This document shows positions 1 through 64,000 of a DNA stretch of 64,000 bases, one piece after another. Each line of letters begins with the position of its first letter. Positions within the stretch are counted from its first letter, which is position 1. The notes beneath the pieces are model-generated. The model did no database searches, was not told the origin of the DNA, and worked only from the letters and a program-made list of their open reading frames with translations. The stretch lies in the NCBI GenBank assembly GCA_012813795.1, contig GCA_012813795.1_4087.1. The stretch is one strand, 5' to 3'. Source of the stretch: a phage. A program made the position numbers and the translations under genes.

Positions 1-1287
<1,287 letters not shown>

Positions 1288-1319
1288 CTATAGGGACACC
1301 ATACGGTATCCCTCTCCAG

Positions 1320-2805
<1,486 letters not shown>

Positions 2806-2900
2806 TTATCGGTGATGGATGTTACCATTCTGGATGCCATGAAAATCCATTTTTCGTGTTTTTCGTTAATAATTATAGCACATATAAATGTCTCTTCCCA

Positions 2901-2979
2901 TAATTGATAAATAATAGCATATAATCAAGGAAAGAAAATCACTTATTATGTGGGTGCTTTTAAATAATTGATAAATAAT
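2901..2979 (+). repeat. two exact copies of TAATTGATAAATAAT (2901-2915, 2965-2979) upstream of gene 3023
   Basis: read directly; contains the GATAAATAAT late-promoter-like core. Confidence 0.8.
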
Positions 2980-3022
2980 CTTAAGCAGGAGAGTCCTGCA
3001 CAAAATTGACAAGGAGATTTTT

Positions 3023-3622
3023 ATGAGTCTTAATTCTTTTAACCGTAACTATGGTATGTCTGCTAACTCCCGTGAGTACTGGGGTGGTGATAATGGTTTT
3101 GTAACCATCGTTGTTGATCTACCAGCAGATGTTGAAGTTGGTGCTACCAAAGTAACTTCCGATGGTTCTGAACTACAAGATGAAGCACTACAAACTGCGA
3201 TCACTAACGCACAATACAACCAATTCATGCTAACCCAACTACTACAACAACGTGCTGTTCTAGTTACTACTTCTGTACTAGCTCTTGACACTGACGTAGT
3301 AATCCCAGCGGATTTCAAAACTGTTGGCGGTAACGTAGTTGCTTTCGGTACTTCTGGTGCTGATGTTGCTGGCGGTGCTGGTTCTGTTGCACTAACCTTC
3401 ATCTGCGAACGTCAAGACGTTTTCGCTAAACAAGATGTTCGTCCAGGTGCTGCTTACTCTGTTCCAGTTGATCCAACTGTTGAACTAGCTAAAGTAATCG
3501 CTCAAGCTAAATTCTTCCGTACTAAATCTTTCGTAGATGTTACTACTGATGGTGTTGGTGATGCTGAAGCTGCTAAAGCTGTAGCTATTAAAGTTCGTGC
3601 TGCTCTACCAGTTCAACTATAA
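3023..3622 (+). CDS. hypothetical abundant late protein (paralog of 3638..4330)
   Basis: extreme codon bias (CTA, CGT, GGT, ACT, GTT), AAGGAG RBS, shares QQRAVLVTTS and TF(I/L)xER motifs with its neighbour. Confidence 0.8.
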   Translation: MSLNSFNRNYGMSANSREYWGGDNGFVTIVVDLPADVEVGATKVTSDGSELQDEALQTAITNAQYNQFMLTQLLQQRAVLVTTSVLALDTDVVIPADFKTVGGNVVAFGTSGADVAGGAGSVALTFICERQDVFAKQDVRPGAAYSVPVDPTVELAKVIAQAKFFRTKSFVDVTTDGVGDAEAAKAVAIKVRAALPVQL

Positions 3623-3637
3623 TATAAGGAGATTAAC

Positions 3638-4330
3638 ATGTCTAATATTAATACTTCTTTTGAACGAATTAACGGTTATTCTTTTGACAAAATTCTAGGT
3701 TATTTCTGTGGTACTAACGCCCTAGCTTCTATCGCTGTTAGTAAACTAGGTGACGTTAACGTGCGTGTTACTGGTGCAGTTGGTTCTTTTGCTGGTCTAC
3801 AACGTTTTCTAAACACTGATATTCCTGAAGTTATTACCGAATATCTAAATGACAAAGGTATCATCCGTATCGACGGTACTCCATTCGAAGTTGCCACTGT
3901 TGAAGCTGATTACAATGCTTCCTACGCTGCTCAAACTAACGTTAAACGTCTAGTTGATGTTGTTCAACAACGTGCAGTTGTTCTAAGTACTTCTGAAATC
4001 GGTGGTAATGATGCTTCCGCTCCACTAGCAGTCGAAGGTTTCACTAACGCAGTTGATGGTGTACTAAGTGTTGGTACTGTTGATATTGCAAGTGCTTCTG
4101 TTGTTACTTTCCTAGTTGAGCGTGCGAACGTATTTGACAAAGACCTCGTATCTTTCCAAGGCGTTCCAAGTACTGAAATCGAAGAAGGTCGCCTACTTAT
4201 CGACGATCTAACTGGTATCCCAATGCTTGCAAAAGATGGCGTTACTGAAGTCTTCCTAAAATCCCAAGCTGCTGATGCTGCTGGTGATTTCGGTATCAAG
4301 ATGTTCAAATCTATCCCAGCAATGGTTTAA
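3638..4330 (+). CDS. hypothetical abundant late protein (paralog of 3023..3622)
   Basis: same codon bias; shared motifs QQRAVVLSTS and TFLVERANVFDKD; followed by a terminator. Confidence 0.8.
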   Translation: MSNINTSFERINGYSFDKILGYFCGTNALASIAVSKLGDVNVRVTGAVGSFAGLQRFLNTDIPEVITEYLNDKGIIRIDGTPFEVATVEADYNASYAAQTNVKRLVDVVQQRAVVLSTSEIGGNDASAPLAVEGFTNAVDGVLSVGTVDIASASVVTFLVERANVFDKDLVSFQGVPSTEIEEGRLLIDDLTGIPMLAKDGVTEVFLKSQAADAAGDFGIKMFKSIPAMV

Positions 4331-4342
4331 TAAATTAATACA

Positions 4343-4376
4343 AGAAAAGGAGAACATATTGTTCTCCTTTTTTTTA
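4343..4376. terminator. bidirectional rho-independent terminator
   Basis: GGAGAAC-atatt-GTTCTCC hairpin flanked by an A-run and a T-run. Confidence 0.7.
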
Positions 4377-5123
4377 TTTGTATGATTTGAAACCTTCAGG
4401 TAAACCAGGTAGATTCTCTAACCCTGCGTTCGCACTCACTAGCTTTGCATCTTCGTTATCACTATAATCATCAGTAGCTAATTTGCGACCCAAATCACGA
4501 ACAAAGTTATCAATAATCTCTTCTTCATCCGTTCCTGGGTGACCTTCGGCTTTTAATTTCTTCCAAAAGTATTCATTGTAATCAAATACAAATTCTACTT
4601 CGTTTGTATCAGGATTCAAAATTACATCCAAATCAATCCAAGGCTCTTTACGTAATGTATAGATTTCCTTTGAATACTCTTGTTGTGTAATTTCATCATA
4701 CTTATACGCATACTCAATGGCTTTCAATCGTTTATCATCACCTTCAGGCATTAACTCGATTACTTCCATATCATACTCTTTTTGAGTAATAGTATCAGTA
4801 CTTAACTTTGCGTCAAGTACTTTTAAATCGTACTCTTCACGTGTAATCTTAGAGTACTTTAATTCGACAGCCGCCTGTTCAATTAGATATTTTAGTGTAT
4901 CTACAACACCATATTTCTTTTTAATATCCAATTGTGCAACATCAACTTCATATTCAGTAAGATATGTTAGTTCTGCAACTTTCAAATCTGCTTCATAATC
5001 GTCATTATAATAGTATGCTTTAGCAATCTCTTTCGCTTTACCAGAAAGTCCCCAATGGGCGGGGACCATCCAGAAAGGTAATAACCTTTTCTTAGCCATT
5101 TTTCTTTCCAAAGATTTCTTCAA
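4374..5123 (-). CDS. hypothetical protein with three SHOCT-like ITxxEY repeats
   Basis: repeats ITREEYDLKV / ITQKEYDMEV / ITQQEYSKEI; true start may be the internal Met at about 5099. Confidence 0.5.
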   Translation of the reverse strand: MKKSLERKMAKKRLLPFWMVPAHWGLSGKAKEIAKAYYYNDDYEADLKVAELTYLTEYEVDVAQLDIKKKYGVVDTLKYLIEQAAVELKYSKITREEYDLKVLDAKLSTDTITQKEYDMEVIELMPEGDDKRLKAIEYAYKYDEITQQEYSKEIYTLRKEPWIDLDVILNPDTNEVEFVFDYNEYFWKKLKAEGHPGTDEEEIIDNFVRDLGRKLATDDYSDNEDAKLVSANAGLENLPGLPEGFKSYK

Positions 5124-5391
5124 TTTTCATTACATAGTATGTATCTTCACCACCACCAAGATCTTCAGTCAGGGGGGTGTTCAGAGAAGAACGACCAAAA
5201 ACAACCATATCACCCTCACGAATGTTATGTTCAGCGATTTGACCATTTGGTAGTACTTTACCTTCACCAACAGAAATAACCATACCAACACATGGAGGCT
5301 CTACATTACCGAGGATAATACCACCAGTACTTTTGTTTTGTGCTTCAATCTGACGAACAAGAACATAATCGTTAATCATTTTTAGTTTCAT
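5092..5391 (-). CDS. GroES-like co-chaperonin (Cpn10; functional analog of T4 gp31)
   Basis: MKLKMINDYVLVRQ...KSTGGIIL...VISVGEGKVLPNGQ...IREGDMVVF aligns along E. coli GroES; GGAGG RBS 9 nt upstream of the ATG at 5391. Confidence 0.8.
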   Translation of the reverse strand: MKLKMINDYVLVRQIEAQNKSTGGIILGNVEPPCVGMVISVGEGKVLPNGQIAEHNIREGDMVVFGRSSLNTPLTEDLGGGEDTYYVMKIEEIFGKKNG

Positions 5392-5392
5392 A

Positions 5393-5599
5393 TTAGTAAC
5401 CTCCAGTGTTTGCAAACCATTTACCACGGAAATAAAGATTAGCCCCTTTATCACCTGGAGTGAACAATTCCAATTTCATGGTTTTTTCACCATTACAAAT
5501 AGGACAATCGTGTGGTTCTTCACGATTTGCGATTTTTACAATTTTATCCATACTGTGTTTACAGTCTTCTTTTTCACAACGATATGTATATAGTGGCAT
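5393..5599 (-). CDS. small zinc-ribbon protein
   Basis: CxxxxC...CPIC; start refined to the internal ATG at 5599 (AAGGAAG RBS) because the hairpin at 5631-5648 lies upstream of it. Confidence 0.5.
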   Translation of the reverse strand: MPLYTYRCEKEDCKHSMDKIVKIANREEPHDCPICNGEKTMKLELFTPGDKGANLYFRGKWFANTGGY

Positions 5600-5620
5600 T
5601 TTATATCTTCCTTTACTTTT

Positions 5621-5648
5621 AAAACCAAAAGGGGAACTCCAGTTCCCC
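5621..5648 (-). terminator. rho-independent terminator after the clamp gene
   Basis: GGGGAAC-tcca-GTTCCCC hairpin followed on the minus strand by TTTTGGTTTT. Confidence 0.6.
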
Positions 5649-5658
5649 TGTACTTTTA

Positions 5659-6390
5659 TTAACAACCAGTTACATAGATTTTGTATACTGCGATACCAGT
5701 ATCTAATGTAACGTTCATCATACCAGTCTTGGTTAAACCAAGTGTTACTGATTCTGCATTAGATACACGAGCTAATGCTTGAAGAACACGGTCAATGTTA
5801 TAACCAAAGCCCAAACCTAATTCACCTTCAGTTTTAGAGAAAGCTAGAGCACCAACGTGGTTACTCTTGTTCTTCTCACCAACGTGGAAGTGAAGGGTGT
5901 CACCTTCAGTGTATGGGGTAACTAGTGAACTGAAAGATTTAAACACACCAGAGAAACTCTTTAGTTCCTGAACTTTAGCTGCACTAGGTGTAACCTGTAC
6001 GTCATATGGTTGTTCAGTAAAACGTGGTTGTGGTGGAATTAGTTTTTCAGCTTGTACCATAAAGGTAGTGCTTGCTTCTTCAGATTTGAATGCTAGGCTT
6101 TTAACAACACCATCTTTCAAATTAGAAGTGATAGTAGTACCTTCAGTACTGTAAGTCTTTAGGGACATTAGACCTTGTAGAAGACCCAAGTTACCTAGAC
6201 CAAAACGACCTTGAACTTCAGGAACGTCTTCTTTAGTGTATGCACGCATAACCAAAGTGCGGTCATCGGTATATGCTTCCATGTAAACGCGTTGACCTTC
6301 GCCACGGTCTTCACTGCTGATTGCGATACAAGAAAAATCAATACCGCTAGTGGTGTTAACTAGGTCACGTAGTACATTGCGTAGATCCAT
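5659..6390 (-). CDS. 45: sliding clamp (T4 gp45-like)
   Basis: N-terminus and RFGLGNLGLLQGLMSL resemble T4 gp45 (IYDLNGFLGILSL); GGAG RBS before the ATG at 6390; near the DNA polymerase. Confidence 0.55.
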   Translation of the reverse strand: MDLRNVLRDLVNTTSGIDFSCIAISSEDRGEGQRVYMEAYTDDRTLVMRAYTKEDVPEVQGRFGLGNLGLLQGLMSLKTYSTEGTTITSNLKDGVVKSLAFKSEEASTTFMVQAEKLIPPQPRFTEQPYDVQVTPSAAKVQELKSFSGVFKSFSSLVTPYTEGDTLHFHVGEKNKSNHVGALAFSKTEGELGLGFGYNIDRVLQALARVSNAESVTLGLTKTGMMNVTLDTGIAVYKIYVTGC

Positions 6391-6483
6391 TATATATTCT
6401 CCGTTTATTGTTTTATTCGTTAATGTCAAGTCTATGACAAGCACCATTATATCTCGTTAACAGTGCTTGTCTCAATTATTTTA

Positions 6484-6798
6484 TCAGAATTTTGTATCCC
6501 ACTTACGTAGGTACGCTAAGTTATCAGTGAAGCTTCCAAGACCAATGTTGTGTTTTTCTCTGAAGTTTTTTAAGTTATCAAGCGACCAATTACTATCGTC
6601 AATAAAAACAACATTACGTTTTTTCTGTAATGTATAGACGTCCACAATTTCACCATCAATATCAACTGAACCAGTACGGGTAAAACCCGCACCTTTCAGA
6701 ACTTCTTCATCATCATTACTATATGCTAGTACTGAGTTGATAACATTATTACCTTCCAGTACTTCACCAATACGTTTGTAAACATTACTCATGGTCAT
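6484..6798 (-). CDS. hypothetical protein
   Basis: ORF between polymerase and clamp. Confidence 0.45.
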   Translation of the reverse strand: MTMSNVYKRIGEVLEGNNVINSVLAYSNDDEEVLKGAGFTRTGSVDIDGEIVDVYTLQKKRNVVFIDDSNWSLDNLKNFREKHNIGLGSFTDNLAYLRKWDTKF

Positions 6799-6940
6799 CC
6801 CCCTGAGTAGTAGCCCACTTCACATATACTTCCCATGCCGAATTCAAATCGTCTTCAGTAATTTCAAGTTCTGCGTTTGAATATACATCATATACTTCAT
6901 TGTAGCTTAGTTCTACTTCATCATTTACTAATTTAGTCAT
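6785..6940 (-). CDS. small hypothetical protein
   Basis: ATG at 6940 with AAGGAT RBS just after the polymerase stop; the longer listed ORF overlaps the polymerase 3' end. Confidence 0.35.
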   Translation of the reverse strand: MTKLVNDEVELSYNEVYDVYSNAELEITEDDLNSAWEVYVKWATTQGDDHE

Positions 6941-6950
6941 AATATTATCC

Positions 6951-9900
6951 TTACCAAGAGAAGAAACCATTGTTAACTGCTGCTGTACTTTTCTCATGAA
7001 TACCAATATCCATATCGAGAATACCAAAGATGTTTTCTAATTTCTTAGTTAAAACTATCTCTTCCATTTTCTCACTATCAAACGGTAATTCTAAGAACCA
7101 TTCCGGTAGATACTCTACACAGTCAATTGGATATCCTACAGCTTTAATTCCCATTGGGTTATCTTTTAGATTACACACGATAACTTTTGTACCATCAGTA
7201 ACTTCTGGTACTGACTTGTCATCATACACTTCACGTAGACGGTTCCATTGAATACCTGCCAATACGTGTCCTACTTTACACTTACCAGTAGTGTTATATT
7301 CCGCTTCCAGATTAGTGTAGTTCTTAACTGTTCGCGGAGAACCTTTCTCGTGTACTGGAATGTCTTTAAATACCGCTTTAAAGTCACGTACACGCTGTTT
7401 TAGTTCTTCCTCTGACTCCCCTACCAGTAGGGCGATTAGAGTCTCTTCTAGGAAGTTCTGGATGTATTTTGGCGTATCTGAACGTTTAATCTCAAGACCC
7501 ATTGCCTTGATTTCACCAGGTTTACCATCAACATCTTTACGGAAACCATCTTCCCAGTACTTCAGAATTGCATAACGTTTCTTCTTCAGGAACAATCCAC
7601 GAGAACCTACCATCTCAAGGTCAGCACCTACAATCTTACCTTTCTCAATTCCAGTGTTGAACATCTGATGCATAAAAGATGGGAAGGACTCACCAACTTC
7701 ATCACCAATTTTAATGTACATATCAACAATTTCTTCTTTAGATAGATTGTACGGAATACCTTGTTCTTTCAAGTAATGGGTTACACTGAAGTATACGGAG
7801 TCAGTATCACCATAAATTACAGAACCACCCTGGTGATTGTAAACACCAGTTGTAATTTCATTGATACGACTCGCCATGTGTTTAGTCATAGAACGACCAG
7901 TTAAGGTAACAGACTGACCCAAACGCTTATCAAAGAAACGTGAACCTTTGTTCAATAGTGCACCATATAGACTGTTTAGAAGAATCTTACGAATCTGCTG
8001 GTTCTGTTTCCAGAATGCACTTTGTTGTTTGAAATATGCTTTATCTTCTTTAGAACAGAAAATTCTTCCGTCTTTTAGTTCTAAACCATTTTCAACAATT
8101 AGTTTAGCTACATCTTCCCATTGACCTTTACCAATTGCAATACGCAATAGATAAACAGGATCATTTTCATGTAAGTTGGTGCGGAACATTGTACCAGGAG
8201 TATAGTTGGATAGAAGTGGTTCTACTTTCTCATAACCATTAAATTCCCAACCATCACTATACATGTGTTTGTAATCAATTACCATCTTTTGTTGTGCTTT
8301 ACGTTCAGAATACCATTGAGTTAGAATGTCTGGAATTACACCATACTTAGACTTGTCAAATAGTGTTCCGTTAGCACTTAGAACAATAGTACTGTCCTCG
8401 GCAAAGATTATATCATACAACTCTTTACCTGTTGCCTGGAAAGAACTTCCATCTTCCAAATCAACAATGATTGTTTGATCTGATTTCTCATGAACCATTG
8501 TAAACTCAACAGCAGCAAACAAACCATGCCATGCAGCAGTCCAGTCTGGTTCGAACGATTTAGATTTTGATTTGGCCTTTTGCTCTTGAATTTTTGCAGC
8601 AAGATACGCATCAGTGTAATCCTGACGAAGTTGCCCAAGAATGCATTCAGTACTCATACCTAATGTACGAAGTACAGTTGGATACAGTGAGTTAAAGTCA
8701 GTACATCCCAAATCACTCACCAAACCTAGTACTGGATCTTGTACCCATGCACCAGCAGCTTTAGCACTAATTTTCTCATCTGCTTCATCATCTTCATCTT
8801 CATATGATTCTGTTTCATAATCAACTTCAAAATCATCTTTAGGTGCTTTGTTGAATACCACTTCACCACGACTATGTGCAAGGTTAATAATTGCAGTATC
8901 AATCAGAGCTACCGAACCCATTGTAGTACTAATTAGTACACACTCTTTATGAGCAAGACGGTTGTGCAGGTTGATAAAGTCACATACAGCATCAATTTTC
9001 TTCAGAAGAATACTATCCTGTTTAGAATAACGCAAGAATGTAATGTAATCTTCACGATATAGTTTATCCAAAGAACCTTCATAAGATACTTTATTCTCTT
9101 TAGTTACTTTCTCTGCAATGTAATCTAGTTTATATGATTGTTCAACTTGACCAGCATGTTTCTTATAAAGAGCAAGATAATCTAAGTGAACACGTCCAAC
9201 TAAATCATAGGTTACTACAGTTTTACCAAAGTTATCTGCTTCACGAGCATTAGGTTTCTTATTCCACAAGCACCAACGAGCAGTGGTTGCTTCATTGAAG
9301 ATTTTCTTTGTGCGGTTAATCATGTATGGAATATCAAAGAACTCACTATTCCACCCTGATAATACATCAGAATCATCAATAAGACTAAAGAATTCCATAA
9401 ACATTTCTTTTTCATCCGTATAAAGGATGACAGTACTGTTAGGATCATTTGTCTCTTCGTTCAAACGTCGAACAATGTCTTGTGCTTCGTAAATTTCCAT
9501 GTCAACTGGTGGTAGTGTTAAAACATAATCCTTACCAGTCCATGATTGATACAAAGAAATTGCTGTTACTCGGTTGAACGGATCTGATGGTGGTGCATAA
9601 CCAAACTTCTTATGGAAGTCGGTTTCGATATCGAAGAATGCAATATTAAGGTCAGGTGAACCATTACCCATGTATTCCTTCGCTAACGTTTTAAATGTAA
9701 TGTTACAGTCACTTTCAAAAATACGTAGACCTTCACTTTTGTGTTGTTCTACACTTTTGTTCATTTGAGCCTGTGAAGAAAACTCAAGATGTTGTGCCAT
9801 TGTACCATATACAGTTTTGTGTGTACCTAATGGTGATTCTACATAATACTCAAATACTGGCTCCAGTTCACGGAGAATACGCTTCCCGTTTTTACGTTCA

Positions 9901-9956
9901 ACTACGTGAAGAATATCACCAGTACGTTTACGTTCCATATAAGCATCGATATACAT
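6951..9956 (-). CDS. 43: DNA polymerase, family B (T4 gp43-like)
   Basis: DFNSLYPT (motif A), KILLNSLYGAL (motif B), VIYGDTDSVYF (motif C); AAGGA RBS. Confidence 0.95.
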   Translation of the reverse strand: MYIDAYMERKRTGDILHVVERKNGKRILRELEPVFEYYVESPLGTHKTVYGTMAQHLEFSSQAQMNKSVEQHKSEGLRIFESDCNITFKTLAKEYMGNGSPDLNIAFFDIETDFHKKFGYAPPSDPFNRVTAISLYQSWTGKDYVLTLPPVDMEIYEAQDIVRRLNEETNDPNSTVILYTDEKEMFMEFFSLIDDSDVLSGWNSEFFDIPYMINRTKKIFNEATTARWCLWNKKPNAREADNFGKTVVTYDLVGRVHLDYLALYKKHAGQVEQSYKLDYIAEKVTKENKVSYEGSLDKLYREDYITFLRYSKQDSILLKKIDAVCDFINLHNRLAHKECVLISTTMGSVALIDTAIINLAHSRGEVVFNKAPKDDFEVDYETESYEDEDDEADEKISAKAAGAWVQDPVLGLVSDLGCTDFNSLYPTVLRTLGMSTECILGQLRQDYTDAYLAAKIQEQKAKSKSKSFEPDWTAAWHGLFAAVEFTMVHEKSDQTIIVDLEDGSSFQATGKELYDIIFAEDSTIVLSANGTLFDKSKYGVIPDILTQWYSERKAQQKMVIDYKHMYSDGWEFNGYEKVEPLLSNYTPGTMFRTNLHENDPVYLLRIAIGKGQWEDVAKLIVENGLELKDGRIFCSKEDKAYFKQQSAFWKQNQQIRKILLNSLYGALLNKGSRFFDKRLGQSVTLTGRSMTKHMASRINEITTGVYNHQGGSVIYGDTDSVYFSVTHYLKEQGIPYNLSKEEIVDMYIKIGDEVGESFPSFMHQMFNTGIEKGKIVGADLEMVGSRGLFLKKKRYAILKYWEDGFRKDVDGKPGEIKAMGLEIKRSDTPKYIQNFLEETLIALLVGESEEELKQRVRDFKAVFKDIPVHEKGSPRTVKNYTNLEAEYNTTGKCKVGHVLAGIQWNRLREVYDDKSVPEVTDGTKVIVCNLKDNPMGIKAVGYPIDCVEYLPEWFLELPFDSEKMEEIVLTKKLENIFGILDMDIGIHEKSTAAVNNGFFSW

Positions 9957-9985
9957 CTATTGTATTCCTTTACATTGTATTAAGT

Positions 9986-10013
9986 TAAAATAAAAGCCCC
10001 CAACATTGGAGGC
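9986..10013 (-). terminator. rho-independent terminator upstream of the polymerase gene
   Basis: GCCTCC-aatgtt-GGGGGC hairpin then TTTTATTTT on the minus strand. Confidence 0.55.
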
Positions 10014-10042
10014 TCATAAATTTTTAAAGTGTTCAGTACTGA

Positions 10043-10345
10043 TTAATAATCATCAGCTTGTGGTAGATTATTAGTTACGCTTAGGATAGTTTCGATGTTG
10101 TCTAGTTTGTTTTGCTTATCAAAGTAATCACCTTTGTAAATGCGTTGTGCAGCTTGTTTGATATCGGATGCATCAATACCTAGCTCATCAGAAAGAGAGT
10201 TGATGAAATCAGTATAGGAAGCTTTGGTATCATCAATAAAGGTTAGCTGTACCACTGCATTGTTTAGACCATCACTTAGACGTTTACGTTGTTCGTCGTT
10301 TAGGTCACGAATTTCTACTTTTGCTTCTTTTTTAGACTTAGCCAT
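10043..10345 (-). CDS. hypothetical protein
   Basis: ATG at 10345 with GGAGAT RBS; followed by a terminator. Confidence 0.5.
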   Translation of the reverse strand: MAKSKKEAKVEIRDLNDEQRKRLSDGLNNAVVQLTFIDDTKASYTDFINSLSDELGIDASDIKQAAQRIYKGDYFDKQNKLDNIETILSVTNNLPQADDY

Positions 10346-10444
10346 TGTTTTATCTCCATGTGTTAATGAAAAAAATAGACACTCCACAATGTTCCTCGTG
10401 GAATGTCTCTATTATATCAGTACTTCTCAATGTGTCCCAAATTT

Positions 10445-10900
10445 TTAAAGAAGGTTTAAAACTTCTTTAAGATCAGCGATTAGCTTCTCGTACTCAGCAG
10501 CTTCTTCAGTACTCAACATATCGAATTCTTTCTTCATGTCCAGTACTTTTTTGCGTTCACTCAAAAGATTGAATACTTGTTGTGCAGATAGTTGGCGTGG
10601 TGGTCTTTCGGAGAAAGTGCCGTTAACTTCGTTGTAAATTTTACCAACTAGTTCAGATTTATCCCCTGTATATTCAATTTCATATACACTATCATCTAAT
10701 GGACAGAGCATAGTAACATCATACGATGCACTAGTTACCATACCATTTTTATCTACTGTTATTTTTAATGTATCTTCTGAAAATAATTTATGTGAATCAT
10801 ACCAATCCATTCCACACTCAGAAATATAATATGCAATATTCATTCCTTTCAATTCAGGTTCATTACCTTCATATTTTTTAAAGTTTTTTAAAGTTATCAT
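10445..10900 (-). CDS. putative tail fiber assembly protein / chaperone
   Basis: about 150-aa ORF immediately downstream of a tail fiber gene; by position only. Confidence 0.35.
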   Translation of the reverse strand: MITLKNFKKYEGNEPELKGMNIAYYISECGMDWYDSHKLFSEDTLKITVDKNGMVTSASYDVTMLCPLDDSVYEIEYTGDKSELVGKIYNEVNGTFSERPPRQLSAQQVFNLLSERKKVLDMKKEFDMLSTEEAAEYEKLIADLKEVLNLL

Positions 10901-10903
10901 ATA

Positions 10904-12514
10904 TCACCCATCAATAGTTTTCCATGAACCATTAACTAAAATTTGCAAATATTTATAGTATACACCACCAATGTTATCAGCAGAGTTTTTACCAACATCC
11001 TGCACAATTATACCACTAAGCATTGCACCAGATGGACAGATGAAAGTCCAAGATATTTCGTTGTGGCCTGGATTAAATAATTTTTGCTCAATATAGCGGG
11101 CATCTTGTACTGAACCGGTAGTGATTGTTACATTACCATTACCATCTGCCCATGCACCATTAACTGTTCTCACGATAGGTTTACCACCAACAGATGCGGA
11201 ATTGGCATTAACTGTTAATGAACCTGGAATATACAAAGAACCACCACTGTTAACTGTTACAGCACCACCACCAGCACGAAGTCTTAGTTCATTACCTTGG
11301 AAGTATACTGCGGCACGTTCACCACCACTAGCGTTCTGGAAGAATAAGTACAAATCACCACCACCACGAATACCAGCACGGTTAGCAATGTATAATTCAC
11401 CAGACATTGTATCACCAGTTTTACGAACAAAACGATCATTTGCAGTATTTTCGCTCATCGCAACTGATGGTTCGGAAATGTTATACAAAATTGCAGTGTT
11501 AAAGTGTGGTACGTCAATACCTGTTACTGTATGGTTATGGGTAATTGTACGTGCGTTCGCATCATCATAAATTGGTTGTGAAGTTGATAATGCAGTTGCT
11601 GCATTGTTACCATCTACACTAAATTCCATACGGGCATTCTTATCACCAAAGATTGCTGGACCACGATAGCCTCTACCATCATTCCATGCTCTACCACTAA
11701 TGAAAACAGCATCATCTGCATCACTACCGTTAGTACCTAGCATTTTACCAGTTCCATGAATATGGTCTGGAATAGTGAAAGTACTCGGTGTTAATGAACC
11801 ACCACCTGCAATAATTGCGTCAGTTTTGGTTATACCACTAGTGGTGATACTTCTTAAATATCCATCACGGTTCAAGTTTGGTACTTGTTTGGTTATTGTA
11901 CCATTAGCACCTTGCCACTGCCACCACATACCATCAGCAAAACACCAACCATCGGATGTTTTCCACGGTTTAGCTTGGGAGCCGTCACGACCACTCTGTC
12001 CACCAGTACTACCCGACATTTGTTCACGTATACTAGCAACGGTTTGTCCAGATGTCAAGCTATAATGCATAATACATCCAGGTTTAGCACTCGTGTACAA
12101 ACCATTAGCACCTTGAATTGATGAAGGTGTTGGGAATATAATATTCAATGTAGTTCCGCTAATAGAAGCAGTTGGAATTGATGACATTGAATAGGTTACT
12201 CTATCAACCTTAGTTCCAAGTATAGAATTGATATCCTGAATCTGTTGTTCAATTGGTGCAACTACATCGGCAGCACTTAACATTTCAATCCAGTTAGTAC
12301 CATCATGATACTTCAAAGTAAGAGTGTTTTTGTCAAATACTATCGCCCCTGCTTCACCAACAGGTAAATCCTGAACAGGTAGTATTACCGATGAAGAATT
12401 CATTCTAATTGGTCGAGGATTAGTTGGTGTACCACCTAGTACTATTAGATTCAATGAACCATTTTCCGCAGTACTGGTTACAGTATTCTGTGGATGATTA
12501 AAACTTATGCTCAT
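10904..12514 (-). CDS. tail fiber protein (gp12/gp37-like distal region with HxH motifs)
   Basis: Gly/Ser/Thr/Asn-rich; IPDHIHGTG and THNHTV motifs as in T-even fiber tips. Confidence 0.7.
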   Translation of the reverse strand: MSISFNHPQNTVTSTAENGSLNLIVLGGTPTNPRPIRMNSSSVILPVQDLPVGEAGAIVFDKNTLTLKYHDGTNWIEMLSAADVVAPIEQQIQDINSILGTKVDRVTYSMSSIPTASISGTTLNIIFPTPSSIQGANGLYTSAKPGCIMHYSLTSGQTVASIREQMSGSTGGQSGRDGSQAKPWKTSDGWCFADGMWWQWQGANGTITKQVPNLNRDGYLRSITTSGITKTDAIIAGGGSLTPSTFTIPDHIHGTGKMLGTNGSDADDAVFISGRAWNDGRGYRGPAIFGDKNARMEFSVDGNNAATALSTSQPIYDDANARTITHNHTVTGIDVPHFNTAILYNISEPSVAMSENTANDRFVRKTGDTMSGELYIANRAGIRGGGDLYLFFQNASGGERAAVYFQGNELRLRAGGGAVTVNSGGSLYIPGSLTVNANSASVGGKPIVRTVNGAWADGNGNVTITTGSVQDARYIEQKLFNPGHNEISWTFICPSGAMLSGIIVQDVGKNSADNIGGVYYKYLQILVNGSWKTIDG

Positions 12515-12554
12515 GTAAAAATCCTTTTTTGTTTAATATATATCATATTTATAT

Positions 12555-12863
12555 CTATAGTAAATCATTTTCCATATCATCCAATACGGAATCAATAATA
12601 TTTGCAGCTAACTTTTTAGGCATCTTGAACCATTCAGAGTTAGGTTGCCTTGTTGCATTCATTTGCTTTAATCTCTTATGCACTTCCTTTTCTGCTGTTC
12701 GTGCATCGTCAAACATAACCTGATGGTATACCTCAAAATCCCTGAATGGTGAAGCAGTCTGGTAAACACCTAAACGCTCTTTCATCTCTGATTTTGTAGT
12801 GAAGCCTATCTTTACATATTCAGGCCATGCACTATTAGTGATTACATAACATATTTGTGACAT
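12555..12863 (-). CDS. T5orf172 (MUG113)-like domain protein
   Basis: CYVITN...YVKIGFT...EWF pattern typical of the GIY-YIG-related T5orf172 domain. Confidence 0.6.
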   Translation of the reverse strand: MSQICYVITNSAWPEYVKIGFTTKSEMKERLGVYQTASPFRDFEVYHQVMFDDARTAEKEVHKRLKQMNATRQPNSEWFKMPKKLAANIIDSVLDDMENDLL

Positions 12864-12893
12864 AGATATCTCCTAGTATGGAGATATTTATTA

Positions 12894-13244
12894 TTAACTA
12901 ATTCTGAAGTTTACACCCGCATCTATCAGGCGTTGAAATGGATTTTGAGGATCAAACTCGGATGGGGTTTTAGGAGTGTTCAGTACTGGAGCATCAGCAT
13001 GTAACTTCGACATGCGTTCTTTGTATTTGTCAATATATTCTTCATACAACATGTCTTCTGAATCAGTACTCAATATATCTTCTATAAAATGATCAGTACT
13101 GTAATCCAGACGATCATCATTGTAATACAACGTCTCCGTAGCCTCATCATAACCCACCAACGTTCCATAAGGAACATTGATCTCAATTTTTGAGTACTGA
13201 CTCTTTAAGTACTCTTCTTTTTTAAAAATGTATACAGTTAACAT
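12894..13244 (-). CDS. hypothetical protein
   Basis: ORF within the endonuclease-like island. Confidence 0.4.
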   Translation of the reverse strand: MLTVYIFKKEEYLKSQYSKIEINVPYGTLVGYDEATETLYYNDDRLDYSTDHFIEDILSTDSEDMLYEEYIDKYKERMSKLHADAPVLNTPKTPSEFDPQNPFQRLIDAGVNFRIS

Positions 13245-13268
13245 AGTGAAAGCTTCCCTGCTTAGTGT

Positions 13269-14381
13269 TTATTCAAATGTATTTACAATCTCCAGTACTG
13301 TTTCAAGATACTTAGCATCAAAAGTTTCTGTGAATCCTGATGGCAACTCTTCAGTACTTACTACACCACTATCAATGTATTGTTTCAAAAACTTTTCCAG
13401 TACTAATGGTTTATGTCCATCTTCAAAGTAACGTTCTACCAGTACAGTGTGTTTAAAATCAGAATGACGACTTTGCTCATTTACACGGCGTTTCATATCG
13501 CCAGTGATTCCATACTTGTACACTGTCTTATCTTTATTAGTTAGTTTTTGAACATAGAAATATCCAGGTTTTGATGGCTGATATCCGTATTCACCACAAC
13601 CAGGACATCCCCTACCAGCAATGTGGGATTTTGGTGACTGTTGAAATATGCCATGTGTAGGACACGTTATTTTTACTGGAACAATACTACTTTCATACTC
13701 TACCGTACTGTAATCATACTTGTGACCATGAACTAGTTTTGCTTCAGAAATAAATTGTTCTGTTGTTCTTCCACCTTTACCAGAACATACACCACAACCT
13801 GATTTACCAAGTATCAATGTTTTTGGATCAACTTCCCAATCATGTTTCCCTTCATTACAATGTACTGTTACTTTAGTTGCTCTGTTAACATACTTTGTTT
13901 TTGAGAAACTAAGTTTATCACCATAGTTACGTTTGACAATTTTTATAAATTCGTCATTTGTATGCACAGTATTAATATTACAAACGTTACACCCAGCACC
14001 AGTTAATAACTTGTTCGGTGTTATGTCAAAATACCCACCATGTTCAGTACAGAATATTGAAACTTTAGTTTTTGCATTTACATAATTCAATTTATCAAAT
14101 TTAAATTTGTCAGCACCAAATTTTTTTTCAACTTTAGAAATGAAATCATCATTGTTTGAACGCTGTGACATGTTACTGTAACAATTTGAACATGTACATG
14201 AAATATGACGAATCGCTGATTTTGTATTTTCAATACCACATTTATTACATTTTAATGTAGTTTTACTTGATTTAAAAATCATTGAATCAAAATCAAACTC
14301 ACCATACATTCCGTATTTTTTAATCATATTTTCTTTAAAGTTTTTAATTAACATTTTATTCATCTCGGTGATTGTCTTCAA
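13269..14381 (-). CDS. homing-endonuclease-like protein: four tandem zinc-ribbon modules plus a C-terminal GIY-YIG/T5orf172-like domain
   Basis: repeats ...CxxHGxF...LxGxGCxxC x4; C-terminal GYFYV...YKYGIT...R..E. Confidence 0.6.
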   Translation of the reverse strand: MKTITEMNKMLIKNFKENMIKKYGMYGEFDFDSMIFKSSKTTLKCNKCGIENTKSAIRHISCTCSNCYSNMSQRSNNDDFISKVEKKFGADKFKFDKLNYVNAKTKVSIFCTEHGGYFDITPNKLLTGAGCNVCNINTVHTNDEFIKIVKRNYGDKLSFSKTKYVNRATKVTVHCNEGKHDWEVDPKTLILGKSGCGVCSGKGGRTTEQFISEAKLVHGHKYDYSTVEYESSIVPVKITCPTHGIFQQSPKSHIAGRGCPGCGEYGYQPSKPGYFYVQKLTNKDKTVYKYGITGDMKRRVNEQSRHSDFKHTVLVERYFEDGHKPLVLEKFLKQYIDSGVVSTEELPSGFTETFDAKYLETVLEIVNTFE

Positions 14382-14420
14382 TGTGATAATTATATATAAT
14401 TAAATTTACCATGTCAAGCT

Positions 14421-14454
14421 TTTTTGTAAAAGAAAAGGGACTCCGAAGAGTCCC
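14421..14454 (-). terminator. terminator after the major capsid gene (UUCG tetraloop)
   Basis: GGGACTC-ttcg-GAGTCCC on the minus strand followed by TTTTCTTTT. Confidence 0.7.
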
Positions 14455-14477
14455 TAGTATATTTAAATTCTTTGTTA

Positions 14478-15653
14478 TTACATGAAAGTAACGTTTTTGA
14501 TAGCGATTTTGCTGTAGTAGTCAGCAGCATTACCCAAACTTGAAGTTGAGTCAGTGAGTTGCACGTAGCCATAGCGTGTTAAAAATGTCGTGACCAATTC
14601 TCCAGTGTTAGGGTCCATTACAGTACCAGAAGCCATTAGTGGGATGTATGGGCAATAGAATACACCAGCATCAGTTTCTGCATTACCTTTATAACCAATT
14701 AGAATATCTTCTACATCTGAGGCGTAAGTATCGACAAATATACGCATGGTGCTGTTTAGAGTACCAACGAATTTAACGTTAGTTGGTGCTTCAAAAGTAC
14801 CTTCAGTAGTACGTGCAAAGCTGGAAGTAGTTGCAGACTGTAGAATGGTTAGAGCAGTTGGGGAAACAACAGCCCAGTTCGCAGCACCACGTTTGGTACG
14901 ACGAGCAACTTCGTTCGCTTGACGGTTGATTAGGGTAGCTAGAGCAGCGTGCTCATCACCTACGAAGGTTGCAACGCCAGTAACTTTAGATTGGTCATAA
15001 GTTACAGCAGCAGCACCAGGTAGTGCACGTAGACGGCTTAGTAGCTCTTGGTCGATTTCAACGGTAACTTCTTGAGCGATAGCAGCCATTAGTTCAGCTT
15101 CAACGTCGATACCATGTTGAGATTGTGCATCTTGTGCAGATTCAACAGTCCAACGTGCAGATAGACGACGAGATTTCGCTTCAACAGTTTCACGTAGGAT
15201 ACGGATGTTAACGCGACGACCCATAGTACCTTCTAGTTGGCTAGTAGGAGCAGCTTGTGGGTTACTGTTGTCAGAGTTTAGCTCACCAGTGTAAGATTTA
15301 GCAATCTTGAATGGAGATAGCATTTCTTCGCCAGCTACAACACCTGGTGCGTTGTCAGCGTATTGAACACGTAGAGTGTGGATTTGACCAACTGGGCCAG
15401 TCATTGGTTGAACACCGATGATTTCGTTAGCGATAACGGTTGGCATTACACGACGCATAATTGGTAGAATCACTTTGTTTAGAGTAGCGATGTTACCAGC
15501 AGAAGTTGCACCAGAGGTTGCAGATTCTTGTAGCATAACTTTGCGATGGTTATCAAGTACGGTTTCCATTACAGATTTACGAGTACCTTGAAGACCTTCA
15601 ACTAGTTTCTCTTTAACTGCTACCCATTTGGATTCATTTAGTAGTTGTGACAT
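14478..15653 (-). CDS. 23: major capsid protein (T4 gp23-like)
   Basis: IGVQPM, VEAKSRRL, GYKGNAETDAGVFYCPY align to T4 gp23; strong CTA/CGT/GGT bias. Confidence 0.9.
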   Translation of the reverse strand: MSQLLNESKWVAVKEKLVEGLQGTRKSVMETVLDNHRKVMLQESATSGATSAGNIATLNKVILPIMRRVMPTVIANEIIGVQPMTGPVGQIHTLRVQYADNAPGVVAGEEMLSPFKIAKSYTGELNSDNSNPQAAPTSQLEGTMGRRVNIRILRETVEAKSRRLSARWTVESAQDAQSQHGIDVEAELMAAIAQEVTVEIDQELLSRLRALPGAAAVTYDQSKVTGVATFVGDEHAALATLINRQANEVARRTKRGAANWAVVSPTALTILQSATTSSFARTTEGTFEAPTNVKFVGTLNSTMRIFVDTYASDVEDILIGYKGNAETDAGVFYCPYIPLMASGTVMDPNTGELVTTFLTRYGYVQLTDSTSSLGNAADYYSKIAIKNVTFM

Positions 15654-15682
15654 TATATTATCTCCTTAAAGATGTTATATTC

Positions 15683-15718
15683 GTTTTTCAGTATGTTATT
15701 ATTTATGGTACTGAAAAA
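15683..15718 (-). promoter_or_regulatory. late-promoter-like CATAAATAAT plus flanking inverted repeat upstream of the capsid gene
   Basis: minus strand TTTTTTCAGTACCATAAATAATAACATACTGAAAAA; about 45 nt before the ATG. Confidence 0.4.
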
Positions 15719-15745
15719 ATTGATTATTAAAATGCTTTAAAATGT

Positions 15746-16864
15746 TTATTTTTTATTGATACCAGAAAGAACGTCGAGTTCTTTTAGGAATGCCATATCG
15801 TCAGCGGTCATTTCTTCGCTTTCAACAATAGCCTGACGGTTGCCAGTGATTACTTTACCTTCTGCTAGGGTTGTTTTCTTCGCTGAAGGTTGAACTGCTT
15901 GACGAGTGGTAGCAGATTCATTTACTTTAGTACCGTTAAGTACAGACTTATGGTACTTGCTGAAATCTTCTTTAAGCTTTTCTGTTGGAGAAGCAGCTAG
16001 AAGGGATTCCATAATTTGTTTTTGTTGACTAGTCAAAGGCTTAACCAATTCAGACATAATCGCATTGCGTGCCTGTGTATCTTCCATGATACGTAGTTTT
16101 GATTGAACTTCTTTAACTGCGTTAACAGATTCATTTAGTTCTTGTTTAACTTGAGCAATCTCATCTTCTTTAGATTTGATTGATTCAGTCAAAGAACGAA
16201 GTAGTGAATTCTCATTAAATTGTTTGGTATTAAATTCTTGAGCAAATGCTTCAAAGATTTTACGACCGAACATATTTTGTTTAGCTTCAGCAAGATCTTG
16301 TTTCAAAGCGTAAAGATTTTTCTGAGTGGTTTCTGCAATATATTTAGCAGCACTTTCAGAGGTACGTTTGATAAAGTTATTACGTGCTTCTGCAATTTGA
16401 CGAGAACCTTCAGCAAGTAGTTTTACACGAGCTTCTACTAGTTGACGTTTTTCGCTGTGGAATTCTTTTAGTTCTTCAGCTAGGATACCGTTAGAGAAAT
16501 TAACGAATTTACCGAGGCTTTCTTGAACTAGTTTACGTTCGTTACGCATTTGTTTAACTTCTTCAGCTAGTACTGAATTAGCGAATTCAGAGAAGTTACC
16601 AAGAGTTTTACGGAGGGTAACGCGGTCTTCAACGAGACGTTTTTTCTCGTCATATACTGCACCCATTTCTTCAGCGATAACTTGAGTAACCATAGTGTTA
16701 AGACCTTCTGTTAGTTCAGCTAGGTCTTGTTTATAACGGCCTTTCATTTCTTCACGCATTTCAGCGGCTAGTGTGTTCTTTTCTTCATTCCATGCTTCCT
16801 GAATTAGCTGTTTTGCTTCATCAGAAAGAGATGATTCTTTTAGAAGCTTTTCTAATTTAGACAT
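15746..16864 (-). CDS. 22: prohead core scaffold protein (gp22-like)
   Basis: charged coiled-coil-like protein between protease and capsid genes; TATAAATA upstream. Confidence 0.65.
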   Translation of the reverse strand: MSKLEKLLKESSLSDEAKQLIQEAWNEEKNTLAAEMREEMKGRYKQDLAELTEGLNTMVTQVIAEEMGAVYDEKKRLVEDRVTLRKTLGNFSEFANSVLAEEVKQMRNERKLVQESLGKFVNFSNGILAEELKEFHSEKRQLVEARVKLLAEGSRQIAEARNNFIKRTSESAAKYIAETTQKNLYALKQDLAEAKQNMFGRKIFEAFAQEFNTKQFNENSLLRSLTESIKSKEDEIAQVKQELNESVNAVKEVQSKLRIMEDTQARNAIMSELVKPLTSQQKQIMESLLAASPTEKLKEDFSKYHKSVLNGTKVNESATTRQAVQPSAKKTTLAEGKVITGNRQAIVESEEMTADDMAFLKELDVLSGINKK

Positions 16865-16913
16865 TCTGTTCTCTCCTTTAAGTACTGAAATATCTGTACT
16901 TCAAATATACAAA

Positions 16914-16921
16914 TATTTATA
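16914..16921 (-). promoter_or_regulatory. T4-type late promoter TATAAATA upstream of the scaffold gene
   Basis: exact TATAAATA on the minus strand about 50 nt upstream of the start at 16864. Confidence 0.45.
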
Positions 16922-16932
16922 ATTTTAAAATG

Positions 16933-17553
16933 TTAACCTTTTAATTTCTTGAAAAAATCATAAATTTCAGAATCTAGTTTATTTACTGATTTAGATTCTG
17001 CGATTTTTTTAGGTCCATTGCAAGGTGAGCCGTACTTACTCATCAAAGACTCAAATACCGCTGTTGGGTACGCTTCGGGAGCACTAGGTTGAGCAACAAT
17101 ATCAATTGTGATAATTTCGAAATCAGAAACTATTCCATTATAATCAACGTTACCGGAACCACGAGAACTTACACCAAGTTTTACACCTGCTTCGAGCATT
17201 TTACGAATATTTTGACCATGTGCAGTATCAAGTAATTTGATTTCTGCCATCCCATTAGAACCTTCCATCCAGACTTTAGTAATCATTGCTGCTACACGGT
17301 CAAGGTTAATAGTCAAAGTTTCAGGGTGGTCACATTCTACTAGAATGCTTTCGCCTTTAGCCAAACGTTGAGCCATATTATTAACAGCTTTAGCAATTTC
17401 GGCTAAAGGGTAAATTCTTTCGTTCAAATTACGCTGGTCAGCTTGAATTGCGATACCACGAAGATAGCAATCGCGACCTCCCAGCCCATTTTCACGATGT
17501 TCCATAACAATTTGTGAATCATTGAATGAAGACCATTCACGAATCATACTCAT
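16933..17553 (-). CDS. 21: prohead core protease (gp21-like)
   Basis: size and position; VECDHPE motif; synteny portal-core-protease-scaffold-capsid. Confidence 0.7.
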   Translation of the reverse strand: MSMIREWSSFNDSQIVMEHRENGLGGRDCYLRGIAIQADQRNLNERIYPLAEIAKAVNNMAQRLAKGESILVECDHPETLTINLDRVAAMITKVWMEGSNGMAEIKLLDTAHGQNIRKMLEAGVKLGVSSRGSGNVDYNGIVSDFEIITIDIVAQPSAPEAYPTAVFESLMSKYGSPCNGPKKIAESKSVNKLDSEIYDFFKKLKG

Positions 17554-17583
17554 AATGATCTCCTTTCTTTGTTTTATTTATTA

Positions 17584-18426
17584 TTAGAATTTTGGTTGTG
17601 ATTTTGGTAGTGGGGAACGAGACTTAGAAGAACCAGTGGTTACTTTCTTAACGTCTTTCATTACGCCTTTGCCGCTATCCATAACATTATTCATGTCGTC
17701 TGGTACAGTGTGAGATTCAGTGTCTACGCCATCAAATTTGTCATCAACTACTGGAGTTGAGCTTTTAGCGATTTTTACTGGAGCTACGCCTTGTACTGGA
17801 GATTTAGCTTGGGAAGCGACTGGGGATTTAGTATTTGCACCAGCTTTTTCTTTCTTATCAACATCAGCAACTGCTTTTAGTTTGAAAGACTCACCAACTT
17901 TTTCATCACCGAATTGAACATCAGCAAAATCATCACCGCCGTCTTCGGAACCAACTTCTAGATCAACTTCTTCTTCGCCACCTACTGGTTCTTCAGCGTC
18001 TAGGTCAACTTCACCTTCGCCGGAGATTTCATCAAACATTTGTTGTAGGCCACGGAAAGCATCTTGAATGGAAGCCCATTGGTCTTCGGAAGGGACTTCT
18101 TCACCTTCTGCACCAACTTCACCTTCAGAATCTTCTTCACCAGCTTGGAATTCGATATCATCTTCAGCACTCTTGTCTTCTTCACCAAGAGAATATTCGA
18201 TTTGACTATTAAGACCAGCATCTGGGGAAACGTCGAAGTCTTCTTCTAGTTTCTCTTCTTTGTCGTCTTCATCGCAGCATTCTTCGTCGTCCATGCTTTC
18301 TTCTAGTTCTTTGTTAATTTCTTGTGCTTGTTCAACAAAGTACTTACGCATTTTTTTATCAGCTACATCTTGCTCGCCGTTAGCAAAAGCTTCGATTGCT
18401 TCTTGTAGTAGTTTTAAATTAGCCAT
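17584..18426 (-). CDS. acidic prohead core / internal head protein
   Basis: Asp/Glu-rich; ATG at 18426 with GGAGGA RBS; late-promoter-like motif upstream. Confidence 0.55.
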   Translation of the reverse strand: MANLKLLQEAIEAFANGEQDVADKKMRKYFVEQAQEINKELEESMDDEECCDEDDKEEKLEEDFDVSPDAGLNSQIEYSLGEEDKSAEDDIEFQAGEEDSEGEVGAEGEEVPSEDQWASIQDAFRGLQQMFDEISGEGEVDLDAEEPVGGEEEVDLEVGSEDGGDDFADVQFGDEKVGESFKLKAVADVDKKEKAGANTKSPVASQAKSPVQGVAPVKIAKSSTPVVDDKFDGVDTESHTVPDDMNNVMDSGKGVMKDVKKVTTGSSKSRSPLPKSQPKF

Positions 18427-18460
18427 TATATCCTCCAAAGATATATTTAATTCCTATAAA

Positions 18461-18490
18461 GTATGATATTATTTAGTACTGAAAAAATTC
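18461..18490 (-). promoter_or_regulatory. late-promoter-like CTAAATAAT with conserved flank upstream of the core protein gene
   Basis: minus strand TTTTTTCAGTACTAAATAATATCATACTT, near-identical to the element upstream of the capsid gene. Confidence 0.4.
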
Positions 18491-18530
18491 GTCATTTTTA
18501 AAAGCTTAAAAAATAGCGATTTTTAAGGTA

Positions 18531-18818
18531 TTACATCATTCCGGCATTCGCATCGGGTGCTGGTGCTGGAGCATAAACAACAGCGACTACATTATTTCTA
18601 CGCTGTTCTTCATTTGCTTTAAATTCTCTGTACTTACGCAAATTGTTAAGTACTTGCAATGTGAGTTTGGGTTTTCTGGAATCCGTAATTTTATATACGG
18701 TCTGATCATCTTCAGGGTCGTACATAGAATCAGAATTCGATTCAAAGATATCCTTTAACATGCTATCTCCTTGCATTAATATGAAGGGAATTTTTACGTT
18801 CCCTTCATTTATATACAT
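18531..18818 (-). CDS. small head-associated protein (gp67/68 position)
   Basis: position between portal and core genes only. Confidence 0.4.
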   Translation of the reverse strand: MYINEGNVKIPFILMQGDSMLKDIFESNSDSMYDPEDDQTVYKITDSRKPKLTLQVLNNLRKYREFKANEEQRRNNVVAVVYAPAPAPDANAGMM

Positions 18819-18830
18819 TGTTATTTATTA

Positions 18831-20558
18831 TTAAAAAGATTCACCTAAATTATTAGGGTCAAAAGAGCCATTTCCTTGCTGATTTTGGTATTCAGCGTCC
18901 GCACTTTCAAGATTACCTTCTGCATCCAATCCTAGGTCCATACCAGGGTCATTAGGGGAGTCGATACCAACTGACTGTAATCCAGCAACATCTTCTTGAT
19001 GTGGTGCATTAGAATCTTGTGGATTCTCTTGTAGCCATAGCTGTTCGTTTTTAACAATATCTTTCTGGGAGAAGCCCATTTTTTCAAGGATAGTTTGTTT
19101 AGCCATATATGGTAATTCATTAAGTGGCATATAAGTATTAATGAGTTTCGCATCCAATTCTGCCTTACGATACGAAGCTAAGTTAATTGGTGGATTCATA
19201 ATAACTTCAAAAGAAGAAGTACTAATGTTATATCCGCTTTTTACCATGAAACGCTTAAATTCAGCATCGAAAATTTTTGCTACTAGACGCTGATAACGCA
19301 TACATTGGTTATTAAAACGTAATTCACTTGCCATTGCTTGAGTTGCACCATCACCGAATAGTGATACACCACCGTCATCTGGGCCTTGTGGAAGGTAAGA
19401 TGCAGGTATTTGCAATCCGCGAATTAGTTTATTGTTGAAATATCTCAAGTCATCAATCTGACCCAAGTTATCGCCGCCAGGTAGTGTTTGAACATCTGAA
19501 CCACGACCTTCTGAAGTTTGTGGGAAGAAGTAGTCTTCCAGAATACTTAGTGGGTTATATGCTGCATCCATCAATGAAGTACTACCACCTTTATTAGAAG
19601 GTATACGTCTTTGGTGGATTTCATTTTTAAAGCGTTCAACATAGGCCATTGCTTGGTGAGTTTGCATATCCCCAACATCAATTTTGAATACACGGCGTTC
19701 TGGAGCACGTTGTACACGATAGATAATAATACTATCTTCAAGAAGTTCTTTTTGTTTGTAGACTTTAAAGACATCTTCTAGTATACTTGTACCGAAAGGC
19801 CAAACTCCATCTTGTCCTGTATTTAGTGACAGATGAATTACGTGTTCTGCACCGACTGGTAGGATATCCATACGACCACTGGTATTAAATGGATCGGAAC
19901 TATTACCTTGGTTGGTAAAGCCGGATGCACCACCTGCTGCAACTTGACCACCACCACCTAATGTATTAGGTACTGCACCTGGGTATGAAGCTTTATCGAA
20001 ACCAATTTGAAGGTTACTAAAAACTTTATCTTTAAGGTTAAGAGATACATCTCTTATGTAGTATATTACTGGAGTTTTTCCGGTTGCTTCGTTAACAAAA
20101 ACCTGTTCGACATTTTTTGGGTTCACCCAATACCAGTCGAATGTTTCGGGATCACGAATAAAGAACTGGTCACCGTACTTAAGTAGTCCGCGAACAATTT
20201 CATACATTCTTGTTTTGAAATCATTCTGTTCGGTCCATGCATCTAAGCGATCTTCAATAGTGGTTACTTCCGTATCACCAATATTATCTTTATATTTAAT
20301 TTTATATGGTAGACCAAAATCTTCAGTACTCTGTGTACAAAAGTCAGCAATAATGTTTAGTGCCGTTCTGATTTCTGGGTCTTGATCCATCTGGTCGTAT
20401 TGACTGTAACGGTCAGTACGGTTTGCTAATCCATTATAAACCACCGGAAGGTAGGAAGCAAAATTAGTTTTGCTCCCAGTGGATTTATTACTATTGGATT
20501 GCTGGGGTACGATCGATAATTTTGATCTTCCCATAGTCATGTGACGTTTCCAACTCAT
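18831..20558 (-). CDS. 20: portal protein (T4 gp20-like)
   Basis: IIYRVQRAPERRVFKIDVGDM aligns to T4 gp20 ([21 protein letters not shown]). Confidence 0.85.
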   Translation of the reverse strand: MSWKRHMTMGRSKLSIVPQQSNSNKSTGSKTNFASYLPVVYNGLANRTDRYSQYDQMDQDPEIRTALNIIADFCTQSTEDFGLPYKIKYKDNIGDTEVTTIEDRLDAWTEQNDFKTRMYEIVRGLLKYGDQFFIRDPETFDWYWVNPKNVEQVFVNEATGKTPVIYYIRDVSLNLKDKVFSNLQIGFDKASYPGAVPNTLGGGGQVAAGGASGFTNQGNSSDPFNTSGRMDILPVGAEHVIHLSLNTGQDGVWPFGTSILEDVFKVYKQKELLEDSIIIYRVQRAPERRVFKIDVGDMQTHQAMAYVERFKNEIHQRRIPSNKGGSTSLMDAAYNPLSILEDYFFPQTSEGRGSDVQTLPGGDNLGQIDDLRYFNNKLIRGLQIPASYLPQGPDDGGVSLFGDGATQAMASELRFNNQCMRYQRLVAKIFDAEFKRFMVKSGYNISTSSFEVIMNPPINLASYRKAELDAKLINTYMPLNELPYMAKQTILEKMGFSQKDIVKNEQLWLQENPQDSNAPHQEDVAGLQSVGIDSPNDPGMDLGLDAEGNLESADAEYQNQQGNGSFDPNNLGESF

Positions 20559-20573
20559 TATATTATTAATCCT

Positions 20574-22745
20574 TTAACTATTGCGTTCACCTTGTGTATT
20601 TTCAGAAATTGTTCTTAAGTAATTATTTGTCTGATTTGTTGCTGCGAGTGATTGTTCACTCATTTCTGCTAGACGTTTAAAAATTTCTTTGATCTCTTCT
20701 GAACTCATGTCATTATTTATAGTTCCGTTTTGAGGCGTTACCAGAGATTTTATATCACGATCTGGTTCTGGTGGGAATGGTGCTTCACCAGGTTTCCATG
20801 CGGATTTATCATAATGTTTACGAGTTAATTCCATCATAGGTGGTGTATTTGGCATTACTGTAGTCTGGGCGTTTTTAGGTGGTTCATAGCCCAAGACTCG
20901 ATATGCATTATCTACGTTAAATGGTCTAGGTGGTGTATATAATTTAGAAGATTTCCATTTTTGGAAGTCAAGTGTTTTTTCTTCTACAAATTTTGTGAAA
21001 TCGTCTACTGAATTACCAATAGAATCCCAGAAAGATGTAGCTTTCTCTTCTATTTTCTTTTTAGGTTCTTCTTGTTTTTCAGATTTATCATCTGAACCAA
21101 ACCATCCTTTTACTTTATCCCATAACTTTCCAGGTAAATCCATGAGATTCTTCATGAAGTCATCGAATGCTTTTGAAACTTGAGTATATGTGTCCCCAAA
21201 TATGTCAGAACCCAATCCCTCAAGCCATAATACAAATTCTTCACCAATACGGTCAACATAAGAAACCGCATCCTTGAATATTGGAACTAACCCAAATCCA
21301 TCTTTAGCCAATTCCCAAATAAATCCCCATGCACTATCGGTACGATCTGCAATTGCTGTCAAATAATCAACAACATTATTTTGAACATCAGCATACATTT
21401 TATTGAATGGAGCAACAAATTCAGTACTGACCCATCTGTTCAATCTATCAGTAAATTCTGCGATTTTATCTGCTGGTCGATTTTTGTCAGCATTAATTGC
21501 AGCTTCCATATCTAACATTTGCTTAGCAAATGCGGCAGCGGTGAAGTTTTGACTTCGTTGCATATCTTCCATATCTTTTTCAACGCGTTTTCTGTTTTTC
21601 TTCACCCACTGATATTGTGCTTCACGTATAGCTTTTGCATCGGTTACACCAGACTTAACCATGTTCTCACCAAGGTCAGCGAATTCGCTAATCATTGGAG
21701 ATAATAAATCATCAGGAACACCACCAATTGATATTCTGTGGCTAATCAATCTTAGGAAATCAGTACCCATATCCCCCATACCACCTGCCGCTTCGGTAAG
21801 TGCTTTAGTGGTTAATGTTGCGGTTTCTTCTGATAGTCCCACCCAGTTGTTTAGTGTAGTTTTTAGTATTCTTGCATCAAATGATTTATCAAGTGATTGT
21901 GTCTTTTTAAGTAATTCATCAATTGACATACCCATTGTCTTACTAAAAGTAGACATAGTTTTAATTAACTCTTGGGTACTTTGTGCTTGGTTTATATTCC
22001 TTACTAGTTCTGCACCACCAAATTGTTTTTGAATTTTGATGTTACGTGCTGCTAAATCTGATAAAGTTTTTTGTGACATACCATATAGGCCAAGTTTATC
22101 TTGGGCATTTTGAACTACACCTAACAATTTACCAAATTCCTTAACGCCATCTCCATACGAACCATCCAATTGTGCAATAACATCACTATGAGTTGATATT
22201 ACTTCACTGAATAGATCCATAGACATTAACGCTGAACCTGAACCTTTTAGCAAAGAGCCATAACCTTCAGCAAGAGAAACACCCGCACTGTTGACTCTGT
22301 TGTACATTTCAAGCTGGGCGTTCATTACGTTATATACTGCCATCCCTACATCAGCAACCATTTTAAATGCTGATGCTGCCATTCCTACAGGACCAGGGAT
22401 CATAGAAAGAGAGCCAGCTACGGATGATGCACTCATACCCATTGAGTTAATGACAGTACTGACATTCGCTGAAGTACTCATCATTGTTTTACCAACGTTT
22501 GTCATTTCACTGGACATTACTCTGAACATTTTACCCATAGAGGATGAATTACCACGAGAACCGCGTCCACCACCACTTGGTCCAGATGAATCGCCAGGTG
22601 ATGGGTTACCACCACCATTATTTTTCTTTTTATCATTCTTTAAACTTTCTGCTAACAATTCACGTATAGCTGAAAGACCATCTACGGTATCATTAGATTT
22701 ATTCACTATCTGTTGTAGTAAGTAATCACTGTTGTTTACAGCCAT
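20574..22745 (-). CDS. tape-measure-like / internal virion protein
   Basis: Gly/Ser-rich N-terminus followed by a Met/Ala/Ser-rich hydrophobic region; 723 aa; AGGA RBS. Confidence 0.45.
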   Translation of the reverse strand: MAVNNSDYLLQQIVNKSNDTVDGLSAIRELLAESLKNDKKKNNGGGNPSPGDSSGPSGGGRGSRGNSSSMGKMFRVMSSEMTNVGKTMMSTSANVSTVINSMGMSASSVAGSLSMIPGPVGMAASAFKMVADVGMAVYNVMNAQLEMYNRVNSAGVSLAEGYGSLLKGSGSALMSMDLFSEVISTHSDVIAQLDGSYGDGVKEFGKLLGVVQNAQDKLGLYGMSQKTLSDLAARNIKIQKQFGGAELVRNINQAQSTQELIKTMSTFSKTMGMSIDELLKKTQSLDKSFDARILKTTLNNWVGLSEETATLTTKALTEAAGGMGDMGTDFLRLISHRISIGGVPDDLLSPMISEFADLGENMVKSGVTDAKAIREAQYQWVKKNRKRVEKDMEDMQRSQNFTAAAFAKQMLDMEAAINADKNRPADKIAEFTDRLNRWVSTEFVAPFNKMYADVQNNVVDYLTAIADRTDSAWGFIWELAKDGFGLVPIFKDAVSYVDRIGEEFVLWLEGLGSDIFGDTYTQVSKAFDDFMKNLMDLPGKLWDKVKGWFGSDDKSEKQEEPKKKIEEKATSFWDSIGNSVDDFTKFVEEKTLDFQKWKSSKLYTPPRPFNVDNAYRVLGYEPPKNAQTTVMPNTPPMMELTRKHYDKSAWKPGEAPFPPEPDRDIKSLVTPQNGTINNDMSSEEIKEIFKRLAEMSEQSLAATNQTNNYLRTISENTQGERNS

Positions 22746-22776
22746 ATAATAATTCCTACATTAAGTTTATATAGGA

Positions 22777-22785
22777 ATATTTATG
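22777..22785 (-). promoter_or_regulatory. late-promoter-like CATAAATAT upstream of the tape-measure-like gene
   Basis: about 32 nt upstream of the start at 22745, inside a 7-bp inverted repeat ATTCCTA/TAGGAAT. Confidence 0.3.
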
Positions 22786-22795
22786 AAATGCAATG

Positions 22796-22845
22796 CATAA
22801 AAAAAGCCCACATGGATATTAACCATATGGGCTTTGATTTTATTT
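22796..22845 (-). terminator. terminator-like hairpin upstream of the tape-measure-like gene
   Basis: 10-bp imperfect stem (GCCCACATGG / CCATATGGGC) with flanking A- and T-runs. Confidence 0.5.
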
Positions 22846-22852
22846 AATTATT

Positions 22853-23395
22853 TTAGTATCGTGGTTCCAGTACTGCACTATAGGTTCGTTTTGGTGAACC
22901 GTCACTAACATTTTTATTACTGAATATGATAGAGTTTGTTTCTCTATTAACATACAATGTACCTTCAAGTTTTACTGTCTTTTGAACACCGCCGACAGTA
23001 TAAGTGAAGTCGTTAATGTTGTAATAAACATCATATCCAGATGCAGTACTTCCAATATAACTCCATGATTCATATGTCTGACCCATCAGTACTTCATCAC
23101 CGTTAACAGTGAATTGGATGAATGTCCATTTTAAATGTTCCTCGTTAGGATCTTCGTTATACAGTTTACCTTTGTAGCTAACAATTTGTGTTGGTAATTC
23201 ACGTTTAGTTAACTGCTCTTTGTACTCTGATTCTTTAGTTGTGGATGTTTCGCTTTTCGGAACAATCATACCGATTACTAACATAACAACCATAAAGATA
23301 CCAAAGGCTTGGAACAAACGTTTGATTGTTGTCTTTATCATAAAATATTCCTCTTGGGTGATTTTGAAGTTTTGAACATACATAAATACTTTCAT
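22853..23395 (-). CDS. putative membrane-anchored protein
   Basis: N-terminal hydrophobic segment FGIFMVVMLVIGMIV. Confidence 0.4.
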   Translation of the reverse strand: MKVFMYVQNFKITQEEYFMIKTTIKRLFQAFGIFMVVMLVIGMIVPKSETSTTKESEYKEQLTKRELPTQIVSYKGKLYNEDPNEEHLKWTFIQFTVNGDEVLMGQTYESWSYIGSTASGYDVYYNINDFTYTVGGVQKTVKLEGTLYVNRETNSIIFSNKNVSDGSPKRTYSAVLEPRY

Positions 23396-23400
23396 AATTA

Positions 23401-24288
23401 TTGCATGGAGAAAGTATTATGTCAATGAACCCGTTAGCAAAATACACAAAAATCGAAGAAATTAGTACTAAACTCGTCACTAACAACATTTTCCAGTACA
23501 AAGATGGTGTATTGGGGAGCAAAGGCATTAAATGTGGTGTCTGTGCTCGTAGTGCTCGTGACGAAATGATGCTCAATACACCTGATATGTTACTCAATGG
23601 TAGTGCAGTGTCATCTGTTATCGAAAACTGTGTACCAAACATTCTAAACGCAGAAGAGCTTTATGTCAATGACGTTGAGCAAATTCTTATTGCTATCAAG
23701 TTAGCATCCAAAGAAACCAGTTATGATATCAATGTCGTATGTCCATCCTGTTCAAAAGAAGGGCGTTTTGAACGTGACCTTTCTTATCTATTGGAAACGG
23801 CTGAATCTTTTACTGAAATTCCGAGTATTGATCTTATTAATGGTTTATCTCTCCAGTTTAGACCACTTACTTGGAAAGAATATTCAGAGTTTTCTCAACG
23901 TATGTTAGCTGAACAACAAAAAACTAAGTATCTTGAGAGTACTATTGATATTTCAGAAGATGATAAAATTAAAATGTTTTCTGAAGTATTTGAAAACATG
24001 GCACAACTAAACTTTGATATGATTGCTGGAGTTATTGATAAAGTAATTACTCCTGATGGTGATGAAGTATCAGATAAGAAATTCATAAGTGAATGGTTAG
24101 GTACTCAATCAAAAGAAGTGATCAAGCAAATCAGAGAGAAAATGGATGAAGTACTAGAAATTGGTGTATCACATACTATGGAAGTTGAATGTATTGAATG
24201 TCAGCATCAATGGGAACTTACTGGATTAAAGTATGACCCTACTCATTTTTTCGATCTCAGCTTCTCTTCTCAAACCCAGAAGAAATAA
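23401..24288 (+). CDS. zinc-finger protein (three CxxC pairs); possible C-terminal extension via -1 frameshift to 24466
   Basis: CGVC, CPSC, CIEC; T_TTT_TTC heptamer at 24246-24252; the -1 frame stays open for 63 codons beyond the 0-frame stop. Confidence 0.6.
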   Translation: MHGESIMSMNPLAKYTKIEEISTKLVTNNIFQYKDGVLGSKGIKCGVCARSARDEMMLNTPDMLLNGSAVSSVIENCVPNILNAEELYVNDVEQILIAIKLASKETSYDINVVCPSCSKEGRFERDLSYLLETAESFTEIPSIDLINGLSLQFRPLTWKEYSEFSQRMLAEQQKTKYLESTIDISEDDKIKMFSEVFENMAQLNFDMIAGVIDKVITPDGDEVSDKKFISEWLGTQSKEVIKQIREKMDEVLEIGVSHTMEVECIECQHQWELTGLKYDPTHFFDLSFSSQTQKK

Positions 24289-24478
24289 AAGAACTTCTGG
24301 ATGATATGGAGTTGAATAAATCAGATATTAAAAATGCCCTTATGGATGCTGCTGTTTATGTAGATAATGTCGATTATGCAACTCTACTTAATATGCCAGT
24401 AAATGACAGAGATATGCTTATTAAGGCATACAATAAGAAAGTAAAGAAGATGAACGAGAAGCACTAATACTCATAAGA

Positions 24479-24510
24479 AGCCAGCACATTGTTGCTGGTT
24501 TTTTTGTTTT
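24479..24510 (+). terminator. rho-independent terminator after the 23401 gene
   Basis: CCAGCA-cattgt-TGCTGG followed by a long T-run. Confidence 0.7.
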
Positions 24511-25361
24511 TGTTTTTTGGGTTTTTACTTACAAAGTAGATGAAAGAAATTATGATCTTAAAAGATTTATTCTTGAAGGAATTCATTTGATTTATATTGA
24601 ACTCATCTAACTCATTTCATTCGTTAGCTGAAGAATATTCGTTAACTACGTTAACTCATATTCATTTTAATATAATTATAAAGAACTTTAAATGATTTAA
24701 TACTTGACGGGATTTGTTGAGGATATTTCATCCCCCCGCAGGGGAATGAAGATAATAAAAAAGAGACAATTAAGTCTCTGTTTCTTGACGCTGATGGCAT
24801 CGGTATTATTGTATTGCGAATTTCTTAAAATTTAAACGTAATTATATTGTAAAAATATTAAGAACGAAAGCGGGTTGCTCTGTTTCTCTCTATCGCAGTC
24901 ATGTGCAACGGTCGTCAGTCTTAAACATCCTGACACTCACCTGAAAGTCTATACAATCAAACTTCAGGCTGTTTAATGAAATGAATCATCAAACTCCCTT
25001 AGCAAATCTGGTAAGGTGCGATCCTTATACATCTATCGAGGAACTCTCTGTATGCTTATCGGAGTTCTTTATTGAGCCGTGTCGCCGTGAGGGGTTCATA
25101 ATATGCCCACATCTAACGGGTTTCTTTTGCTCATCGCACTGTTGAACTGCTCATCTACCCTCTACATTTTCGAGTGGATTAGGTTCTAATTTATATGCAT
25201 TTCTGCATTCAACAGGATTGTCAGTACTACATAAAACATTATAGCACGCAATTTAAAAGTGTCTCAAAATATCTAATCTTTTTTATAAAAAAGTACTTAA
25301 AAATTTCTTAGGAATGTATTTCATAAATATTTCATAAACTAACTTAGATCTAAGGCACATT

Positions 25362-25853
25362 ATGAAACGAAGACTTAAAGATAGTAAGGAAGCTGCTACG
25401 TACAGAAATGAATTATTAAAAAAGCAAAAAGGTATTGATCCTATAATCAAAGAACCGATTAAGAAACCAGTACTCGACCACTATCACTTCGAAAACCAGC
25501 ATTGTAGAGAAGTTCTACAAAATGAGGTTAACGCATGGGAAGGTAAGGTGCAGAACTCTTTCAATCGATACTTGCGTCATTTAACTGATAAACCTCTTCA
25601 TGAAGTACTAAGAAATCTGGCAGATTATCTTGAAAAGAACAATAATATTCCACCAGAAGAGCAAGTGATTCATCACACGGCATTAACTGTGGATGTTAAT
25701 AAGTTTAAAAGGCTCCCAGCAACGCAGCAAAACGCGATTCTGGAAGGGTTAGGAGTTGTCCCTGGTAGCAACACTACTGCTCGTGTAAAACAGGCTAGGA
25801 AGCTTATTAAGGACGGCAAATTAAACATGTTAGATATAAAAAAAGGGAGCTAA
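25362..25853 (+). CDS. endonuclease VII (gp49)-like His-Me finger protein lacking the zinc-binding cysteines
   Basis: LDHYHFE...NEVNAWEGKVQNSFNRYL resembles T4 endo VII (LDHDHE...CNLCNAAEGQMKHKFNR). Confidence 0.45.
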   Translation: MKRRLKDSKEAATYRNELLKKQKGIDPIIKEPIKKPVLDHYHFENQHCREVLQNEVNAWEGKVQNSFNRYLRHLTDKPLHEVLRNLADYLEKNNNIPPEEQVIHHTALTVDVNKFKRLPATQQNAILEGLGVVPGSNTTARVKQARKLIKDGKLNMLDIKKGS

Positions 25854-25873
25854 GGCTCCCTTTATTCATTATA

Positions 25874-28021
25874 TTAGAAAATATCATCAAGAGTAGCATA
25901 TTCAACAGTACTGAAACCGTCTTCTTTAACAACTTTAAGGATTTTTTCTGTTTTAGATAGTAATTCTTCTCTGTGAGATATTGCATATACGTTTTTACCA
26001 CGTACAGCAGCCATATCCTGGAAGATTGACCATACTCTTAGAACACCACTTGAATCAAGACCCTGATCTATCATCTCATCTATGATAAGAATATTAATAC
26101 TTTGATATAATGATTCATAAGTATCGCGGAAAGCACATGATAATGCAATATTAACACGTGTTCGTTCCCCACGACTCAATTGTTTGTAGTCAAAGTACTG
26201 TCCACTCTTCTCAATCTCAACACTAAGGTCATTCAAGAAGACCACATTGTGTTCTGAACCACACATATCAATATAGTACTGCAATCTGGAGTTCAAATAT
26301 GAGATATTTTGTTCAATGATACGTTTACGAACATAACTATCCTTATTGAGCAATAGTTTAACTAAGAAATCTTGGTGATTAGCCAATTTTTCAAGGTTAT
26401 TGAAGTCAGTATAATCAATAGGAACCAACGAATCGGTTGTTAAAGTATTAATCTGACTAATAAACGTATTAGTTGTGTTCATTTCGCGTTCAAGTTGTTG
26501 AGTAAGTGAGTTAAATGTCATTTCTAACTCTTTAACTTCTGATTTATTCAACGCATCTGGAACTTCCTTTACTTCTAATGCATCAAGAGCCTCATAAGAA
26601 GACATTAGTTCATCACGGTAGATGTTAATTTGTTCTTCCTCACTCTTTTTAATAAGTTCTTGTAGCTTATGGTCATGCATTTGGGCTTCGGTAAGGGTAT
26701 TATAGAAAGTTACAGGTTTAGGGGGCATATCAAATATCTCAATTGCATTGATTTCATCTGATAGTGTTGCAATTTCCAACTCAACCTTACTTATATTTTC
26801 TCTGATTAGACGAATAGTATCATTAATCTTATCTTTTATACCATTACCATGCTCATTATGCTCCAACTCTGATAAACAAAGTGGACATTTACTATCCTCA
26901 ACTGATTTTAATTTCTCTTCTTCTGCTGTAAGAGATTTAATATGAGCATTCAACGAAAGATTTAGTGAATTTAGTTTCTGTGTTTTGAAATTCTTTTGCA
27001 ACTGATTATCTTTTAAGATAGATTCTAGTTGTTTCCACAGTTCCATTTCTTCATGGTTTTTTAATTCAGATTCAATATCAATAGTTTTTAATTTATCGAT
27101 ACTATGCTGAATAATATTTTTATTAGTGGCTAGTTCTCTATCGTACTGATCATATTTCACTGCAAGTTCTTGAACTCTACGTTCGAGTTGTAAACGTTTA
27201 GAGATGTGTAGAAGTGCTTCTTCTTTCTCTTCAGCAGCAGCATATAAATCAGAAAATACAAAAGTACTGTATTCTTCCAATTCACTTTTTAGTTTTTGCA
27301 CTCTATTAGCCTTATCAATTTCAAACTTATTAGCCTGTTCCTGTAAGGTTTCAATGCTGCGTTGAATGCGTTCATTACTTGCTGCAACTGTTTCAATTTT
27401 AAACTTCTCTTGGTCAGCTAAACGTTTTGACTCTTTGTTCATATCCTTTAACAGTTCAGCTTTCTCTGTTAATTGGGTAATACCTAATAGCTCTTCAATC
27501 ATATCACGTTGTTTCTGTGAAGAAAGAGCAAGGAAAGGTTCAACGTTAGCATTCAGTACTACAATGTGCTCAAAAAGTAATTGAGAGATTCCTAGAATTT
27601 CATTTAGATCTTCTTGTGTATCTTTCTTTTCACCTCTTGATTCATCGAGAACTTTATTGTCCTGACCAAGAGTGATGAAATTGAAATATGTGGGACTACG
27701 CCCACGCTCAACAAGGTATTGTATACCGTCTTTCTCGAACTCAACGGTAACTTCACAATTTTTAGCATTTGTTTTATTAACTAAGTTTGGAATTTTAATA
27801 TCGTTACCAATACTTTTTCCAAATAGTCCAAAAACAAGACCTTGAATAATTGCACTTTTACCTACACCGTTACGACGACCAGAACTATCACCACCTTCAA
27901 TGACAGCATCATTGTTTTGACCGAGTACTAAAGATATGTCAGCACCATTTAAATCAATAACTTGTGGTGCATTACCAAAGGAAAAGAAATTCCTCATTGT
28001 TATACGTGTAATGTTTAACAT
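25874..28021 (-). CDS. 46: recombination nuclease ATPase subunit (SbcC/Rad50-like, T4 gp46)
   Basis: N-terminal Walker A RRNGVGKS; long coiled-coil middle; adjacent to gp47. Confidence 0.85.
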   Translation of the reverse strand: MLNITRITMRNFFSFGNAPQVIDLNGADISLVLGQNNDAVIEGGDSSGRRNGVGKSAIIQGLVFGLFGKSIGNDIKIPNLVNKTNAKNCEVTVEFEKDGIQYLVERGRSPTYFNFITLGQDNKVLDESRGEKKDTQEDLNEILGISQLLFEHIVVLNANVEPFLALSSQKQRDMIEELLGITQLTEKAELLKDMNKESKRLADQEKFKIETVAASNERIQRSIETLQEQANKFEIDKANRVQKLKSELEEYSTFVFSDLYAAAEEKEEALLHISKRLQLERRVQELAVKYDQYDRELATNKNIIQHSIDKLKTIDIESELKNHEEMELWKQLESILKDNQLQKNFKTQKLNSLNLSLNAHIKSLTAEEEKLKSVEDSKCPLCLSELEHNEHGNGIKDKINDTIRLIRENISKVELEIATLSDEINAIEIFDMPPKPVTFYNTLTEAQMHDHKLQELIKKSEEEQINIYRDELMSSYEALDALEVKEVPDALNKSEVKELEMTFNSLTQQLEREMNTTNTFISQINTLTTDSLVPIDYTDFNNLEKLANHQDFLVKLLLNKDSYVRKRIIEQNISYLNSRLQYYIDMCGSEHNVVFLNDLSVEIEKSGQYFDYKQLSRGERTRVNIALSCAFRDTYESLYQSINILIIDEMIDQGLDSSGVLRVWSIFQDMAAVRGKNVYAISHREELLSKTEKILKVVKEDGFSTVEYATLDDIF

Positions 28022-28030
28022 CCGTGTCCC

Positions 28031-29062
28031 TTATAATGATCTATAGATTTGTATTAGTAGATTCTTGTCGAACATTGGAGAATCAATTTCCATGATTTGT
28101 TGTAAAACTATCTCATCAACTGATTCAGTACTTTCAAAGTGTTCACCTTCTTCCAAAAGTTCTTTGATACTTTGTTTACTTGTAACAACGTTAAACTCAC
28201 GAATATTATAAAGTTTAGTAAAAGTATCACGAATAAAACTAATCTCATCAGTTGTGATTGGAATATCAACCTGAACTTTCGAGATAGAGTTATCTTGTAA
28301 GTAATAACTTGGATCAGTTAGTAGCTCTGACAAAGTAAATGTTCTGTATTTCGGTGCAGCATCCCATGATTTGAATGTTGGTTCTGAACCGTGTTCAAGA
28401 ATCATAACACCTCTAGCATCATCCCATGTGTCTGAGAAGTTATGAGGGAAACAGTTACCAGTATAAATTACACGAGTTCCTTTAGATGTGAGTTTGGACT
28501 GTCGTTTATGGAAATGCCCACTAAAAACATACTCACAACCACCAAAAGAACCTTCAGTCTCTTTACCATGATCTGGCATTTCTACCATTTTGTTAAGCAA
28601 ATATCCAGGCAATTCAAGATGACCAAATACATATTTGCTTTGTAATTTAGGTAGCATTTTGTATTCATCTTCAATCATAAATGGGATGAAAGTACAATCA
28701 TCAATTGTTGTAATTTCATTAATGAACTCGATGTTTTCATAAACTTGTGCCATATTAATACTTGTAATATCGCGTTTGTTTTTATGATACATGTCATGGT
28801 TCCCAACTAAGAAGTAAACTTTATCAAAGTTGTCATTTAGTAATTGGAGAATTTGTAAACCATAGTTTAATGTTTGAATATTAATGTTGCTGCGGTTATG
28901 GAAGTAATCTCCCATAAACACACATACTTTAATACCTTTCTTTTTGGCTTCATCAATCATAAATTTAATGAAGTTCAAACAATCTTCGTTGTGCTGCTTA
29001 CTGTTATTCTTTAATCCTAAATGAATATCAGTGAATGTAATTGCTTTATCAAATAGTGCCAT
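28031..29062 (-). CDS. 47: recombination nuclease subunit (SbcD/Mre11-like, T4 gp47)
   Basis: phosphoesterase motifs DIHLG, GDYFH, GNHD; start refined to the ATG at 29062. Confidence 0.85.
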   Translation of the reverse strand: MALFDKAITFTDIHLGLKNNSKQHNEDCLNFIKFMIDEAKKKGIKVCVFMGDYFHNRSNINIQTLNYGLQILQLLNDNFDKVYFLVGNHDMYHKNKRDITSINMAQVYENIEFINEITTIDDCTFIPFMIEDEYKMLPKLQSKYVFGHLELPGYLLNKMVEMPDHGKETEGSFGGCEYVFSGHFHKRQSKLTSKGTRVIYTGNCFPHNFSDTWDDARGVMILEHGSEPTFKSWDAAPKYRTFTLSELLTDPSYYLQDNSISKVQVDIPITTDEISFIRDTFTKLYNIREFNVVTSKQSIKELLEEGEHFESTESVDEIVLQQIMEIDSPMFDKNLLIQIYRSL

Positions 29063-29888
29063 CGTCATTTTTCCTTTCAATCATATTCATTTCGATTTCA
29101 ATCTGTCTTGTATGTGATGGTGTAAAACCATGCATCTCAAGAAGGTCGTCGCGAATGTTACGTACATTCTTCTCACTGTTCAAAATAGAACGGAAGCTAT
29201 TGTTAACGAATGACGTATAGTATGAGAAAGGATTTAGTTGGACAGCAGGTTTATCTTTCTTATACAAGATACTCTCTTTGAAGAGAAGTGCATTTTTAAC
29301 TAATTGTATTCTAGCATCACCCATCATTTCATCCAAATACGTATAATTTCTGTAGTTAGATTTGTGAGAGATCTCTTCGGCTAGTTTAATGAACATTTTA
29401 CCGAGTTCATTTGTGATTTTACCATGTGTTAAGTAGAAATCGCCATCTTCCAAGTCGCCTTTCCAATGTGAACGAACAACTTCATACAGAATACCTTCAT
29501 TATCAACGATATAATGTTTAAATGGTTCAAAATTCACTCGTGTATCTGGTGGAATGTGCTCATCAGTGATAACTCTAATCACCACTTCATCCAGTGGTAC
29601 ATCATTTACGAATAGACCGTGCTCATCAGCATATTCCTTTGCTTTCTTAGCACTCATATTCTCTTTTTCGCGAACACTATCAAGCATTTCATTATTCAAA
29701 CGTTTGATTCGTGCTGCTTTTGCCTTTTCAAGTAATTCTTCTGTGATTTCAGACTCATGAAACACAATATAATCATACATACCATAACTTTTATCCAAAA
29801 GCCAGCAGTATGATATCTTACTTTTATGTATTTCACGTAATAAGTCTGCGTTATTCAGATACTTCTTACGCTTCGGCTTGTTTATCAT
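29049..29888 (-). CDS. 55: late-transcription sigma factor (gp55-like) with insertion
   Basis: YLNNADLLREI and NPFSYYTSFVNNSFRSIL resemble T4 gp55; 55-47-46 order as in T4; GGAGAG RBS. Confidence 0.5.
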   Translation of the reverse strand: MINKPKRKKYLNNADLLREIHKSKISYCWLLDKSYGMYDYIVFHESEITEELLEKAKAARIKRLNNEMLDSVREKENMSAKKAKEYADEHGLFVNDVPLDEVVIRVITDEHIPPDTRVNFEPFKHYIVDNEGILYEVVRSHWKGDLEDGDFYLTHGKITNELGKMFIKLAEEISHKSNYRNYTYLDEMMGDARIQLVKNALLFKESILYKKDKPAVQLNPFSYYTSFVNNSFRSILNSEKNVRNIRDDLLEMHGFTPSHTRQIEIEMNMIERKNDDGTI

Positions 29889-29972
29889 TGTAACTCTCCA
29901 TGTAATGACCAATAGGCACAATCCGTGTGCCATCGCTAATATTATAGCACTAAAATCAGCTTTGTCCCACCT

Positions 29973-29980
29973 ATAAATAC
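29973..29980 (+). promoter_or_regulatory. T4-type late promoter TATAAATA for the baseplate operon
   Basis: exact TATAAATA about 33 nt upstream of the ATG at 30013. Confidence 0.45.
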
Positions 29981-30012
29981 TTCAAATGTTTCCTTGTAAT
30001 GGAGTAACACAA

Positions 30013-30744
30013 ATGATTGATCGTCGAATCCGACTAAGACCTAAAGCCGCTGGTGCTAACTATGTGTATGGGGATTTTGGTGACGGAGCCAACCCAACAC
30101 TACTATCGTTTTTGCGTCCAACCAATGGTTTGGTATGGACCGTAACGCCCACAATCACAGAACAAAGAAGTATTCAGTATGAAACACAGTCTCCTGTGCA
30201 TTCAAATAGTAACTATAACAACTATAAAAATACAAGTAATACTATTTTCACGATACAAGGTGAATTTTATGCAAATACTGCTGCTGAAGCTCTATACACT
30301 TTAGCATGTATGCATTTTATTCGCTCTGTATCATTGATGGATTTTGGTAGAAAAGCTGCATCAGCTAATAACCCCGATTTAGCTGTTCCTGGTGCACCAC
30401 CACCAATCCTATTACTAAGTGGGTATGGTCGTTATACATATAATGATATTCCTGTAGTAATGAAATCATATAATTTTACCTATCCAAATGATGTTTCTTA
30501 TATTCAAGTACCATTGGATAGTAGTAACAGTACTTTTAATTTGTCCGATATGGATAGTAGACAATTTTTTGAACAATTAAGAAGTTCTGGGTACATGAAT
30601 CCACAAGATGAAGTGTGGGTTCCACAAAAGATATCGGTAACTATTCAATTAGAAGAGCAACCAACATCAGAATTTATGACTAAGAAGTTTAATCTTAACG
30701 CATTTAAGCGTGGTGATATGCTTCGCAATGGAGGATTCATTTAA
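30013..30744 (+). CDS. putative baseplate protein
   Basis: first gene of the baseplate operon; TATAAATA at 29973-29980; GGAG RBS. Confidence 0.45.
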   Translation: MIDRRIRLRPKAAGANYVYGDFGDGANPTLLSFLRPTNGLVWTVTPTITEQRSIQYETQSPVHSNSNYNNYKNTSNTIFTIQGEFYANTAAEALYTLACMHFIRSVSLMDFGRKAASANNPDLAVPGAPPPILLLSGYGRYTYNDIPVVMKSYNFTYPNDVSYIQVPLDSSNSTFNLSDMDSRQFFEQLRSSGYMNPQDEVWVPQKISVTIQLEEQPTSEFMTKKFNLNAFKRGDMLRNGGFI

Positions 30745-31058
30745 TGTCAAACTATAGTCAATATTCACCTTATGCAAAAGTTAAACAAACATGGTATCTG
30801 GATTATAACTTACCTCGTGACATAATTCCAGCAGATACTGATGATTTTTATGAAATACCTGCAAAGTACAACCACCAACCGTGGCGTTTAGCGTATGAAA
30901 TGTATGGCAATGAGCGTTTGTATTACGTATTTGCATTACTTAACCCTGATTTATTGGGTGAAGACCCTATTTACAACTTTCAAACTGGAATAACTATTAG
31001 AATACCTTCAAGTCAACGCATTCAAGCATACCTGAATGGTACACGCAGTGTAGGTTAA
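30744..31058 (+). CDS. 53: baseplate wedge protein with LysM-like fold (gp53-like)
   Basis: LAYEMYGNERLYYVFALLNPDLL resembles T4 gp53 (LANAIYGNPQLYWVLLMCND). Confidence 0.5.
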   Translation: MSNYSQYSPYAKVKQTWYLDYNLPRDIIPADTDDFYEIPAKYNHQPWRLAYEMYGNERLYYVFALLNPDLLGEDPIYNFQTGITIRIPSSQRIQAYLNGTRSVG

Positions 31059-31069
31059 TGGAGTAACAC

Positions 31070-33220
31070 ATGGATACTAAAATTGGACTAGACCCTAGTC
31101 AGAGTAACAAATATGGTGCTAAAGTAAGTAATGTACAATCAAAACCAATCCAAAGCACACATACTGATAGAATTTATGACGATAAAAAGATTTCTGATTT
31201 TATTATTGACAATGAAAATGTTTTATTAAAATACAATTCAGCAACGTGGCACTTTACCTTGTTTGCCTTAGATAAAGATGACTTTAAGATGTTCTGGGAA
31301 AATCCAGATGCTGAAGTCCAACGTTATGTAATCACTGAAAGTGGCGTTACTGGTAAGTATAATATCACAAATGTTCAGATGACGCAAGCTGGACCGTCAA
31401 CACCTGGTATGACAACTAACTATACATTTAATACTGCTTCAATAAGTATGTCAGAAAACAATAGTATGAGTTTTTATGATGAGTTGATATCATTAAGTAA
31501 TAAACTTCGTTATCATAAATTTATGGATTTACCATTAATACTTGAACTCAAGTTTATTGGATACAATGAAGATGGCGTGCCACAAGTTATACCAAATACA
31601 ACAAAACGTTGGTCTGTTAAGATTAATAACGTTAAAGCAAGTGCTAGTGCAACTGGTAGTACAATGTTATATACCATTAACTTAGTACACAATCGTGCCG
31701 CTTTAGTCGATAACATTGAATGGACATTAAAAGAAACATTCTCATGCACTGCTGCACAATTTGGTACATTTTGTTATGACTTAGAAGATAAGTTAAATGA
31801 AATGTCAGAACAACAGTATGGTTATTTGTGTATGAAATTTCCAGAACTTGCAGATGGTAAATTTTTTGAATTTAAAGTTGCACCTGAACTAGCTGATATG
31901 TTCATAAACTATGATTCTAAACAAATGACTGAAGTAACTTCAACAAAAAATGGTTCACAGGGTTCTAAAAACTTTTCATGGAATCCAAGTACACCAATAT
32001 CAAGAATAATTGATGATGTTATCGATGCATGTACCGTTCGTGAAGGTGACAGTACTAGCGTTCGTCAATTTGTTAATATAATCCCACTTAAACAATATGT
32101 TGGTTTTGATAATTTACGTAACACATCAGTATATAAAGTTATTTTTAATATTGTTCGTTTTCGTATTGGTGATGTTGTCCATGAATCCGATTTACAGCCA
32201 GAAAACTTTAACTTCGAGACATTCCTAGAAAACTCTGAACGTTATCTTGACCCTAGAGATAATGAAGAAAAGTTAAGAATGAAAATATACAATTATCAAT
32301 TCAGTGGATTGAATAATGAAATATTAGATTTGGATATGAATTTCGACCAACAATTTTATGTAGCTACTACACGTAACCCAGGCCCAATACAAGACCAAGG
32401 TAACAGAAGTGGTACACATGCATCACAAGAATTGACCATACAAGGGGTTCAATATAGTAACCCGTTGGATGCTTGGAATAAAACTAGTGATATAAGAAAA
32501 GCACGAAGTAAAGGTGAAATTATAACACAAGCCCAAACAGCTTTACTTAATGAAATAGATGAGCAATTAAAAAATGCAATGGGTGTGGGTAATCAAGCAG
32601 AACAAGATGCTTATATGAATTATAAAGTTCATGTCCTTCCTGAATACATTGAAGATTATCGTAGTGTATATGAAGAAAATGATATGGGTGCTGATGGTAT
32701 TGGCGACCGTAGAGGTGAAATATTCACTATACCAACTGAAGCAACAAATAACCATACAACCTTATCAGCATCTGATAACGATAATAGCAGTACATATGAA
32801 ATGGACAGACGTAAAATACGCGACAACTATTATAACCGTCCATTTATGTGTAAGTTGGATATGCGTGTTATTGGTGACCCATATTGGTTGGGATGGGGTG
32901 ATCATGCATATCTTCAATATTTGGATATGTTGGTGAATGGTGAAGCATTATATATAAATCCAGAGGATTTCAAATATGCAAATTATATTTCAACCGAAGC
33001 ATATTTGTTATTGAAATTGCAACCTGTAGTTTCAATTAATGATAATACTGGTATTTTGGATATAACCACACCAACTACATTCAACGAAACAATCTATCGC
33101 GTAAACAAAATAATTCATGATTTTGGTACAAACGGCACTTTCACACAACAAATTCAAGGTGCTATTGTCGCTCGTGCACTTAAACGTAAAGATAGTATAA
33201 TAAACCCAGGTGGTGAGTAA
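31070..33220 (+). CDS. putative baseplate hub protein (gp27-like by position)
   Basis: large ORF immediately upstream of the gp5-like spike, overlapping TAATG junction. Confidence 0.35.
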   Translation: MDTKIGLDPSQSNKYGAKVSNVQSKPIQSTHTDRIYDDKKISDFIIDNENVLLKYNSATWHFTLFALDKDDFKMFWENPDAEVQRYVITESGVTGKYNITNVQMTQAGPSTPGMTTNYTFNTASISMSENNSMSFYDELISLSNKLRYHKFMDLPLILELKFIGYNEDGVPQVIPNTTKRWSVKINNVKASASATGSTMLYTINLVHNRAALVDNIEWTLKETFSCTAAQFGTFCYDLEDKLNEMSEQQYGYLCMKFPELADGKFFEFKVAPELADMFINYDSKQMTEVTSTKNGSQGSKNFSWNPSTPISRIIDDVIDACTVREGDSTSVRQFVNIIPLKQYVGFDNLRNTSVYKVIFNIVRFRIGDVVHESDLQPENFNFETFLENSERYLDPRDNEEKLRMKIYNYQFSGLNNEILDLDMNFDQQFYVATTRNPGPIQDQGNRSGTHASQELTIQGVQYSNPLDAWNKTSDIRKARSKGEIITQAQTALLNEIDEQLKNAMGVGNQAEQDAYMNYKVHVLPEYIEDYRSVYEENDMGADGIGDRRGEIFTIPTEATNNHTTLSASDNDNSSTYEMDRRKIRDNYYNRPFMCKLDMRVIGDPYWLGWGDHAYLQYLDMLVNGEALYINPEDFKYANYISTEAYLLLKLQPVVSINDNTGILDITTPTTFNETIYRVNKIIHDFGTNGTFTQQIQGAIVARALKRKDSIINPGGE

Positions 33221-35883
33221 TGGCAGATACAAGTAAAAAGTTTGCAAAGGAACAGTTGGGTCGTTTTGACCCATCTTATCCACAATTAGCAACCGTTATG
33301 GATAACCGAGATCCTACGAAATCTGGTAAGCTAAAAGTATGGATACAAGGTTCACAAAGTGATAAAAACTCTAAAGATTCATGGATTGAAGCTTCATATA
33401 TGGCCCCGTTTGCTGGTAAAACCCCAGGAATACCAAGTGCAGATAGTTATGGACAGTATCCAAAAGGTTATGGTTTTTGGGCCGTACCACCAGATGTGGG
33501 ATGTACAGTTGTTGTTATTTTTGCACAAGCACGTACATTCCAAGCTTACTGGATTGGGTGTGTTTATGACCAGCGTATGAATACGATGGTTCCTGGTATG
33601 GCAACTGCTGATACAAATTACAATGGCACAGATATGCCATTACCAGTAACTGACTATGATCGTAACACAATCACAACTGACATGCAAGACAAATATATTA
33701 ACGTTCCTGCTGTTGAAGGATTGAAAAAACAAAACTTATTATACGATGATGAAGCAGGTGTTGCAAACCGCAGCAGTACTCGTCAAACAACCAGTACTGT
33801 ATATGGTATGAGTACACCTCGTGGTAATAGTTTTATTCTTGATGATGGATATACAGAAGAAGAATTGACCAAGCCAACATGGGATCAAGACCCTGATGGA
33901 TACCAAGACACACAATTTAACAACCCAGTTAATGACACTCGTGTTGGTTCCCGAAAGAATGAAGGTATTGTTATTAAAACACGTAGTGGTGCACAACTTC
34001 TTATTTCTGAAACCACTGGTAATGTTTTATTAATTAACCGTGATGGTACGGCTCGTATTAAATTCACTGGCGATGGTGATATTGAAATGCACTGTGATAA
34101 AAACATAAACATTCGTGCAGGTCAAGATATTAACATGGTTGCAGGTCGTTCTTATAATATTGAAAGTGGGCAAGACTTCAATACTCGTGTTGGTGGAAAT
34201 ACCAAACTGGAATTGGTCGGTAATTTGGATGCTAAGGTCAATGGTCAGGTTGTAATTAATTCTGGTGCTGATCTTCGTTTGGTTACTGGTGCTTCATTAC
34301 GTCTTCAAAGTGGTAGCAGTACTGATATTACGGCTGGCTCAACAGCATCTGTTAAAGGTTCATCCTCTGCAAACGTTATTGGTGGCTCATCCGTTAACAT
34401 TAGTGGTGGTGGTCAAAACCTAACAGTTGATAGTGCTGGTAACAGTGGTAGTGCTGCATTCATGGCTCCTGATTTTAAAACACCATCAGTGGGTCTTAAT
34501 GATCACATTCATATGATTGCTAACTGGAAAGATGCAGAAAACCACGGTGATAGAGTTGATCCTGGTATAAGTGGTGGTGGTCAAGGTAGTACAACATCTC
34601 CAGTTGAGCCACAACCAGCAAATGATGTTCAACCTACACTTGCAGAGCAACAAGAAACAGACGCAATTCAATTTGTAAATTATGCCCCAGAGACAAGTGA
34701 AGTTCAAACACAAGATTTAATGGCGGCTGAACCAGGAATGACTGGTTATTCGCAGACATTTGAAGGTTTGCATATGCTTATGCCATGTAGCGGTACTATT
34801 CGCCAGAATGGTTATTGGGGTAAGGGTGTAACGACCGAGAATGGAACCAAGCGTGATAGTAGTGGATGGGAAATTCAAGCCCGTGGAAGTGTGGTTGCAC
34901 CAGATGGTGGGATTGTTGGTATCAGTGGTGATGCTCTTATTATTGAACATAAATCTGGTTATAAATCTGTTTTCTATGGTTTAACTTCTGACCTATTCAA
35001 TAAAGATGTTGTTGAAAAAGGACAAGTAATAGGAACTGCTAATGGTATATTACGATTTGAAATAAGAGTTCGCTCATCTAATATCTATGGTTTTAGTGGT
35101 TCAGTTGATCCTGGATTATTCTACACAACTGTAACTGGTCAGGGTTCTGCTGCGGCGAACAAAACATTAATTGGTGGTCAACCATCAACACAAAATAACC
35201 CTAAAGATGTGGTAAGACCATCTGCTGATAGTGATGAATTAGTAATATCAACTCGAATCCGAACAATTGGAACTGGATATTCACAACGTGGTTCACGACA
35301 TGTTCCGCGTCGTAGGGAACGTAAACCTCGAAATGCAGGAACTGCACCAAAAGCAGAACAAAATTATAACGTAGGTAATGTTGATAAAACAGCAGTTGGG
35401 TGGAAAGTTGCCCCAGGTGATTCACAGTTTGTATCTGAACTTAAAGAACATGAAGGTACGATCCAATATCAAACTGCACTTGGATATTTCAGAAATGGAA
35501 AATTCTGGCGTTATATTGATAGTCGTGGTTTTCCTACAATTGGATATGGACATCTTATTGATGGTGGTGAAGATTTCTCTGGTGGTATAACTGAAGCAGA
35601 AGCTGATGCAATGCTAGTACGAGACAGTACTCAAGCAATCAATGATGCAAAATCAATATATGCTGCATGGGATTTAAAAACACCAGTTATTGCTCAACAA
35701 GTACTATGTCAAATGGTATTCCAAATGGGCAAATACAAAGTACAAAAATTCAAGGGTATGCTTGGGTGTTTAGCTAAAGGTGATTATCGTGGTGCTGCTG
35801 CTCATATTCGAAGTTCCGCTTGGTATCGTCAAACAACTCGTCGTGCTGAGTTAATGGCACGTAGAATTGAGGCATGTCAATAA
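33220..35883 (+). CDS. 5: baseplate central spike (gp5-like): N-terminal OB region, beta-helix repeats, degenerate LytM-like domain, C-terminal lysozyme
   Basis: KLKVWIQG N-terminus; G-rich repeats; M23-like pattern without catalytic His; C-terminal TIGYGHL...VFQMGK...SAWYRQTTRRAE lysozyme. Confidence 0.75.
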   Translation: MADTSKKFAKEQLGRFDPSYPQLATVMDNRDPTKSGKLKVWIQGSQSDKNSKDSWIEASYMAPFAGKTPGIPSADSYGQYPKGYGFWAVPPDVGCTVVVIFAQARTFQAYWIGCVYDQRMNTMVPGMATADTNYNGTDMPLPVTDYDRNTITTDMQDKYINVPAVEGLKKQNLLYDDEAGVANRSSTRQTTSTVYGMSTPRGNSFILDDGYTEEELTKPTWDQDPDGYQDTQFNNPVNDTRVGSRKNEGIVIKTRSGAQLLISETTGNVLLINRDGTARIKFTGDGDIEMHCDKNINIRAGQDINMVAGRSYNIESGQDFNTRVGGNTKLELVGNLDAKVNGQVVINSGADLRLVTGASLRLQSGSSTDITAGSTASVKGSSSANVIGGSSVNISGGGQNLTVDSAGNSGSAAFMAPDFKTPSVGLNDHIHMIANWKDAENHGDRVDPGISGGGQGSTTSPVEPQPANDVQPTLAEQQETDAIQFVNYAPETSEVQTQDLMAAEPGMTGYSQTFEGLHMLMPCSGTIRQNGYWGKGVTTENGTKRDSSGWEIQARGSVVAPDGGIVGISGDALIIEHKSGYKSVFYGLTSDLFNKDVVEKGQVIGTANGILRFEIRVRSSNIYGFSGSVDPGLFYTTVTGQGSAAANKTLIGGQPSTQNNPKDVVRPSADSDELVISTRIRTIGTGYSQRGSRHVPRRRERKPRNAGTAPKAEQNYNVGNVDKTAVGWKVAPGDSQFVSELKEHEGTIQYQTALGYFRNGKFWRYIDSRGFPTIGYGHLIDGGEDFSGGITEAEADAMLVRDSTQAINDAKSIYAAWDLKTPVIAQQVLCQMVFQMGKYKVQKFKGMLGCLAKGDYRGAAAHIRSSAWYRQTTRRAELMARRIEACQ

Positions 35884-35917
35884 ATATTTTATCCAATAAA
35901 TATTATAGGAGAAGTAT

Positions 35918-36406
35918 ATGAGTAAATGGGAAATTAAACCTGATGATGCACAGTATTTGAAAGAAATTAAAGAGTTTGAAGGTACTATTGCTTTCCAAAC
36001 TAAATTAGGTTATTTCAAGAATGGTAAATTCAGAGTTTATAAAGATAGCCTAGGACTAGATACCATTGGTTACGGTCACTTAGTACTAAAAGGTGAAAAT
36101 TTCAGTGCAGGGCTAACTGAAGCAGAAGCAGAAGCACTACTTCAAAAAGATTCCCTAAATGCATACAGAGAAGCTAACGAGATTTATGATCAATTCGGTA
36201 TGTCTGCACCAATTCAGGTACAACGTGTACTTTGGATGATGATATTCCAAATGGGTAAATCTCGTGTATTGAACTTTAAGAAAGCGATGGCAGCATTGGG
36301 TTGTGGTGATTATAAAACCGCTGGCAAAGAAATGCGTGATTCCGCTTGGTATCGTCAAACAACTTCTCGTGCTGAAAAAATGGCAAGGATTGTTGAATCC
36401 GTATAA
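35918..36406 (+). CDS. e: lysozyme (T4 e-like, GH24)
   Basis: EFEG...YKDSLGLDTIGYGHL...MIFQMGKSRV...SAWYRQTTSRAEKMA aligns to T4 lysozyme. Confidence 0.9.
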   Translation: MSKWEIKPDDAQYLKEIKEFEGTIAFQTKLGYFKNGKFRVYKDSLGLDTIGYGHLVLKGENFSAGLTEAEAEALLQKDSLNAYREANEIYDQFGMSAPIQVQRVLWMMIFQMGKSRVLNFKKAMAALGCGDYKTAGKEMRDSAWYRQTTSRAEKMARIVESV

Positions 36407-36419
36407 ATGAGGAAAGTCT

Positions 36420-36815
36420 ATGGCAATAGTTTTTAAAGGTTTCTCTACTCCTGTTGTGGGTAAAACACAAACTCTGTATGATGCTGAGTTGGTGAGACAG
36501 GATTTGATGAACCACTTCAATACAAAGAAAGGTGAAAGAGCATTTGATGCTGATTATGGTTTCATTGCTTGGGATTTGATTTTTGAACTTGATGGTTATA
36601 ATACAAAAAATCTTTTAGAAGCTGACGCTCGTAGAATTATTTCATTAGACCCACGTTTGAATTTAAAAAATCTAACAGTTAGTAATGTTGAATATGGTTA
36701 TCGTTTGGACATAATTTTAGAGTATGTAATGCTTGATAAATTAGAACAACTTACTATAGTATTCGATGCCAGAAGTAATAATAGGATGGCAACGTTTACA
36801 ACATCTAAATTATAA
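36420..36815 (+). CDS. 25: baseplate wedge protein gp25-like (gpW family)
   Basis: 131 aa; KGERAFDADYGF resembles T4 gp25 KGSRPFDPEFGC; followed by a terminator. Confidence 0.7.
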   Translation: MAIVFKGFSTPVVGKTQTLYDAELVRQDLMNHFNTKKGERAFDADYGFIAWDLIFELDGYNTKNLLEADARRIISLDPRLNLKNLTVSNVEYGYRLDIILEYVMLDKLEQLTIVFDARSNNRMATFTTSKL

Positions 36816-36822
36816 TTTACTA

Positions 36823-36848
36823 AGCACTCTTCGGAGTGCTTTTCTTTT
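36823..36848 (+). terminator. terminator after gp25 (UUCG tetraloop)
   Basis: AGCACTC-ttcg-GAGTGCT followed by TTTTCTTTT. Confidence 0.7.
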
Positions 36849-36849
36849 G

Positions 36850-36885
36850 GATAAATATTTCTATATAAAATTTCAGTACTGACCC
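36850..36885 (+). promoter_or_regulatory. late-promoter-like GATAAATAT / TATATAAAA followed by TTTCAGTACT upstream of gp6
   Basis: motifs read directly upstream of the gene starting at 36915. Confidence 0.35.
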
Positions 36886-36914
36886 AGTACTTTATTGGCT
36901 TAAAGGATTAATAA

Positions 36915-39900
36915 ATGTCACAACAAAAAAGACAATCTAATTTATACGCGGGGGAAGACTGGACCCAGGTATATGAAAGTTTCTATAAAATCAATCTGAC
37001 AGCTTATGACTTCGACACTATACGTCAAAGTATGATTGATTATTTGCGTCAAACATATCCTGATTCATTCAATGACTGGATTGAGAATGACCAGTTTATC
37101 TTCATTTTAGATACTATTGCAATGCTAGGACAAAACTTAGCGTTTCGTATGGATTTAAACACGCGTGAAAACTTCCTAGATACTGCTAGTCGTCGTGCAT
37201 CTGTGCTTAAATTAGCTAAAATGATCTCCTATTCACCTCGTCGTGCATATCCAGGGCGAGCAACAGCAAAACTAACTGAAATTAAAACGAACCAAGACGT
37301 TCGCAACAGCTATAACGAATCACTTAAAGATAAAATTATCCGTTGGAATGACCCAATGGACTCTAACTGGTATGAGAACTTTATTCTGGTAATGAATAGT
37401 GCATTTGTCAGTACTAACCAGTTTGGTAACCCAGTAAAACGTTTGGATATTAATGGTGTATCTCGTCATTTATATAGAATGAACACTTTACCTATGTCTG
37501 CACCTAATTTACCATTCACGGCTACTGTAAATGGTGAATCCATGACATTTGAGGTCGTAAACCCTGATATTAACGTTATTGGTGTTGATGAAAGACACCC
37601 TGAGCCACAAGAACAGAAATATATTGTGTATCAGAATGATGGTAATGGTTTTAGTTCACCTAATACCGGATTCTTTGTTTATTTTATTCAAGGAACATTG
37701 CAATATCAGGATTTCCAGTACGATGTTAGACAAGAAAACCGTATTCAGGATATTAACGTAGATAATATTAACGAAACTGACGTATGGGTACAGGAAATCA
37801 CAGAAGATGGCATAGTTCGCACTAAATGGACTAAGGTTCCATCAATGGAAAGTATTGCATATAACACAGTAACACGTCAACTTAAAACAATTTATGCTGT
37901 AACTACCCGTGACCGTGACCAAATCAGTATTAAGTTCCCTGATTCACGTAGTGGTGTTGTTCCGCGTGGAACATATCGTGTTTGGTATCGTGTAAGTAAT
38001 GGTGAAACATACAATATCAAAACTGCTGACATTCAAAACAAAAGTGTTAAGTACATTTACAGAACTAAATCACAATCTAACTATGAAAATAGTACATTAG
38101 ATATTAAATTTAGTTTACAATTTGAATCCGACCGTGCACAAAGTGCCGAAACCCTTGAACAAATAAAAGCTCGTGCACCACAAATGTATTATACTCAAAA
38201 CCGTTTTGTGAATGGTGAAGATTATAACATTGCACCATTGAGTCAAGGCAACGCAGTACTGAAATCTAAGGCGATTAACAGGATTTATAGTGGACAATCA
38301 AGATTTATTGATATAAATGACCCAACAGGTAAGTATCAGAACACCGATGTGTTTAGTGATGATGGTGCAATGTACAAAAATGTCACCAAATACAATAAAT
38401 CTGTAAATTTACCAAGTACTAAATCTAATTCTAGTATTGTTATTGATGATATTCAACCATTAATTGGTGAAAATGCTGTTATTCAGAAGTATCAAGCATA
38501 TCCACAGAATACAGTACGTGTTGAATTACAACAAAACTGGGTTCCATCATATAGTTCAAGCTATGCAACTAACACTTATGGTCGTATTGTTGGGGCAACT
38601 GGTACAATTTATGGTGATTATAAAGTTGGTACATTGATTAAATTTGGTAGTAGCTCAAATAATATCGTATGGGCTAGTATTGTTAATGTGTTACCAAACG
38701 GTTTTTATGTTCTAAGTACACCAATTTCTTCCTCAATGCAGATCCAAGAGTATATTAGTCCATATAGAACTCGTTTCAACACTGTTGAAGTTCAAAATAT
38801 AGCTGCAATGTTAGATAAGAAAACAAACTTCATTCTAATTTATGATATTGTATCCACTGCATGGGTTCCTTTGGAGATTACAACTACTAGTGATACTATA
38901 ACATACAATGGTTCGTTGGTGCAGGTGATGGTTAACATCCAATATACTGCTGAAACATGGGAATTTGATTCCAACGGTGTTGAATATGTCTTTGTTGGTG
39001 GTGAAAAAGTTCGTTTTTACTTTGTAAGCTCTAAGAAAATCACTGATATTAGTTCTGGTTCAGTGCAAAGTGATAAAATTGAGATTCTTTCATCGAACTC
39101 TACTAGTACTAGTAACGTAGGTCTAACCAATAACATTGATTTCCAGATTCTGGATACAATAAAACAAGAAAATGGTTATTTGGATGGTTCCAGAGTTGTA
39201 ATTACATCTGAAAGTATGGATAGTAATGGTATTCCATTAAATCCTAACCAATTTCAATCTATCGTCCCTGATTGGACTGGTGAAGATTCTAGAAAGTATG
39301 GTGGTATCTTGGTATTCCAACAAAATGAAGATTTCACTATTTCTTCATTGCCATTACCAAATTCATCCTTCACTATAATGGATTCAACATGGAATTATAC
39401 AATGGATCAGGCATTAGCTGAAACTAATGCGTATAAGAGACAGGAATTCATTCGTAATAATGAAATTCGTTCAACTACATTGAGTGAAGTATATAGTAAA
39501 GGTACGGGTTTTATTATTGCATTCCAATACGAAGGACAATATTACTTCATAGAACAAACCGTTGGTAATAACAATGACCGTTTGGGTGTTCTAATTCAGA
39601 ATATGACTGAAGTTACTGATCCAAGTGCTGCTACACCAGAAACTGCATTCTATCGTTGTATTAAAAACATGGGTACAAGTGTTGACACTAATAAAAAGCT
39701 TAATTATTATGGTTATAAGGATATTACATCTGAACTTACTATAAAAACTAATGCTAGAACGTCCATTAACTTTCACTGGAAACACTATGCACCAGATGAT
39801 AACCGAATCGACCCAAGCAGAACCAACTTAATTGATATGTATGTTTTAACAAACTCATATAAGACTGAAGTTGATATTTGGTTGAAGAATGGTGCTAAGG

Positions 39901-40379
39901 GTGATATGCCGAAACCACCAACCTCTGTTGAATTACAAGATATCTTCAAAGATGTTGAGAAGAAAACAGTAATTAGTGATAGTTTGATATGGCATAGTGC
40001 TGAATACTTACCATTGTTTGGTAATAGTGCTGCACCGGATTATAAAGCTGATTTCAAAGTAGTGAAATTACCGAATAGTACAATGAGTGATGACGAAATT
40101 CGACAAAGTATAGTTTCATTAACTAACCAGTACTTTGCAGTTGAGAACTGGGATTTTGGAGAAAGCTTTTATTATACTGATTTGTGTACATACCTTCATA
40201 CACAACTTGGTAGACATATTAGTACTGTCGTAATTGTAGCTCAAAATCCTAATTCTAAGTTTGGTTCATTGTTCGAGATACCTTCTAGACCTGACCAAAT
40301 ATTCATTAGTACTGCAACAGTTGATAACGTACAAATCGTTAACTCTCTTGCGAAAAGTAATATTAATATTGGTTTTTAA
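36915..40379 (+). CDS. 6: baseplate wedge protein, gp6 / baseplate J-like, enlarged (1154 aa)
   Basis: N-terminal region resembles T4 gp6; position after gp25. Confidence 0.65.
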   Translation: MSQQKRQSNLYAGEDWTQVYESFYKINLTAYDFDTIRQSMIDYLRQTYPDSFNDWIENDQFIFILDTIAMLGQNLAFRMDLNTRENFLDTASRRASVLKLAKMISYSPRRAYPGRATAKLTEIKTNQDVRNSYNESLKDKIIRWNDPMDSNWYENFILVMNSAFVSTNQFGNPVKRLDINGVSRHLYRMNTLPMSAPNLPFTATVNGESMTFEVVNPDINVIGVDERHPEPQEQKYIVYQNDGNGFSSPNTGFFVYFIQGTLQYQDFQYDVRQENRIQDINVDNINETDVWVQEITEDGIVRTKWTKVPSMESIAYNTVTRQLKTIYAVTTRDRDQISIKFPDSRSGVVPRGTYRVWYRVSNGETYNIKTADIQNKSVKYIYRTKSQSNYENSTLDIKFSLQFESDRAQSAETLEQIKARAPQMYYTQNRFVNGEDYNIAPLSQGNAVLKSKAINRIYSGQSRFIDINDPTGKYQNTDVFSDDGAMYKNVTKYNKSVNLPSTKSNSSIVIDDIQPLIGENAVIQKYQAYPQNTVRVELQQNWVPSYSSSYATNTYGRIVGATGTIYGDYKVGTLIKFGSSSNNIVWASIVNVLPNGFYVLSTPISSSMQIQEYISPYRTRFNTVEVQNIAAMLDKKTNFILIYDIVSTAWVPLEITTTSDTITYNGSLVQVMVNIQYTAETWEFDSNGVEYVFVGGEKVRFYFVSSKKITDISSGSVQSDKIEILSSNSTSTSNVGLTNNIDFQILDTIKQENGYLDGSRVVITSESMDSNGIPLNPNQFQSIVPDWTGEDSRKYGGILVFQQNEDFTISSLPLPNSSFTIMDSTWNYTMDQALAETNAYKRQEFIRNNEIRSTTLSEVYSKGTGFIIAFQYEGQYYFIEQTVGNNNDRLGVLIQNMTEVTDPSAATPETAFYRCIKNMGTSVDTNKKLNYYGYKDITSELTIKTNARTSINFHWKHYAPDDNRIDPSRTNLIDMYVLTNSYKTEVDIWLKNGAKGDMPKPPTSVELQDIFKDVEKKTVISDSLIWHSAEYLPLFGNSAAPDYKADFKVVKLPNSTMSDDEIRQSIVSLTNQYFAVENWDFGESFYYTDLCTYLHTQLGRHISTVVIVAQNPNSKFGSLFEIPSRPDQIFISTATVDNVQIVNSLAKSNINIGF

Positions 40380-40386
40380 TAAAATC

Positions 40387-40413
40387 GTGGCGGCCTTCGG
40401 GTCGCCTTTTTTA
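40387..40413 (+). terminator. terminator after the gp6-like gene (UUCG tetraloop)
   Basis: GGCGGCC-ttcg-GGTCGCC followed by TTTTTT. Confidence 0.7.
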
Positions 40414-40416
40414 TAG

Positions 40417-40426
40417 CATAAATAAA
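40417..40426 (+). promoter_or_regulatory. late-promoter-like CATAAATAAA upstream of the giant gene
   Basis: about 35 nt upstream of the ATG at 40461. Confidence 0.3.
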
Positions 40427-40460
40427 TCAAATGAATGAACGAATTTATGGAGTCCTATAC

Positions 40461-43400
40461 ATGACTAATAATTTTAAGTTTCTACCAACTAAAACGGCAG
40501 AAGCAGTACAACAGAAGCTTTTCATTAAAAGATTACCTGAATGGATGCAAGGCTTAGAAGACATTCAAAAGGTTAGTGATGATGTAATTCAACAATGGTT
40601 CAATCCAGCGGATAATGAAATCGTTGATGGATATATTGGTGATATGGGTTCTCCTGCTGCATCTGCTAAGATTTTCCTTGACGAATCAACCGTTGAACGT
40701 CAGCTATATCAATTATCAACAGCATATGTGTCTCGTAATGATGACACAAGCATTCGTTCGCTTCAATTTTATGATGATTTGGTTGGCTACATGGAACACT
40801 ATGGCACGTTAACTTCAAACGAGAGCCGTCTATTTTCTGGTAAGTTCTATTCTTGGACACCACCAATTAACCCAAACAAAATGACCAACTATAGTTCTTA
40901 TTTGTGGGATAGTAAAAATAGTTTTGGTATCACATCACCTGACTTTATTGTTATGGAACGTGGTGCTGATAACGGTAACACTTGGTCACTACAGAACTTT
41001 TGGTATACTATTGGACAAACCCTAGAAGATGGTACAGTACTAACTGCTGACATGACGCAGGATACTCGTTTTATTCGTGCACAAGCACCAATCATCGAAT
41101 ATAATAAAAACATCGAATTAATCAACTACGGAACAAATTTCCGTGGTATTGTTGACCTATTCTCTGATACAGTTAAACCAGAAGATATCGTTCAAAAGGA
41201 CGTTAACGATGGTATTCGTATCGATGGTATCATTCCACAAGATGGTATGCGTATTCTATTCACCAGTATCGGTAACGTTGGTGAAAACAACCGCATTTAT
41301 AAAGTTTTTATAAAGAAAATGCAAGATGGTTCTCGTACCTATGGTTTGGCACTAGATCCTGACGAGGAATCAGAAGAACGCCCAAGTGGTGAACCCCATA
41401 ACGGTGATGTAATTTTGGTGCGTGATGGTAATGTATATAAAAATACATCCATGTACTGGAATGGTGTTGATTGGGTTAGAGCACAAACCAAATCTGGTAT
41501 CAACGTGTTCCCACAATTCCAATTGTATGACCGTGATGGTTTCAAATTAAACGACACTACTATGTATCCATCAAGTAATTTCGTTGGATCATCACTATTT
41601 GGTTTCAAAATTAACTATAATTATGGCACTGATAAAGTATACGGTTATAATATTGAATTAGGTAATTATAATTACTACATGTACGAAAACTTTCTTCAAA
41701 GTGTTCGTTATACATATGATCATTTGGGTGTTGAAACAGAAATTTCTGGATTATATTACTATAATGTAGTTGGTAAAGATAATGAACTTCACCTTAAGAC
41801 CGATTGGGTTCGCTCAAAGGAAGATTCAAAACAATTTGTTAAACAAACACCACAAATCGAACATACTGATATGTATCGTGTATTCAATACTGTATTTGAA
41901 ATGGAAAACTTCAAAACTCCATTAGAAGGTATGTATGCATATGTCATTGAAGTTGATCGTACCTATCAATATTACAAAGAAGAACGTCAAACCTATATGG
42001 ATTGGCATGTAATTAGTGGTGAAGGTATTCAAAGTGAACGTTTCAATCGCACATTTGAATTAGCCCAGAAAATTATTGATGGTAAGAGTACTGAAATCAT
42101 TGAAATTCAAGTTGATGGTGTGGATGTAACCGATTATACACGTCATGTATATAATAACAAGGTTCAAAGCATCACTTTAGGGGAAGACGTTACTCTTAAA
42201 GATGAATCAGTAATTCAAATTAGAACATATAGCAGTACGGAAGTACCAAATAAAGAGTTGGGTGCATATGAAATCCCAATTAACTTACAAAATAACCCAT
42301 ACAACGATAATATTCTTTATATCAACCAAAGTAATTTTACATTACATTTTAAAGATATCATTCAAAAGAATATTACCAGTGGTTCAGTTGATGATTTCAA
42401 TGACTACGAAGAGCGTTTGTCTAAAGGTTTAGTAGATAACTCTGTAGGTACTAAGATTATCCAAAACGAAGCATCTATGCTACCGTTAATGGCACATTCT
42501 GCAAATGAAGACATTGACCTATTTGAATCTGTATTGTTTATGCAATCAGAGTACTTTCGTTTTGTAAACAAGTTCAATACACAAATGATTCGTTTGTATA
42601 ATGAGAACCCAGCAAACTTCTTAGCTAATAATGCTTCTAATATTGTTGATGAAATTCTAACAATTATTAATATGGGTCATGATAATACATTCCCATTCTA
42701 TTATGACAACGTGGCAAGTACTTCTGGTTTCATTCGTGCTTTTGTACCACCAACTCCACAGTTCTTAGGTATTTTAAAAGCTCACGTTCCAGAAAAAGCA
42801 ACATTTTTGAATGCTGGTAGTAAGCAAAGCTGCTATAACATCAGCCATACTGGTGCAATCACCAAAGCATACCGTGTAATTAACGGTGTTGATAAAATGG
42901 ATGACGTTATATATGAATTAGAAAATCGAATCTTCAATAGTATTGATGTTATTTTCAAAGATGAAGATTACCAACCTAAGCTAGATGCTTCTGACCTTTT
43001 CCCTACTCCGTATTTTAGAGATACAGAGTATAATGATGAAGAGAAGAAGAACTTACTACTACGTGGTTACATTAACTTCATCGCAACCAATGGTATCAGT
43101 AACAGTTCGCATGATTATGATCCAAATAACTGGATGACTTGGAATTATACTGGAACTTATTACATTGTTAATGGTCAACAAACACAAATACCAGCACGTG
43201 GTTCATGGCGAGCAATCTACACTGACCAATTTGGTACATATCGCCCAGCAACCCATCCGTGGGAAATGTTTGGATTCTCCCAACGTCCGGTTTGGTGGAA
43301 CCAAGAGTACGAACCAACAGCAGTTCAAGTTGGTGAACGCGACAGTGATGTTGTTTATGTATATGAGGCATTGGTTCTCAACGAACAAGGTAACATGGTC

Positions 43401-46400
43401 CCTAGTGGGTTGTGGGATGTTGGTAATGAGAAAGGTGATAGCTCAACTGGAACTATCTTATTTGGTGCACGTAAAGGCCAATATGACAAGTATAAACGTT
43501 TTGGTACACAACCATTCAAGATCACCAAAACAGGCAAGCAGACTGCTTCTGGTGTTGATATTTGCGTTATTGAGTACATTGCACCTGAAGTATTAGGTCT
43601 TGTTTATGGTAGTTTGAATCATCGTGCTGAACCTTGGACCTATGGTGACATGGGTGACATGGAATTCACATACATGAACACCTCAATGTTCGCATATGAT
43701 GAATTAATGTTGTTATTCAAAGCTAAACCTGCACAATTCACCAACTATTTCTGGAATACTCGAAATAATACATTAAAAACTGTATCTGGTAACGAACCAC
43801 AGTTTTTATATGGTGATACTCGTTTACGTTTGAACTTTAACAGTGATACAATAGTACATGGTGAGAATAGCACTCGTGTTATTGGTTATCAAATGATTGT
43901 TAGTAACTATTTGATGTATCAAAACAAAAACATCACTACTAAGTACGGTGAAGTTGTTCGTTCTTCTCATATTAATGTTGGTCATAAACTAGGTGGATTC
44001 ACTAAAGCTGACCAATTAACATTTACGTCAGAAGCAACTGGTCTAATTTCACAAGAAAACCAATCTATCGGGTTAGTTCGTTCTAATAATATTAGAAATG
44101 AGCAAATGAGTGCAATTAAAATTACTTGGACTGGTAGTGCTTACCAAATTGATGGTTATGATTTAGTTTCTGCAACATTCAATTATAAATTGCCTGTTAA
44201 AAACGGTCATAAAGTAACTTTGAAAGTTGATAATCGTAATGTTGTTCATTATAATGAGTGGAAAAATGATGCATCAATCCCTTACGGAACTTTGATGAAT
44301 ACATTCCAAGAAGTTTACACATTTATTTGTGGTTATGGTGAGTATCTCAAACAACATGGTTGGATTTTTGAAGAAGTTGATGAATCTGGTATCCAACAGG
44401 ACTGGAATACAATTGCAAAAGACTTTTTAATCTGGAGTCAACAACAATTGAGTACTGGTGAATTCATTTCATGTACTCCATCTGCAATTAAAGCCAAATT
44501 TGGTACAGATTTTGGTTCAGTACAGTCAATTACACAAAATAGTGGTGGTGTTTGGTCACTATTAGATGATTCAAACCAAGGTATCCGTCAATTTGAGATT
44601 GAAACATCTCGTATTGGTAATATATTCACGGTGAGAACTACTGAAGAATCAAATAAACGCATGGCACTTATTCGTTTAAGTATCAGTTCATATGAACATG
44701 CTGTTATTTTTGATGATCAGACTATTTTCGGTGACTATATCTACGAACCAACCTATGGTGCAGTTCAAGAATTGATTAAATTGTATGGATATATCACTGG
44801 TTCATGGTCTGGTCGCTTACAAGCTCCTGGATTTATCATCCTAGAAGCTGGAACATTACCATCATTTGAAACATTGGTATCAAATTTCCAACAGTATTAT
44901 GATAATGAAACTCCAGTTAGTGATGTTCAATTGAATGAACTATCAAATCACTTAATTGGTTATCAGTCTCGCGATTACTTACAACGTATGATCACCAACG
45001 AGCCTGGTAGAATTGATTTCTATAAAGGTTTCATCCACGATAAAGGTACTAACCAAGTACTAGAAAAAGTACTACGTGTATCTAAATCATATAATACTGA
45101 TGAGTATAAAGCATTACAAGAATGGGCATTCCGAGTTGGTTCTTATGGTAACATTGATGGGGTTAAAAATCTTCAATTTAAACTAATTAATAATGAGTTT
45201 AAACAACAACCACAAATGATTTCGTTTGACCGCTATGCTGATAAGGTAGAGTCAGAGAATGAGATCGTATATTATGGTGAAATTGGTGAAGATTCACGCT
45301 GGATTAGTCGTCCTAAAGGTAAATTCTCATTACCTATGCGTAGTGGAAGAAGTGAGAACATCCAATTACCTAATATTGGCCCAGTAACCTTAGATGAAAT
45401 TGATTATACCACATTGAATTATGAAACGGCTAATCAAGATCGCATTAGTTACACGAATAACTTTGGCAAAATACCAACATCTGTTTGGATGTTCCAAGAT
45501 ATTAATAACGAATGGAATATATATGATTTGGTAGACACTGGTATTACAATGGTTTCCATTACACCAATAGAGAATAGCGACCCATATGCTGAGCAATATT
45601 GTAAAGTACTATTGTCTGATGACATCCCACTAATGGATGGTGATTATTACTATTTCGTTGATGAAACAAACTTTATGCCTGACGCACTACGTGAAGAAGG
45701 TCAATATTACACTTCTGGACTAAATCCAAAAGTTATGGTTGTGCCATTTGACACTTCTATCACTATTGACTTCTCAACTGTAGAATCAGCACCACGTTTG
45801 TATCGTTATGTTAGTAGATTCAGCACTCAACAAGAACGTGATGATTATATTGCTAAAAAATACAGTTACAGTGCACCTGAAAGTACTTTGTTTGACCGTC
45901 CTACTACGTATGATGAAAGAACAAACATCACTGCATTGTATTTGAATGTGTTTGACCCAATCAATGGTGTTATTCCTGGTGTAGCAATGCAAGATGTTGA
46001 TTTCATCTCCCCTGTTGATCCAGCACAATATAGCAGTAATGGTGAACTATTACAAGCATGGGGTGCTGAAAAGGTAGGTAAGGTATGGTGGAACACTAGT
46101 ACTGCATTCTATCTGGATTATACCCGTCCAATCTTTGATGAGGATGGAAACGTTGATGTAAAAGCAACTAATGAATATAAGCGTTATAATTGGGGTAAAT
46201 TATTACCACACAGTGTTATTGATGTTCTAGAATGGGTTAGTTCACCAGTAGAACCATACAACTGGGAAAAATATTGTGCAGAACAAGCCAATAAAAATAA
46301 AAACAACACCATGTATCTCCCAAGTGGGGTTGCGATGGATGATAACTATAGTTCATCTATGGAATATGATCCAATCACCGATACATATGTAGTTCGTTAT

Positions 46401-49400
46401 TATTTCTGGGTTCGTAATACAATTTATGTTCCACCAATGACTACTCGTAGTAAGTCTTGTACTGATATTGCACGTATTATTCAAGATCCAACACAATTGA
46501 ATGTTCCTTGGTTTGCACCTATTAACGAAAATAGTTTCATTCTAAGTAATATGCAATTTGAAGTTAATGATGATACAAGCATTTTGACAATTTCATATAG
46601 AAATGACAATATTGAAGTCCTGAAGCATGACCAATATCAACTTTGTAAAGAAGGTGATAGTTATGACTTTAACCCAGATATTTGGAATTCTCTATGGAAC
46701 TCACTAATTGGTCAAGAAACTACTTCAACTGGTGTTGTAAATGAAATAGTTTATCCTAAAGTTGAAACTGGTTTGGGTTCTAATAAAACTTGGTTCCAGA
46801 ATGTTATTGAAGCTCGTCGTGCGTTTGTTGAGAGTGCTAATAACTTTTACCGTTCACATAACATCACAACTAACAGTGTTGTTATGAATGATGTCTTTAA
46901 TGTTAAAACATTAAAAATGAACCCGAATGATATTACATTCCGTGTTCTATCATTTAACAATGAATTGGTAATTGCACCAGAAGACAACCGCTTCAAAGAG
47001 AATGATGCAGTATTTGTAAGTTCCATTGGAACATTACCAGCACCATTATCTTCAAGTTCTGTATATTTTGTTCACATTGATCCAAATGGATACATTCAAT
47101 TGATGAACAGTCCAAGCACAGTTGGTAGTACTGTCACAATCACTCTAGAAAATAGAGGCGAAGGTCAACACAAGATGATTAAACAAGCTGACTTCATTGA
47201 ATCACTTGGTACATCGTTGGATATGACACAGTACTGGAATCTAGCTGATTGGTACGATACTGGATACGATAGTAACACTGAATATACACAAGAAGTTAGT
47301 TTAGATGACGCAAACACTAAAAATTACCAAATTGGTGATATTATCCGTGTAACTGATAGTGATGGCGTTTGGACATTATACATCAAGACTGCATCTCGCA
47401 ATAATGTATACTGGAGAGCTATTGGACGTGAGAATAGTACTGTTGAATTGAATTCAATGTTATATTCTAGTTACAATGTTTATAATGATGATGGTTCTTT
47501 GAATTCTCATGAGGTTAACGTTCGTAATGCGTTAGCGTTGTTGAAAAATTCATTCGATTTATATCAAAGTAATATTGTATTTGATATGGTTAAGTACGTG
47601 CACACTGAACAAAGTGTTGTTGATTGGGTATTCAAAACCTCCTATATCTATATCGTAGGTTTGGAGCAATCACTAGTACAGAACTACTCAAATGACAACT
47701 TGATTAATCAAATTGTTGAGTACTTCGAGGAAGTTAAACCATACAGAACCAAAATCCGTTCTCAAATCGAACAGAAAACTTCTGATGATGATTTGATTAA
47801 TGGTATTAGTAATGACCTTGACCCAGATGGCTATATTTTAGTTGATGGTGTGTGGGTTAAGACTGAAAAAGACATTTGGGATTTAGAATATGCACAATTC
47901 AATGATGTAACTCAACGTTGGGAAAAGATTGGTTCACTACCAAGTGACTTTATCACACCTAATAGACGATTCCAAGAAATAGACGTTATTATGCATTATG
48001 ATAATATTCAATGTGAACAGTATGATAGTAATTATACAATTGATGAGTTGAAATCAACCAATAGTAAGTATCAATCCAACGAGGCTGATGTAGGTAATAA
48101 TTATGAATTACAGAGATATGTTTATACATTCCCTGAATATGATAATAATACCTTAATTTCACAAATTGGTATTGAAATGACTACCAAATATTCAGATTTG
48201 GATATTAGTAATGGTGTTATTAAAGGAATTGATGCATGGTATAAAGCACATTCAACTGATATCGCATCAACTGACCAATTTACTACTGATTTGGAGCAGG
48301 TAACTGCTGATACAAACAATAGTAATATTTTAGAAGATGTTAAAAAATATATTCAATATAATACATTAGCAACTCGTGTGAAAATGTTTAATAATATATC
48401 TGATGATATGGTTTCTAATGAGATTGGTTGTCCGTTTAAGGGTACAAACTATAATGATAATCCTAATACTCGCCTCCCATTCGGGTTTAGTGCAAGTAGT
48501 GATTATAACTATGGTTATTTTGAGATTAGTATTGAACTATATGAAAAATATGTCGATATGATCAAGAAAAATCACCCAGAGTTTACAAACGAAGACCAAA
48601 TTCGTAACATTCTTGAAATAGAATATGGTGTTTATTGCTACAAGTATGATACCACATTAAATGACCGTTATTATTCTGATACCGTTCATGTTTTATCTGC
48701 TATGCGACAAACATTTAATAAGAATATTCTAGATCATTATTATGTTGCTAGAGAAATCTTAAGTAATCGTTCAGTTGAGAAGTATGCTTTTGTTATGATG
48801 CCAAGAAAGTATGTGTATGTTGTGAATGCGGCGGGTGAATATCTACCGATTCCTGAAAGTTACAGCATATCTGATTTCATGGAAGACTTGTTCATAACAA
48901 CCGGAGAATCAGTTGTATTGGCTGAAATTGATTTAAATGATTTACCACAAGACCAGAATAATCCTATGTATTCTGCATACATTGAAGTACTGGAAAGTAT
49001 TAATACCGCGAAATATTTCAATGATATGAACGCATTCGATAACTTGGCATTGGAATCACAAACCAAGTCCATTAAATGGGAAGTTAAAGATAGTGAGATT
49101 GATCCTTATATCATCGACATTTCTGAACTAAACCCATCAGGAAGAACAATGGCACAATTGCGTTTCACTGTTGATGGTTATGGTTTCGATGAAGTTGCTC
49201 AAGAGCAATTAAAAGACACGAGTAGATTCCAAATTGAGGGTATGATCGTACAGAACCCTTACAATATGTCAGAAGCAATTGTAAGTATTCCATCATATGA
49301 TATTGTCATCGAGAATATGGGTAAAGATGTGTTTAAAGATTCAGAAAAATACTTCTTCCCAATTTCAGAAATTAAAACAATTACTGAAATCAAGGTTCAT

Positions 49401-50438
49401 GATGAAGGATTGAAAAATGGTGATAAGGTTGTGATTTTCACACCAGATGGTGAAGATTATGTACGATTCCAAGATGGTGAATGGGTAACTATACTAAGTG
49501 CTAGTAAAATCCAAACCTCCAAAAAACCAAAACTGTACACTGTGCGTGTATTGGGTAACGGAAACGTTGAGTTGGTTGATGGTAACGGTGTTGCATTGAT
49601 GTTTGATAGTGTAACTAAGCGTGAAAGTAATGAGCGTTTTTATACATTATCAATGAACTTAGTTAGAATCCGCACTTTCCAAGACCCTGAGTTTGATGAC
49701 AATGGCCTTAAACTATATGAAAATAATCGTCATTATAGTATACATGCATTGAACTATGAAGTATTCTATGACGAAACATTATATGGTGGTAAATTCAATG
49801 ATGGTATCACATCTGATGAGATTGATTTGTGGTTAGTTTCCAATGAGATTTTTGAAGTTGATGGTATTACAATTGATAATGGTTATAATCAACCAATCAC
49901 TGGTAAAGGTGTTCTAGGTGAACTAGTACGAGCTAAAATGACTGATGGTATTGAAATCACTGTATTTGAATACGATGTTGATGTTATTCAACCAGTACTA
50001 AGTTATGATCGCGTGTGGCAGTATGCACAACCAGTGGTCAATAACACGTTCATCAAAGAGGTAGGATGTAATGTTATTAACATTACAACTGTTGAAGATG
50101 AGGCAATCACTTATGTTGCTAAACCTCGTTCAATAAGCCCATATATCATTACTGATTCAGTACTGTCAGGTGCTGCGGCACAGAATGATGATATTATTGT
50201 GGTTGGATATGAGAAGGTTCAGGTAAGAAATACTGATCGTCTATTACGTGGTGTCATGTATAGTGCGGAGCATAATTTCACAAAAGGAACTTCTTATAGC
50301 TTCAATGGATTGAACTTAGGAAGCATTGATAAGTTTACTCAATATCAAAACTTCTATCCACCAATTCCATTAGAGACATTCAGAAATGGATTGTCAATTA
50401 CTGGAACCGATATCGAAAAACTTTTGAATATTCAATAA
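40461..50438 (+). CDS. giant virion structural protein (about 3325 aa) at the gp7 position
   Basis: single uninterrupted frame; GGAG RBS before the ATG at 40461 (first in-frame ATG at 40431 lacks an RBS); terminators on both sides. Confidence 0.8.
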   Translation: MTNNFKFLPTKTAEAVQQKLFIKRLPEWMQGLEDIQKVSDDVIQQWFNPADNEIVDGYIGDMGSPAASAKIFLDESTVERQLYQLSTAYVSRNDDTSIRSLQFYDDLVGYMEHYGTLTSNESRLFSGKFYSWTPPINPNKMTNYSSYLWDSKNSFGITSPDFIVMERGADNGNTWSLQNFWYTIGQTLEDGTVLTADMTQDTRFIRAQAPIIEYNKNIELINYGTNFRGIVDLFSDTVKPEDIVQKDVNDGIRIDGIIPQDGMRILFTSIGNVGENNRIYKVFIKKMQDGSRTYGLALDPDEESEERPSGEPHNGDVILVRDGNVYKNTSMYWNGVDWVRAQTKSGINVFPQFQLYDRDGFKLNDTTMYPSSNFVGSSLFGFKINYNYGTDKVYGYNIELGNYNYYMYENFLQSVRYTYDHLGVETEISGLYYYNVVGKDNELHLKTDWVRSKEDSKQFVKQTPQIEHTDMYRVFNTVFEMENFKTPLEGMYAYVIEVDRTYQYYKEERQTYMDWHVISGEGIQSERFNRTFELAQKIIDGKSTEIIEIQVDGVDVTDYTRHVYNNKVQSITLGEDVTLKDESVIQIRTYSSTEVPNKELGAYEIPINLQNNPYNDNILYINQSNFTLHFKDIIQKNITSGSVDDFNDYEERLSKGLVDNSVGTKIIQNEASMLPLMAHSANEDIDLFESVLFMQSEYFRFVNKFNTQMIRLYNENPANFLANNASNIVDEILTIINMGHDNTFPFYYDNVASTSGFIRAFVPPTPQFLGILKAHVPEKATFLNAGSKQSCYNISHTGAITKAYRVINGVDKMDDVIYELENRIFNSIDVIFKDEDYQPKLDASDLFPTPYFRDTEYNDEEKKNLLLRGYINFIATNGISNSSHDYDPNNWMTWNYTGTYYIVNGQQTQIPARGSWRAIYTDQFGTYRPATHPWEMFGFSQRPVWWNQEYEPTAVQVGERDSDVVYVYEALVLNEQGNMVPSGLWDVGNEKGDSSTGTILFGARKGQYDKYKRFGTQPFKITKTGKQTASGVDICVIEYIAPEVLGLVYGSLNHRAEPWTYGDMGDMEFTYMNTSMFAYDELMLLFKAKPAQFTNYFWNTRNNTLKTVSGNEPQFLYGDTRLRLNFNSDTIVHGENSTRVIGYQMIVSNYLMYQNKNITTKYGEVVRSSHINVGHKLGGFTKADQLTFTSEATGLISQENQSIGLVRSNNIRNEQMSAIKITWTGSAYQIDGYDLVSATFNYKLPVKNGHKVTLKVDNRNVVHYNEWKNDASIPYGTLMNTFQEVYTFICGYGEYLKQHGWIFEEVDESGIQQDWNTIAKDFLIWSQQQLSTGEFISCTPSAIKAKFGTDFGSVQSITQNSGGVWSLLDDSNQGIRQFEIETSRIGNIFTVRTTEESNKRMALIRLSISSYEHAVIFDDQTIFGDYIYEPTYGAVQELIKLYGYITGSWSGRLQAPGFIILEAGTLPSFETLVSNFQQYYDNETPVSDVQLNELSNHLIGYQSRDYLQRMITNEPGRIDFYKGFIHDKGTNQVLEKVLRVSKSYNTDEYKALQEWAFRVGSYGNIDGVKNLQFKLINNEFKQQPQMISFDRYADKVESENEIVYYGEIGEDSRWISRPKGKFSLPMRSGRSENIQLPNIGPVTLDEIDYTTLNYETANQDRISYTNNFGKIPTSVWMFQDINNEWNIYDLVDTGITMVSITPIENSDPYAEQYCKVLLSDDIPLMDGDYYYFVDETNFMPDALREEGQYYTSGLNPKVMVVPFDTSITIDFSTVESAPRLYRYVSRFSTQQERDDYIAKKYSYSAPESTLFDRPTTYDERTNITALYLNVFDPINGVIPGVAMQDVDFISPVDPAQYSSNGELLQAWGAEKVGKVWWNTSTAFYLDYTRPIFDEDGNVDVKATNEYKRYNWGKLLPHSVIDVLEWVSSPVEPYNWEKYCAEQANKNKNNTMYLPSGVAMDDNYSSSMEYDPITDTYVVRYYFWVRNTIYVPPMTTRSKSCTDIARIIQDPTQLNVPWFAPINENSFILSNMQFEVNDDTSILTISYRNDNIEVLKHDQYQLCKEGDSYDFNPDIWNSLWNSLIGQETTSTGVVNEIVYPKVETGLGSNKTWFQNVIEARRAFVESANNFYRSHNITTNSVVMNDVFNVKTLKMNPNDITFRVLSFNNELVIAPEDNRFKENDAVFVSSIGTLPAPLSSSSVYFVHIDPNGYIQLMNSPSTVGSTVTITLENRGEGQHKMIKQADFIESLGTSLDMTQYWNLADWYDTGYDSNTEYTQEVSLDDANTKNYQIGDIIRVTDSDGVWTLYIKTASRNNVYWRAIGRENSTVELNSMLYSSYNVYNDDGSLNSHEVNVRNALALLKNSFDLYQSNIVFDMVKYVHTEQSVVDWVFKTSYIYIVGLEQSLVQNYSNDNLINQIVEYFEEVKPYRTKIRSQIEQKTSDDDLINGISNDLDPDGYILVDGVWVKTEKDIWDLEYAQFNDVTQRWEKIGSLPSDFITPNRRFQEIDVIMHYDNIQCEQYDSNYTIDELKSTNSKYQSNEADVGNNYELQRYVYTFPEYDNNTLISQIGIEMTTKYSDLDISNGVIKGIDAWYKAHSTDIASTDQFTTDLEQVTADTNNSNILEDVKKYIQYNTLATRVKMFNNISDDMVSNEIGCPFKGTNYNDNPNTRLPFGFSASSDYNYGYFEISIELYEKYVDMIKKNHPEFTNEDQIRNILEIEYGVYCYKYDTTLNDRYYSDTVHVLSAMRQTFNKNILDHYYVAREILSNRSVEKYAFVMMPRKYVYVVNAAGEYLPIPESYSISDFMEDLFITTGESVVLAEIDLNDLPQDQNNPMYSAYIEVLESINTAKYFNDMNAFDNLALESQTKSIKWEVKDSEIDPYIIDISELNPSGRTMAQLRFTVDGYGFDEVAQEQLKDTSRFQIEGMIVQNPYNMSEAIVSIPSYDIVIENMGKDVFKDSEKYFFPISEIKTITEIKVHDEGLKNGDKVVIFTPDGEDYVRFQDGEWVTILSASKIQTSKKPKLYTVRVLGNGNVELVDGNGVALMFDSVTKRESNERFYTLSMNLVRIRTFQDPEFDDNGLKLYENNRHYSIHALNYEVFYDETLYGGKFNDGITSDEIDLWLVSNEIFEVDGITIDNGYNQPITGKGVLGELVRAKMTDGIEITVFEYDVDVIQPVLSYDRVWQYAQPVVNNTFIKEVGCNVINITTVEDEAITYVAKPRSISPYIITDSVLSGAAAQNDDIIVVGYEKVQVRNTDRLLRGVMYSAEHNFTKGTSYSFNGLNLGSIDKFTQYQNFYPPIPLETFRNGLSITGTDIEKLLNIQ

Positions 50439-50439
50439 C

Positions 50440-50475
50440 AAAAAAGGAGAGCCAATGGCTCTCCTTTTCTTTTTC
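50440..50475. terminator. bidirectional terminator between the giant gene and clpA
   Basis: AAAAA-GGAGAGCC-aat-GGCTCTCC-TTTTCTTTTTCTT. Confidence 0.75.
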
Positions 50476-52761
50476 TTACACTACAGATGGGGTTTTAACT
50501 TGACGCTTTGGTTTGATAGCCAATTTGCCGTTAATTACATCAAATGTTACGTTTCCACCATTTACCAGAGAACCACACAGCATTTCTTTAGCCAGAGGAA
50601 CACGGATATTTTGTTCAATGGTACGTTTCATTGGACGTGCACCCATTCCAGGCTGAACACCATTTGCTTCTAACCATTCACGGGCCGCTTTAGTAATAGT
50701 TACTTTCACGCCACGTTCTTTGATTTGTTCATTTAGACCAGCCATGAACTTATCGATAACACTTTGGATAGCTTCACTAGATAGCTCATTGAACTTCACG
50801 ATACTATCGATACGGTTTAGGAATTCAGGTGGTAGGAAAGCTTTCACTGCTTTCTCTTGTGCAGTTTCACCACCACTTAAACCCAGACTGCGTTTGTTTG
50901 CATCTGCTGCACCTAGGTTGGTAGTCATAATAACTGTTACGTTGTTAAAGTAAACAGTTTTACCTTGAGAACCAGTTAGATGACCTTCATCCAGAACCTG
51001 TAGGAAGGTTAGCAGTACTTTAGGGTGAGCTTTCTCAATTTCGTCCAGAAGTAGGACAGCATTTGGGAATTGCTCAATCTTATCCAACAGTAGACCATTA
51101 CCAGTGTCATGACCAACATAACCTGGAGGTGAACCAATTAGTTTTGCAACGGTATGTTCTTGTGAAAATTCAGACATATCGAAGCGAATCAGTTCAGACC
51201 CCATTGCATCTGCTAGTGCTTTGGTAATTTCAGTTTTACCAGTACCAGATGGACCGACAAACATGAATGCACCTTGAACACTTGCTTTCTCACGCAGACC
51301 TGCACGGGCAACCATTACGTTATCTACCAATTTCTCAACTGCTTCTTCTTGACCGAATACACGGCTACGAAGTGCTGCTGGTAGTGACTTCATGCGTTCA
51401 GTTTCAGTACATGCCACTACGTTGATATCCAAGTTTGCAATTCCAGAAACAACTTCTTGAATTGTGCGTAGTGAAATTACGTTATCAGAATCATCACGTG
51501 AACGTTTCTTAGCTGCTGCTGCATCCATCAGGTCGATTGCTTTGTCTGGGAAGTGCTTGTTCTTCAGGAACTTATCACTCAAAGACACAATCGCATCCAT
51601 TGCTTCAGCACTGAAAGTTACGTTATGGAATTTCTCATAAGTACCTTGTAGACCATTTACAATCGCACGAGTTTCTTCAATTGTTGGCTCAACTACGTCA
51701 ATTTTCATGAAACGACGAGTTAGTGCACTATCTTTCTCGATATTTTTACGGTATTCATCGTAAGTAGTTGCACCGATTACACGAATCTCACCACGAGATA
51801 GTGCTGGTTTCAACATATTACTCATGTCCATTGAGCCGTTGCTTGCAGAACCTGCACCAACCATGATATGGATTTCATCGATGAACACGATTGTATTTTC
51901 ACGCTTCTTCAGTTCTTTGAGAAGATTATCAATACGCTCTTCGAATTCACCACGGTACTTAGTTCCAGCAGTTAGTGCACCAACGTTGAGAGACAAAATC
52001 TCAATGTTTTGTAGATGTTCTGGTACATTACCATCAACGATTGCTTGTGCTAAACCATCAACAATCTGAGTTTTACCAACACCAGCTTCACCAGTAAGAA
52101 TAGCATTCTTTTTAGTTTTACGTGCTAATGTTTCAATCAGTGCGTCCAGTTCTTTTTGACGCCCAATCATTGGGTCCAGTTTGCCATCTTTAGCCAACTG
52201 TGTTAGGTTGGTCGTGTAATCTTCAATTGATTTCTGTTTTGATGCAGGTTGTTGTTGAGCCACCTTTTTCTCCCCAGTAGGTTCATCAGCGATGCTTTGT
52301 AGGTTAATTTCAGAATCAAGAGATTCTACATATTTCTGAAGAGTACGGGCCGCTTCAGTGCGAGTTACACCCTCTTCCAACAATGCTGCTTCTAATGCAG
52401 TGTTTGGGAATGACAAACATTCAAACAGTACAAAGAATGCATCAATTGAGAAATCGTCACGTTTGAGTTGTTCGATGACAGATTTCTTAGATAGTTCTTG
52501 CATTACACGATTGACGATTAGTGTAGTGCGATTAACTTCTTCCCCCATAGTGCTGCGTGGTGCGTGTGGAACATTGGTATTTTTCAGATATTCAATCAAG
52601 CGATCACGCACTTTCGTTGCGTCAACGTTCATTGTCCCAAATACATCAATAATGCTATCCACTGTCAGCACTGTAGCACTGATGTGATCGATTGTCAAGA
52701 AAGTATGACCCATAGAGGTTGCAAGGTCGTCGCTGCTTTTGAATAGCTGTGTTAAATTCAT
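50476..52761 (-). CDS. clpA: ClpA-type AAA+ unfoldase (Clp N-domain plus two AAA modules)
   Basis: Walker A GEAGVGKT and GPSGTGKTE; Walker B IVFIDEIH and LLLDEIEKAH; LTAGTKYRGEFEER; GSPPGYVGH; IGL-like loop SLGL; GGAGAG RBS. Confidence 0.9.
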   Translation of the reverse strand: MNLTQLFKSSDDLATSMGHTFLTIDHISATVLTVDSIIDVFGTMNVDATKVRDRLIEYLKNTNVPHAPRSTMGEEVNRTTLIVNRVMQELSKKSVIEQLKRDDFSIDAFFVLFECLSFPNTALEAALLEEGVTRTEAARTLQKYVESLDSEINLQSIADEPTGEKKVAQQQPASKQKSIEDYTTNLTQLAKDGKLDPMIGRQKELDALIETLARKTKKNAILTGEAGVGKTQIVDGLAQAIVDGNVPEHLQNIEILSLNVGALTAGTKYRGEFEERIDNLLKELKKRENTIVFIDEIHIMVGAGSASNGSMDMSNMLKPALSRGEIRVIGATTYDEYRKNIEKDSALTRRFMKIDVVEPTIEETRAIVNGLQGTYEKFHNVTFSAEAMDAIVSLSDKFLKNKHFPDKAIDLMDAAAAKKRSRDDSDNVISLRTIQEVVSGIANLDINVVACTETERMKSLPAALRSRVFGQEEAVEKLVDNVMVARAGLREKASVQGAFMFVGPSGTGKTEITKALADAMGSELIRFDMSEFSQEHTVAKLIGSPPGYVGHDTGNGLLLDKIEQFPNAVLLLDEIEKAHPKVLLTFLQVLDEGHLTGSQGKTVYFNNVTVIMTTNLGAADANKRSLGLSGGETAQEKAVKAFLPPEFLNRIDSIVKFNELSSEAIQSVIDKFMAGLNEQIKERGVKVTITKAAREWLEANGVQPGMGARPMKRTIEQNIRVPLAKEMLCGSLVNGGNVTFDVINGKLAIKPKRQVKTPSVV

Positions 52762-52869
52762 GTTCTCTCCTATGTGATTCTTCTCACTGTCATTAAAATC
52801 ATTATATCACATTCTTTCAGTTTGTCTACCTAGTAAATACAGATATACCGATTTATTTTGGAGAACAAA

Positions 52870-54366
52870 ATGGCATACAGAATGTGGAAAAAAGGTAGAA
52901 CCAATGATTATAAATTCATAGATTCTGCCATTGCTGAACAATACAATATTGGTGGCGTAGACATGTGGCTTTATGCCTTTGTCGGTGCTAAACCATCAAC
53001 AACTCCTAACGACTATTCTTACGGTGGTGATTATATCACTGATGGTTCCGCTGCGTCAAGTATTGGTGACCTAATTTTTGGTGAAACCTCAAATCGTAGT
53101 TACAATCTAGAGGCTATCACACTTAGTTGTGTTTATCAAGTACAAGAAGCAACACCTGATTTAAAAATTCCTGGGTTGTTCTTTAACTTCAACACAATGG
53201 ACATTACAGTTCATTATAACACAATGATGCAGCGATTGGGAAGAAAAATTATGCCTGGTGATGTAATTGAACTTCCAAACCTTCGTGATTTCGATGTTGT
53301 TGGTAAAGATTCAGGTTTAAACCGTTTTTACGTAGTTCAGGACGGCTTTAGAACATCTGAAGGTTACTCTGCAACATGGCAACATCACATTTACAAAATT
53401 CGTGTCAAGCCTATTACCGATTCACCTGAGTACGCGGACTTACTTACTAATAATGATTATCCAGACAACCCAGATGACCCAAATAATGGTAATGGTAACA
53501 GTGGTTCTAATGGTTCTTCACCAAACAGCAGTTATGATAACGAAATGGATATCATGAACCGTATTATAATGCAAGCTGATGATGAAGTCCCTTATATCCA
53601 CTTCACAAATGAACATATATACGATGATAGACCAGATACAACCGATTTGTCAAAGTTTGTTCTTAATGGATATGACTTCCCAGAAGAACCAGCTAACAAA
53701 ATGTACTTCTTGAAGAAAACTTTACCAGTACTGAAAGAGAAAGTCAACAATTCATGGGAAAATGTTTCAGTACCATATGGAACAACGTTTCCACGTAAAC
53801 CATCTGATGGTGATTTCTTCTATAAAGAGAATGATTCAGATGTTACGGGATATTCCCTGTATCAATATGACAAATCTGTCAAAAAGTGGCTCAATTGTGA
53901 TGTAGAATACTCAACAGGTGATGTTCCACCTAAAAATGCTGAAGATTTTTACATTCAATATGAAAAACCAACAATGTACCAGTACTTAGATGGTACATGG
54001 CAAGTTCCACCAGATACACATGTTAACTTACCTTTCAGTTCTAACAGTGTATATGGTAACATAGACTCGCAACAAGATTCAAGACCTAAAATTCCACCTG
54101 CTCGCGGCACTGTGCAAGAAGGGGACACGTTCCCATCTGATCCTACTGATGGTGAATACTTCTATCGCACGGATTACAACCCTGTAACTCTTTGGGAATA
54201 CAGTGAAGTTAAAAAGTCTTGGGTAATCTTTGATTATGGTGGACGTAAACCGTGGGAAGGTGCTGATTTGGCCCTAACCGAGTTCGTTAACAGTCCTAAT
54301 CGTGTCCCATTACACGACGCGGCAAAACCAAACACTCTATACCGTGCAAAAGGGGATAAAGAATGA
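52870..54366 (+). CDS. hypothetical (probably virion) protein with internal DG(D/E)(F/Y)FY...VKK(S)W repeats
   Basis: ATG at 52870 with GGAG RBS; repeat copies around aa 316-350 and 433-466. Confidence 0.5.
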   Translation: MAYRMWKKGRTNDYKFIDSAIAEQYNIGGVDMWLYAFVGAKPSTTPNDYSYGGDYITDGSAASSIGDLIFGETSNRSYNLEAITLSCVYQVQEATPDLKIPGLFFNFNTMDITVHYNTMMQRLGRKIMPGDVIELPNLRDFDVVGKDSGLNRFYVVQDGFRTSEGYSATWQHHIYKIRVKPITDSPEYADLLTNNDYPDNPDDPNNGNGNSGSNGSSPNSSYDNEMDIMNRIIMQADDEVPYIHFTNEHIYDDRPDTTDLSKFVLNGYDFPEEPANKMYFLKKTLPVLKEKVNNSWENVSVPYGTTFPRKPSDGDFFYKENDSDVTGYSLYQYDKSVKKWLNCDVEYSTGDVPPKNAEDFYIQYEKPTMYQYLDGTWQVPPDTHVNLPFSSNSVYGNIDSQQDSRPKIPPARGTVQEGDTFPSDPTDGEYFYRTDYNPVTLWEYSEVKKSWVIFDYGGRKPWEGADLALTEFVNSPNRVPLHDAAKPNTLYRAKGDKE

Positions 54367-55706
54367 AAGTAGAATACTACTATGATGGTCAATTTCGTCG
54401 AGTACTGAAACATCTTATCAGGATCTTTGGTGGATTTCAAGTACAAAATGGTGTTGATGACGAAGGTAAACCAAGATATAAACAAGTTCCATGCAGATAT
54501 GCAGATATTTCACGTTTAGCAGCAGCAGTTATTAATGGTAATAGTGAAAACGTAATGCCAACTGCTCCTATTATGACTATTAGTGTGAATCAATTGAAAT
54601 TGGATCGTAAAAGTATCCGTTCAAATGCGAACGAAACTATTATTATGGGGACAAATAAGTCCCCTGCACCAAATGAATTCACTCCTGAGTTGGATAAGCA
54701 GTATAAAATAACAAGACATAACCCTGTCCCTTGGACATTTACATTTGATTTAAACATATGGGTTACACAACTGCAAACAAAAATGGAATTATATGAGCAA
54801 ATCAGTACATTGTTTGCTCCAAGTGTTCAATTGCAACTATCTGATAACCCATTAGACTGGACGGCACAAAGTGATGTAGAATTAATTGACTGTCAATTCA
54901 GTACTCGTGGATTTCCACAAGGAACTGATACTGAACTTGATATTATGGTTCTTACATTTGAAACAACTATATGGTTATCATTACCTGCTATCGTTGAAAA
55001 GCCAAAGCTTATACAACAGATAACAACTAATATAGAAAGTGGTCGTGATGAATTGGATTTTGAAATAGGAAACTATCAGGATATAATTACTGATGTATTC
55101 ACTCCTAAAAATTTATGCATCAAAGTTGAAGAAATAACAGAAGCATCGGATAAAAACGCAGATACTTATGTCCTTACATTGGTAAGTCAAAGTATGAGTG
55201 AGAGAACATCCAACGGTGGTATATATTCTTGGGAGAAATATATTCAGTACTTAGAGCCTGAATACAAAGATAAGAAACTCGGTATTAAATTCCAACAAGC
55301 AATCGAAGAAAGTAATCCTTTGCGTGGAACTATAATATCAATGGGACACGAAGATAAGGCAAACAAGATTGTTGTTCAATTGGATAGTAGTAATTATGTT
55401 GTTGATTACTCAATCATAGCGTTGATATCCAAAGATGCAGAATTGTATTCAGCTATACCTGAACAATATTATGTAAATAATAGTGCAAGAGATTTAATTT
55501 ACAAAGACACAGTTATTCCACCAAATTATTTGTTCAAAATAACAAATGAAGGTGCTGAACTAATTGAACCGTCTTCAGTACTTAATTATGTTTACAATCG
55601 TCAAGACAGTCACTATTATAGATACAATGAAAAATTCAAATGGCATAAGAGTATTATGTCGCAATACCGTCAGGGATATTGGAAGATATCATTCACTGAC
55701 AAATAA
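54363..55706 (+). CDS. hypothetical protein
   Basis: ATGA overlap with the upstream gene; GGGGA RBS. Confidence 0.5.
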   Translation: MKVEYYYDGQFRRVLKHLIRIFGGFQVQNGVDDEGKPRYKQVPCRYADISRLAAAVINGNSENVMPTAPIMTISVNQLKLDRKSIRSNANETIIMGTNKSPAPNEFTPELDKQYKITRHNPVPWTFTFDLNIWVTQLQTKMELYEQISTLFAPSVQLQLSDNPLDWTAQSDVELIDCQFSTRGFPQGTDTELDIMVLTFETTIWLSLPAIVEKPKLIQQITTNIESGRDELDFEIGNYQDIITDVFTPKNLCIKVEEITEASDKNADTYVLTLVSQSMSERTSNGGIYSWEKYIQYLEPEYKDKKLGIKFQQAIEESNPLRGTIISMGHEDKANKIVVQLDSSNYVVDYSIIALISKDAELYSAIPEQYYVNNSARDLIYKDTVIPPNYLFKITNEGAELIEPSSVLNYVYNRQDSHYYRYNEKFKWHKSIMSQYRQGYWKISFTDK

Positions 55707-55715
55707 GGAGGATGT

Positions 55716-56180
55716 ATGAATGAGGCAGTAGGAGCAATATTTTTATCTAAAAGTACTGGTCATATGATGCTCAATCTTAGATCTGAAAGCAGTACCTATT
55801 CAAACAACTGGGCTTTTGTTGGTGGAAAACTCGAATACAACGAATCCCCTTTGCAAGCTTTACATCGTGAAATACGAGAAGAATTGGGAGATTCGTTACC
55901 TGATATAATTGATATTATACCCTTTGATGTATTTTGTACAAAGAATGGTAAGTTCAAATATTATTCTTTCGTTGTTGTTGTTGAAAATGAGTTTGTTCCT
56001 ATTCTCAATAAGGAAAGCTCTGGATATGCTTGGGTTAAAATTGGCTCATGGCCTAAACCACTACACCCTGGAGCTAAAAACACTTTATTAAATGTTAATT
56101 TGATGAAAGATTTTTATTCTTTGTGGGAAAGTATAAACGCTGGTACGCAATTTGTCAACAGCCTACCATATAGATATTAA
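55716..56180 (+). CDS. Nudix hydrolase
   Basis: Nudix box GGKLEYNESPLQALHREIREELG; AAGGAGG RBS. Confidence 0.85.
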   Translation: MNEAVGAIFLSKSTGHMMLNLRSESSTYSNNWAFVGGKLEYNESPLQALHREIREELGDSLPDIIDIIPFDVFCTKNGKFKYYSFVVVVENEFVPILNKESSGYAWVKIGSWPKPLHPGAKNTLLNVNLMKDFYSLWESINAGTQFVNSLPYRY

Positions 56181-56210
56181 AAAAAGGAGCCAATGGCTCC
56201 TTTTTCTTTT
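56179..56210. terminator. bidirectional terminator between the Nudix gene and the minus-strand operon
   Basis: AAAAAAA-GGAGCC-aat-GGCTCC-TTTTTCTTTT. Confidence 0.75.
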
Positions 56211-56213
56211 GTA

Positions 56214-57311
56214 TTACACACCAATGATTGGAATACCAGTAATGTTAAGAAGTACTGAAGCCTGAAGCTTAACACTTTGCCCAGTTCCTAAACCAGATAT
56301 TGAACCATCTATACGGAAACCTAAATGTTTACCAGTATTAAGGGAATTTATAACCCATGCTTCATAATCTGTTTTTGTCATTCCACCGGGATTTGGAATT
56401 GTAGGATCTACTCCATTAACTACCATATTAACATCCCATGTAGGTTGTGAACTGGTAATAACATCTTTAATAACTTCTAAACTTGTAATTCGACGTGGGT
56501 CTGGAATCTCACTACATGGTATAGAACCTGGCACAAAAGCACCTTCGTTGTCAATGTAGAATTGACCTTTGATGATAAATGTCTTGGAGTTGAATGGCAA
56601 TGAAACAACTTCACCAGTACTATCCTGTACTTCGCGAATCATAATTTTCAAATCATAGAAATAGTTACTTCCGAATTGGAAAACACCATTACCATTACTA
56701 AAGGATGTCCAGTTATCTGGATCTACCTTAGAACCACCACCTAAGTTGAAATATGCAAGTGTCTTAGTACTTTCAGTTTGGGTAAATTCAATATATTTCT
56801 TACCTAAATCATAGTTTATATCCAAAAGTGATGAATATTCTTTGTTTTCAGGACGAGATGTTTGAATTTCACGCCATTCTTTATTTTTCATCAAAACACG
56901 GAGTGAATCGCCGTTATTTGTCAAAACCATACGACCCATCACACTACTTTCACCATCAGGAATGGTGTTGAATATAGTGATCATTGGAATTGATGCCCAA
57001 TCTGACTCTGATGCAGTATCTATCGGTTGGCGTGCGTTATCTACTAGAGAAATAAGTAGTTCACCAATGTTACCAGTGTTTTTATACCAAATTTGTCCCT
57101 TAACACTACCACGAGGTGCAGATGGCCCACTAAAATGCTCAACTAAGTGTAGGAAGTTCTCGTTCCATGCCTGACCATAACCAACTTTATTACGACCAAC
57201 TAAGTTAATTGGGACTGGGTTGGTCCCTGGTTGATTAGGACCAAGGATGACGTTGTTTGGAATGGAAGCATAAATGCTCCCATCACTGCGATATATAGTA
57301 TAATTATTCAT
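56214..57311 (-). CDS. putative baseplate / fiber-associated structural protein
   Basis: late operon on the minus strand; Gly/Asn/Ser-rich. Confidence 0.45.
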   Translation of the reverse strand: MNNYTIYRSDGSIYASIPNNVILGPNQPGTNPVPINLVGRNKVGYGQAWNENFLHLVEHFSGPSAPRGSVKGQIWYKNTGNIGELLISLVDNARQPIDTASESDWASIPMITIFNTIPDGESSVMGRMVLTNNGDSLRVLMKNKEWREIQTSRPENKEYSSLLDINYDLGKKYIEFTQTESTKTLAYFNLGGGSKVDPDNWTSFSNGNGVFQFGSNYFYDLKIMIREVQDSTGEVVSLPFNSKTFIIKGQFYIDNEGAFVPGSIPCSEIPDPRRITSLEVIKDVITSSQPTWDVNMVVNGVDPTIPNPGGMTKTDYEAWVINSLNTGKHLGFRIDGSISGLGTGQSVKLQASVLLNITGIPIIGV

Positions 57312-57321
57312 TTACCACTCC

Positions 57322-57936
57322 TTACTGTAGTTGTACACGAACAGTATATTTTATTTGTAAAACACGATTCGCACTTTTCTCTACTGGGTGGAAAATAATA
57401 TGAGATAACGGCATACCATTATCACCATCAGTATATAAACCCAATTCATCAAATACGTAAGTACCATCCATATTAGTACTGGAACTTGTATTCTGATCAA
57501 CTGGTTCACCTAGACCTAAAGTGCAAATACAGACGATATCGGTATATGCTTGGCCTGGAATGTGAACAGTTGTGATGTTATTATACTGTGAATCAATACT
57601 ACTTGAGATTCTAGGGTTTATTTTCTTCAAATATGTTTGTGAATATAGACCACCAAATGAGGTTACACGTGGTTTTTTATATGTTACACGACCAGTACTT
57701 AATACAACAGTACCACCGTTACCAAAACGCATTTCTGATATTGACCCAACTGGGATACCGGAACTATCTTGGTTGTATGCTAGTGCGTTAGCAATTGCAG
57801 TACTCATGTTTTCTGGGTGAATTGCGTTCGATTTATCGAGTACAATTTTTTCATTCGCAGGATCAGTAACGTCAGTAATTAGTACATGACCCTTAACGAA
57901 CAGTTTTGGTTGTTCTGTTTCTAATTTCATTTCCAA
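57322..57936 (-). CDS. putative structural protein
   Basis: same operon; by position only. Confidence 0.45.
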   Translation of the reverse strand: MEMKLETEQPKLFVKGHVLITDVTDPANEKIVLDKSNAIHPENMSTAIANALAYNQDSSGIPVGSISEMRFGNGGTVVLSTGRVTYKKPRVTSFGGLYSQTYLKKINPRISSSIDSQYNNITTVHIPGQAYTDIVCICTLGLGEPVDQNTSSSTNMDGTYVFDELGLYTDGDNGMPLSHIIFHPVEKSANRVLQIKYTVRVQLQ

Positions 57937-57939
57937 TCC

Positions 57940-58437
57940 TTAAAAGTTTATTAAAATTTCTTCAATTTTTCCAGCCATACTCTTTTGAACATCTGATGGA
58001 TTCTGACTGATGTAATTACGGTCAATACCAACTTTCAAATATGTAAAATTGCCTGTTAGCGTCTCTGCAAATGTCCCAGTTGTACCATGCTCAAGCATAC
58101 TATCACCATTATTTGGATTGTATATTCTGGTATCAGTAAATTCCAGATAATAATTACATGATTCTGTAAATTTAATTGGGAACCAATCATCATCGGTTGG
58201 ATTACTAGCTAATGTTGCCAAAACATAAATTCGTCCAATAAATTCACGTAATGTGAAGGAAATTGTATGTAGACCTGTAGTACTACCATAGTAACCACCA
58301 CTTGCCATTGGTAATGTCACTTCGTTCCAGTGATAATCGTCATTTGATGGATACCAACTATCAGAATCTGGAAAATCCTGAATAGCTCCATCTTTTCCTT
58401 TGCGTTTGAAAAGAAAATTCTTTGATCTTAAAGCCAT
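57940..58437 (-). CDS. hypothetical protein (first gene of the minus-strand late operon)
   Basis: ATAAATAAAT-like motif upstream on the minus strand. Confidence 0.45.
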   Translation of the reverse strand: MALRSKNFLFKRKGKDGAIQDFPDSDSWYPSNDDYHWNEVTLPMASGGYYGSTTGLHTISFTLREFIGRIYVLATLASNPTDDDWFPIKFTESCNYYLEFTDTRIYNPNNGDSMLEHGTTGTFAETLTGNFTYLKVGIDRNYISQNPSDVQKSMAGKIEEILINF

Positions 58438-58503
58438 TGTTAAGCCCTTTTGTGTAGTGAACTTTCATTTATTTATTATTGGTCTTCGTTGCTGCATTGA
58501 ACA

Positions 58504-58512
58504 GATAAATAT
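58504..58512 (+). promoter_or_regulatory. late-promoter-like GATAAATAT upstream of the collagen-like fiber gene
   Basis: about 35 nt upstream of the ATG at 58547. Confidence 0.3.
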
Positions 58513-58546
58513 TCCTATATGATAACAATTCATAAAGGGAATAATT

Positions 58547-59674
58547 ATGACAATTTCATTCAACAATGGGTCTGGCGGTTCATGTAACAATTCTGGTATT
58601 AAGAGTTTAGTAATTAACTCTGCTGGTCATTTGATTGTAACATTCGCTGATAATACAATACAAGATTTGGGTCTAGTCGTTGGACATGACGGTACTAATG
58701 GTAAAAATTTCTATCCTGATGATGTTGGTATGGAAATACCAGACGGTACATTTGCAGTTGATAAACCAGAAGGTTGGTGTTATTTAAGTCTAGCAAATGG
58801 AACTGCAAAACTATATTTTAAAACAAATGATGCTGGTGTAGAACCAAGTACTTGGAACACAGTAGAATTTGGTAAAGGTGATACTGGTGCACCAGGTAAA
58901 TCATTTAAAATTGATTCTTCTGGTCCTGTTTTTCCAACCACTGGTCTATTTGACCAATATACTTTCTATAATACTTCCGATGGTAAAGTGTATTTTTATA
59001 ATCAAAAAGCTGGTTCATGGAGTAATGGTATTGATTTCCGTGGTGAACAAGGTCCACGTGGTCGTTTCCATATTGACAGTGACGGTCCTGCTTTCCCAAG
59101 TATTGATAACTTACCAGAAGATTATTGCTTTTATAACACGACTGATGGAAAACTATATTACGTAGATATTAATAAGCAAACCACCCCTCCAACAAAAGAA
59201 TGGAGTGAAGGTATTGAGTTCCGTGGTAAAGATGGTGAACCTGGTCCAGAAGGTAAGCAAGGTGATACGGGTCAGAATGGTAAAGATTCAATTATCGTTG
59301 TAAACACGATTGATCATTCATGGACCAACGCAGTATTGGTAATCGGTACATGCCCAGCAGGTTATGTAGTAACTAATATTGAAGTTGATATCACCCAAGC
59401 TTATATTGACCCTGTAACTGAAATGCACATTCGTGTAGGTGGGGAAGCACAAGAAGATATCGGCGGTACTATTATTGCACCAGTTGATTATTTTGATATC
59501 AACCGTGCACTACGCTTTATCGTTAATGAAACAAACCATGAACCGTCAGCAGAAGATGAAATCATTGCTTGTGTTTTTAATGAATCAGTTAATAACAGTA
59601 ATTATGGTCAAATGAAAGTAATTTGTACTCTAGCATGGCAAGCACCAATCCAACCAATTGAAAACAACATCTAA
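58547..59674 (+). CDS. fiber / whisker-like protein with collagen-like G-X-Y triplet runs
   Basis: GKGDTGAPGK, GEQGPRGR, GKDGEPGPEGKQGDTGQNGKD; repeated FxIDSxGPxFP...YNTxDGKxY unit; GATAAATAT upstream. Confidence 0.7.
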   Translation: MTISFNNGSGGSCNNSGIKSLVINSAGHLIVTFADNTIQDLGLVVGHDGTNGKNFYPDDVGMEIPDGTFAVDKPEGWCYLSLANGTAKLYFKTNDAGVEPSTWNTVEFGKGDTGAPGKSFKIDSSGPVFPTTGLFDQYTFYNTSDGKVYFYNQKAGSWSNGIDFRGEQGPRGRFHIDSDGPAFPSIDNLPEDYCFYNTTDGKLYYVDINKQTTPPTKEWSEGIEFRGKDGEPGPEGKQGDTGQNGKDSIIVVNTIDHSWTNAVLVIGTCPAGYVVTNIEVDITQAYIDPVTEMHIRVGGEAQEDIGGTIIAPVDYFDINRALRFIVNETNHEPSAEDEIIACVFNESVNNSNYGQMKVICTLAWQAPIQPIENNI

Positions 59675-59687
59675 GGGGGATTGATTA

Positions 59688-60056
59688 ATGGCAGTTTTTT
59701 CTAACTTTGAAGGGACAATTTTACACAAACAATCTGGGGGTAAATATGTAGTAACAGTAGCTGGTGCATTCGTAGGAAAATATGAACAGCTTAAAGCAGC
59801 AGTAGTTGGTGCTAAAACTATTAGAACACATAACACTGCATGGGGTACAAACCAATATGCTAAAGCAGCAGGTACAAGAATTGTAATTCCTGGTGCTGGT
59901 GAAAATGGAACTGATCTCCACACTCATATAACACGAGCTACATACGTGGTCAACTCGGTATTTTGCATTGATATAGCAGACGAAATAAAAACTGCTTTCC
60001 CTGATGAGACTCCATTGTTAGCCGAATCCCCAATTACATACATTACACTTCCATAA
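59688..60056 (+). CDS. small fiber-associated protein sharing an N-terminal module with the next gene
   Basis: N-terminus MAVFSNFEGT matches MAVFSNLEGT of 60074..60976. Confidence 0.5.
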   Translation: MAVFSNFEGTILHKQSGGKYVVTVAGAFVGKYEQLKAAVVGAKTIRTHNTAWGTNQYAKAAGTRIVIPGAGENGTDLHTHITRATYVVNSVFCIDIADEIKTAFPDETPLLAESPITYITLP

Positions 60057-60073
60057 TAAGGAGATATTTCAAA

Positions 60074-60976
60074 ATGGCAGTTTTTTCTAATTTAGAAGGA
60101 ACTTTGAAGAAGAAATTTATTCTAGGTAAAAATGGTGCACAATTCACGACAAATGGTGATATTGTGCAAATCCAAGATTATTCTGGAACAAGACTTCTTC
60201 CAGTTTCTGCTGGTGACCCAACCGCAAACACACACCTAGTAACCTTAGCATATTTTAATGCTCATGGTGGTAGTGGTGCAAGTGGTATTTTGCGTGGTGA
60301 TATCGCTCCTGCTGATACACTAGGAACTGATGGTGATGTTTATTTTATGGTTGATGCAACCAACATCGTTCAAATATATATTAAAGACCTTGGGATTTGG
60401 AAACCATTTAATGGTGGTGGTCCAGTAACCGATAGTCCTTATGTAACTTCATTCTCGGTCCCTGTTGCAGCATTTGTTCTTATTCCTGGAACAGTCGATG
60501 AATATACATATACCATTCCTGAATCACAACATGACCGTGGTCGTGACATTTTAGTTCAAATGGAAGATACACCAACAGACGGTAATCCAAATATTCGTAG
60601 TGTGGTTAATTCCGAAATTACATTGTCTGGATTTGGGGATATTACAATTAAAATGCTTGGCCTCCCAGATGGTATTACTGAGGTTAAAGTTAATATTATA
60701 GGAGCAACCGCTATGACTACCCCATACGGAAAATTGATTAACAAAGCAGACTGGATTGCTGCTGCTGATAAATTCACTTACACTGTCACTGCTGATACAC
60801 ATAAACAAAGTCCTGATTCTTTGTACGTGGCAATCTATGGTAATGATGTACCTGGTTCAACAGCATCTGCACCGTTTGATTTGGTATTCGTTGATACACA
60901 AATTGATACAGATGGTAATGTTACTTTTGTATCTGATGAACAATTCAGTGGTAAGATTGTTATCGCTGGGAAATAA
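60074..60976 (+). CDS. putative tail fiber / receptor-binding protein
   Basis: conserved MAVFSNLEGT N-terminus with a divergent C-terminal region; AGGAGA RBS. Confidence 0.55.
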   Translation: MAVFSNLEGTLKKKFILGKNGAQFTTNGDIVQIQDYSGTRLLPVSAGDPTANTHLVTLAYFNAHGGSGASGILRGDIAPADTLGTDGDVYFMVDATNIVQIYIKDLGIWKPFNGGGPVTDSPYVTSFSVPVAAFVLIPGTVDEYTYTIPESQHDRGRDILVQMEDTPTDGNPNIRSVVNSEITLSGFGDITIKMLGLPDGITEVKVNIIGATAMTTPYGKLINKADWIAAADKFTYTVTADTHKQSPDSLYVAIYGNDVPGSTASAPFDLVFVDTQIDTDGNVTFVSDEQFSGKIVIAGK

Positions 60977-61090
60977 GATTTATGCCAGGTATGGTGTCTT
61001 AGTGCCTGGCTTTTTCATATATACAAATAAATAATTACATATTAACACAGTTAATAAGTATTTTAATTTTACCCAAATGGAGGGAAATGA

Positions 61091-64000
61091 ATGTACTCGA
61101 TAAAAACAGATCTAGCAGTAACTGGTAATACTAATGTTGGTAAAGAATTATCAGTTAAAGGTAATGCGGTCTTCGATAAAAACGTAACCATTAAGGGGAC
61201 CGTTAGTTTCGCTGATGCTACCTTCACTGCAATTACAGTAGATCAAGCAACAATCAACACAACACTCGATGTTACAGGCAAAGCGTCACTGAAGGGTGGA
61301 ATGGATGTACTTGGTAATACAGTTATTGGTAATACTACTGCTGGTTCCGATACAGCAACTATTAATTCCAATGCTACTTTTAATGGCACTTCTACTTTTG
61401 CCAAAGATATTACACAAACATCAGGAAAAGCAATTTTTCAAGATACCACCACTTCTGCATTAGAAGTTAATGGTACAACAACATTAAATGGTAACCTCAC
61501 TGCTGCGGCAGCAACCACTGCAAGCTTTGATAAATTAACAGCTAATGAAGCAACCATTGCAACTGTATCAGCAACTGATATTACTGCAACTGGTGCAACC
61601 GTTGAGAATCTAACTGTAACTGGTAAATTAGATGGTGATTTCACACTAGGTGATGTAAACACTGACAATTTAGTTGTTAATAAATTATCAACACTAAAAG
61701 GTGCAGTAACTCTAGAATCAAACATCATTGGTACTAATTCCGTAGCCAACCTTAAAGCTGTATCTTTAGGTTCTAACGCTGCGGATACAACTACCCGTGT
61801 TGGTTTTGCATATACAGCACCAGGTCTACGCCCAACTGTAATTCTACAAAACGAAGTGCAGTCCGAGTTAATGACCCCAGCAAATCTAACAGTACTTAAA
61901 ACTGCTACATTTGGTGATGTATCAGCAGCAACCAATGGTATTACCGCAAAAGGCTTGAACTTATTTGATTACCTAACTCTTTCTGGTAACTCAATTCAAG
62001 ATCCAAATACACCTATTCTACGTGTAACTAAAGGTAAAACACAATTAACTGACCTACAAGTTGATGGAACTACTAATATTACTGGTAAAACTACTGTTGG
62101 TGATTTGGATATTACTGGAACACTATCAGGTAACTTTGTACTAAGTGATATTACTGCGGATAATTTAGTTGTTGAAAAACTAACTACACTAAAAGGTGCA
62201 TTAAACCTAGAATCTAATATTGTTGGTTCAACTGCGAATGCTAATTTAAAATCTGTCACTTTAGGTGGAAACGTAGCAGACACGAATGCTAAAGTTAACT
62301 TTACATATACTGCTCCTGGTTTACGTCCAACTGTAATTCTACAAAACGAAGTACAGTCCGAATTAATGACCCCAGCAAATCTAACAGTACTTAAAACTGC
62401 TACATTTGGTGATGTATCTGCATCTACCTACGGTATTACAGCAAAAGGTTTGAACCTATTTGATTATTTGAAAATAACTGGTAATGCGGTACAAGATCCG
62501 AATACCTTAACTCTCGATGTTGGTGGTAAAGCACAATTCAAAGACGTTAATTTCACTGGTACAGTTACTGGTTTTGTTCCAGACATTTCTGGTCAAGATA
62601 TTACACCTAAAGATGTTATTGCTTCTGGTAATATTAGTGGTGTTAATCTAGATGCTTCTGGTACACTAACAGTTGGTGGGGATTCCGTTCTAAAAGGCAC
62701 AACTATAACTGATTTGACTGTTACTGGAACTACAACTGGTATTACACTAGCTGGTCAAGACATTACTCCTAAAGATGTAACTGCATCTGGTAATGTTAAA
62801 GGTGTTGACGTAACTGCATCTGGAAACCTAAAAGTTAACGGTACTACCACATTGGCTGGTAACACGGTAGTTGATGGTTTATTTGAAGTTGTTGGTCAAA
62901 CAACCACTGTTAAAGATTTAAACGTTACTGGTACACTATCTGGTGCTGCAATTAAAGCAAACGTTGATGGTCTAGACATTCTACCTAATTCTGTAACCAC
63001 AACTGAAGAAGTTGCAGTGGGGACTAATCTAAGTGTTGGTGGAAACGCACTCTTTAGTGGCTTGAAAGTTGAAGTTACTGGTAAAGTTACTGGTGTTGGT
63101 TCTGATGCATTAGAAACTGGTTCAATTGAATCTGACGGTACTATCACTGCCCCAAATATCACAGCAACTACTAAAGTGACCGCAGCTTCCGCACAAATTA
63201 CCGGAACCGGAACTGGTCTAAGTGTAGATCATAATGCATCAGTTGGTGGTGATTTGAATGTTACTGGAACTTTAACTGCTGGCGTTATTGACCTACACGA
63301 TGCAGAAGTAACTGTTAAAAAACTTAATGTATCTGAAAGTGCACATGTTGGTGGTGACCTAACAGTTGACGGTACAGTTGACCTAAGTGCAGCTATTGTA
63401 ACTGTTAAATCTCTAACTAGTACTGGTCCAGTAATTAGTAAGGATACTACTGGAACTAACATTTTACCAAAATTACAAAGTACTGATATTACTACAACTA
63501 ACAGTACAACTGGTACAGCAACAGTAACTACAGCAAATATTTCTACATTAAATGTTACTGGTGAAAGTACATTGGCTGCTGTTTCTGCTGTTTCTGTTAC
63601 CACTCCTACTATTGTGAATACCGATGGTATTAATTTAGAAAATGACACAATTGCACATGGTAACCTAACTGTTAAAGGTACATTTACCCCTGAAGGTGGA
63701 TTAGATTTAAGCCCAGTTGATATCAGTTCTAAATCATTAACAACAACTGAAGGTGCAACCATTGGTGGAAGCTTAACTGTTGATGGTGCAATTAATGCTG
63801 CTGCGGCAGATCTAACTGTTAAATCACTAACATCTTCTGGTGTTATCACTGTTACTGAAAATACTGAACCAAGTATTCTACCAAAACTAACAAGTACTGA
63901 AGCAACCGCTGGTAAATTGAATGTTACTGGTGATGCAACAGTCGGTGGTAAAGCGACCGTTTCTGGTGCACTTGAAGTTACTGGTGCTTCAACATTTGGT
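61091..64000 (+). CDS. long repetitive tail fiber protein, 3' end beyond the window
   Basis: frame open from the ATG at 61091 (GGAGGG RBS) to the window edge; TG-rich repeats; about 500-bp tandem duplication; absent from the ORF track because no stop is reached. Confidence 0.75.
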   Translation, partial: MYSIKTDLAVTGNTNVGKELSVKGNAVFDKNVTIKGTVSFADATFTAITVDQATINTTLDVTGKASLKGGMDVLGNTVIGNTTAGSDTATINSNATFNGTSTFAKDITQTSGKAIFQDTTTSALEVNGTTTLNGNLTAAAATTASFDKLTANEATIATVSATDITATGATVENLTVTGKLDGDFTLGDVNTDNLVVNKLSTLKGAVTLESNIIGTNSVANLKAVSLGSNAADTTTRVGFAYTAPGLRPTVILQNEVQSELMTPANLTVLKTATFGDVSAATNGITAKGLNLFDYLTLSGNSIQDPNTPILRVTKGKTQLTDLQVDGTTNITGKTTVGDLDITGTLSGNFVLSDITADNLVVEKLTTLKGALNLESNIVGSTANANLKSVTLGGNVADTNAKVNFTYTAPGLRPTVILQNEVQSELMTPANLTVLKTATFGDVSASTYGITAKGLNLFDYLKITGNAVQDPNTLTLDVGGKAQFKDVNFTGTVTGFVPDISGQDITPKDVIASGNISGVNLDASGTLTVGGDSVLKGTTITDLTVTGTTTGITLAGQDITPKDVTASGNVKGVDVTASGNLKVNGTTTLAGNTVVDGLFEVVGQTTTVKDLNVTGTLSGAAIKANVDGLDILPNSVTTTEEVAVGTNLSVGGNALFSGLKVEVTGKVTGVGSDALETGSIESDGTITAPNITATTKVTAASAQITGTGTGLSVDHNASVGGDLNVTGTLTAGVIDLHDAEVTVKKLNVSESAHVGGDLTVDGTVDLSAAIVTVKSLTSTGPVISKDTTGTNILPKLQSTDITTTNSTTGTATVTTANISTLNVTGESTLAAVSAVSVTTPTIVNTDGINLENDTIAHGNLTVKGTFTPEGGLDLSPVDISSKSLTTTEGATIGGSLTVDGAINAAAADLTVKSLTSSGVITVTENTEPSILPKLTSTEATAGKLNVTGDATVGGKATVSGALEVTGASTFG
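61600..62592 (+). repeat. tandem duplication (period about 496 bp) inside the long fiber gene
   Basis: near-identical about 140-bp cores at 61832-61972 and 62328-62467. Confidence 0.8.

Follow-up and report, generated by a model that had tools for sequence, protein, structure and literature searches.

In a 64,000-nt stretch of phage DNA (the window), the major capsid gene and an acidic virion structural protein gene are preceded by closely similar elements, and the question raised by this locus is what kind of signal the two represent. The window derives from a giant E. coli phage, a RaK2/PBECO4-type jumbo myovirus with 98% identity to Escherichia phage A4, and 5% of it is non-coding. The element 5' of the capsid gene was designated E2 and the one 5' of the acidic-protein gene, whose homologue in PA5oct was seen in virions by mass spectrometry according to its annotation, was designated E1. 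Our analysis indicates that E1 and E2 are most probably two related late-gene promoter cassettes, a type of signal that is ordinary and had been predicted before (Table 1).

Table 1. Features of the two cassettes, their genes and related sites, in window coordinates.
Feature	Position	Strand	Remarks
Cassette E2	15690..15742	(-)	AT-rich dyad, T-run, CAGTAC, late -10 motif, start-site region
Cassette E1	18460..18512	(-)	Paralogue of E2, 5' of acidic virion structural protein gene
Major capsid protein gene	14478..15653	(-)	Predicted to be served by E2; phrog_138 E = 6e-98; A4 annotation
Acidic virion structural protein gene	17584..18426	(-)	Predicted to be served by E1; phrog_15696 E = 3e-105
Small ORF	18531-18761		Preceding E1
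T-run of E2	15714..15719	(-)	Without stable hairpin before it
CAGTAC of E2	15708..15713	(-)	Abuts -10 motif; AGTACC at 15707-15712 is a 5/6 palindrome match
ATAAATA of E2, late-promoter -10-type motif (CATAAATA)	15700..15706	(-)	Conserved in 11/11 relatives
CATACT of E2	15690..15695	(-)	Predicted transcription start A at 15694, predicted 41-nt leader
Weak AT-rich hairpin ending in E1 T-run, terminator-like	18482..18524	(-)	Downstream of ORF 18531-18761
AGTACT of E1, full palindrome copy	18475..18480	(-)	Overlaps first two bases (CT) of -10 motif
CTAAATA of E1, variant late-promoter motif	18470..18476	(-)	Variant also among predicted CBB late promoters
CATACT of E1	18460..18465	(-)	Predicted transcription start A at 18464, predicted 38-nt leader
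ATAAATA late motif of scaffold gene	16914..16920	(-)	Within TATAAATA
AGTACT of scaffold gene	16881..16886	(-)	Next to ribosome-binding site; homologous column in 10/11 genomes
ATAAATA late motif of baseplate-wedge (gp6-like) gene	36851-36857	(+)	
AGTACT x2 in baseplate-wedge (gp6-like) leader	36875-36880, 36886-36891	(+)	3' of ATAAATA 36851-36857
gp55-like late sigma factor gene, 279 aa	29049..29888	(-)	Presumed reader of ATAAATA

On the minus strand, E2 reads CAATTTTTTCAGTACCATAAATAATAACATACT at 15722-15690 and E1 reads GAATTTTTTCAGTAC--TAAATAATATCATACT at 18490-18460. Counted from the sequences, the two agree at 29 of 30 aligned positions and differ by a single gap of 2 nt, and TTTTCAGTAC occurs exactly twice in the 64 kb against 0.3 expected copies. 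Gapped local alignment showed a similarity of approximately 53 nt (15742-15690 versus 18512-18460), reaching further 5' than the first-pass annotation had noted, with a score of 61 in comparison to 18.5 +/- 3.1 for shuffled sequences (maximum 34) and 35 for the next best pair among 19 late-promoter regions. The near-identity proposed in that annotation for the minus-strand elements upstream of the two genes is confirmed by these values, while their distance to the ATG, given there as 40-45 nt, proved slightly less at 36 nt (capsid, E2) and 33 nt (acidic protein, E1). A BLAST search with the 42-nt element located only these two places in the whole 355-kb A4 genome. A degenerate gapped pattern search of the window for more copies recovered E2 alone and missed E1 because of the 2-nt indel in the latter.

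The conserved core of both cassettes, (A/C)TAAATAAT-N2-CATAC, includes a motif that matches TATAAATA at 7/8 positions in E2 (CATAAATA) and at 6/8 in E1 (ACTAAATA, the CTAAATA variant). ATAAATA is present in 21 copies in the window (both strands), 18 of them intergenic, and all 18 sit 15-109 nt 5' of a same-strand gene start. Inside genes TAAATA was counted 15 times in comparison to 79 under synonymous-codon shuffling (z = -8.4), making it the second most depleted hexamer, and the 50-kb early region of A4 holds one copy of ATAAATA where approximately 21 per strand are expected. An almost exclusively intergenic, correctly oriented motif that is purged from coding and early DNA, in a genome with a gp55-like sigma gene, bears out the initial suggestion of a late promoter.

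A logo of the 19 late sites had no informative column from -26 to -12 and carried no -35 information; nearer the motif, T is weakly favoured at -11 to -8, and ATA begins 6 nt past the motif. CATAC of E1 and E2 falls where 15 of the 19 late promoters have A, and from this alignment it is the likely start site. At the capsid promoter, ATAAATAA is invariant across five genera and, RaK2 aside, CATAC follows it by 2-3 nt in all the relatives compared. The acidic-protein promoter has [T/A]ATAAATAAT-N-ACATAC in most genera, and the motif position there is mostly occupied by TATAAATA or AATAAATA in other genera and by CTAAATA in RaK2 and the lineage of the window itself; in PA5oct a terminator and then TATAAATAAT still stand 5' of the homologous gene. 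E2 and E1 can be aligned with their orthologous counterparts at the capsid and acidic-protein genes, respectively, of CBB and GAP32. A sigma-70 promoter scan of the region gave a count not above chance, with its sole perfect match at the HNH endonuclease gene, which lies 3' of the capsid gene, and a weak 9/12 match overlapping E1.

The sigma factor gene matched the profiles phrog_12791 'sigma factor for late transcription' (E = 1e-150) and phrog_234 (E = 3e-17), and tblastn retrieved gp55 of T4-like cyanophages at 27-30% identity over residues ~124-255, its N-terminus being ~120 aa longer than the part matching cyanophage gp55. The protein is called gp55-like because of these PHROGs and cyanophage matches; searches of Pfam, NCBIfam and PDB sequences returned no match. 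The authors of the CBB genome also noted a gp55-like sigma (Buttimer et al. 2017, PMC5259590).

The upstream half of the cassettes is not a general late-promoter part. CAGTAC near the late motif (AGTAC within 14 nt) was found at 2 of the 19 late promoters only, E1 and E2. Relatives have CAGTTC, CAGG or CTGTAAG in its place at the capsid promoter; it has been lost there in PBECO4, Munch, EJP2, GAP32 and XaC1. The acidic-protein promoter has lost it in EJP2, RaK2, GAP32 and XaC1, and the full CAGTACTG is present at the capsid promoter of RaK2. CAGTAC belongs to a distinct signal found genome-wide, and late-promoter function can be explained without it. The earlier proposal that the promoter is an extended one thus holds for the downstream side, where CATAC is conserved across genera, and in a weak form for the T-rich zone, and fails for CAGTAC. 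Ungapped cross-genus comparison of the upstream halves of both promoters gave no signal of co-evolution within genomes (mean similarity 6.1/18 within genomes and 8.0 between genomes), and the near-identity of the E1 and E2 upstream halves is confined to the A4/EC.P1 lineage.

Enrichment of T 5' of late motifs (0.49 vs 0.34, p = 0.004) is a weak general feature; most relatives keep a T-run at their capsid promoters, and TTTTTCAG is retained there in Asteriusvirus, Munch, EJP2 and RaK2. Neither the upstream fold of E2 (-0.3 kcal/mol) nor the AT-rich hairpin of E1 (-4.8 kcal/mol) was better than shuffles, and a terminator scan found neither hairpin. The consensus hairpin of E1 over 10 relatives, although of weak energy, keeps four pairs via changes on both sides, and its homologue carries a terminator annotation in Salmonella phage Munch. 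These data are suggestive of a terminator tail for the T-run of E1; for that of E2, which has no hairpin, a terminator tail was not supported.

E1 and E2 are very probably paralogous expression cassettes for two head genes, those of the major capsid and acidic virion proteins, with a T4-type late promoter presumably read by the gp55-like sigma. From 5' to 3', each cassette would comprise an AT-rich dyad with a T-run at its end, which at E1 forms a weak, terminator-like hairpin after the gene before it, followed by a copy of an iterated palindrome (AGTACT at E1, AGTACC at E2), by the T4-type late promoter (A/C)TAAATAAT and by the start-site region CATAC ~6 nt 3' of the motif. Host RNA polymerase with the phage gp55-like sigma would recognise ATAAATA without a -35 element, and transcription would start at the A of CATAC, giving ~40-nt leaders that end in a strong ribosome-binding site. 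Such an arrangement would presumably allow expression of both genes above that of their neighbours. A literature search found no transcript data for Asteriusvirus, and for this reason promoter activity and start sites are inferred. Against this explanation stand, among others, that E1 carries CTAAATA, not ATAAATA, and that the 14-nt identity AATTTTTTCAGTAC 5' of the motif is unexplained by promoter function alone.

In T4, gp55 reads the late promoters (TATAAATA), assisted by the co-activator gp33 and by gp45, the sliding clamp (Geiduschek and Kassavetis 2010, cited in PMC5259590). As in T4, a single AT-rich -10-type motif with an ATAAATA core and no -35 element sits before virion genes and co-oriented with them, in a phage that encodes a gp55-like sigma. 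Unlike T4, the first T of TATAAATA is dispensable here, where C, G, A and T all precede ATAAATA, CTAAATA variants are found, and the sigma has ~120 extra N-terminal residues; homologues of the gp33 co-activator and gp45 clamp were not detected by the CBB authors (PMC5259590), and the activation mechanism may differ. Closer to the window, ATAAATA, including CTAAATA variants, was predicted as the late promoter of vB_PcaM_CBB and vB_CsaM_GAP32 (Buttimer et al. 2017, PMC5259590, Table S7), phages of the same family in which the same motif and variants stand before structural genes. That study gave a list of 14-nt MEME motifs only (PMC5259590); it describes neither the pairing of the 53-nt cassettes nor the conserved start region at CATAC, and neither avoidance statistics nor a link to AGTACT. 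Our result assigns two further late promoters to a class that had been predicted in this phage family and is in this respect not surprising, and the assignment of E1 and E2 is useful for annotation and for the choice of strong late promoters in engineering these phages.

The palindrome AGTACT, which had looked frequent by eye, occurs 125 times in the window in comparison to 19 expected from dinucleotide shuffles (6.6-fold). The 117 copies in genes compare with 29 +/- 5 under synonymous-codon shuffling (z = 17), 4-fold beyond codon constraints, and AGTACT ranks at the top of all 2080 hexamers in codon-preserving shuffles (z = 18). TTTCAGTAC likewise has 13 copies in the window, nine of them inside genes, against 0.94 expected. 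The copies of AGTACT distribute over the three frames as 64, 15 and 38, plus 8 intergenic ones, and in the late region they are not denser between genes (8 in 3.3 kb intergenic, 117 in 60.7 kb coding). TTTCAGTACT, reported at first pass upstream of the scaffold and gp6-like genes, is indeed present near both (16881-16890, minus; 36871-36880, plus) but lies 3' of ATAAATA, in the leader.

AGTACT has symmetric flanks, with C preferred before and G after it, G being the rarest base before it and GAGTACTC counted 0 and 1 times, and its extended consensus is about TTC-AGTACT-GAA. In the 50-kb early region of A4 there are 229 copies in comparison to 16 expected (14-fold). AGTACT abuts the -35 in 18 of 35 early sigma-70-type promoters and the -10 in ~13 of 35, with AGTACTG directly 5' of TATAAT in ~13 of 35, counts that are not independent, as the early promoter cassettes may be mutual duplicates. 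Enrichment was 3-8-fold in 11/11 relatives (Poisson p down to 7e-8) and is common to five genera, at a density of one per ~100-500 bp that is ~30-140x that of a 50-kb E. coli K-12 sample; the related phage PA5oct has 0 copies vs 9.7 expected. The 43 alignment positions of AGTACT are mostly lineage-specific, and the scaffold-gene copy is the only one in the head module that is kept across genera. AGTACT is a separate genome-wide signal with site turnover at maintained density.

The identity upstream of the motif at E1 and E2 admits further readings. The T-run and CAGTAC could form an upstream element that a second factor, or the extra N-terminal residues of the sigma, would read, making E1 and E2 the strongest late promoters. 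The 14-nt exact identity 5' of the -10 motif argues for such an extension, as do the distinctness of the pair from all other late promoters, the general T-rich zone, the retention of TTTTTCAG at the capsid promoters named above, the longer N-terminus of the sigma and the placement of AGTACTG before TATAAT in early promoters. This is nonetheless unlikely, since AGTAC lies within 14 nt of the motif at 2/19 late promoters only, the distance from the shared segment to the -10 motif differs by 2 nt in E1 and E2, CAGTAC is lost at both promoters in several relatives, and the hairpin accounts for the T-run of E1. Alternatively, a phage or host dimeric protein that binds AGTACT genome-wide may also bind CAGTAC(T) here as an operator and modulate both promoters (timing, shut-off). 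The strong positive selection on AGTACT genome-wide, its palindromic form with symmetric flank preference, its two fixed positions in sigma-70-type early promoters and its overlap with the first two bases (CT) of the -10 motif at E1 are consistent with this. We regard an operator as rather doubtful all the same: the binding protein is hypothetical, late-region AGTACT is no denser between genes than in coding DNA, E2 matches at 5/6 positions only, and the early cassettes are possibly duplicates, so that their position counts are dependent.

An element acting at the RNA level, either as a processing or stability site in portal and scaffold read-through transcripts or as a shared translational leader, is in our view very improbable. 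Both cassettes lie between co-oriented genes, so that read-through RNA would include both, and at both the ribosome-binding site is in the loop of a small leader hairpin (ATCT-TTAAGG-AGAT and TATATCC-UUUGG-AGGAUAUA), a feature that relatives retain. However, what is invariant is a DNA motif of 7 nt that recurs at 17 other sites with unrelated flanks, the upstream and leader hairpins fold not significantly better than shuffles, no Rfam match was obtained at E <= 1, and the most similar stretch is 5' of the predicted start and would therefore be absent from the main transcript. Nothing speaks for RNA processing at E1 or E2, and the processing site that had been considered at first pass is not supported.

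Palindromes are usually avoided by phages, and AGTACT as the most over-represented hexamer is unusual for a phage. We tentatively interpret AGTACT as a highly iterated palindrome that may mark the DNA of the RaK2/Asteriusvirus/Mimasvirus clade of jumbo phages, its density being kept by selection, and that could be the binding or modification site of a putative phage factor able to distinguish phage from host DNA or to coordinate promoter use across the 350-kb genome; this interpretation is somewhat less probable than its negation. A factor reading or modifying AGTACT would, if true, offer a handle on how jumbo phages that form no nucleus organise or label a 350-kb genome. CBB has been reported to encode adenine and cytosine methyltransferases, and no publication connecting AGTACT to these phages turned up in a literature search.

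Among known systems, AGTACT can be compared with HIP1 (GCGATCGC), a palindrome highly iterated in cyanobacteria (Elhai 2015, PMC4390886). Like HIP1, AGTACT is a short palindrome far above expectation, is present in all three frames of coding DNA and between genes, and maintains its enrichment across related genomes. Unlike HIP1, a GC-rich octamer of cellular genomes, it is viral, AT-rich and 6-8 bp long and is built into early-region promoter architecture, and any cognate methyltransferase is putative. The SlmA-binding sequence of E. coli, GTGAGTACTCAC, in which G1, T2 and a purine at position 3 are required (Tonthat et al. 2011, PMC3020112), has the same palindromic form and central hexamer AGTACT; the phage sites differ in that C is preferred and G avoided where SlmA needs a purine. 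Their assignment as SlmA-binding sites (GTRAGYRCTYAC, GT-purine flanks) was rejected, with no full match among 354 sites, opposite flanks, and half-sites (GT[GA]AGTACT) counted 1 and 0 times among 125 and 229 AGTACT sites.

Codon usage or a Ser-Thr dipeptide was also rejected as the cause of AGTACT enrichment, given copies in all three frames and between genes at 4-fold above synonymous shuffles. Conversion bias of the very-short-patch-repair type was not supported, as no one-mismatch neighbour is strongly depleted (AGTATT/AATACT ratio 0.86). This phage has no GCGC, CTGCAG, CAGCTG or GGTACC at all, and among the one-mismatch neighbours of AGTACT only GGTACT/AGTACC is low (0.64), a pair that overlaps the avoided GGTACC.

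The first-pass annotation described a leader of about 45 nt, near-identical upstream of the major capsid gene (E2) and the acidic virion structural protein gene (E1), and both copies were found at the positions it gave; its gene assignments also hold. Aligned locally with gaps, the two intergenic regions matched over about 53 nt with a score of 61, in comparison to 18.5 ± 3.1 (maximum 34) for shuffles and 35 for the runner-up pair among the window's 19 late-promoter regions. TTTTCAGTAC occurred exactly twice vs 0.3 expected, and the 42-nt element was present at only two locations across the whole A4 genome. On the alignment score, shuffles and count in A4, the likeness is real, specific, confined to two copies and longer than first described. 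Region 14400-18900 showed 98% identity to Escherichia phage A4 (Asteriusvirus, 355 kb), 84–87% to PBECO4, 121Q and phAPEC6, and 72–76% to RaK2, GAP32, CBB, Serratia BF, Yersinia fHe-Yen9-04 and Xanthomonas XaC1.

Positions in the window of the genes and elements discussed
Feature	Coordinates	Strand
100-aa protein gene	10043-10345	-
AGTACT cluster, HNH gene area	12982-13404	
HNH homing-type endonuclease gene	13269-14354	-
HNH gene promoter	14417-14389	
Capsid terminator	14455-14436	
Major capsid protein gene	14478-15653	-
E2 leader hairpin	15651-15680	-
E2 predicted start site	15694	-
E2 aligned element	15742-15690	-
Gene annotated as scaffold	15746-16864	
Scaffold AGTACT	16881-16886	
Head protease gene	16933-17553	
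Acidic virion structural protein gene	17584-18426	
E1 leader hairpin	18424-18446	-
E1 predicted start site	18464	-
E1 aligned element	18512-18460	-
Small ORF	18531-18761	
Portal gene	18831-20558	
Late-sigma-like gene (279 aa)	29049-29888	-
Baseplate-wedge (gp6-like) gene	36915-40379	+
ORF of ~3325 aa	40461-50438	+

E1 and E2 are probably late-promoter cassettes. When the upstream regions of all genes were listed, NATAAATAWT preceded many virion genes. Both strands of the window together hold 21 copies of ATAAATA; non-coding DNA, 3.3 kb or 5% of the total, accounts for 18, each of them 15–109 nt 5' of a same-strand gene. Inside genes TAAATA was the second most depleted hexamer of all (15 vs 79 under a within-gene synonymous-codon shuffle, z = -8.4), and the A4 early region (A4 1-50000, 50 kb) held one ATAAATA vs about 21 expected per strand. 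Alignment of the 19 late sites revealed nothing informative at -35; it did show T enrichment from -11 to -8, a W at position -4 and an ATA starting 6 nt past the motif (A in 15/19); the start site is predicted from these sequences at the A of CATAC, giving leaders of 38 nt (E1) and 41 nt (E2). Buttimer et al. (2017) had earlier predicted that CBB and GAP32 use ATAAATA as their late promoter; their table includes CTAAATA variants, and they noted a gp55-like sigma factor and detected no gp33 or gp45 homologues. The defining features of a T4-type late promoter that were tested are all present: the motif, the lack of a -35 element, the placement before genes with avoidance elsewhere, and a sigma factor of the gp55 family. 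The E1 and E2 promoters are a further case of a kind already predicted for this phage family, and the element is in that sense ordinary. In both leaders a small hairpin shortly 5' of the ATG presents the ribosome-binding site in its loop (UAUAUC-UUUGGAG-GAUAUA and AUCU-UUAAGG-AGAU), an arrangement kept from Asteriusvirus to XaC1, with folding energy that alone was not significant.

As paralogous cassettes, E1 and E2 would each consist of a weak hairpin or T-run, a late promoter and a start site, driving the acidic virion protein and capsid genes, and would be read by polymerase with a gp55-like sigma factor. Their placement behind neighbouring genes would fit raising capsid and acidic protein above portal, protease and the small ORF. 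The 279-aa protein matched late-sigma-factor PHROG families (E = 1e-150 and 3e-17) and, by tblastn, gp55 of T4-like cyanophages (27–30% identity, residues ~124-255). The gp55-family match is restricted to residues ~124-262, with the N-terminal ~120 residues outside it. The promoter of this gene (region to ~29960) reads TGGGACA-N14-TGCTATAAT and fits the 'TGAAACG' class, which Buttimer et al. listed for CBB, its gp55-like gene included.

Promoters were compared among eleven relatives from five named genera and unclassified phages. ATAAATAA was unchanged 5' of the capsid gene in all eleven, followed 2–3 nt on by CATAC in all but RaK2, and the T-run, GAAAA and ribosome-binding site were likewise kept. 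The acidic-protein promoter reads [T/A]ATAAATAAT-N-ACATAC in most genera and CTAAATA in the A4/PBECO4 lineage and RaK2; the homologous gene of PA5oct has a terminator and then GATATAAATAAT in front. This comparison indicates that the half conserved across the family comprises the -10 motif and start region, and that near-identity of the upstream half is restricted to the A4/EC.P1 lineage. Of the "extended late promoter" proposed initially, the late promoter and a downstream extension stand and the upstream extension is weak; TTTTTTCAGTAC, for which the element was named, is no late-promoter element.

A true upstream promoter element, compatible with the cassette reading, is unlikely. The T-rich zone 5' of late motifs was significant and modest (0.49 vs 0.34 T, p = 0.004; p = 0.025 excluding E1 and E2), and the E1 T-run is the end of an AT-rich hairpin 3' of the small ORF. 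A processing or leader element acting in RNA is highly improbable. The E1 hairpin is weak in the window (-4.8 kcal/mol; shuffles fold equally well), but ten relatives retain its shape, four pairs being preserved through changes on both sides, and its equivalent in phage Munch is annotated as a terminator. E2 carries a degenerate copy of this AT-rich dyad, TTTTAAAGCATTTTAAT, with practically nil folding energy. A terminator immediately followed by a late promoter was also found 5' of 36915 and of 40461; the latter promoter, before the ~3325-aa ORF, has the late motif CATAAATA.

AGTAC lies within 14 nt of the late motif only at E1 and E2 among the 19 late promoters, and CAGTAC between T-run and motif at the capsid promoter is not conserved among relatives: PBECO4 and EC.P1 have CAGTTC there, Munch has CAGG, EJP2 has CAGTG, GAP32, CBB, Serratia BF and Yen9-04 have CTGTAAG, and RaK2 has a full CAGTACTG. 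In the cassettes, CAGTAC(T) is a copy of the iterated palindrome AGTACT that adjoins the -10 motif and may modulate these promoters. An AGTACT operator at E1 and E2, also compatible with late-promoter cassettes, is rather unlikely.

AGTACT, noted initially as frequent, gave a stronger statistical signal than anything else in the window (125 copies vs 19 expected). Inside genes there were 117 vs 29 ± 5 under synonymous-codon shuffling, making it the top hexamer overall (z = 18), followed by CAGTAC/GTACTG (z = 15.7). Copies fell in the reading frames 64, 15 and 38 times and also between genes, evenly along genes and at lowest density in head genes. Flanks were symmetric: C was favoured before the hexamer and G behind it, followed outwards by T-rich and A-rich stretches, and G in front or C behind was rare; CAGTACTG occurred 18 times and GAGTACTC once. 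The SlmA-binding sequence contains the same hexamer (PMC3020112) and was rejected as an identity because its flanks do not fit. In its statistical features AGTACT comes closest to the cyanobacterial palindrome HIP1 (PMC4390886), the methyltransferase link aside. The 100-aa protein, weakly matching a PHROG 'transcriptional regulator' family (E = 5e-8) and with AGTACTGATATAAT in its own promoter region, is a possible AGTACT-binding candidate. Eight AGTACT cluster within 420 nt in the area of the HNH endonuclease gene, which lies immediately 3' of the capsid gene and has a perfect TTGACA-17-TATAAT promoter right behind the strong capsid terminator.

The A4 early region contained 229 AGTACT in 50 kb vs 16 expected (one per 295 nt coding, one per 104 nt intergenic), with 60 CAGTACTG and no GAGTACTC. 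Among its 35 sigma-70-type promoters, AGTAC abuts the -35 (AAAAAGTAC|TTGCA) in 18 and AGTACTG directly precedes TATAAT in about 13; some have groups of 2–3 AGTACT shortly upstream. Enrichment was 3-8-fold in all eleven relatives (Poisson p down to 7e-8). Sites at homologous positions were mostly unshared among genera, so density is maintained as individual sites turn over. The sole exception, the copy beside the scaffold ribosome-binding site, is the only head-module AGTACT whose position is kept, in 10 of 11 genomes; unlike the other copies, it may therefore have a role tied to its position. E. coli K-12 had three copies in a sample of 50 kb. PA5oct, more distant than the RaK2-like clade, showed the reverse (0 vs 9.7 expected in 72290-98900, 26.6 kb; p = 6e-5); 7-deazaguanine modification of its DNA has been suggested (2025 preprint, PMC12191111). 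No mention of AGTACT was found in the searched genome papers on this phage family, and as far as could be found the genome-wide enrichment is unreported; it merits follow-up.

Several palindromes were fully absent from the window in comparison to synonymous-shuffle expectation (GCGC 0 vs ~40, CTGCAG 0 vs 24, CAGCTG 0 vs 19, GGTACC 0 vs 17), which looks like restriction avoidance, and CCGG, GGCC and GATC were lowered. GCGC was likewise absent from all eleven relatives and the A4 early region, and was not avoided in PA5oct (25 vs 30 expected). The most depleted hexamer in the window's genes was AAAAAA (54 vs 148 under synonymous shuffling, z = -9.3), and AAATTT, AAAATT and TTCGAA were depleted there too.

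Follow-up and report, generated by a model that had tools for sequence, protein, structure and literature searches.

A candidate programmed −1 frameshift site, conserved in jumbo phages and cyanophages, at the end of a gp26-type baseplate hub assembly chaperone gene

The gp26-type gene of an Asteriusvirus-type jumbo phage of E. coli very probably produces two proteins, a gp26-like and a gp51-like form, by programmed −1 ribosomal frameshifting at a T_TTT_TTC site near its 3′ end, a reading that we base on sequence comparison. The gene lies in the window, the whole stretch of 64,000 nucleotides that was analyzed, which comes from a phage with 98.5% identity to Escherichia phage A4 and an AT-rich genome (36% GC); the features described below are on its + strand. 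In the proposed mechanism, the majority of ribosomes would stop at TAA 24286-24288 to yield a 289-aa protein, while a fraction would slip by −1 at U_UUU_UUC (24246-24252), with both tRNA-Phe re-pairing on UUU_UUU, and would then read CGA UCU CAG… in the −1 frame as far as the TAA at 24465-24467. The 349-aa trans-frame product would consist of the shared body and a 71-residue, three-helix C-terminal domain. A single mRNA would in this way supply, in a fixed ratio, short and long forms with a common N-terminal body bearing two CxxC motifs. The short form would be the counterpart of T4 gp26 and the long form that of the 'hub assembly catalyst' gp51, for which T4 has a separate paralogous gene with an in-frame extension. 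We infer both that the slippage is ribosomal and that its efficiency leaves most ribosomes in the zero frame.

The zero-frame gene (23419..24288) encodes 289 aa (32.9 kDa), and its product is, as judged by profile matches, a T4 gp26-type baseplate hub assembly chaperone: it matches PF12322 (T4_baseplate) at E = 1.2e-23 and 84.4 bits (cut-off 24.5) and the phrog_150 'baseplate hub' profile at 9.6e-33. Nothing significant besides PF12322 was found in Pfam, and no tail-assembly-chaperone family; an NCBIfam search returned no useful match, and structure searches matched no chaperone. The first-pass annotation had recognized this gene and begun it at 23401, but the TTG at that position is a less likely start than ATG 23419, which has a Shine-Dalgarno-like GGAG 8 nt upstream (23407..23410, read directly from the sequence) and agrees with the annotation of phage A4. 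In an alignment of homologs, C108/C111, C258/C261 and F277/F278 show little or no variation. The gene body and the −1 extension were modelled as separate chains by AlphaFold2; the zero-frame protein gave a pLDDT of 83 and a pTM of 0.81, with residues 279-289 below 50 and predicted to be disordered. The neighbours of the gene, a 723-aa virion protein and a 180-aa ORF, are both divergent from it, and a scan of the 64-kb window found no second copy of the gp26/gp51 family.

The heptamer TTTTTTC occupies 24246..24252, as had been reported, and the zero frame CAT|TTT|TTC places it in the T_TTT_TTC phase, on the conserved C-terminal Phe-Phe pair. It fits the X_XXY_YYZ pattern, in which both tRNAs can re-pair, and U_UU.U_UU.C is of the H_HH.U_UU.Y class, one of the most efficient for −1 shifting in E. 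coli and found in IS elements, some of which use U_UU.U_UU.C itself (PMC4066793). In contrast to the bacterial IS3/IS1 and dnaX signals, no conserved upstream Shine-Dalgarno-like stimulator was seen by eye in the window. Past the heptamer, the zero frame runs for 11 sense codons (DLSFSSQTQKK) to its stop, in accord with the earlier description; this tail (24253..24288 with the TAA), which the −1 frame overlaps and which forms the disordered end of the model, is between 1 and 11 codons long in relatives. The −1 frame does open just upstream of the heptamer, at 24237, directly past TGA 24234-24236, and the predicted junction, …DPTHFF|RSQLLF…, was correct. Its end and length had to be revised: the stop is TAA 24465-24467 rather than 24464-24466, and after the slip there are 71 codons (24252-24464) rather than 63. 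The extension (24252..24467 with its TAA), which brings the trans-frame product to a predicted 39.9 kDa, matches phrog_18291 at 1.9e-28 and is modelled as three helices with a pLDDT of 79. The 39 long ORFs of the window (18,191 codons) contain 13 in-phase T6/A6-type heptamers, and only the one at 24246 is followed by a long −1 ORF, the other 12 having −1 ORFs of 1-38 codons. An intrinsic-terminator-like hairpin with a T-run (24475..24504; 12-pair stem) lies 8 nt past the −1 stop, and the transcription unit therefore appears to end past the extension and not at the zero-frame stop.

The slippery site recurs in all the related phage genomes that were examined (about 180 loci). We assembled a jumbo set of 84 distinct junctions, from Rak2-like, PA5oct, Atu_ph07, XacN1 and environmental jumbo phages with identity down to ~25%, and a T4-like set of 83 cyanophage-type gp26 loci; an in-phase slippery heptamer is present in 84/84 and 83/83 of these, respectively (~167 distinct junctions; TTTTTTC in 163). 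The jumbo heptamers are T_TTT_TTC in 80 junctions, T_TTT_TTT in two and A_AAT_TTT in two. By tblastn, both parts were found in different frames in every listed phage record whose match reaches the extension, at identities down to 36%, and the 19 loci that were inspected, including PA5oct, Atu_ph07, Phosso, RsoM2USA and XacN1, all combine an in-phase T-run heptamer with a −1 ORF of 69-82 codons. The 80 environmental viral loci (25-33% identity) carry TTTTTTC in 78 cases and A_AAT_TTT one codon upstream in two, the variant product still reading …NFF-x-R…, and their −1 frame stays open for 58-78 codons beyond the stop vs 1-21 for the +1 frame. Constraint extends to silent positions. The codon before the heptamer encodes any of nine amino acids (N, S, H, D, A, R, Y, V, T), yet its third base is T in 82/82 T-run cases against a background T frequency of 49%, and the last heptamer codon is TTC in 80/82 T-run cases, TTC making up 30% of Phe codons elsewhere. 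In one viral collection ~1,160 relatives were detected, and the ~160 loci sampled from it all have the signal.

The first-pass annotation had weighed frameshifting against an indel and had proposed looking for homologs with the extension in a single frame. None was found; every homolog examined has the two-frame layout with an in-phase heptamer, which makes programmed −1 frameshifting the best reading and leaves the indel without a part in it. A query with the fused protein returned 60 relatives, all of 276-297 aa and none an in-frame fusion. An exhaustive phmmer scan with the extension over 1.84 billion protein-cluster representatives gave 10 hits, all of 51-73 aa and again without a fusion, and a word-indexed search with the extension gave one 53-aa match and no fusion. 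The sole in-frame relative of the fused protein is a distant paralog, T4 gp51, and its in-frame state supports rather than refutes a functional fused protein.

T4 gp26 and gp51 are a baseplate hub assembly chaperone and catalyst (PMC3004832). Both proteins, like the zero-frame product of the window, match PF12322 or phrog_150 (gp51 matches PF12322 at 3.9e-52), and two CxxC motifs and, C-terminally, …FF recur in all three. T4 gp26 ends (KEFFELL) where the zero-frame product ends, whereas gp51 goes on, with a domain that lines up colinearly with the −1 extension; the phrog_150 profile is covered over positions 13-280 by gp51 vs 2-232 by the window product. With an HMM of the T4-like trans-frame products, gp51 aligns straight through the junction and gp26 only up to …FF. 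The jumbo and T4-like trans-frame profiles are colinear (hhalign probability 99.7%, E = 6e-26), while the jumbo fused alignment gives a weak hhalign match to gp51 as a single sequence. The window-type extension alone gives a weak local hhalign match to the T4-like extensions in the same register (P = 0.003, probability 10%) and no match to phrog_634, and Foldseek with the extension model reaches a gp51 at E = 2.1 only. These alignments make T4 gp51 a paralog of gp26 that is colinear with the product of the frameshift. In T4, unlike the single gene of the window, genes 26 and 51 are separate, paralogous and divergently transcribed; gene 26 has no slippery site (GAG TTC TTT GAG) and is directly followed by gene 25, and its record describes an in-frame internal product, 26′, not frameshifting.

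In the cyanophage-type loci the arrangement is that of the window. Their 'gp51' ORFs (phrog_634) have the identical position and −1 frame relative to gp26, T_TTT_TTC falls on the FF motif in 83/83, and the extension begins R-x-x-L and is of similar length, at ~55-67 codons barring a few cut by the contig end. The three −1 ORFs tested (S-WAM1, OLIVR5, LPCS28) all match phrog_634 'baseplate hub assembly catalyst', at up to 1.9e-30; the cyanophage extension is thus gp51-like, whereas that of the window falls in PHROG 18291, the two matching at the profile-profile level only. We lean towards the view that frameshifting was the ancestral route by which T4-related myoviruses obtained gp26 (zero-frame) and gp51 (trans-frame), with T4 genes 26 and 51 as a duplicated, hard-wired derivative; this view takes in the jumbo Rak2/PA5oct/Atu_ph07-like phages and the cyanomyoviruses. 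On this view the gene would be to the T4 superfamily what the G/GT chaperone pair is to lambda, and the many small 'gp51' and 'hypothetical' ORFs after gp26 in public records would be mis-annotated parts of a recoded gene.

RNA structure downstream of the heptamer probably stimulates the slip in the window. A 59-nt structure is predicted at 24257..24315 (−18.3 kcal/mol, z = −3.1; 2/200 shuffles fold equally well), in which an outer 8-bp helix (24257-24264/24308-24315), 3 middle bp (24270-24272/24302-24304) and an inner 7-bp stem (CCAGAAG/CTTCTGG; 24276-24282/24294-24300) belong to one minimum-free-energy fold. The inner stem had been noticed before, and its place in this fold bears it out. A 24-nt spacing from the heptamer had been held against it; the figure is right for the stem itself but loses its force as an objection because the stem is nested in a helix that begins 4 nt past the heptamer. 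The usual spacer between heptamer and structure is 5-8 nt, and that of the window is shorter. The outer helix recurs in phage EJP2 with one compensatory pair and is not conserved over the enterobacterial group. Over the jumbo set, 61% of junctions have a best helix anchored 4-9 nt past the heptamer that scores above the 95th percentile found for controls from the same gene (Mann-Whitney p = 2e-28); the outer helix of the window lies exactly at that percentile and not over it, and its enterobacterial relatives score near the controls. The T4-like loci, unlike the jumbo set, show no such enrichment (p = 0.17). RNAalifold on codon-based alignments found no consensus structure in either jumbo subgroup and the anchored helix pairs with a different 3′ segment from clade to clade, so we claim no conserved pseudoknot or hairpin. 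The IS3/IS1 transposase and dnaX signals also combine an X_XXY_YYZ heptamer with a zero-frame stop soon after it and, in many members, with downstream RNA structure, as predicted for the window; the jumbo phages differ from them in that the helix partner changes between lineages.

The fusion could also arise during transcription, if RNA polymerase inserted an extra U at T6 and thereby put the extension in frame in a subset of mRNAs. In favour of this, the site is homopolymeric, slippage is known to occur at T or A runs (discussed in PMC5009743), and two distant relatives have longer runs (RsoM2USA, T9; XacN1, T7); a T6 run could support slippage at a low level. We nevertheless regard this origin as quite unlikely. 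The two lineages with A_AAT_TTT retain a run of only T5 and yet have a valid in-phase X_XXY_YYZ heptamer, the C at heptamer position 7 is conserved, and the helix enriched 4-9 nt downstream in the jumbo set is what ribosomal frameshifting predicts. A T6 run is short for efficient transcriptional slippage, known productive cases having about 9 or more.

It is very unlikely that the downstream frame is instead an independent small gene, translated without any fusion either from its own ATG at 24306 (24306..24467, 53 aa, annotated in phage A4 as A4_1) or by termination-reinitiation at the gp26 stop. Most records do annotate separate small CDSs, cyanophage annotations call the small ORF 'gp51', and in 9/84 lineages (121Q, JNE01, Phosso, Atu_ph07 and others) the zero-frame stop shares bases with an ATG (TAATG/ATGA). 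The start position, however, is not conserved: 58/84 jumbo-phage sequences lack an ATG before extension codon 10, 51/84 lack ATG, GTG or TTG before codon 5, and the PA5oct −1 ORF has no start codon anywhere. The peptide is conserved in the alignments from the first residue past the slip (FF|R-x-R-L-L…), and ATG 24306 is unlikely to be a true N-terminus because 18 conserved extension residues (RSQLLFSNPEEIKELLDD) precede it; on sequence grounds we regard the 53-aa ORF as a gene-caller truncation of the −1 extension. An independent gene would also leave unexplained both the in-phase heptamer at ~167 junctions and the silent-site constraint, and in T4 gp51 the equivalent domain is fused in frame to a gp26-like body. 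In the TAATG/ATGA lineages, termination-reinitiation could give a free small protein, instead of or beside the fusion.

There is a negligible probability that the layout is due to an indel which sequencing or assembly introduced into the T homopolymer, to pseudogene decay or to a frame left open by chance. Homopolymers are error-prone and the genome is AT-rich, but an identical error cannot recur in ~170 independent assemblies of isolates and metagenomes, for which reason the indel was rejected. The protein collections searched contain no in-frame version, the −1 peptide belongs to a conserved family and is modelled confidently as helical, and the other in-phase T6/A6 heptamers of the window have −1 ORFs of no more than 38 codons.

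Programmed −1 frameshifting in the gp26-type gene would closely parallel that of lambda gpG/gpGT, the tail assembly chaperone pair (Levin, Hendrix and Casjens 1993; Xu, Hendrix and Duda 2004; summarised in PMC5009743). In both cases a −1 slip, predicted here from sequence, takes place at a heptamer close to the 3′ end of a gene for a tail-morphogenesis chaperone and gives short and C-terminally extended products with a common N-terminal body in a fixed ratio, likewise predicted here, and in both the recoding is kept in phages without remaining sequence similarity. As in lambda, the gene adjoins one for a large virion protein, which the RaK2 record compares to a tape measure. It belongs, however, to an unrelated family, PF12322; it does not lie between tube and tape-measure genes but is divergent from the 723-aa virion protein and followed by a terminator; and its motif is U_UUU_UUC rather than G_GGA_AAG.

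To our knowledge, no conserved −1 recoding has been described for baseplate-hub assembly in T4-type and jumbo phages. In the full text that could be searched, mostly outside the subscription journals, no paper was found to connect frameshifting or slippage with gp26, with gp51 or with the baseplate hub, and the words 'baseplate' and 'cyanophage' are absent from a 2016 recoding review. If the frameshift reading is right, the few phage morphogenesis genes that rely on conserved −1 frameshifting would gain a second, unrelated protein family, and the scheme of a chaperone made in two forms at a set ratio would apply to assembly of the baseplate hub of T4-type and jumbo phages as well. It would also explain why gp26 and gp51, hub assembly factors that are still poorly understood, exist as a pair of paralogs in T4, and would make their relationship testable. 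The annotation of this locus, which every public record inspected gives as separate ORFs, would be corrected in many phage and metagenome records. Gene callers and proteomics searches would do well to include the junction peptide. In the window, the predicted diagnostic tryptic peptide of the trans-frame product is YDPTHFFR, a further predicted peptide specific to that product is SQLLFSNPEEIK, and YDPTHFFDLSFSSQTQK is predicted to be specific to the zero-frame product.

Close to the 3′ end of the gp26-type gene ORF1 (23419..24288, +), a TTTTTTC heptamer at 24246-24252 (+) lies in the phase T_TTT_TTC, 11 sense codons ahead of the zero-frame stop (TAA, 24286-24288), and the -1 frame is open from 24237 to a TAA at 24465-24467, giving an extension of 71 codons. 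The first-pass annotation had proposed this heptamer and an open -1 frame, and both are present, although it allowed the extension only 63 codons and placed the stop one base too early. Among the 13 in-phase T6 or A6 heptamers in the 39 long ORFs of the window, this one alone leads into a long -1 frame. A terminator-like hairpin with a T-run (24475-24504, +) lies 3′ of the -1 stop, and the mRNA should therefore span the whole extension. An in-phase A_AAA_AAA at 25838-25844 (+), two codons ahead of the stop codon that closes a 163-aa ORF (25362..25853), opens onto 38 codons of -1 frame and is probably a chance occurrence, because it overlaps the 3′ end of an opposite-strand 715-aa gene.

The arrangement is conserved among jumbo phages. 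Escherichia phage A4, an Asteriusvirus jumbo phage, is 98.5% identical to the window over its full length, 121Q/PBECO4-type relatives are 74-75% identical among the matches listed, and 70 records fall in the 60-80% identity band. The conceptual fused protein (ORF1 body plus extension), used as a tblastn query, matched 94 phage records, and among those listed every match reaching the extension came in two pieces in different frames, at one place per genome. Eighteen loci were read (A4, 121Q, WPEC3, JNE01, RaK2, 7t3, EJP2, Serratia BF, Kaldavass, CBB, XbC2, GAP32, a Vibrio phage, Phosso, Atu_ph07, PA5oct, RsoM2USA and XacN1), and all 18 carry an in-phase T-run heptamer on a C-terminal Phe-Phe, with a -1 ORF of 69-82 codons. 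A scan of IMG/VR for jumbo-type relatives found 575, and in the best 80, mostly of 25-33% identity, TTTTTTC is in phase at 78 loci; the remaining two (L055 and L088, about 1990-2030) have no T6 run and carry A_AAT_TTT one codon upstream (GTA AAT TTT TCA TAA), from which a -1 slip would still yield ...NFF-I-R-S-L.... Past the zero-frame stop of these 80 loci the -1 frame remains open for 58-78 codons, versus 1-21 for the +1 frame. The codon preceding the heptamer specifies nine different amino acids, with a third-base T in 82/82 T-run junctions against a background of 49%; the heptamer's last codon is TTC, the minority Phe codon elsewhere, in 80 of these 82. A G directly 3′ of the heptamer, making Arg the first -1 residue, is found in 78 of all 84 distinct jumbo-phage junctions.

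RNA folding of the 68 nt 3′ of the heptamer gave -18.3 kcal/mol (z = -3.1). The 7-bp stem described in the first-pass annotation is present, and it is enclosed by an outer 8-bp helix that begins only 4 nt past the heptamer. When the best helix with a 5′ arm starting 4-9 nt past the heptamer was compared with same-gene controls, this anchored helix exceeded the control 95th percentile in 61% of the 84 jumbo junctions (Mann-Whitney p = 2e-28), many environmental members having helices of 7-16 bp with a 6-nt spacer. The window's own anchored helix equals the control 95th percentile exactly, enterobacterial relatives score near controls, the 3′ partner varies between clades, RNAalifold found no common structure at the jumbo junctions, and the anchored helix is not enriched at T4-like loci; for these reasons we consider a stimulatory structure in the window's genome probable rather than established. 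In nearly every enterobacterial relative (loci L002-L012 and L021-L027), as in the window (24260-24265), two Leu codons past the slip are CTT CTN (GCTTCT) where TTA would be expected for such a genome; no conserved partner with which these constrained nucleotides might pair could be assigned.

The extension is alignable from its first residue in all lineages (R-x-R-L-L-x-L...E-I...W-Y-M-R...E-R...). There is no ATG ahead of extension codon 10 in 58/84 sequences, no ATG, GTG or TTG ahead of codon 5 in 51/84, and none of these start codons anywhere in the PA5oct -1 ORF. The zero-frame tail is 1-11 codons long across relatives and, in the window, is predicted to be disordered. These comparisons indicate that protein coding in the -1 frame begins at the junction, without a start of its own. 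Public records give two separate CDSs or the first CDS only (RaK2), and those inspected contain no joined CDS. A small downstream gene with its own initiation, or with reinitiation, is credible only where an ATG overlaps the stop, as it does in a few lineages, and it leaves the heptamer unexplained. In 121Q (L002), JNE01 (L004), Phosso (L014) and Atu_ph07 (L015), the zero-frame stop falls one codon past the heptamer and overlaps a -1-frame ATG (TAATG or ATGA), and termination-reinitiation could there accompany or replace frameshifting. Transcriptional slippage is disfavoured by the shortness of the T6 run, by the A_AAT_TTT variant and by the anchored helices. An indel or a chance open frame is excluded. 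Homologs encoding the extension in a single frame, which the first-pass annotation had said would point to an indel, did not appear: the fused query brought up 60 homologs, all of 276-297 aa (78-83% query coverage), and an exhaustive phmmer scan of the extension against 1.84 billion representatives returned only 10 proteins, all of 51-73 aa and none a fusion. An in-frame version appears to be absent from close and distant members of the window's clade.

ORF1, whose 289-aa product likely starts at ATG 23419 (+; GGAG 8 nt upstream, equivalent start used in the A4 annotation), is placed in the T4 gp26 family by its match to Pfam PF12322, 'T4 bacteriophage base plate protein' (84.4 bits, cut-off 24.5); it also matches phrog_150, 'baseplate hub'. 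T4 gp26 is a hub assembly chaperone in a review of the T4 tail (PMC3004832). Unlike the window's gene with its T_TTT_TTC, T4 gene 26 ends ...KEFFELL with TTC TTT and no T-run, and gene 25 follows directly. T_TTT_TTC does occur on the equivalent FF motif, together with a -1 ORF, in cyanophage S-WAM1, Agrobacterium phage OLIVR5 and Cronobacter phage LPCS28, and the extensions of these phages match phrog_634, the gp51 family (1.9e-30, 2e-7 and 3.5e-10, respectively); part of the -1 ORF is labelled 'baseplate hub assembly catalyst' in the OLIVR5 record. A second IMG/VR scan, for T4-like loci, found 586 relatives, of which 80 loci were kept, and with the three isolates all 83 (L100-L182) have an in-phase T_TTT_TTC; the -1 ORF spans about 55-67 codons, except in a few loci where the contig ends within it. 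Small ORFs 3′ of gp26 in these loci, labelled 'gp51 / baseplate hub assembly catalyst' or 'hypothetical', sit in the -1 frame of gp26, and because the heptamer precedes them in every case they seem to be pieces of a recoded gene that have been mis-annotated.

T4 gp51, too, belongs to PF12322 (3.9e-52); it covers positions 13-280 of phrog_150, and ORF1 covers positions 2-232 of that profile. With an HMM of the T4-like trans-frame products, T4 gp26 aligned as far as ...FF, and T4 gp51 aligned across the junction and on into the extension. Jumbo and T4-like trans-frame profiles are colinear (probability 99.7%, E = 6e-26, global mode), and the two extension families on their own align in the same register (P = 0.003). 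We read the zero-frame product as the counterpart of gp26 and the trans-frame product as that of gp51, a pair that T4 would have split into separate paralogous genes. These comparisons support this reading well for cyanophage-type loci; homology of the window's own extension to gp51 is suggestive only.

We propose that programmed -1 frameshifting by a fixed minority of ribosomes would yield a 39.9-kDa long form beside the 32.9-kDa short form. Both tRNA-Phe could re-pair perfectly on U_UUU_UUC, which belongs to one of the efficient motif classes in E. coli (PMC4066793). By analogy with lambda G/GT, whose ratio is crucial and whose two forms are absent from the virion (PMC5009743), the shared body may bind a hub or tape-measure component, while the extra domain, predicted to have three helices, may recruit or release a second partner. 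The likeness lies in the predicted way of working; the window's gene is not a G/GT family member, because neither its gene position nor its protein family agrees. Neither the literature searched, whose coverage was incomplete, nor the 2016 recoding review (PMC5009743) describes frameshifting in gp26, in gp51 or in any other gene for the baseplate hub.

RefSeq names the CBB gp26 homolog (L010, 592-1449) 'structural protein'; the virion mass-spectrometry table in the CBB paper, as far as it was covered, includes CBB_251 but neither CBB_249 nor CBB_250. The divergent neighbour of the window's gene encodes a 723-aa virion structural protein (20574..22745, -; phrog_14121, 3.4e-246), the counterpart of which is compared to a tape measure protein in the RaK2 record, and a 180-aa ORF without a PHROG match (22853..23395, -) lies between the two. 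An ATAAATA at 23382-23388, 30 nt 5′ of the ORF1 start codon, resembles the T4 late promoter core, TATAAATA. The neighbours at 18831..20558 (-), 25874..28021 (-) and 28031..29080 (-) resemble, by eye, a portal of the T4 gp20 type and a pair of nuclease genes of the gp46/gp47 type (Rad50/Mre11-like).

Follow-up and report, generated by a model that had tools for sequence, protein, structure and literature searches.

The gap at positions 24511-25361 of the window, which is the whole 64-kb stretch of phage DNA analysed here, is best explained as an independently transcribed minus-strand gene for a large structured non-coding RNA that probably acts in trans as a folded molecule; the probability of this reading is put at about 0.7. 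The identity of the element as a minus-strand structured RNA gene is predicted with high confidence, and the conserved unit is assigned to 24702-25267, read on the minus strand. Sequence comparisons indicate that the predicted RNA belongs to a previously undescribed family of the Rak2-like jumbo phages and a few Enterobacterales integrative islands, and that the family appears to be shared horizontally with the islands as an autonomous promoter-to-terminator unit. We regard the element as neither leader, intron nor coding region.

Location and content of the gap

The source phage is an Asteriusvirus jumbo phage, and the gap is 98.6% identical to Escherichia phage A4. An earlier, sequence-only reading of the region had described it as hairpin-rich and devoid of ORFs of 60 codons or more, and no such ORF was found when both strands of the gap were checked. 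The longest ORFs touching the gap are at 24981-25145 (plus strand, 54 aa), 24651-24800 (minus strand, 49 aa) and 25283-25450 (minus strand, 55 aa), the last of which extends beyond the gap end at 25361. The core was correctly seen to be GC-richer than the flanks, with a GC content of 0.39-0.45 at 24850-25200 versus 0.22-0.31 at 24500-24750 and 0.23-0.29 at 25150-25400. All three hairpins named in that reading are present in the sequence and correspond, in 40 related copies, to helices of a single RNA that covary or are conserved on one side; they are therefore far beyond chance. The extent of the region required correction: the hairpin-rich core stands, but the functional unit comprises 24702-25267 only, and 24511-24700 is a poorly conserved spacer. 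The spacer includes short direct repeats (AACTCAT three times and ATTCGTTARCT twice) and lies outside the conserved family unit, with conservation among paralogues stopping at box B (Table 1).

The gap had been placed between a terminator and an endonuclease VII-like gene. The former is a strong terminator-like hairpin with a T-run, found on the plus strand after a 53-aa ORF. This ORF and a homologue of a baseplate hub protein form the plus-strand gene pair 23401-24467, in which Pfam T4_baseplate matches 23419-24288. The latter is annotated as DNA endonuclease VII in phage A4, but its match to Pfam Endonuclease_7 is weak (E 0.0027, below the cut-off).

Table 1. Features of the gap and its borders in window coordinates, listed in the order in which they are met on the minus strand.
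Feature	Position	Strand	Basis or remark
Downstream gene	25362-25853		A4 annotation DNA endonuclease VII; weak Pfam Endonuclease_7 match
-35-like element TTGAGAC	25261-25267	-	Promoter scan
Extended -10 element TGCTATAAT (sigma-70 type)	25238-25246	-	Conserved in family
Predicted primary transcript, ~476 nt	24756-25231	-	Bounds inferred from promoter and terminator
5' domain, P1-P6	25012-25207	-	Helices 1-8 of the curated set 83-100% paired; most pairs changed on both sides
P1; P2; P3	25207-25195; 25182-25155; 25150-25136	-	5' domain
P4; P5; P6	25133-25073; 25067-25041; 25027-25012	-	5' domain
Linker AAGGGAG between domains	24994-25000	-	AAGGGA forms six invariant columns in the 40-copy alignment
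3' domain, P7-P14, universally conserved core	24787-24994	-	Helices kept with compensatory changes in islands and short forms
P7; P8; P10	24994-24971; 24969-24940; 24909-24898	-	3' domain
P8 hairpin CCTGAAAGT/ACTTCAGG	24940-24969	-	Both-side changes in 3/3 pairs; 96.6% paired
P9 long-range helix	P8 loop 24957-24951 with 24814-24808	-	Both-side changes in 6/7 pairs; 99.6% paired
P11; P12	24897-24893 with 24819-24815; 24890-24866	-	3' domain
P12 hairpin, most conserved block of the family, GAGAGAAACAGAGCAACCCGCUUUC	24866-24890	-	100% paired
P13; P14	24863-24823; 24801-24787	-	3' domain
P14 hairpin GAUGC-CAUCA-GCGUC (24801-24787) with AAGA; box A	24783-24801	-	Covarying pairs
Intrinsic terminator, AGAGAC-UUAAUU-GUCUCU (24779-24762) and U-run (24761-24756)	24756-24779	-	Terminator scan
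C4/G6 hairpin UCAUUCCCC-UGC-GGGGGGAUG, 10 bp	24728-24749	-	In all copies; downstream of the terminator
Box B AAUCCCGUCAAGU, repeat of box A	24702-24714	-	3' edge of the conserved unit
AT-rich spacer, 22-31% GC	24511-24701	no strand	Separates the terminator of the upstream gene from the RNA unit
Terminator of plus-strand gene pair 23401-24467	24475-24504	+	12-bp stem, then T-run

Predicted promoter, transcript and terminator

The top match in the promoter scan is on the minus strand and has the form TTGAGA-18-TATAAT (11/12 matches) with an additional TG. In 38 of the 40 non-redundant copies of the family TATAAT is exact, the other two having TACAAT and TATACT, and TG is present in 39/40. Island copies from E. 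coli and Serratia, as well as a divergent short-form copy, also have the extended -10 element. TGGAACA, TGAAACG or GGGACA is present as the -35-like element at an equivalent distance in other copies, and across copies this element lies 16-18 nt upstream of TGnTATAAT. Conservation of the family begins exactly at the -35 element.

The transcription start site is predicted ~7 nt past the -10 element, and the 3' end was set at the end of the terminator U-run. The transcript so defined has an MFE z-score of -2.5. A read-through form ending at about 24702 would measure ~530 nt. A targeted literature search found no transcriptome study of Asteriusvirus or close relatives.

The AGAGAC/GTCTCT stem-loop at 24762-24779, which the sequence-only reading had listed simply as a hairpin, is real and covaries, and can now be assigned as the intrinsic terminator of the predicted minus-strand transcript. 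A T-run lies behind this hairpin on the minus strand only. The hairpin covaries in 4/4 pairs, and U6-7 is found behind it in ~30/40 copies; the terminator is missing from one paralogue group, from the Serratia and metagenome-assembled genome (MAG) islands, and from the short forms.

In one paralogue group, a GC hairpin followed by a T-run is located immediately past the -10 box and should terminate transcripts from that promoter. This oddity counts against the main reading.

Evidence for a structured RNA

The comparative set consisted of 40 full-length copies, <97% identical to each other, out of 57 instances. Comparative alignment of these copies, a check proposed in the sequence-only reading, revealed compensatory changes far above controls. 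RNAalifold predicted 72 pairs in the 40 copies, 48 of them with compensatory double changes. A curated structure of 75 pairs in 17 helices was counted on the same alignment. Standard pairs occupy 97.2% of its cells, as compared with 78.0% for shuffled partners and 38-44% for slid partners, and 54/75 pairs are altered on both sides (38.8 shuffled, 17-25 slid). The covariation score is 0.524 versus 0.178 for shuffled and 0.06-0.10 for slid partners, and none of 500 shuffles matched the observed value.

Among the candidates put forward earlier, a structured non-coding RNA is strongly supported by the covariation, the promoter, the terminator and the lack of a conserved frame. Compensatory pairing, no conserved frame, and a promoter and terminator at consensus level were all found, as looked for in a structured non-coding RNA in general.

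That the gap holds small protein genes, or a known RNA such as a group I intron remnant, a tRNA or a tmRNA, is given almost no weight. Plus-strand ORFs of 28-97 aa occur in most copies, and CDS calls across the element exist in GenBank, but the frames are not conserved: different copies read one and the same conserved block in each of the three frames, as SGLLCFSLSQS, KAGCSVSLYRS or RKRVALFLSI. A Pfam search of the window ORFs in the gap gave no match. With no reading frame conserved among copies, a cluster of very small genes, as had been suggested, is ruled out. For known RNAs, a search of the 64-kb window with the 4,227 models of Rfam 15 gave no match at gathering score, and only chance-level matches were obtained at E<=10 for 24300-25500. 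The island and short-form copies likewise gave none at gathering score and none or chance-level ones at E<=5. ARAGORN found 0 tRNA or tmRNA genes in the window. The suggestion of a group I intron remnant fails: cmscan against Rfam gave no match even at E<=10, no host gene is interrupted, the ORFs on either side being complete, and the element is served by a promoter and a terminator of its own. CUGANGA resembles a hammerhead motif and ACAGAGCAACCCGCUU an RNase-P-like motif by eye; neither has an Rfam match, and both readings were rejected.

Predicted structure of the RNA

The RNA body is modelled as two domains: six hairpins make up the 5' domain, and the 3' domain is centred on a pseudoknot. 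The 3' domain is universal in the family, as are the C/G hairpin and box B that accompany it. The 5' domain cannot be aligned in the divergent short-form phage copies. The last base of the linker is G in most copies, and the short forms retain GGGAG as well.

The stem-loop at about 24940-24970 that had been noted earlier is real and was refined to CCTGAAAGT/ACTTCAGG, that is, helix P8 of the predicted pseudoknot on the minus strand. The distal strand of P9 is situated ~140 nt downstream of the P8 loop. As P8 and P9 both covary, the two helices would form a pseudoknot enclosing P10-P13. Covariation in P14 includes the pair types C-G, U.G and A-U, and the short forms swap GACG/CGUC for UUCG/CGAA. 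By eye, many copies in the alignments also have an optional module of ~30 nt, UACAAUAUAGAUCCGUCCAAA, at the tip of P7, of P13 or of both.

Box A consists of the 3' arm of P14 and the following AAGA, and in the window copy its repeat, box B, is located ~75 nt farther downstream. Parallel changes of both boxes are seen in five lineages (CGTCAAG, CGTCAG, CTTCAAG, CGACAA and CGAAG) and suggest either an alternative pairing with the 5' arm of P14 or one ligand for both. The stem-loop at 24729-24748, also named in the sequence-only reading, is likewise real and was redefined as the C4/G6 hairpin past the terminator of the minus-strand transcript. This hairpin and box B, both beyond the terminator, are conserved as strongly as the RNA body, another point against the main reading. 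To judge from this conservation, either read-through would matter or the two elements would act at the DNA level.

Strand of the gene

The thermodynamics of folding are ambiguous with respect to strand, the consensus fold of the core having -130 kcal/mol on the plus and -120 kcal/mol on the minus strand, and the fold of the single window copy -117 and -111 kcal/mol, respectively. Naive counts of G.U pairs are biased toward whichever strand the structure was predicted on. Wobbles in the interior of P12, P11, P14, the terminator hairpin and the C/G hairpin are G.U on the minus strand only. In P12, the interior pair is G.U in 38/40 copies and A-U in 2, and the plus strand would give an A.C mismatch; the interior wobble of P11 is G.U on the minus strand in 7 copies. 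The only variation in the C4/G6 hairpin is from C to U, with 52 G.U cells in the five counted pairs and 0 A.C; full pairing is thus possible on the minus strand only. Three independent lines of evidence, namely the promoter, the terminator and the interior wobble pairs, agree, and the gene was therefore assigned to the minus strand.

An RNA that is real but transcribed from the plus strand would profit from the slightly greater stability of the plus-strand folds given above, from a TTGACG -35-like hexamer that occurs twice, at 24704 and 24785, and from the terminal pairs of P13 and P6, which would be G.U. However, the TTGACG boxes lack a conserved -10 element behind them and are themselves replaced by CTGACG in most genera and by the CGAAG type in the short forms, and there is no plus-strand terminator after the unit. 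On that strand the wobbles inside P12, P11, P14 and the terminator and C/G hairpins become A.C mismatches, and 12 G.G mismatches arise when the P12 region is modelled. A plus-strand RNA is thus considered very unlikely.

Still less likely is a DNA-level repeat without a functional RNA, which would be a site of recombination, packaging or protein binding with its hairpins formed in DNA. The element is multi-copy and in one orientation, one GenBank record labels part of it 'repeat_region', and the twin boxes could be protein sites. The strand-specific tolerance of G.U pairs, the own promoter and terminator, the pseudoknot and the long-range helices spanning ~150 nt nevertheless fit duplex DNA poorly, and conservation begins precisely at the -35 element.

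Distribution among jumbo phages

Within the 64-kb window, no second copy was found by local BLAST of the gap, and nhmmer gave a single match. In ~200 kb of A4 sequence from beyond the window, three further copies were found, so that phage A4 has four copies in the same orientation, at 65.2, 125.8, 205.6-206.0 (the window copy) and 321.0 kb of 355 kb. Each sits in a gene-free gap of ~650-900 bp.

By BLAST, 72 phage records from all over the Rak2-like jumbo-phage clade have the element at 2-5 places per genome; most related jumbo phages have 4-5, and the Alcyoneusvirus group has 2. Relatives with copies include 121Q, PBECO4, GAP32, CBB, RaK2, K64-1, BF, fHe-Yen9, XbC2, Munch and 7t3. Among Asteriusvirus genomes a 390-nt core is 94-95% identical, as against ~80% for the whole 1.2-kb query with flanks.

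The family was collected by scanning two conserved patterns against IMG/VR and then searching with an nhmmer profile, which gave the 57 instances; one scan each of GTDB genomes and of JGI/ENA metagenomes gave 53 further loci. Paralogues cluster across genomes, one group being made up of one copy each from BF, CBB, GAP32, XbC2 and fHe-Yen9-04. Since the paralogues group across genera, the duplications predate those genera. The short forms are from more distant phage contigs, in some of which they also adjoin a T4_baseplate-family gene; their 5' domain has diverged past alignment, and the 3' helices persist with compensatory changes.

The sequence-only reading as a whole thus holds for the structured RNA, but the minus strand, the four paralogues and a family extending through the clade and into islands had gone unnoticed.

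Copies in bacterial chromosomes

Full-length copies were also found in bacterial chromosomes, within small AT-rich integrative elements. The island copies from E. coli, Serratia and a MAG retain both boxes, the promoter and, with compensatory changes, the helices. The island flanks are unrelated, and the promoter-to-box-B unit alone is common to islands and phages.

Two of 5,426 complete E. coli genomes carry a copy. In E. coli LR-29-1, it is part of an island of ~10.7 kb beside ffs that also includes an IS3-disrupted integrase gene, a small resolvase gene and an mSLOG-DUF4326/DUF488/DuOB gene set. The copy in Serratia fonticola follows a large serine recombinase gene and two ParB/RepB-like genes and lies beside tilS; that in Serratia sp. 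2723 is immediately after a large serine recombinase gene, and that in an Enterobacteriaceae MAG is between thiM and a gene for a CI-like repressor. A search of plasmids gave no match to the family.

Possible role in replication

An origin was also among the candidates of the sequence-only reading. Such a replication origin would have a structured primer transcript, in the style of ColE1 RNA II or of the R-loop origins oriF/oriG of T4, and the sigma-70 promoter would give a folded primer RNA of ~500 nt. The G-rich 3' region (C4/G6) would stay hybridised close to the AT-rich spacer, an initiator would bind boxes A and B, the 2-5 copies would be multiple origins of the 350-kb genome, and the islands would carry one for amplification by an infecting phage. 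ColE1 RNA II is a promoter-driven structured primer of ~550 nt, and T4 has several origins. The likeness to both lies in a sigma-70-type promoter, a structured RNA of ~500 nt and a 3' G-run by AT-rich DNA, and the likeness to T4 also in several loci per genome.

The dispersal of the A4 copies in one orientation (65, 126, 206 and 321 kb of 355 kb) agrees with this proposal, as do the conserved, possibly untranscribed invariant G-run and iteron-like twin boxes past the terminator, the AT-rich spacer with short repeats by the 3' end, and the presence of the element on islands, the S. fonticola copy being beside two ParB/RepB-like genes. However, a good intrinsic terminator precedes the G-run in ~30/40 copies, an efficient-looking arrangement that sets the unit apart from ColE1 and T4, and no equivalent of the antisense RNA I was seen. 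A primer would call for less constraint than that seen here, with >50 covarying pairs and a pseudoknot across ~450 nt, the AT-rich spacer is not conserved among paralogues, and the E. coli island has no replication gene. The cumulative GC skew runs monotonically through the A4 copies at 65, 126 and 321 kb, a weak argument because skew tracks gene orientation here. The T4 origins are not known to be paralogous structured RNAs, whereas the present loci are paralogues. An origin is judged unlikely, though it is the leading alternative.

Comparison with known RNAs

No published description of the element was found in the full-text literature, including the PA5oct and RaK2 papers, and the element is absent from a 2023 survey of viral structured RNAs and a 2026 review of jumbo phages.

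Few RNAs of bacteria and phages are longer than 400 nt and have covarying pairs by the dozen, and no function has been assigned to several of the known classes. ROOL and GOLLD are large ornate orphan RNAs of phages and prophages. The present RNA resembles them as the product of an independent gene, as a multi-helix RNA of >400 nt with extensive covariation, and in its presence on phages and integrated elements; it is likewise an orphan. Unlike them, it is found in Enterobacterales jumbo phages with 2-5 ancient paralogues per genome and twin 3' boxes, and neither model is among its permissive cmscan matches. The broad category of large phage-associated structured non-coding RNAs of unknown function exists already; what is new is a family without a detectable relative.

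In PA5oct, four putative lncRNAs of 236-619 nt were defined by RNA-seq in ORF-free gaps (Lood et al. 2020, PMC7318152). PA5oct is a member of a related clade of jumbo phages. Its ncRNA003 resembles the window copy in that it lies after a TATAAT box and adjoins tail-associated/structural genes (PMC7318152). The four lncRNAs differ in not being similar to the present family, as judged by nhmmer and a motif search, nor to each other. On these comparisons they would serve as a precedent only, homology not being supported.

The phi29 pRNA (~174 nt), the adenovirus VA RNAs (~160 nt) and the HSURs of herpesvirus saimiri are virus-encoded, early-expressed, folded and trans-acting, and the VA RNAs and HSURs occur as paralogous sets. 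With these three the present RNA would share the principle of a virus-encoded folded RNA used as a machine component or decoy. This is an analogy only, as there is no sequence or structural relation and the sizes differ.

Proposed function

Returning to the preferred trans-acting RNA, host RNA polymerase would transcribe it early in infection from the sigma-70 extended -10 promoter (25267-25238). The RNA would then act in trans as a folded molecule, which might be a protein-binding scaffold, a decoy or a self-assembling RNA, and it may work in the conflict between phage, host and mobile element. A trans-acting conflict RNA is our best guess, made by analogy.

Several properties argue for a function indispensable to the 350-kb phages: the ancient duplication into position-conserved paralogues, the early-type host promoter, the transfer into islands as a complete promoter-to-box-B unit, and a conservation above that of the flanking, partly coding sequence. 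As a tentative extension, with odds somewhat short of even, the family could be a new class of ornate RNA of the rank of OLE, GOLLD and ROOL, represented by 2-5 specialised paralogues in every Rak2-like phage and exchanged with islands. Its members could be an RNA weapon or a cis/trans replication element, and the twin 3' boxes could provide for a switch, for multimerisation or for recognition by a dedicated protein.

The family is present in the cultivable coliphages A4, 121Q, PBECO4 and phAPEC6 and in Klebsiella, Salmonella and Erwinia jumbo phages that are candidates for therapy. Since the hosts are tractable, genetics, RNA-seq and cryo-EM are applicable, and the function is directly testable.

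Annotation of the family in GenBank

Most copies in the related phages are unannotated in GenBank. One record labels part of the element 'repeat_region', and others place 3-5 small 'hypothetical proteins' over it; CDSs are called in records based on PHANOTATE. Many records carry spurious 'hypothetical proteins' across these loci, and a covariance model would correct 2-5 loci per genome in >70 phage genomes.

Paralogues of the RNA element in phage A4

The genome of Escherichia phage A4 (ON286972) contains three paralogues of the RNA element in addition to the window copy. All A4 paralogues have the same orientation, and each lies in a gene-free gap of ~650–900 bp. The second of the three further copies includes an annotated 49-aa 'hypothetical protein', A4_511, which is probably a spurious CDS call. 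The gap that holds the window copy is flanked in the A4 record by locus tags A4_1 on one side and A4_591 on the other; hence, the depositors' gene numbering begins at this non-coding gap. The coordinates of the record, unlike the gene numbering, do not begin there.

One paralogue group, comprising the A4 copy at 65 kb (L006) and its orthologues in six further loci (L024, L031, L039, L042, L047 and L049), includes a GC-rich hairpin followed by 4–10 T residues, located directly downstream of the TATAAT box and ahead of the RNA body. This arrangement looks like a terminator sited after the promoter, and the hairpin may be either the terminator of the upstream gene or an attenuator.

Coordinates of the RNA element copies and associated features
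Feature	Locus or record	Coordinates	Remark
A4 paralogue	L006, ON286972	65156–65536	
A4 paralogue	L007, ON286972	125755–126203	
A4 paralogue	L008, ON286972	320997–321347	
Post-promoter hairpin and T-run	L006	15096–15140	A4 copy at 65 kb
Twin CGUCAR boxes	window	24702–24714 and 24783–24793	equivalent positions in all loci
Optional module (example)	L060	3975–3940 and 3815–3785	
E. coli LR-29-1 island	L112, NZ_AP027515.1	about 3,472,900–3,483,600	complete RNA-gene copy
Serratia fonticola island	L060, NZ_CP183218.1		complete RNA-gene copy
Serratia sp. 2723 island	L059		complete RNA-gene copy
Enterobacteriaceae MAG island	L058		complete RNA-gene copy
Short-form relative	L077	8006–8860	metagenome contig
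Short-form relative	L095	1267–2121	metagenome contig
PA5oct ncRNA003	L111, MK797984	103065–103668	

Variable elements of the RNA

The CGUCAR motif differs between lineages, being represented by CGTCAAG, CGTCAG, CTTCAAG, CGACAA or CGAAG; within any one copy, boxes A and B always bear the identical variant. Thus, the two sites evolve in concert.

An optional module, UACAAUAUAGAUCCGUCCAAA, which measures ~30 nt and has an AAAUUU-type stem flanking it, occurs in many copies at two hairpin tips of the same RNA, those of P7 and P13, and is missing from others. The window copy has a degenerate version at P13 (24863–24823) only.

Copies outside the A4 group

Complete copies of the RNA gene were also found in bacterial chromosomes, within small AT-rich integrative islands. 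The E. coli LR-29-1 island adjoins ffs and carries an integrase gene disrupted by IS3, a resolvase gene and an mSLOG-DUF4326/DUF488/DuOB gene set; in that of S. fonticola, a large serine recombinase gene is accompanied by two ParB/RepB-like genes. The islands may be jumbo-phage satellites, defence islands or elements of another kind.

Phage contigs of a more distantly related group have 'short-form' relatives of the RNA, in which the 3' domain is the only alignable part; the GC content of contigs L077 and L095 is 42–44%. In two short-form contigs the RNA again adjoins a gene of the T4_baseplate family, which suggests that the genomic position of the window copy is conserved across a long evolutionary distance.

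The putative lncRNA ncRNA003 of the related jumbo phage PA5oct is reminiscent of the window copy in position but shares no sequence similarity with it. It adjoins a YomR-like gene and starts just past a TATAAT box, itself preceded by TGTAA; it ends ~300 nt further on, close to a GC hairpin with a T-run, even though its annotation in GenBank spans 604 nt and runs into a small CDS.

Flanks of the window copy

The spacer at 24511–24700 is AT-rich (22–31% GC) and includes short direct repeats (three of AACTCAT and two of ATTCGTTARCT) and several AT palindromes; its conservation is confined to the genus. The 'endonuclease VII' gene (25362–25853) gave a weak match to Pfam Endonuclease_7 (E 0.0027; 18 bits against a cut-off of 23.6 bits), and its assignment therefore derives mainly from inherited annotation.

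Follow-up and report, generated by a model that had tools for sequence, protein, structure and literature searches.

In T4-like replication, recombination-dependent synthesis yields branched concatemers, from which endonuclease VII (EndoVII, gp49) removes Holliday junctions and Y-branches, allowing packaging. Enzymes of this type act as domain-swapped homodimers, and their cleavage of four-way junctions, Y-branches and mismatches depends on Mg2+. In the T4 enzyme a zinc ion ties the loop after helix 1 (C23, C26) to the N-terminal end of the catalytic helix (C58, C61), and mutation of these cysteines was reportedly found by Giraud-Panis and colleagues in 1995 to destroy function. Among junction-resolving enzymes EndoVII is a textbook case, and its Cys4 zinc site counts as part of the signature of the family (PMC6083498, PMC5714182). 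Across 313 sequences bearing the EndoVII motif, the cysteine pairs CX2-4C and CX2C were highly conserved (PMC6083498), and a classification of His-Me finger nucleases places EndoVII among the zinc-knuckle members, many other His-Me families being without a knuckle (PMC5714182). The homing members of the EndoVII-motif group carry the motif at the C-terminus (PMC6083498). In such F-CphI-type enzymes it follows a separate DNA-binding part, and their distribution is sporadic and mobile.

Here we compare with these systems an EndoVII homologue found in a 64,000-nucleotide stretch of phage DNA (hereafter the window). Our literature searches found no description of a zinc-less EndoVII branch.

The gene, its neighbours and its kinship with T4 EndoVII

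Positions 24000-29000 of the window are 99.2% identical to Escherichia phage A4 (ON286972.1, genus Asteriusvirus, 355.5 kb) and approximately 80% identical to some thirty further Asteriusvirus jumbo phages; judged by this nucleotide identity, the source phage is an Asteriusvirus jumbo phage. The EndoVII (T4 gp49) homologue (25362..25853, + strand, 163 amino acids) is identical as a protein to A4_591, annotated as 'DNA endonuclease VII'. Other records list the gene as 'recombination endonuclease VII', 'EndoVII packaging and recombination endonuclease' or 'hypothetical protein'. Its function for the phage is an ordinary one that has been annotated already. A Shine-Dalgarno-like TAAGG (25351..25355, +), read from the sequence, lies 6 nt ahead of the ATG and may guide translation. 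Further upstream, CATAAATA (25322..25329, +) is a candidate late promoter with one mismatch to the T4-type TATAAATA; at the aligned place phage Sharanji has an exact TATAAATA, and a gp55-like late sigma factor is encoded near the EndoVII gene.

The gene sits among T4-like recombination genes. A 9-bp GC-rich hairpin (25842..25863), terminator-like on both strands, spans its stop codon and is shared with a convergent gp46/SbcC-like recombination nuclease subunit (715 amino acids, 25874..28021, - strand), followed by a gp47/SbcD-like subunit (349 amino acids, 28031..29080, -). Phages A4, Sharanji and GAP32 have the same order of baseplate-hub-like gene, small ORF, gap of about 0.8 kb, EndoVII, convergent gp46-gp47 and gp55-like late sigma factor. 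CBB differs solely by one inserted gene, and the arrangement is common to Asteriusvirus and Mimasvirus. The A4 genome additionally encodes RecA/UvsX, UvsY, a single-stranded DNA-binding protein (gp32 homologue), helicases and a large terminase; the CBB genome paper likewise describes this gene as a T4 EndoVII homologue within a T4-like recombination set (PMC5259590). Outside the window, A4 carries seven tandem paralogues annotated as 'putative DNA condensation protein' (ON286972.1 345902-354619).

The gene is the only one of its kind in the genome. Hidden Markov models of the zinc-less family and of the canonical family scored the ORF at 25362-25853 with E-values of 7.8e-87 and 5.7e-24, respectively, and found no second EndoVII-like ORF among the six-frame ORFs of at least 40 amino acids in the window and the rest of A4, the next E-values being at least 0.86. 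Neither RuvC, RusA, T7 endonuclease I nor any other resolvase is annotated in the A4 genome, and its three small annotated HNH endonucleases have no match to the EndoVII profiles.

Profile comparison puts the likeness to EndoVII far beyond chance. PHROG 423 ('endonuclease VII') matches residues 2-150 with an E-value of 1.5e-34, and a profile built from 22 homologues with 57-90% identity to the query (alignment A1) retrieves the T4 EndoVII chains from the PDB with an E-value of 1.1e-5. Compared by hhalign with an alignment of T4 EndoVII and nine canonical Cys4 homologues (A3), A1 gives a probability of 99.94 and an E-value of 9.6e-37 over 140 aligned columns. These matches are highly significant, so the EndoVII assignment of the first-pass annotation, which named the absence of any such profile match as the result that would speak against it, holds. 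A single-sequence phmmer search of the PDB missed T4 EndoVII and returned only a spurious sulfotransferase match; thus, a family profile is needed to reach the T4 enzyme. Pfam PF02945 scores the protein at 18.0 bits (E 0.0027), under the gathering cut-off of 23.6 bits, a shortfall consistent with the missing cysteines, and few homologues carry a precomputed PF02945 match.

The overall architecture is also that of the T4 enzyme (gp49; PDB 1en7, 1e7d, 2qnc; PF02945). Length (163 versus 157 amino acids) and domain order agree, and the hhalign alignment is whole-length, pairing residues 7-155 with T4 residues 4-154, with the catalytic motif N-terminal and the C-terminal domain included. Unlike T4 EndoVII, however, the protein lacks a four-residue insertion ('NGPK') between two beta strands, and sequence identity is only about 22-24%. 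An AF2 model has a mean pLDDT of 82.8 (89-91 over residues 11-40), and T4 EndoVII, the best structural match to this prediction, supplies its top three Foldseek hits at probability 1.0; as AlphaFold ignores metals, this confident fold is no proof of zinc independence. The predicted helices agree with a resolvase-type EndoVII architecture, including the C-terminal helical domain (approximately residues 79-155, 25596..25826, +), which aligns to the C-terminal region of the T4 enzyme. This domain contains E81 and H104, at the conserved positions of T4 E86 and H105, as well as Y89, and its final helices resemble a SAP-like DNA-binding motif. Set against the 'DHHRN' family survey (F-CphI/EndoVII/Hpy99I, PMC6083498), the N-terminal motif and whole-length alignment correspond to the 'resolvase clade', and by homology we assign the protein to the EndoVII (DHHRN) family with 'resolvase' architecture. 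What sets it apart as a variant is the missing zinc signature of that family together with a Pfam score under the cut-off.

The ORF-free gap and its RNA element

The gap upstream of the EndoVII gene (24468-25361) has a G+C content above that of its flanks. GAP32 and CBB keep its length and, to a striking degree, its sequence, although the gene next to it is saturated at synonymous sites. A tRNA scan of the gap found none, and an Rfam scan gave no match at E<=10. A strong intrinsic terminator (24475-24504, +; 12-bp stem and T-run) stands right after the small ORF at 24306-24467. Phages GAP32 and CBB conserve the stem of this terminator, which marks where the hub-gene transcription unit ends and the ORF-free gap begins.

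Covariation among 18 copies points to a structured RNA element of about 470 nt at approximately 24760-25232. The minus-strand fold of these copies (24750-25240) comprises 81 consensus pairs, and compensatory changes occur in 50 of these. The paired fraction of cells is 97.4%, dropping to 35-46% with slid partners, and the covariation score is 0.47 against at most 0.08. The minus strand is favoured by its lower consensus energy (-57.7 versus -49.7 kcal/mol for the plus strand), by fewer A.C mismatches (10 versus 28) and by the positions of a conserved extended -10 promoter (25267..25238, -) and an intrinsic terminator (24779..24762, -), the latter with covarying stems and a T-run on the minus strand only. 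The plus-strand model covaries as well, and for this reason we regard the minus strand as the probable orientation with some reserve.

The element is a repeated one. A profile of 15 orthologous copies found three more in A4, at approximately 65.3, 125.9 and 321.2 kb, the four lying in the same absolute orientation (paralogues at L088 15168-15537, L089 25740-26146 and L092 41989-42347). These paralogues share the core and flanking motifs, not the surrounding genes. By blastn the element occurs in 72 phage records, each of them from a Rak2-like jumbo phage (enterobacterial or Xanthomonas). Most of these genomes carry 4-5 copies, those of the Rak2/K64-1 group 2, and the element is almost never annotated. 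Literature searches found no description of this repeated element. The related phage PA5oct has four ncRNAs defined by RNA-seq (PMC7318152); a link to these is unconfirmed, the blastn matches being confined to the enterobacterial and Xanthomonas Rak2-like phages.

At 24700-24830 of the window, the RNA core is flanked by two conserved motifs that contain TTGACG, TTGACGGGATTTGTTGAGG and TTGACGCTGATGGCATCGG...ATTGTATTGCGAATTTC, and by a C6/G4-rich hairpin, TTCATCCCCCCGCAGGGGAATGAA (24731-24754). Neither the motifs nor the hairpin vary between paralogues or across genera; on the plus strand they may serve as promoter or regulatory sites specific to the phage or, alternatively, they may belong to the 3' part of the minus-strand RNA. 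The A4 genome encodes several sigma-70-family factors, and one copy of the element directly follows one of these genes, A4_181.

As the element recurs at other sites and is missing ahead of the EndoVII gene in Rak2 (L016), we conclude that it is an independent, multi-copy RNA gene, divergent from the EndoVII gene. A pairing of the kind formed by IscB with HEARO/omega RNA was also considered and rejected: the protein has 163 amino acids against about 400 or more, there is no RuvC domain and no Rfam match at E<=10, and the RNA beside the gene, which probably lies on the other strand, has further copies at sites distant from EndoVII.

These observations bear on one of three readings offered by the first-pass annotation, in which the protein is a homing endonuclease tied to the adjacent ORF-free region. 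Homing endonucleases with the EndoVII motif do exist in phages (PMC6083498), and the gene adjoins an unusual 0.9-kb gap, so a free-standing enzyme of the F-CphI-like type ('DHHRN endonuclease clade') merits consideration. However, the motif here lies at the N-terminus, T4 EndoVII can be aligned through the C-terminal domain, synteny is fixed across genera, and the gene is single-copy. Additionally, Rak2 keeps an EndoVII gene with no RNA upstream, and the element in the gap is found at three other loci that have no EndoVII gene, its transcription probably running on the strand opposite to the gene. We consider a homing function exceedingly unlikely.

Catalytic centre and zinc-ligand positions

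The window protein reads ...PVLDHYHFENQHCREVLQNEVNAWEGKV..., and T4 EndoVII, whose sequence was verified residue by residue against PDB 1en7/1e7d, reads ...HLDHDHELNGPKAGKVRGLLCNLCNAAEGQM...; LDHYH here corresponds to LDHDH in T4, and VLQNEVNAWEG to LLCNLCNAAEG. The catalytic DHxH is D39-H40-Y41-H42 (25476..25487, +; T4 D40, H41 and H43), in which Y41 varies and the other residues are invariant. R49 (25506..25508, +; T4 R54), likewise invariant, supplies the active-site arginine of 'DHHRN'. On the catalytic helix, Q53-N-E-V56-N57-A-W-E60-G61 (25518..25544, +) keeps N57, E60 and G61, the equivalents of T4 N62, E65 and G66. The five residues for which the DHHRN family is named are therefore all present (D39, H40, H42, R49 and N57 by profile alignment) and invariant in the family. 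In the 22-sequence alignment the invariant positions are D26, P27, I28, D39, H40, H42, R49, N57, E60, G61 and H104.

All four zinc ligands, by contrast, are replaced. In the profile alignments T4 C23, C26, C58 and C61 fall on D26, I29, Q53 and V56, so that both the CX2-4C before and the CX2C after DHxH, the zinc signature of the surveyed family (PMC6083498), are absent from this lineage. The segment D26-P27-I28-I29 (25437..25448, +) occupies the place of the first T4 zinc knuckle, C23-L-I-C26, and its D26, P27 and I28 show no variation within the close family; MAFFT had placed T4 C23 and C26 on the L and Q of 'ELLKKQ', a placement overruled in favour of D26 and I29 by a larger alignment and by hhalign. 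With these T4 equivalences, the first-pass description of the motifs proves correct: the protein keeps the DHxH and N...E(G) positions (D39, H40, H42, N57, E60 and G61) and has lost both CxxC pairs, with QNEVN where CNLCN is expected.

The loss is shared by close relatives. A search of 5.8 billion proteins yielded 120 close homologues, 119 of which matched the motif pattern and could be scored. All 119 have aspartate at the C23 column and none has the full ligand set, D/I/Q/V being the commonest pattern across the four columns. Homologues in rV5-like phages (Vequintavirinae), such as Klebsiella phage KNP2 gp112 (about 43% identity over residues 5-117), share the DP[IL] knuckle and likewise have an incomplete four-Cys site (D/L/S/V or C/L/S/V). 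They differ in genomic setting, being flanked by exonuclease and DNA polymerase genes and lacking both gap and RNA upstream, and in a diverged C-terminal domain.

The same holds at greater distance. When 1.84 billion cluster representatives (50% identity) were searched exhaustively with a profile, 558 proteins were retrieved at E<=1e-3, and counts were taken on the best 148 of these that cover all columns. Cysteine is absent from all four ligand columns in 75 of the 148 and present at one in a further 57 (0-1 in 132), and a complete Cys/His set occurs in only 13, with D-H-H-N essentially invariant. Across 150 wider-family representatives D/H/H/R/N are near-invariant. By these counts the loss is a lineage trait rather than decay, and the zinc-ligand-free form is typical of a large, previously unremarked EndoVII branch. 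At the column of T4 E65 (E60 here), the 148 representatives have E in 65, L in 57 and I in 16. Approximately 55% carry Leu, Ile, Met or Val there, with D-H-H-R-N invariant, and half of the wider family thus has a changed active-site periphery.

An alternative to the loss of the metal is its relocation, in which a structural metal would still be bound through moved or reduced ligands such as C48, H47, H73, H104/H105 or D26. Within the close family, conservation of C48 reaches at least 90%, and H73, H104 and H105 do not vary; many wider-family members (16 representatives) combine one cysteine at the C23 column with histidine at the C58 column. However, H104 is equally conserved in zinc-containing members and is thus no replacement ligand, and no conserved four-ligand Cys/His constellation is present. 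In the wider zinc-less family the C48 column is V in 66, C in 39 and I in 22, the H73 column holds W, H, Y or K, and 94 of 137 have P at the H105 column, which makes a general relocated site unlikely. Overall we judge a moved zinc site improbable, with room for a relocated metal site specific to the close clade.

Function and significance of the zinc-less form

The EndoVII gene is under strong purifying selection. Its dN/dS is 0.063 against a 90%-identical orthologue (L007), and comparison with other genera shows saturation at synonymous sites (pS 0.73-0.92) with the protein still 62-76% identical. This bears on the suggestion, also made in the first-pass annotation, of an inactivated resolvase, that is, a pseudo-enzyme kept for DNA binding or a structural role. 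All four zinc ligands, considered necessary in T4, are gone, and the Pfam score is under threshold. Yet every catalytic residue is invariant under this low dN/dS, the gene is the sole EndoVII-like gene amid a T4-like recombination set, and the substitution pattern is held across hundreds of 50%-identity clusters. Inactivation therefore seems very unlikely to us. Taken together, purifying selection, the sole copy, the recombination gene set and fixed synteny argue against a decaying gene as they do against a homing endonuclease.

The remaining first-pass option, a zinc-independent His-Me finger nuclease, is the one that stands. We consider it likely that the protein is an active, zinc-independent debranching resolvase of the EndoVII type, orthologous to T4 gp49; we infer its nuclease activity, its substrate, its dimer architecture and the absence of a bound metal. 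The likenesses to T4 EndoVII extend from the catalytic D, H, H, R, N and E and the E86/H105 equivalents to the surrounding recombination and packaging genes; the four zinc cysteines are what differs. In having a beta-beta-alpha-metal core with no Cys4 site, the protein resembles the knuckle-less His-Me finger nucleases (PMC5714182), which belong to other families.

We propose that this small His-Me finger (beta-beta-alpha-metal) nuclease would cut branched DNA in the phage, in the same role as the T4 enzyme. The catalytic chemistry would be unchanged, with D39 and N57 holding the catalytic Mg2+ and H40, H42, R49 and E60 in the active site. If the T4 zinc cysteines are indeed essential, as is reported, function free of zinc needs compensating changes, and those that we infer centre on the former knuckle. 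The zinc tie may be replaced by polar and hydrophobic contact, the D26-P27-I28 knuckle packing against Q53/V56; D26 would hydrogen-bond to Q53 or to the N-terminus of the helix, and I29/V56 would form the hydrophobic part. So arranged, the enzyme would fold and work with no zinc.

The zinc-less form also has a practical consequence, as it leads to under-detection by Pfam and thereby to pipelines that alternate between 'endonuclease VII' and 'hypothetical protein' for one and the same gene. The structural point is modestly interesting and easily tested. A bolder proposal, doubtful at present, is that the zinc-less form is a distinct and numerically dominant EndoVII branch, with an Asp-Pro-hydrophobic knuckle in place of Cys4 and E65 changed to Leu or Ile in about half of its members, and that the loss was adaptive. 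If this were true, debranching and packaging would be freed from the zinc supply of the infected cell, and the loss would not be neutral drift of a structural site. With the whole catalytic centre and architecture of EndoVII but no zinc ligands, this large natural lineage offers a ready-made experiment on what can stand in for a zinc knuckle.

Follow-up and report, generated by a model that had tools for sequence, protein, structure and literature searches.

A catalytically dead LytM domain is maintained beside the lysozyme on the central spike of a RaK2-like jumbo phage

Tail-associated lysins must be harmless during assembly and active only at puncture, and how this is controlled has been established for only a handful of phages, in essence for T4 gp5. 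The window analysed here (the whole 64,000-nt stretch, contig GCA_012813795.1_4087.1) encodes a member of a spike family that is without the T4 arrangement and keeps a catalytically dead LytM domain beside its lysozyme. This raises two questions: what the dead domain contributes, and how the spike-borne lysozyme is related to a free lysozyme encoded by the adjacent gene. The genes and signals concerned are:

29972..29979, plus strand: TATAAATA, a T4-type late-promoter consensus (consensus match only)
31070..33220, plus strand: 716-aa virion structural protein, upstream of the spike (PHROG 11190)
33220..35883, plus strand: central baseplate spike gene, 887 aa (open reading frame; PHROG 13211 end-to-end, 1675 bits)
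35918..36406, plus strand: free GH24 lysozyme, 162 aa (PF00959 35.2 bits, cut-off 22.3)
36420..36815, plus strand: gp25-like baseplate wedge protein (PF04965 36.6 bits)
36822..36841, plus strand: terminator-like hairpin, the first downstream of the spike, after gp25 (consensus match only)

The 887-aa protein is the cell-puncturing central spike of a RaK2/121Q-like jumbo myophage with an E. coli host. Its gene shares 96.5% nucleotide identity with A4_584 of phage A4, and its direct orthologues RaK2 gp078, CBB_240, 121Q gp587 and phAPEC6 gp241 (57-79% identical, with equal length, domain order and gene neighbourhood) are described as hub of the baseplate and as tail lysozyme in RaK2-like jumbo phages, spike orthologues having been detected by mass spectrometry in virions (PMC7247149, PMC5259590). 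As for spikes of the gp5/VgrG type, the gene sits within a baseplate cluster, flanked by gp53-, gp25- and gp6-like genes in conserved synteny, and the gene order around the gp25-like gene is conserved in RaK2, GAP32, XbC2, Munch and metagenomic relatives; Escherichia phage CMSTMSU, an unverified and fragmented record, was excluded. The stop codon of the 716-aa gene overlaps the spike start codon, the protein had no Pfam or PDB sequence match, and its phAPEC6 orthologue, gp240, is present in virions (PMC7247149); it is possibly a gp27-like hub partner of the spike. The late-promoter consensus TATAAATA sits just 5' of the first gene of the plus-strand baseplate cluster, its genome-wide counts were not above chance, sigma-70 promoters turned up about as often as chance predicts (53 found vs 50 expected), and no terminator-like hairpin separates the spike gene from that of the free lysozyme, or the latter from gp25.

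The architecture of the spike and its M23 match are largely prior literature: the RaK2 paper (2013) had already remarked on the orthologue's C-terminal lysozyme and "very unusual domain composition" (PMC3622015), and the CBB paper (2017) on a weak M23 match in the middle of the protein (PMC5259590). Published accounts of the RaK2-like orthologues go no further than such weak domain matches, and nothing in the searchable literature was found to describe the loss of catalytic residues throughout the family, the constraint on the domain or its likeness to LytM regulators. From the N-terminus, the parts of the spike are:

33277..33570, plus strand: N-terminal OB-fold, residues ~20-117 (PF04717 29.4 bits vs cut-off 23.8)
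33805..34449, plus strand: beta-helix needle, residues ~196-410 (DUF2345 and PDB matches)
34504..34512, plus strand: H429-x-H431 directly after the beta-helix, a putative Apex-type histidine cage
34513..34761, plus strand: acidic linker 1, residues 432-514 (low confidence, pLDDT mostly <60)
34762..35169, plus strand: catalytically degenerate LytM/M23-fold domain, residues 515-650
35170..35400, plus strand: basic linker 2, residues 651-727 (low pLDDT)
35401..35880, plus strand: C-terminal GH24 (T4-type) lysozyme domain, residues 728-887 (PF00959 34.7 bits, cut-off 22.3)

In the PDB, the N-terminal half matches VgrGs best by sequence. The OB-fold (dN/dS 0.018) aligns with the VgrG OB domain (PDB 9jg8/8gra), as is typical of a spike, and the needle matches VgrG beta-helices (E 1.3e-5 to 1e-2) as well as the gp5-like spike 9f4a, with a DUF2345 score of 30.3 bits, slightly under the cut-off of 30.7. 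In the AF2 model of the full-length spike the needle is beta-rich with moderate confidence; the model is a monomer (pTM 0.39), which cannot display a trimeric helix and has inter-domain and trimer contacts beyond its reach. These matches and the baseplate cluster support the gp5-like central spike of the first-pass annotation. H429 and H431 are invariant in 49/49 relatives and follow the helix as the HxH rule for spike Apex domains describes (bioRxiv 10.1101/2023.02.25.529910), and shorter relatives, e.g. P0090, have the motif in an equal context. A Pfam scan of this region, the Apex-motif family included, gave no match, and as 456 residues lie C-terminal to the motif, which is unlike the near-terminal Apex domains of the P2 gpV / phi92 type (in P2 gpV the HxH is 12 residues from the end; bioRxiv 10.1101/2023.02.25.529910), its position as the tip is uncertain. 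We treat it as a putative metal cage, in which three HxH copies would form an octahedral Fe site as in Apex domains.

At the other end of the protein, the C-terminal lysozyme that the first pass had proposed is present and intact, and is predicted to be active. The domain matches gp5 and T4 lysozyme in the PDB, is modelled with a pLDDT of 83-90, and its catalytic residues are widely kept in the family (Glu745 in 48/49, Asp767 in 48/49, Thr773 in 35/49). Both the spike-borne and the free copy have the GH24 Glu/Asp/Thr set, aligning with E11/D20/T26 of T4 lysozyme.

The domain between needle and lysozyme has the M23 beta-sheet fold, with the groove scaffold kept at high confidence. Detecting it at the PDB level needed a family profile, as a single-sequence PDB search with the full-length spike gave no M23 match. 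The gathering score of PF01551 (28.7 bits) was not reached by the whole protein (21.0) or the isolated domain (23.6 bits), 27/29 relatives matched the family at E <= 0.01 (best 6.4e-11), and hhalign of the family profile against a single lysostaphin sequence gave a partial alignment at 39% probability. Co-aligned by MAFFT with 15 M23 proteins of the library, the spike reads S547...E551 at the HxxxD zinc-ligand motif (R/H/N/Q/S and I/E/T/L/V at these positions in the family), the HxH loop is ~10 residues shorter, with the second His position occupied by R612 and variable across the family, and the catalytic His of YxHL is G587. The first-pass reading of an M23/LytM pattern devoid of its motif His residues, which called for a profile search of the mid-spike region, thus stands on both counts, fold and loss. 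An active peptidase using non-canonical residues could draw on the His kept at the first motif position in 5/49 relatives and on the Glu that replaces the Asp ligand in 7 of 49, this spike included, but a complete metal triad occurs in 0/49, the shortened loop has no His, and no HxH, in 87/87 domains, and the YxHL His is replaced by Gly or Asp in 43/49, which makes continued peptidase activity next to impossible.

The dead domain is not decaying. By dN/dS it is under constraint equal to that of the enzyme domain and is maintained under selection, as strongly as the enzyme, across a large jumbo-phage clade with Escherichia, Klebsiella, Salmonella, Erwinia, Cronobacter, Yersinia and Xanthomonas hosts. 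LytM and GH24 co-occur strictly, in 87/87 cases. Six related spikes carry a C-terminal GH24 and no LytM domain at all, therefore the lysozyme does not require LytM, and the strict pairing may be the mere trace of a single ancestral fusion. In having a LytM fold without metal ligands the domain resembles the bacterial LytM factors, and its best structural neighbours are EnvC and DipM, which are protein-binding regulators. A search of the domain against NCBIfam (E <= 0.05) gave no match and so placed it in no curated activator family; the EnvC/NlpD/ActS/DipM models are the best-scoring ones only for outside relatives with an equal loop deletion, and there under the cut-offs. The invariant residues W550, H577, F613, E614 and R616 are mostly general M23 scaffold positions, and for this reason single out no particular binding site.

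From these features we consider the following model probable. The spike would be a trimer docked through its OB-folds to the baseplate hub, with the beta-helix as a needle closed by the conserved HxH and the enzymatic cargo, first the dead LytM domain and then GH24, carried on flexible linkers beyond the needle's far end. Sheath contraction would take this cargo through the outer membrane, presumably into the periplasm, where the lysozyme would cut glycan strands and let the tube pass. The dead LytM domain would serve as the non-catalytic partner of that lysozyme, restraining the muramidase or positioning it on the wall, with PrgK, DipM and EnvC as precedents, and the free lysozyme, encoded within the late baseplate operon, is an old paralogue of the spike's lysozyme domain. 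A regulatory or positioning role is, by analogy with these proteins, the most likely function of the domain.

A second reading, possible but distinctly less probable, makes the dead LytM domain a peptidoglycan-binding targeting module that fastens the lysozyme to the peptide stems where the wall is punctured, and regulates nothing. The well-preserved fold and groove scaffold, the enzyme-level constraint and the invariable pairing with a lysozyme would all suit such a module, and this lineage does combine GH24 with wall-binding modules, since the third GH24 paralogue (below) carries LysM. However, the catalytic positions lining the groove vary across the family, which is unexpected of a conserved ligand site, and the closest structures are the regulators named above and not wall-binding domains.

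The linkers bear on a third reading, in which the fold is purely architectural, a packing or trimerisation module folded back on the needle, or a plug, that holds the lysozyme during assembly. Linker 1 is acidic (K+R 2 vs D+E 13; dN/dS 0.33) and contains the invariant A467/D469 ("PANDV"), linker 2 is basic (K+R 14 vs D+E 7; dN/dS 0.39) with a conserved VPRR stretch, and neither had a match in Pfam scans. Flexible linkers of about 70-80 residues on each side could permit a fold-back on the ~120 A needle, PANDV might dock there, and the conserved LytM residues are, as noted, mostly those of the fold scaffold. This leaves both the retention of an M23 fold and its enzyme-level conservation without explanation, and related spikes with a C-terminal GH24, GH19 or M15 manage without LytM; we hold the architectural reading to be unlikely.

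The free lysozyme is the second puzzle of the locus. The first-pass annotation described it as a near-duplicate of the spike domain and took the similarity to suggest recent duplication or domain exchange between the lysis and virion enzymes. Pairwise comparison with spike residues 728-885 gave 53% protein identity and, for the DNA, 62% identity, with third positions at 51% and dS about 1.1, i.e. saturated synonymous sites. In a neighbour-joining bootstrap tree the spike-borne copies of window/A4, 121Q, RaK2, GAP32, XbC2 and Munch form one cluster (0.77) and the free copies their own (0.82), and inside a single genome the two share only 40-64% identity in all seven phages. Because the clades are separate and the within-genome identity is this low, the duplication is older than the split of these genera, and the free lysozyme is an ancient paralogue of the spike GH24, not a recent copy. 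What could speak for recent duplication or exchange is that the genes are adjacent, that both proteins share a 13-residue insertion missing from T4 lysozyme, that a 25-nt stretch at SAWYRQTT is identical between the copies even at synonymous sites, though in no lineage other than window/A4, and that in an expanded tree the free copies nest, with weak support, inside the spike GH24 clade; against the divergence and the separate clades, which refute a recent origin, these leave that history highly improbable. The nesting suggests that the free copy was derived from the spike domain, and only suggests it, as the deep nodes are weak (0.14-0.58).

The free enzyme's own role is less clear. LysUE1, its orthologue in UE-S1, shows muralytic activity in vitro (PMC12805682), the N-terminus of the free enzyme has no hydrophobic stretch, and its gene is located inside the baseplate operon. 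Related phages have a third GH24 paralogue, membrane-anchored and LysM-bearing (121Q gp532), which the CBB paper proposes as the endolysin (PMC5259590); the identity of the free copy as the lysis enzyme is therefore doubtful. It was not detected in phAPEC6 virion proteomes, and in RaK2-like phages only the hub and gp25 homologues are confirmed as structural (PMC7247149, PMC5259590). This weighs on a further reading of the dead domain, as a phage-delivered LytM factor acting in trans, which, brought into the periplasm by the spike, would mimic EnvC/NlpD and switch on host AmiA/B/C-type amidases or lytic transglycosylases at the entry site, or turn the tethered or free phage lysozyme from inhibited to active, or would bind the free lysozyme and carry extra copies of it in the virion; an improbable scheme, as is its corollary that the wall would be opened through hijacked host autolysin control logic and not by enzyme dose alone. 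Besides the failure to detect the free enzyme in the phAPEC6 virion proteomes, no free lysozyme is encoded next to the LytM-bearing spikes that diverge most (P0080, P0087), the domain has no sequence membership in the EnvC, NlpD or ActS families, and wall cleavage is already supplied by the lysozyme in cis.

If the LytM domain regulates or targets the muramidase, the "LytM factor" principle would hold for phage entry as well as for bacterial division and conjugation, and the domain would be a simple module for engineering controlled lysins. The two lysozymes being old paralogues, with three GH24 copies per phage, it is also unsafe to assign "endolysin" from annotation alone.

Among known systems, T4 gp5 and the spike both combine an OB-fold, a beta-helix needle and GH24, on a baseplate with gp25, gp6 and gp53 homologues, and T4 likewise has a paralogous soluble lysozyme beside its tail lysozyme. 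T4 gp5 and T4 lysozyme are ~43% identical. The domain order differs, as the first pass had noticed: OB, lysozyme, helix in T4, and OB, helix, HxH, LytM, lysozyme in the spike, with the lysozyme C-terminal, after the helix. T4 gp5 is without a LytM domain and without HxH; its cap is the PAAR protein gp5.4. For the T4 lysozyme, control is attributed to the beta-helix/linker context (Kanamaru 2005, as cited in PMC7318152), which the spike's domain order does not offer. The "evolved" T6SS VgrGs (V. cholerae VgrG-3, P. aeruginosa VgrG2b) also have cargo fused after the beta-helix, and relatives of the spike exchange theirs (GH24, GH19, M15); however, the spike belongs to a phage virion and lacks VgrG's gp27-like N-terminal module, and its cargo would target the host wall for genome entry, whereas that of evolved VgrGs is a toxin. 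The phage tail-tip lysins phi29 gp13 and Tuc2009 Tal2009 differ in that their M23 domains are active endopeptidases, serve against Gram-positive hosts and do not sit in a contractile-tail spike. EnvC, NlpD, ActS and DipM, the best structural matches, have a LytM fold without catalytic metal ligands, as does the spike, some sequence neighbours of the spike LytM share its HxH-loop deletion, and DipM and EnvC bind and control autolysins; the spike domain belongs to none of their NCBIfam families, lacks coiled-coil or LysM modules and is fused to a spike. In PrgK of the pCF10 type IV secretion system a degenerate LytM domain restrains a fused muramidase, as in the restraining role proposed here, although PrgK is a membrane-anchored protein of Gram-positive conjugation with an SLT-fold muramidase (not GH24) and an extra CHAP domain, and shares with the spike the fold and no further sequence-level relationship.

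The 887-aa protein is a baseplate spike protein, and past its needle it bears, on long linkers, a LytM domain that is conserved although dead and a lysozyme that is competent by sequence; the free lysozyme encoded just downstream is an old paralogue of the spike lysozyme. The window comes from a jumbo myophage, and its region 33220-36406 shares 96.5% nucleotide identity with Escherichia phage A4 (ON286972) and ~77% with 33 Asteriusvirus genomes (e.g. 121Q, PBECO4). Both open-reading frames proposed in the first-pass annotation are present at the coordinates given there, and they lie in a baseplate cluster with the following order:

+ strand, 252-aa structural protein
+ strand, gp53-like protein
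31070-33220, + strand, 716-aa structural protein
33220-35883, + strand, 887-aa spike
35918-36406, + strand, 162-aa lysozyme
+ strand, gp25-like protein
+ strand, gp6-like wedge protein
40431-50438, + strand, 3335-aa structural protein

The free lysozyme gene is thus placed between the spike gene and gp25. The same gene order is annotated in A4, 121Q, GAP32, XbC2 and Munch; RaK2 also has it, but with four small ORFs between hub and lysozyme (locus L003, 1891-3384). In 121Q an HNH homing endonuclease lies between the gp25-like and gp6-like genes (locus L002, 9670-10434) and is absent from the window (36816-36914). The cluster is tolerant of insertions at gene junctions. An exact TATAAATA, the T4 late-promoter consensus, is found at 29972-29979, just 5' of the first gene of the cluster, and AATAAATA, which differs from that consensus at one position, occurs twice in the 34-nt gap between spike and free lysozyme, at 35879-35886, where it overlaps the spike stop codon, and at 35895-35902. 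The first terminator-like hairpin 3' of the spike is at 36822-36841, after gp25, with none earlier. The stop codon of the 716-aa gene overlaps the spike start codon; this gene occupies the place expected for a gp27-like hub protein, and its product had no sequence match in Pfam or PDB. The 3335-aa protein, a single ORF directly 3' of the gp6-like wedge gene, is the orthologue of phAPEC6 gp245, a virion protein of 381.88 kDa, and received no domain assignment.

A full-length AlphaFold model of the spike, with 49 homologues as input, was parsed as follows (Pfam matches in brackets):

residues ~20-117, OB-fold (Phage_base_V OB-fold, 23-116, 29.4 bits, above cut-off)
residues 118-195, low-confidence stretch
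residues ~196-410, beta-rich needle (DUF2345 beta-helix, 280-321, 30.3 bits against a cut-off of 30.7)
residues ~410-514, low-confidence linker
residues 515-650, compact domain (LytM), pLDDT 84-92 (Peptidase_M23, 555-608, 21.0 bits, below the cut-off of 28.7)
residues ~651-727, low-confidence basic linker
residues 728-887, lysozyme, pLDDT 83-90 (Phage_lysozyme, 765-882, 34.7 bits, above cut-off)

In PDB, the first 477 residues matched T6SS VgrG spikes, over OB-fold and beta-helix alike, and the C-terminus matched the lysozymes of gp5 and T4. Right behind the needle, every one of the 49 aligned relatives has H429 and H431. A study of the P2 spike reports that an HxH after the beta-helix marks the Fe-binding Apex domain, usually at the extreme C-terminus (in gpV, H197/H199 of 211 residues; bioRxiv 10.1101/2023.02.25.529910), whereas here it is internal, with 456 residues beyond. 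Because shorter relatives with the same APDF..VGLN.HIH.H context terminate soon past the HxH (e.g. P0090), the LytM and lysozyme part looks like cargo added onto a spike that already existed. On the same OB-plus-helix core, other relatives have a C-terminal GH24 alone, a GH19 or an M15 peptidase, so the lineage is modular, like the 'evolved' VgrGs. The linkers carry opposite charge: linker 1 (34513-34761) is acidic (K+R 2, D+E 13) and includes a PANDV motif that is invariant (A467, D469), whereas linker 2 (35170-35400) is basic (K+R 14, D+E 7) and includes a conserved VPRR stretch. Docking or processing might take place at either one. Separately, the shorter spikes P0089-P0109 (~490-555 aa, without enzymatic cargo) have a conserved C-terminal motif, T(E/H)EP(C/Y)P.HEN, behind the beta-helix.

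The M23/LytM domain in the spike is real. A profile built on residues 500-650 of 29 relatives matched almost exclusively M23 structures in PDB, LasA best (9e-7), with SpoIIQ, pseudoalterin, DipM, zoocin A, the Csd/Pgp peptidases, ShyA and EnvC also matched; 27 of the 29 members matched PF01551 individually (best E 6.4e-11). The domain model had a mean pLDDT of 92.2, and all 50 top Foldseek matches were M23/LytM, the DipM LytM domain first. Searched exhaustively with a profile, 1.8 billion representatives yielded seven family representatives (E <= 1e-35) and, beyond a gap, ~1,670 more proteins starting at 3e-17; the ten of these that were checked were all strong PF01551 proteins. Profile search and Foldseek confirm the LytM-like domain of the first-pass annotation. 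A complete metal triad occurs in none of 49 family members and an HxH in none of 87 LytM domains.

Motifs were mapped on a joint alignment of the family, 15 library M23 proteins and lysostaphin, which carries H32xxxD36, H82 and H113xH115. In the spike, H32 becomes S547 (family: R 32, H 5, N 5, Q 3, S 2), D36 becomes E551 (I 24, E 7, T 5, plus others) and H82 becomes G587 (G 25, D 18); the H113-bearing loop is missing (~10 residues deleted), and H115 becomes R612, a position with 13 different residues. The median LytM domain has one histidine, the structural H577. Invariant are W550, H577, F613, E614, R616, an MPxxG motif and a DPG motif, mostly general M23 scaffold positions that active enzymes also possess. 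Judged from this alignment, the domain is CATALYTICALLY dead throughout the family, and residual peptidase activity is very unlikely. Several of the nearest outside sequence relatives lack the HxH loop through the same deletion, and these score best to the EnvC, NlpD, ActS and DipM murein-hydrolase-activator models, all below curated cut-offs. The spike domain itself matched no NCBIfam model; it resembles LytM factors while not being assignable to any named family.

The LytM domain is not decaying. A comparison of the window with 121Q gave dN/dS values of 0.17 (LytM), 0.15 (GH24), 0.12 (free lysozyme) and 0.33-0.39 (the two linkers), all approximate at a dS of ~1. The 49 relatives are on average 56% identical to the window protein in LytM and 55% in GH24, with 21% and 22% of columns at least 90% conserved. 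Both domains occur, always LytM then GH24, in 87 of 120 spike relatives; six have a C-terminal GH24 alone, 27 have neither, and none has LytM without GH24.

The first-pass annotation had taken the two lysozymes for near-duplicates, recently exchanged, and this was not borne out. Spike residues 728-885 and the free lysozyme share 53% identity over 158 gapless residues and 61.6% at the DNA level (51% at third codon positions), with dN 0.45 and dS saturated at ~1.1. Both keep the equivalents of T4 lysozyme E11, D20 and T26 and share a 13-residue insertion between Glu and Asp. In a seven-phage tree the spike-borne lysozymes form one group (bootstrap 0.77) and the free copies another (0.82), and within a genome the two are 40-64% identical, so the duplication predates the separation of Asteriusvirus, Alcyoneusvirus, Mimasvirus and Munch-like phages. 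The LytM-bearing spikes that diverge most, the metagenomic P0080 and P0087 (35-37% identity), have gp25 directly 3' of the spike and no free lysozyme (loci L011 and L010); the free lysozyme is present with P0078 (43%). P0080 and P0087 carry LytM and GH24 all the same, so the free lysozyme was a later addition within the family. An expanded tree places the free copies inside the spike GH24 clade, with deep-node support of 0.14-0.58, which fits, but does not prove, a tandem duplication of the spike C-terminal domain. The copies also share a 25-nt exact match (35814-35838 and 36340-36364, encoding SAWYRQTT), identical at synonymous sites in the window/A4 lineage and not in 121Q or RaK2; at best it hints at gene conversion over a very short tract, and it may instead reflect chance on a conserved motif.

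Whether the free lysozyme is the lysis enzyme is uncertain. Its sequence has no signal or membrane segment, and LysUE1, its UE-S1 orthologue, is muralytic in vitro (PMC12805682). The phAPEC6 virion proteome contains the spike orthologue gp241 and lacks the free lysozyme (PMC7247149); according to the CBB paper, only the hub and gp25 homologues have been confirmed as structural, and another protein is proposed as endolysin (PMC5259590). The 121Q homologue of that protein, gp532 (locus L009, 16192-17118, outside the window), combines a hydrophobic anchor at the N-terminus and a LysM motif with a GH24 domain that shares 34% identity with the free lysozyme and has an insertion of the same type; gp532 is a candidate for the true endolysin. 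An Rz-like spanin, gp511, lies ~9 kb upstream of it. Counting the spike domain, the free lysozyme and the gp532-type protein, these phages have three GH24 paralogues.

On contraction, the spike would carry its LytM and lysozyme cargo into the periplasm, where the lysozyme would open glycan strands with the LytM domain as its non-catalytic partner. We favour regulation or positioning of the muramidase as the LytM role, because the lysozyme of a tail has to be controlled and this domain order rules out the solution used by T4, because the nearest structures are protein-binding regulators, and because PrgK and DipM offer precedents. PrgK is the direct one, with a degenerate LytM and a muramidase in one protein, the former restraining the latter within a DNA-transfer machine (PMC11323569); the DipM LytM domain interacts with lytic transglycosylases (PMC10336132). 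Regulation in the strict sense, a tentative proposal, comes first and pure wall targeting second; a purely architectural role is improbable, and action in trans on host autolysins or the free lysozyme slightly more so.

Parts of this system were known. A 2013 paper on the RaK2 genome described gp078 as a baseplate lysozyme of unusual size that has a beta-helix, a lysozyme at its C-terminus and two regions left unassigned, and it noted the mutual similarity of the three RaK2 lysozymes (PMC3622015); in 2017 a weak central M23 match (E 6.5e-4) was given for CBB_240 and homologues (PMC5259590). In the searchable literature we found no report that firmly proves the M23 fold or describes how every catalytic element was lost across the family, how strongly LytM is constrained and how strictly it is coupled to GH24, or the regulator-like structural neighbours and internal HxH. 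The spike system is no new category, being a variant of tail-associated lysins, evolved spikes and LytM factors.
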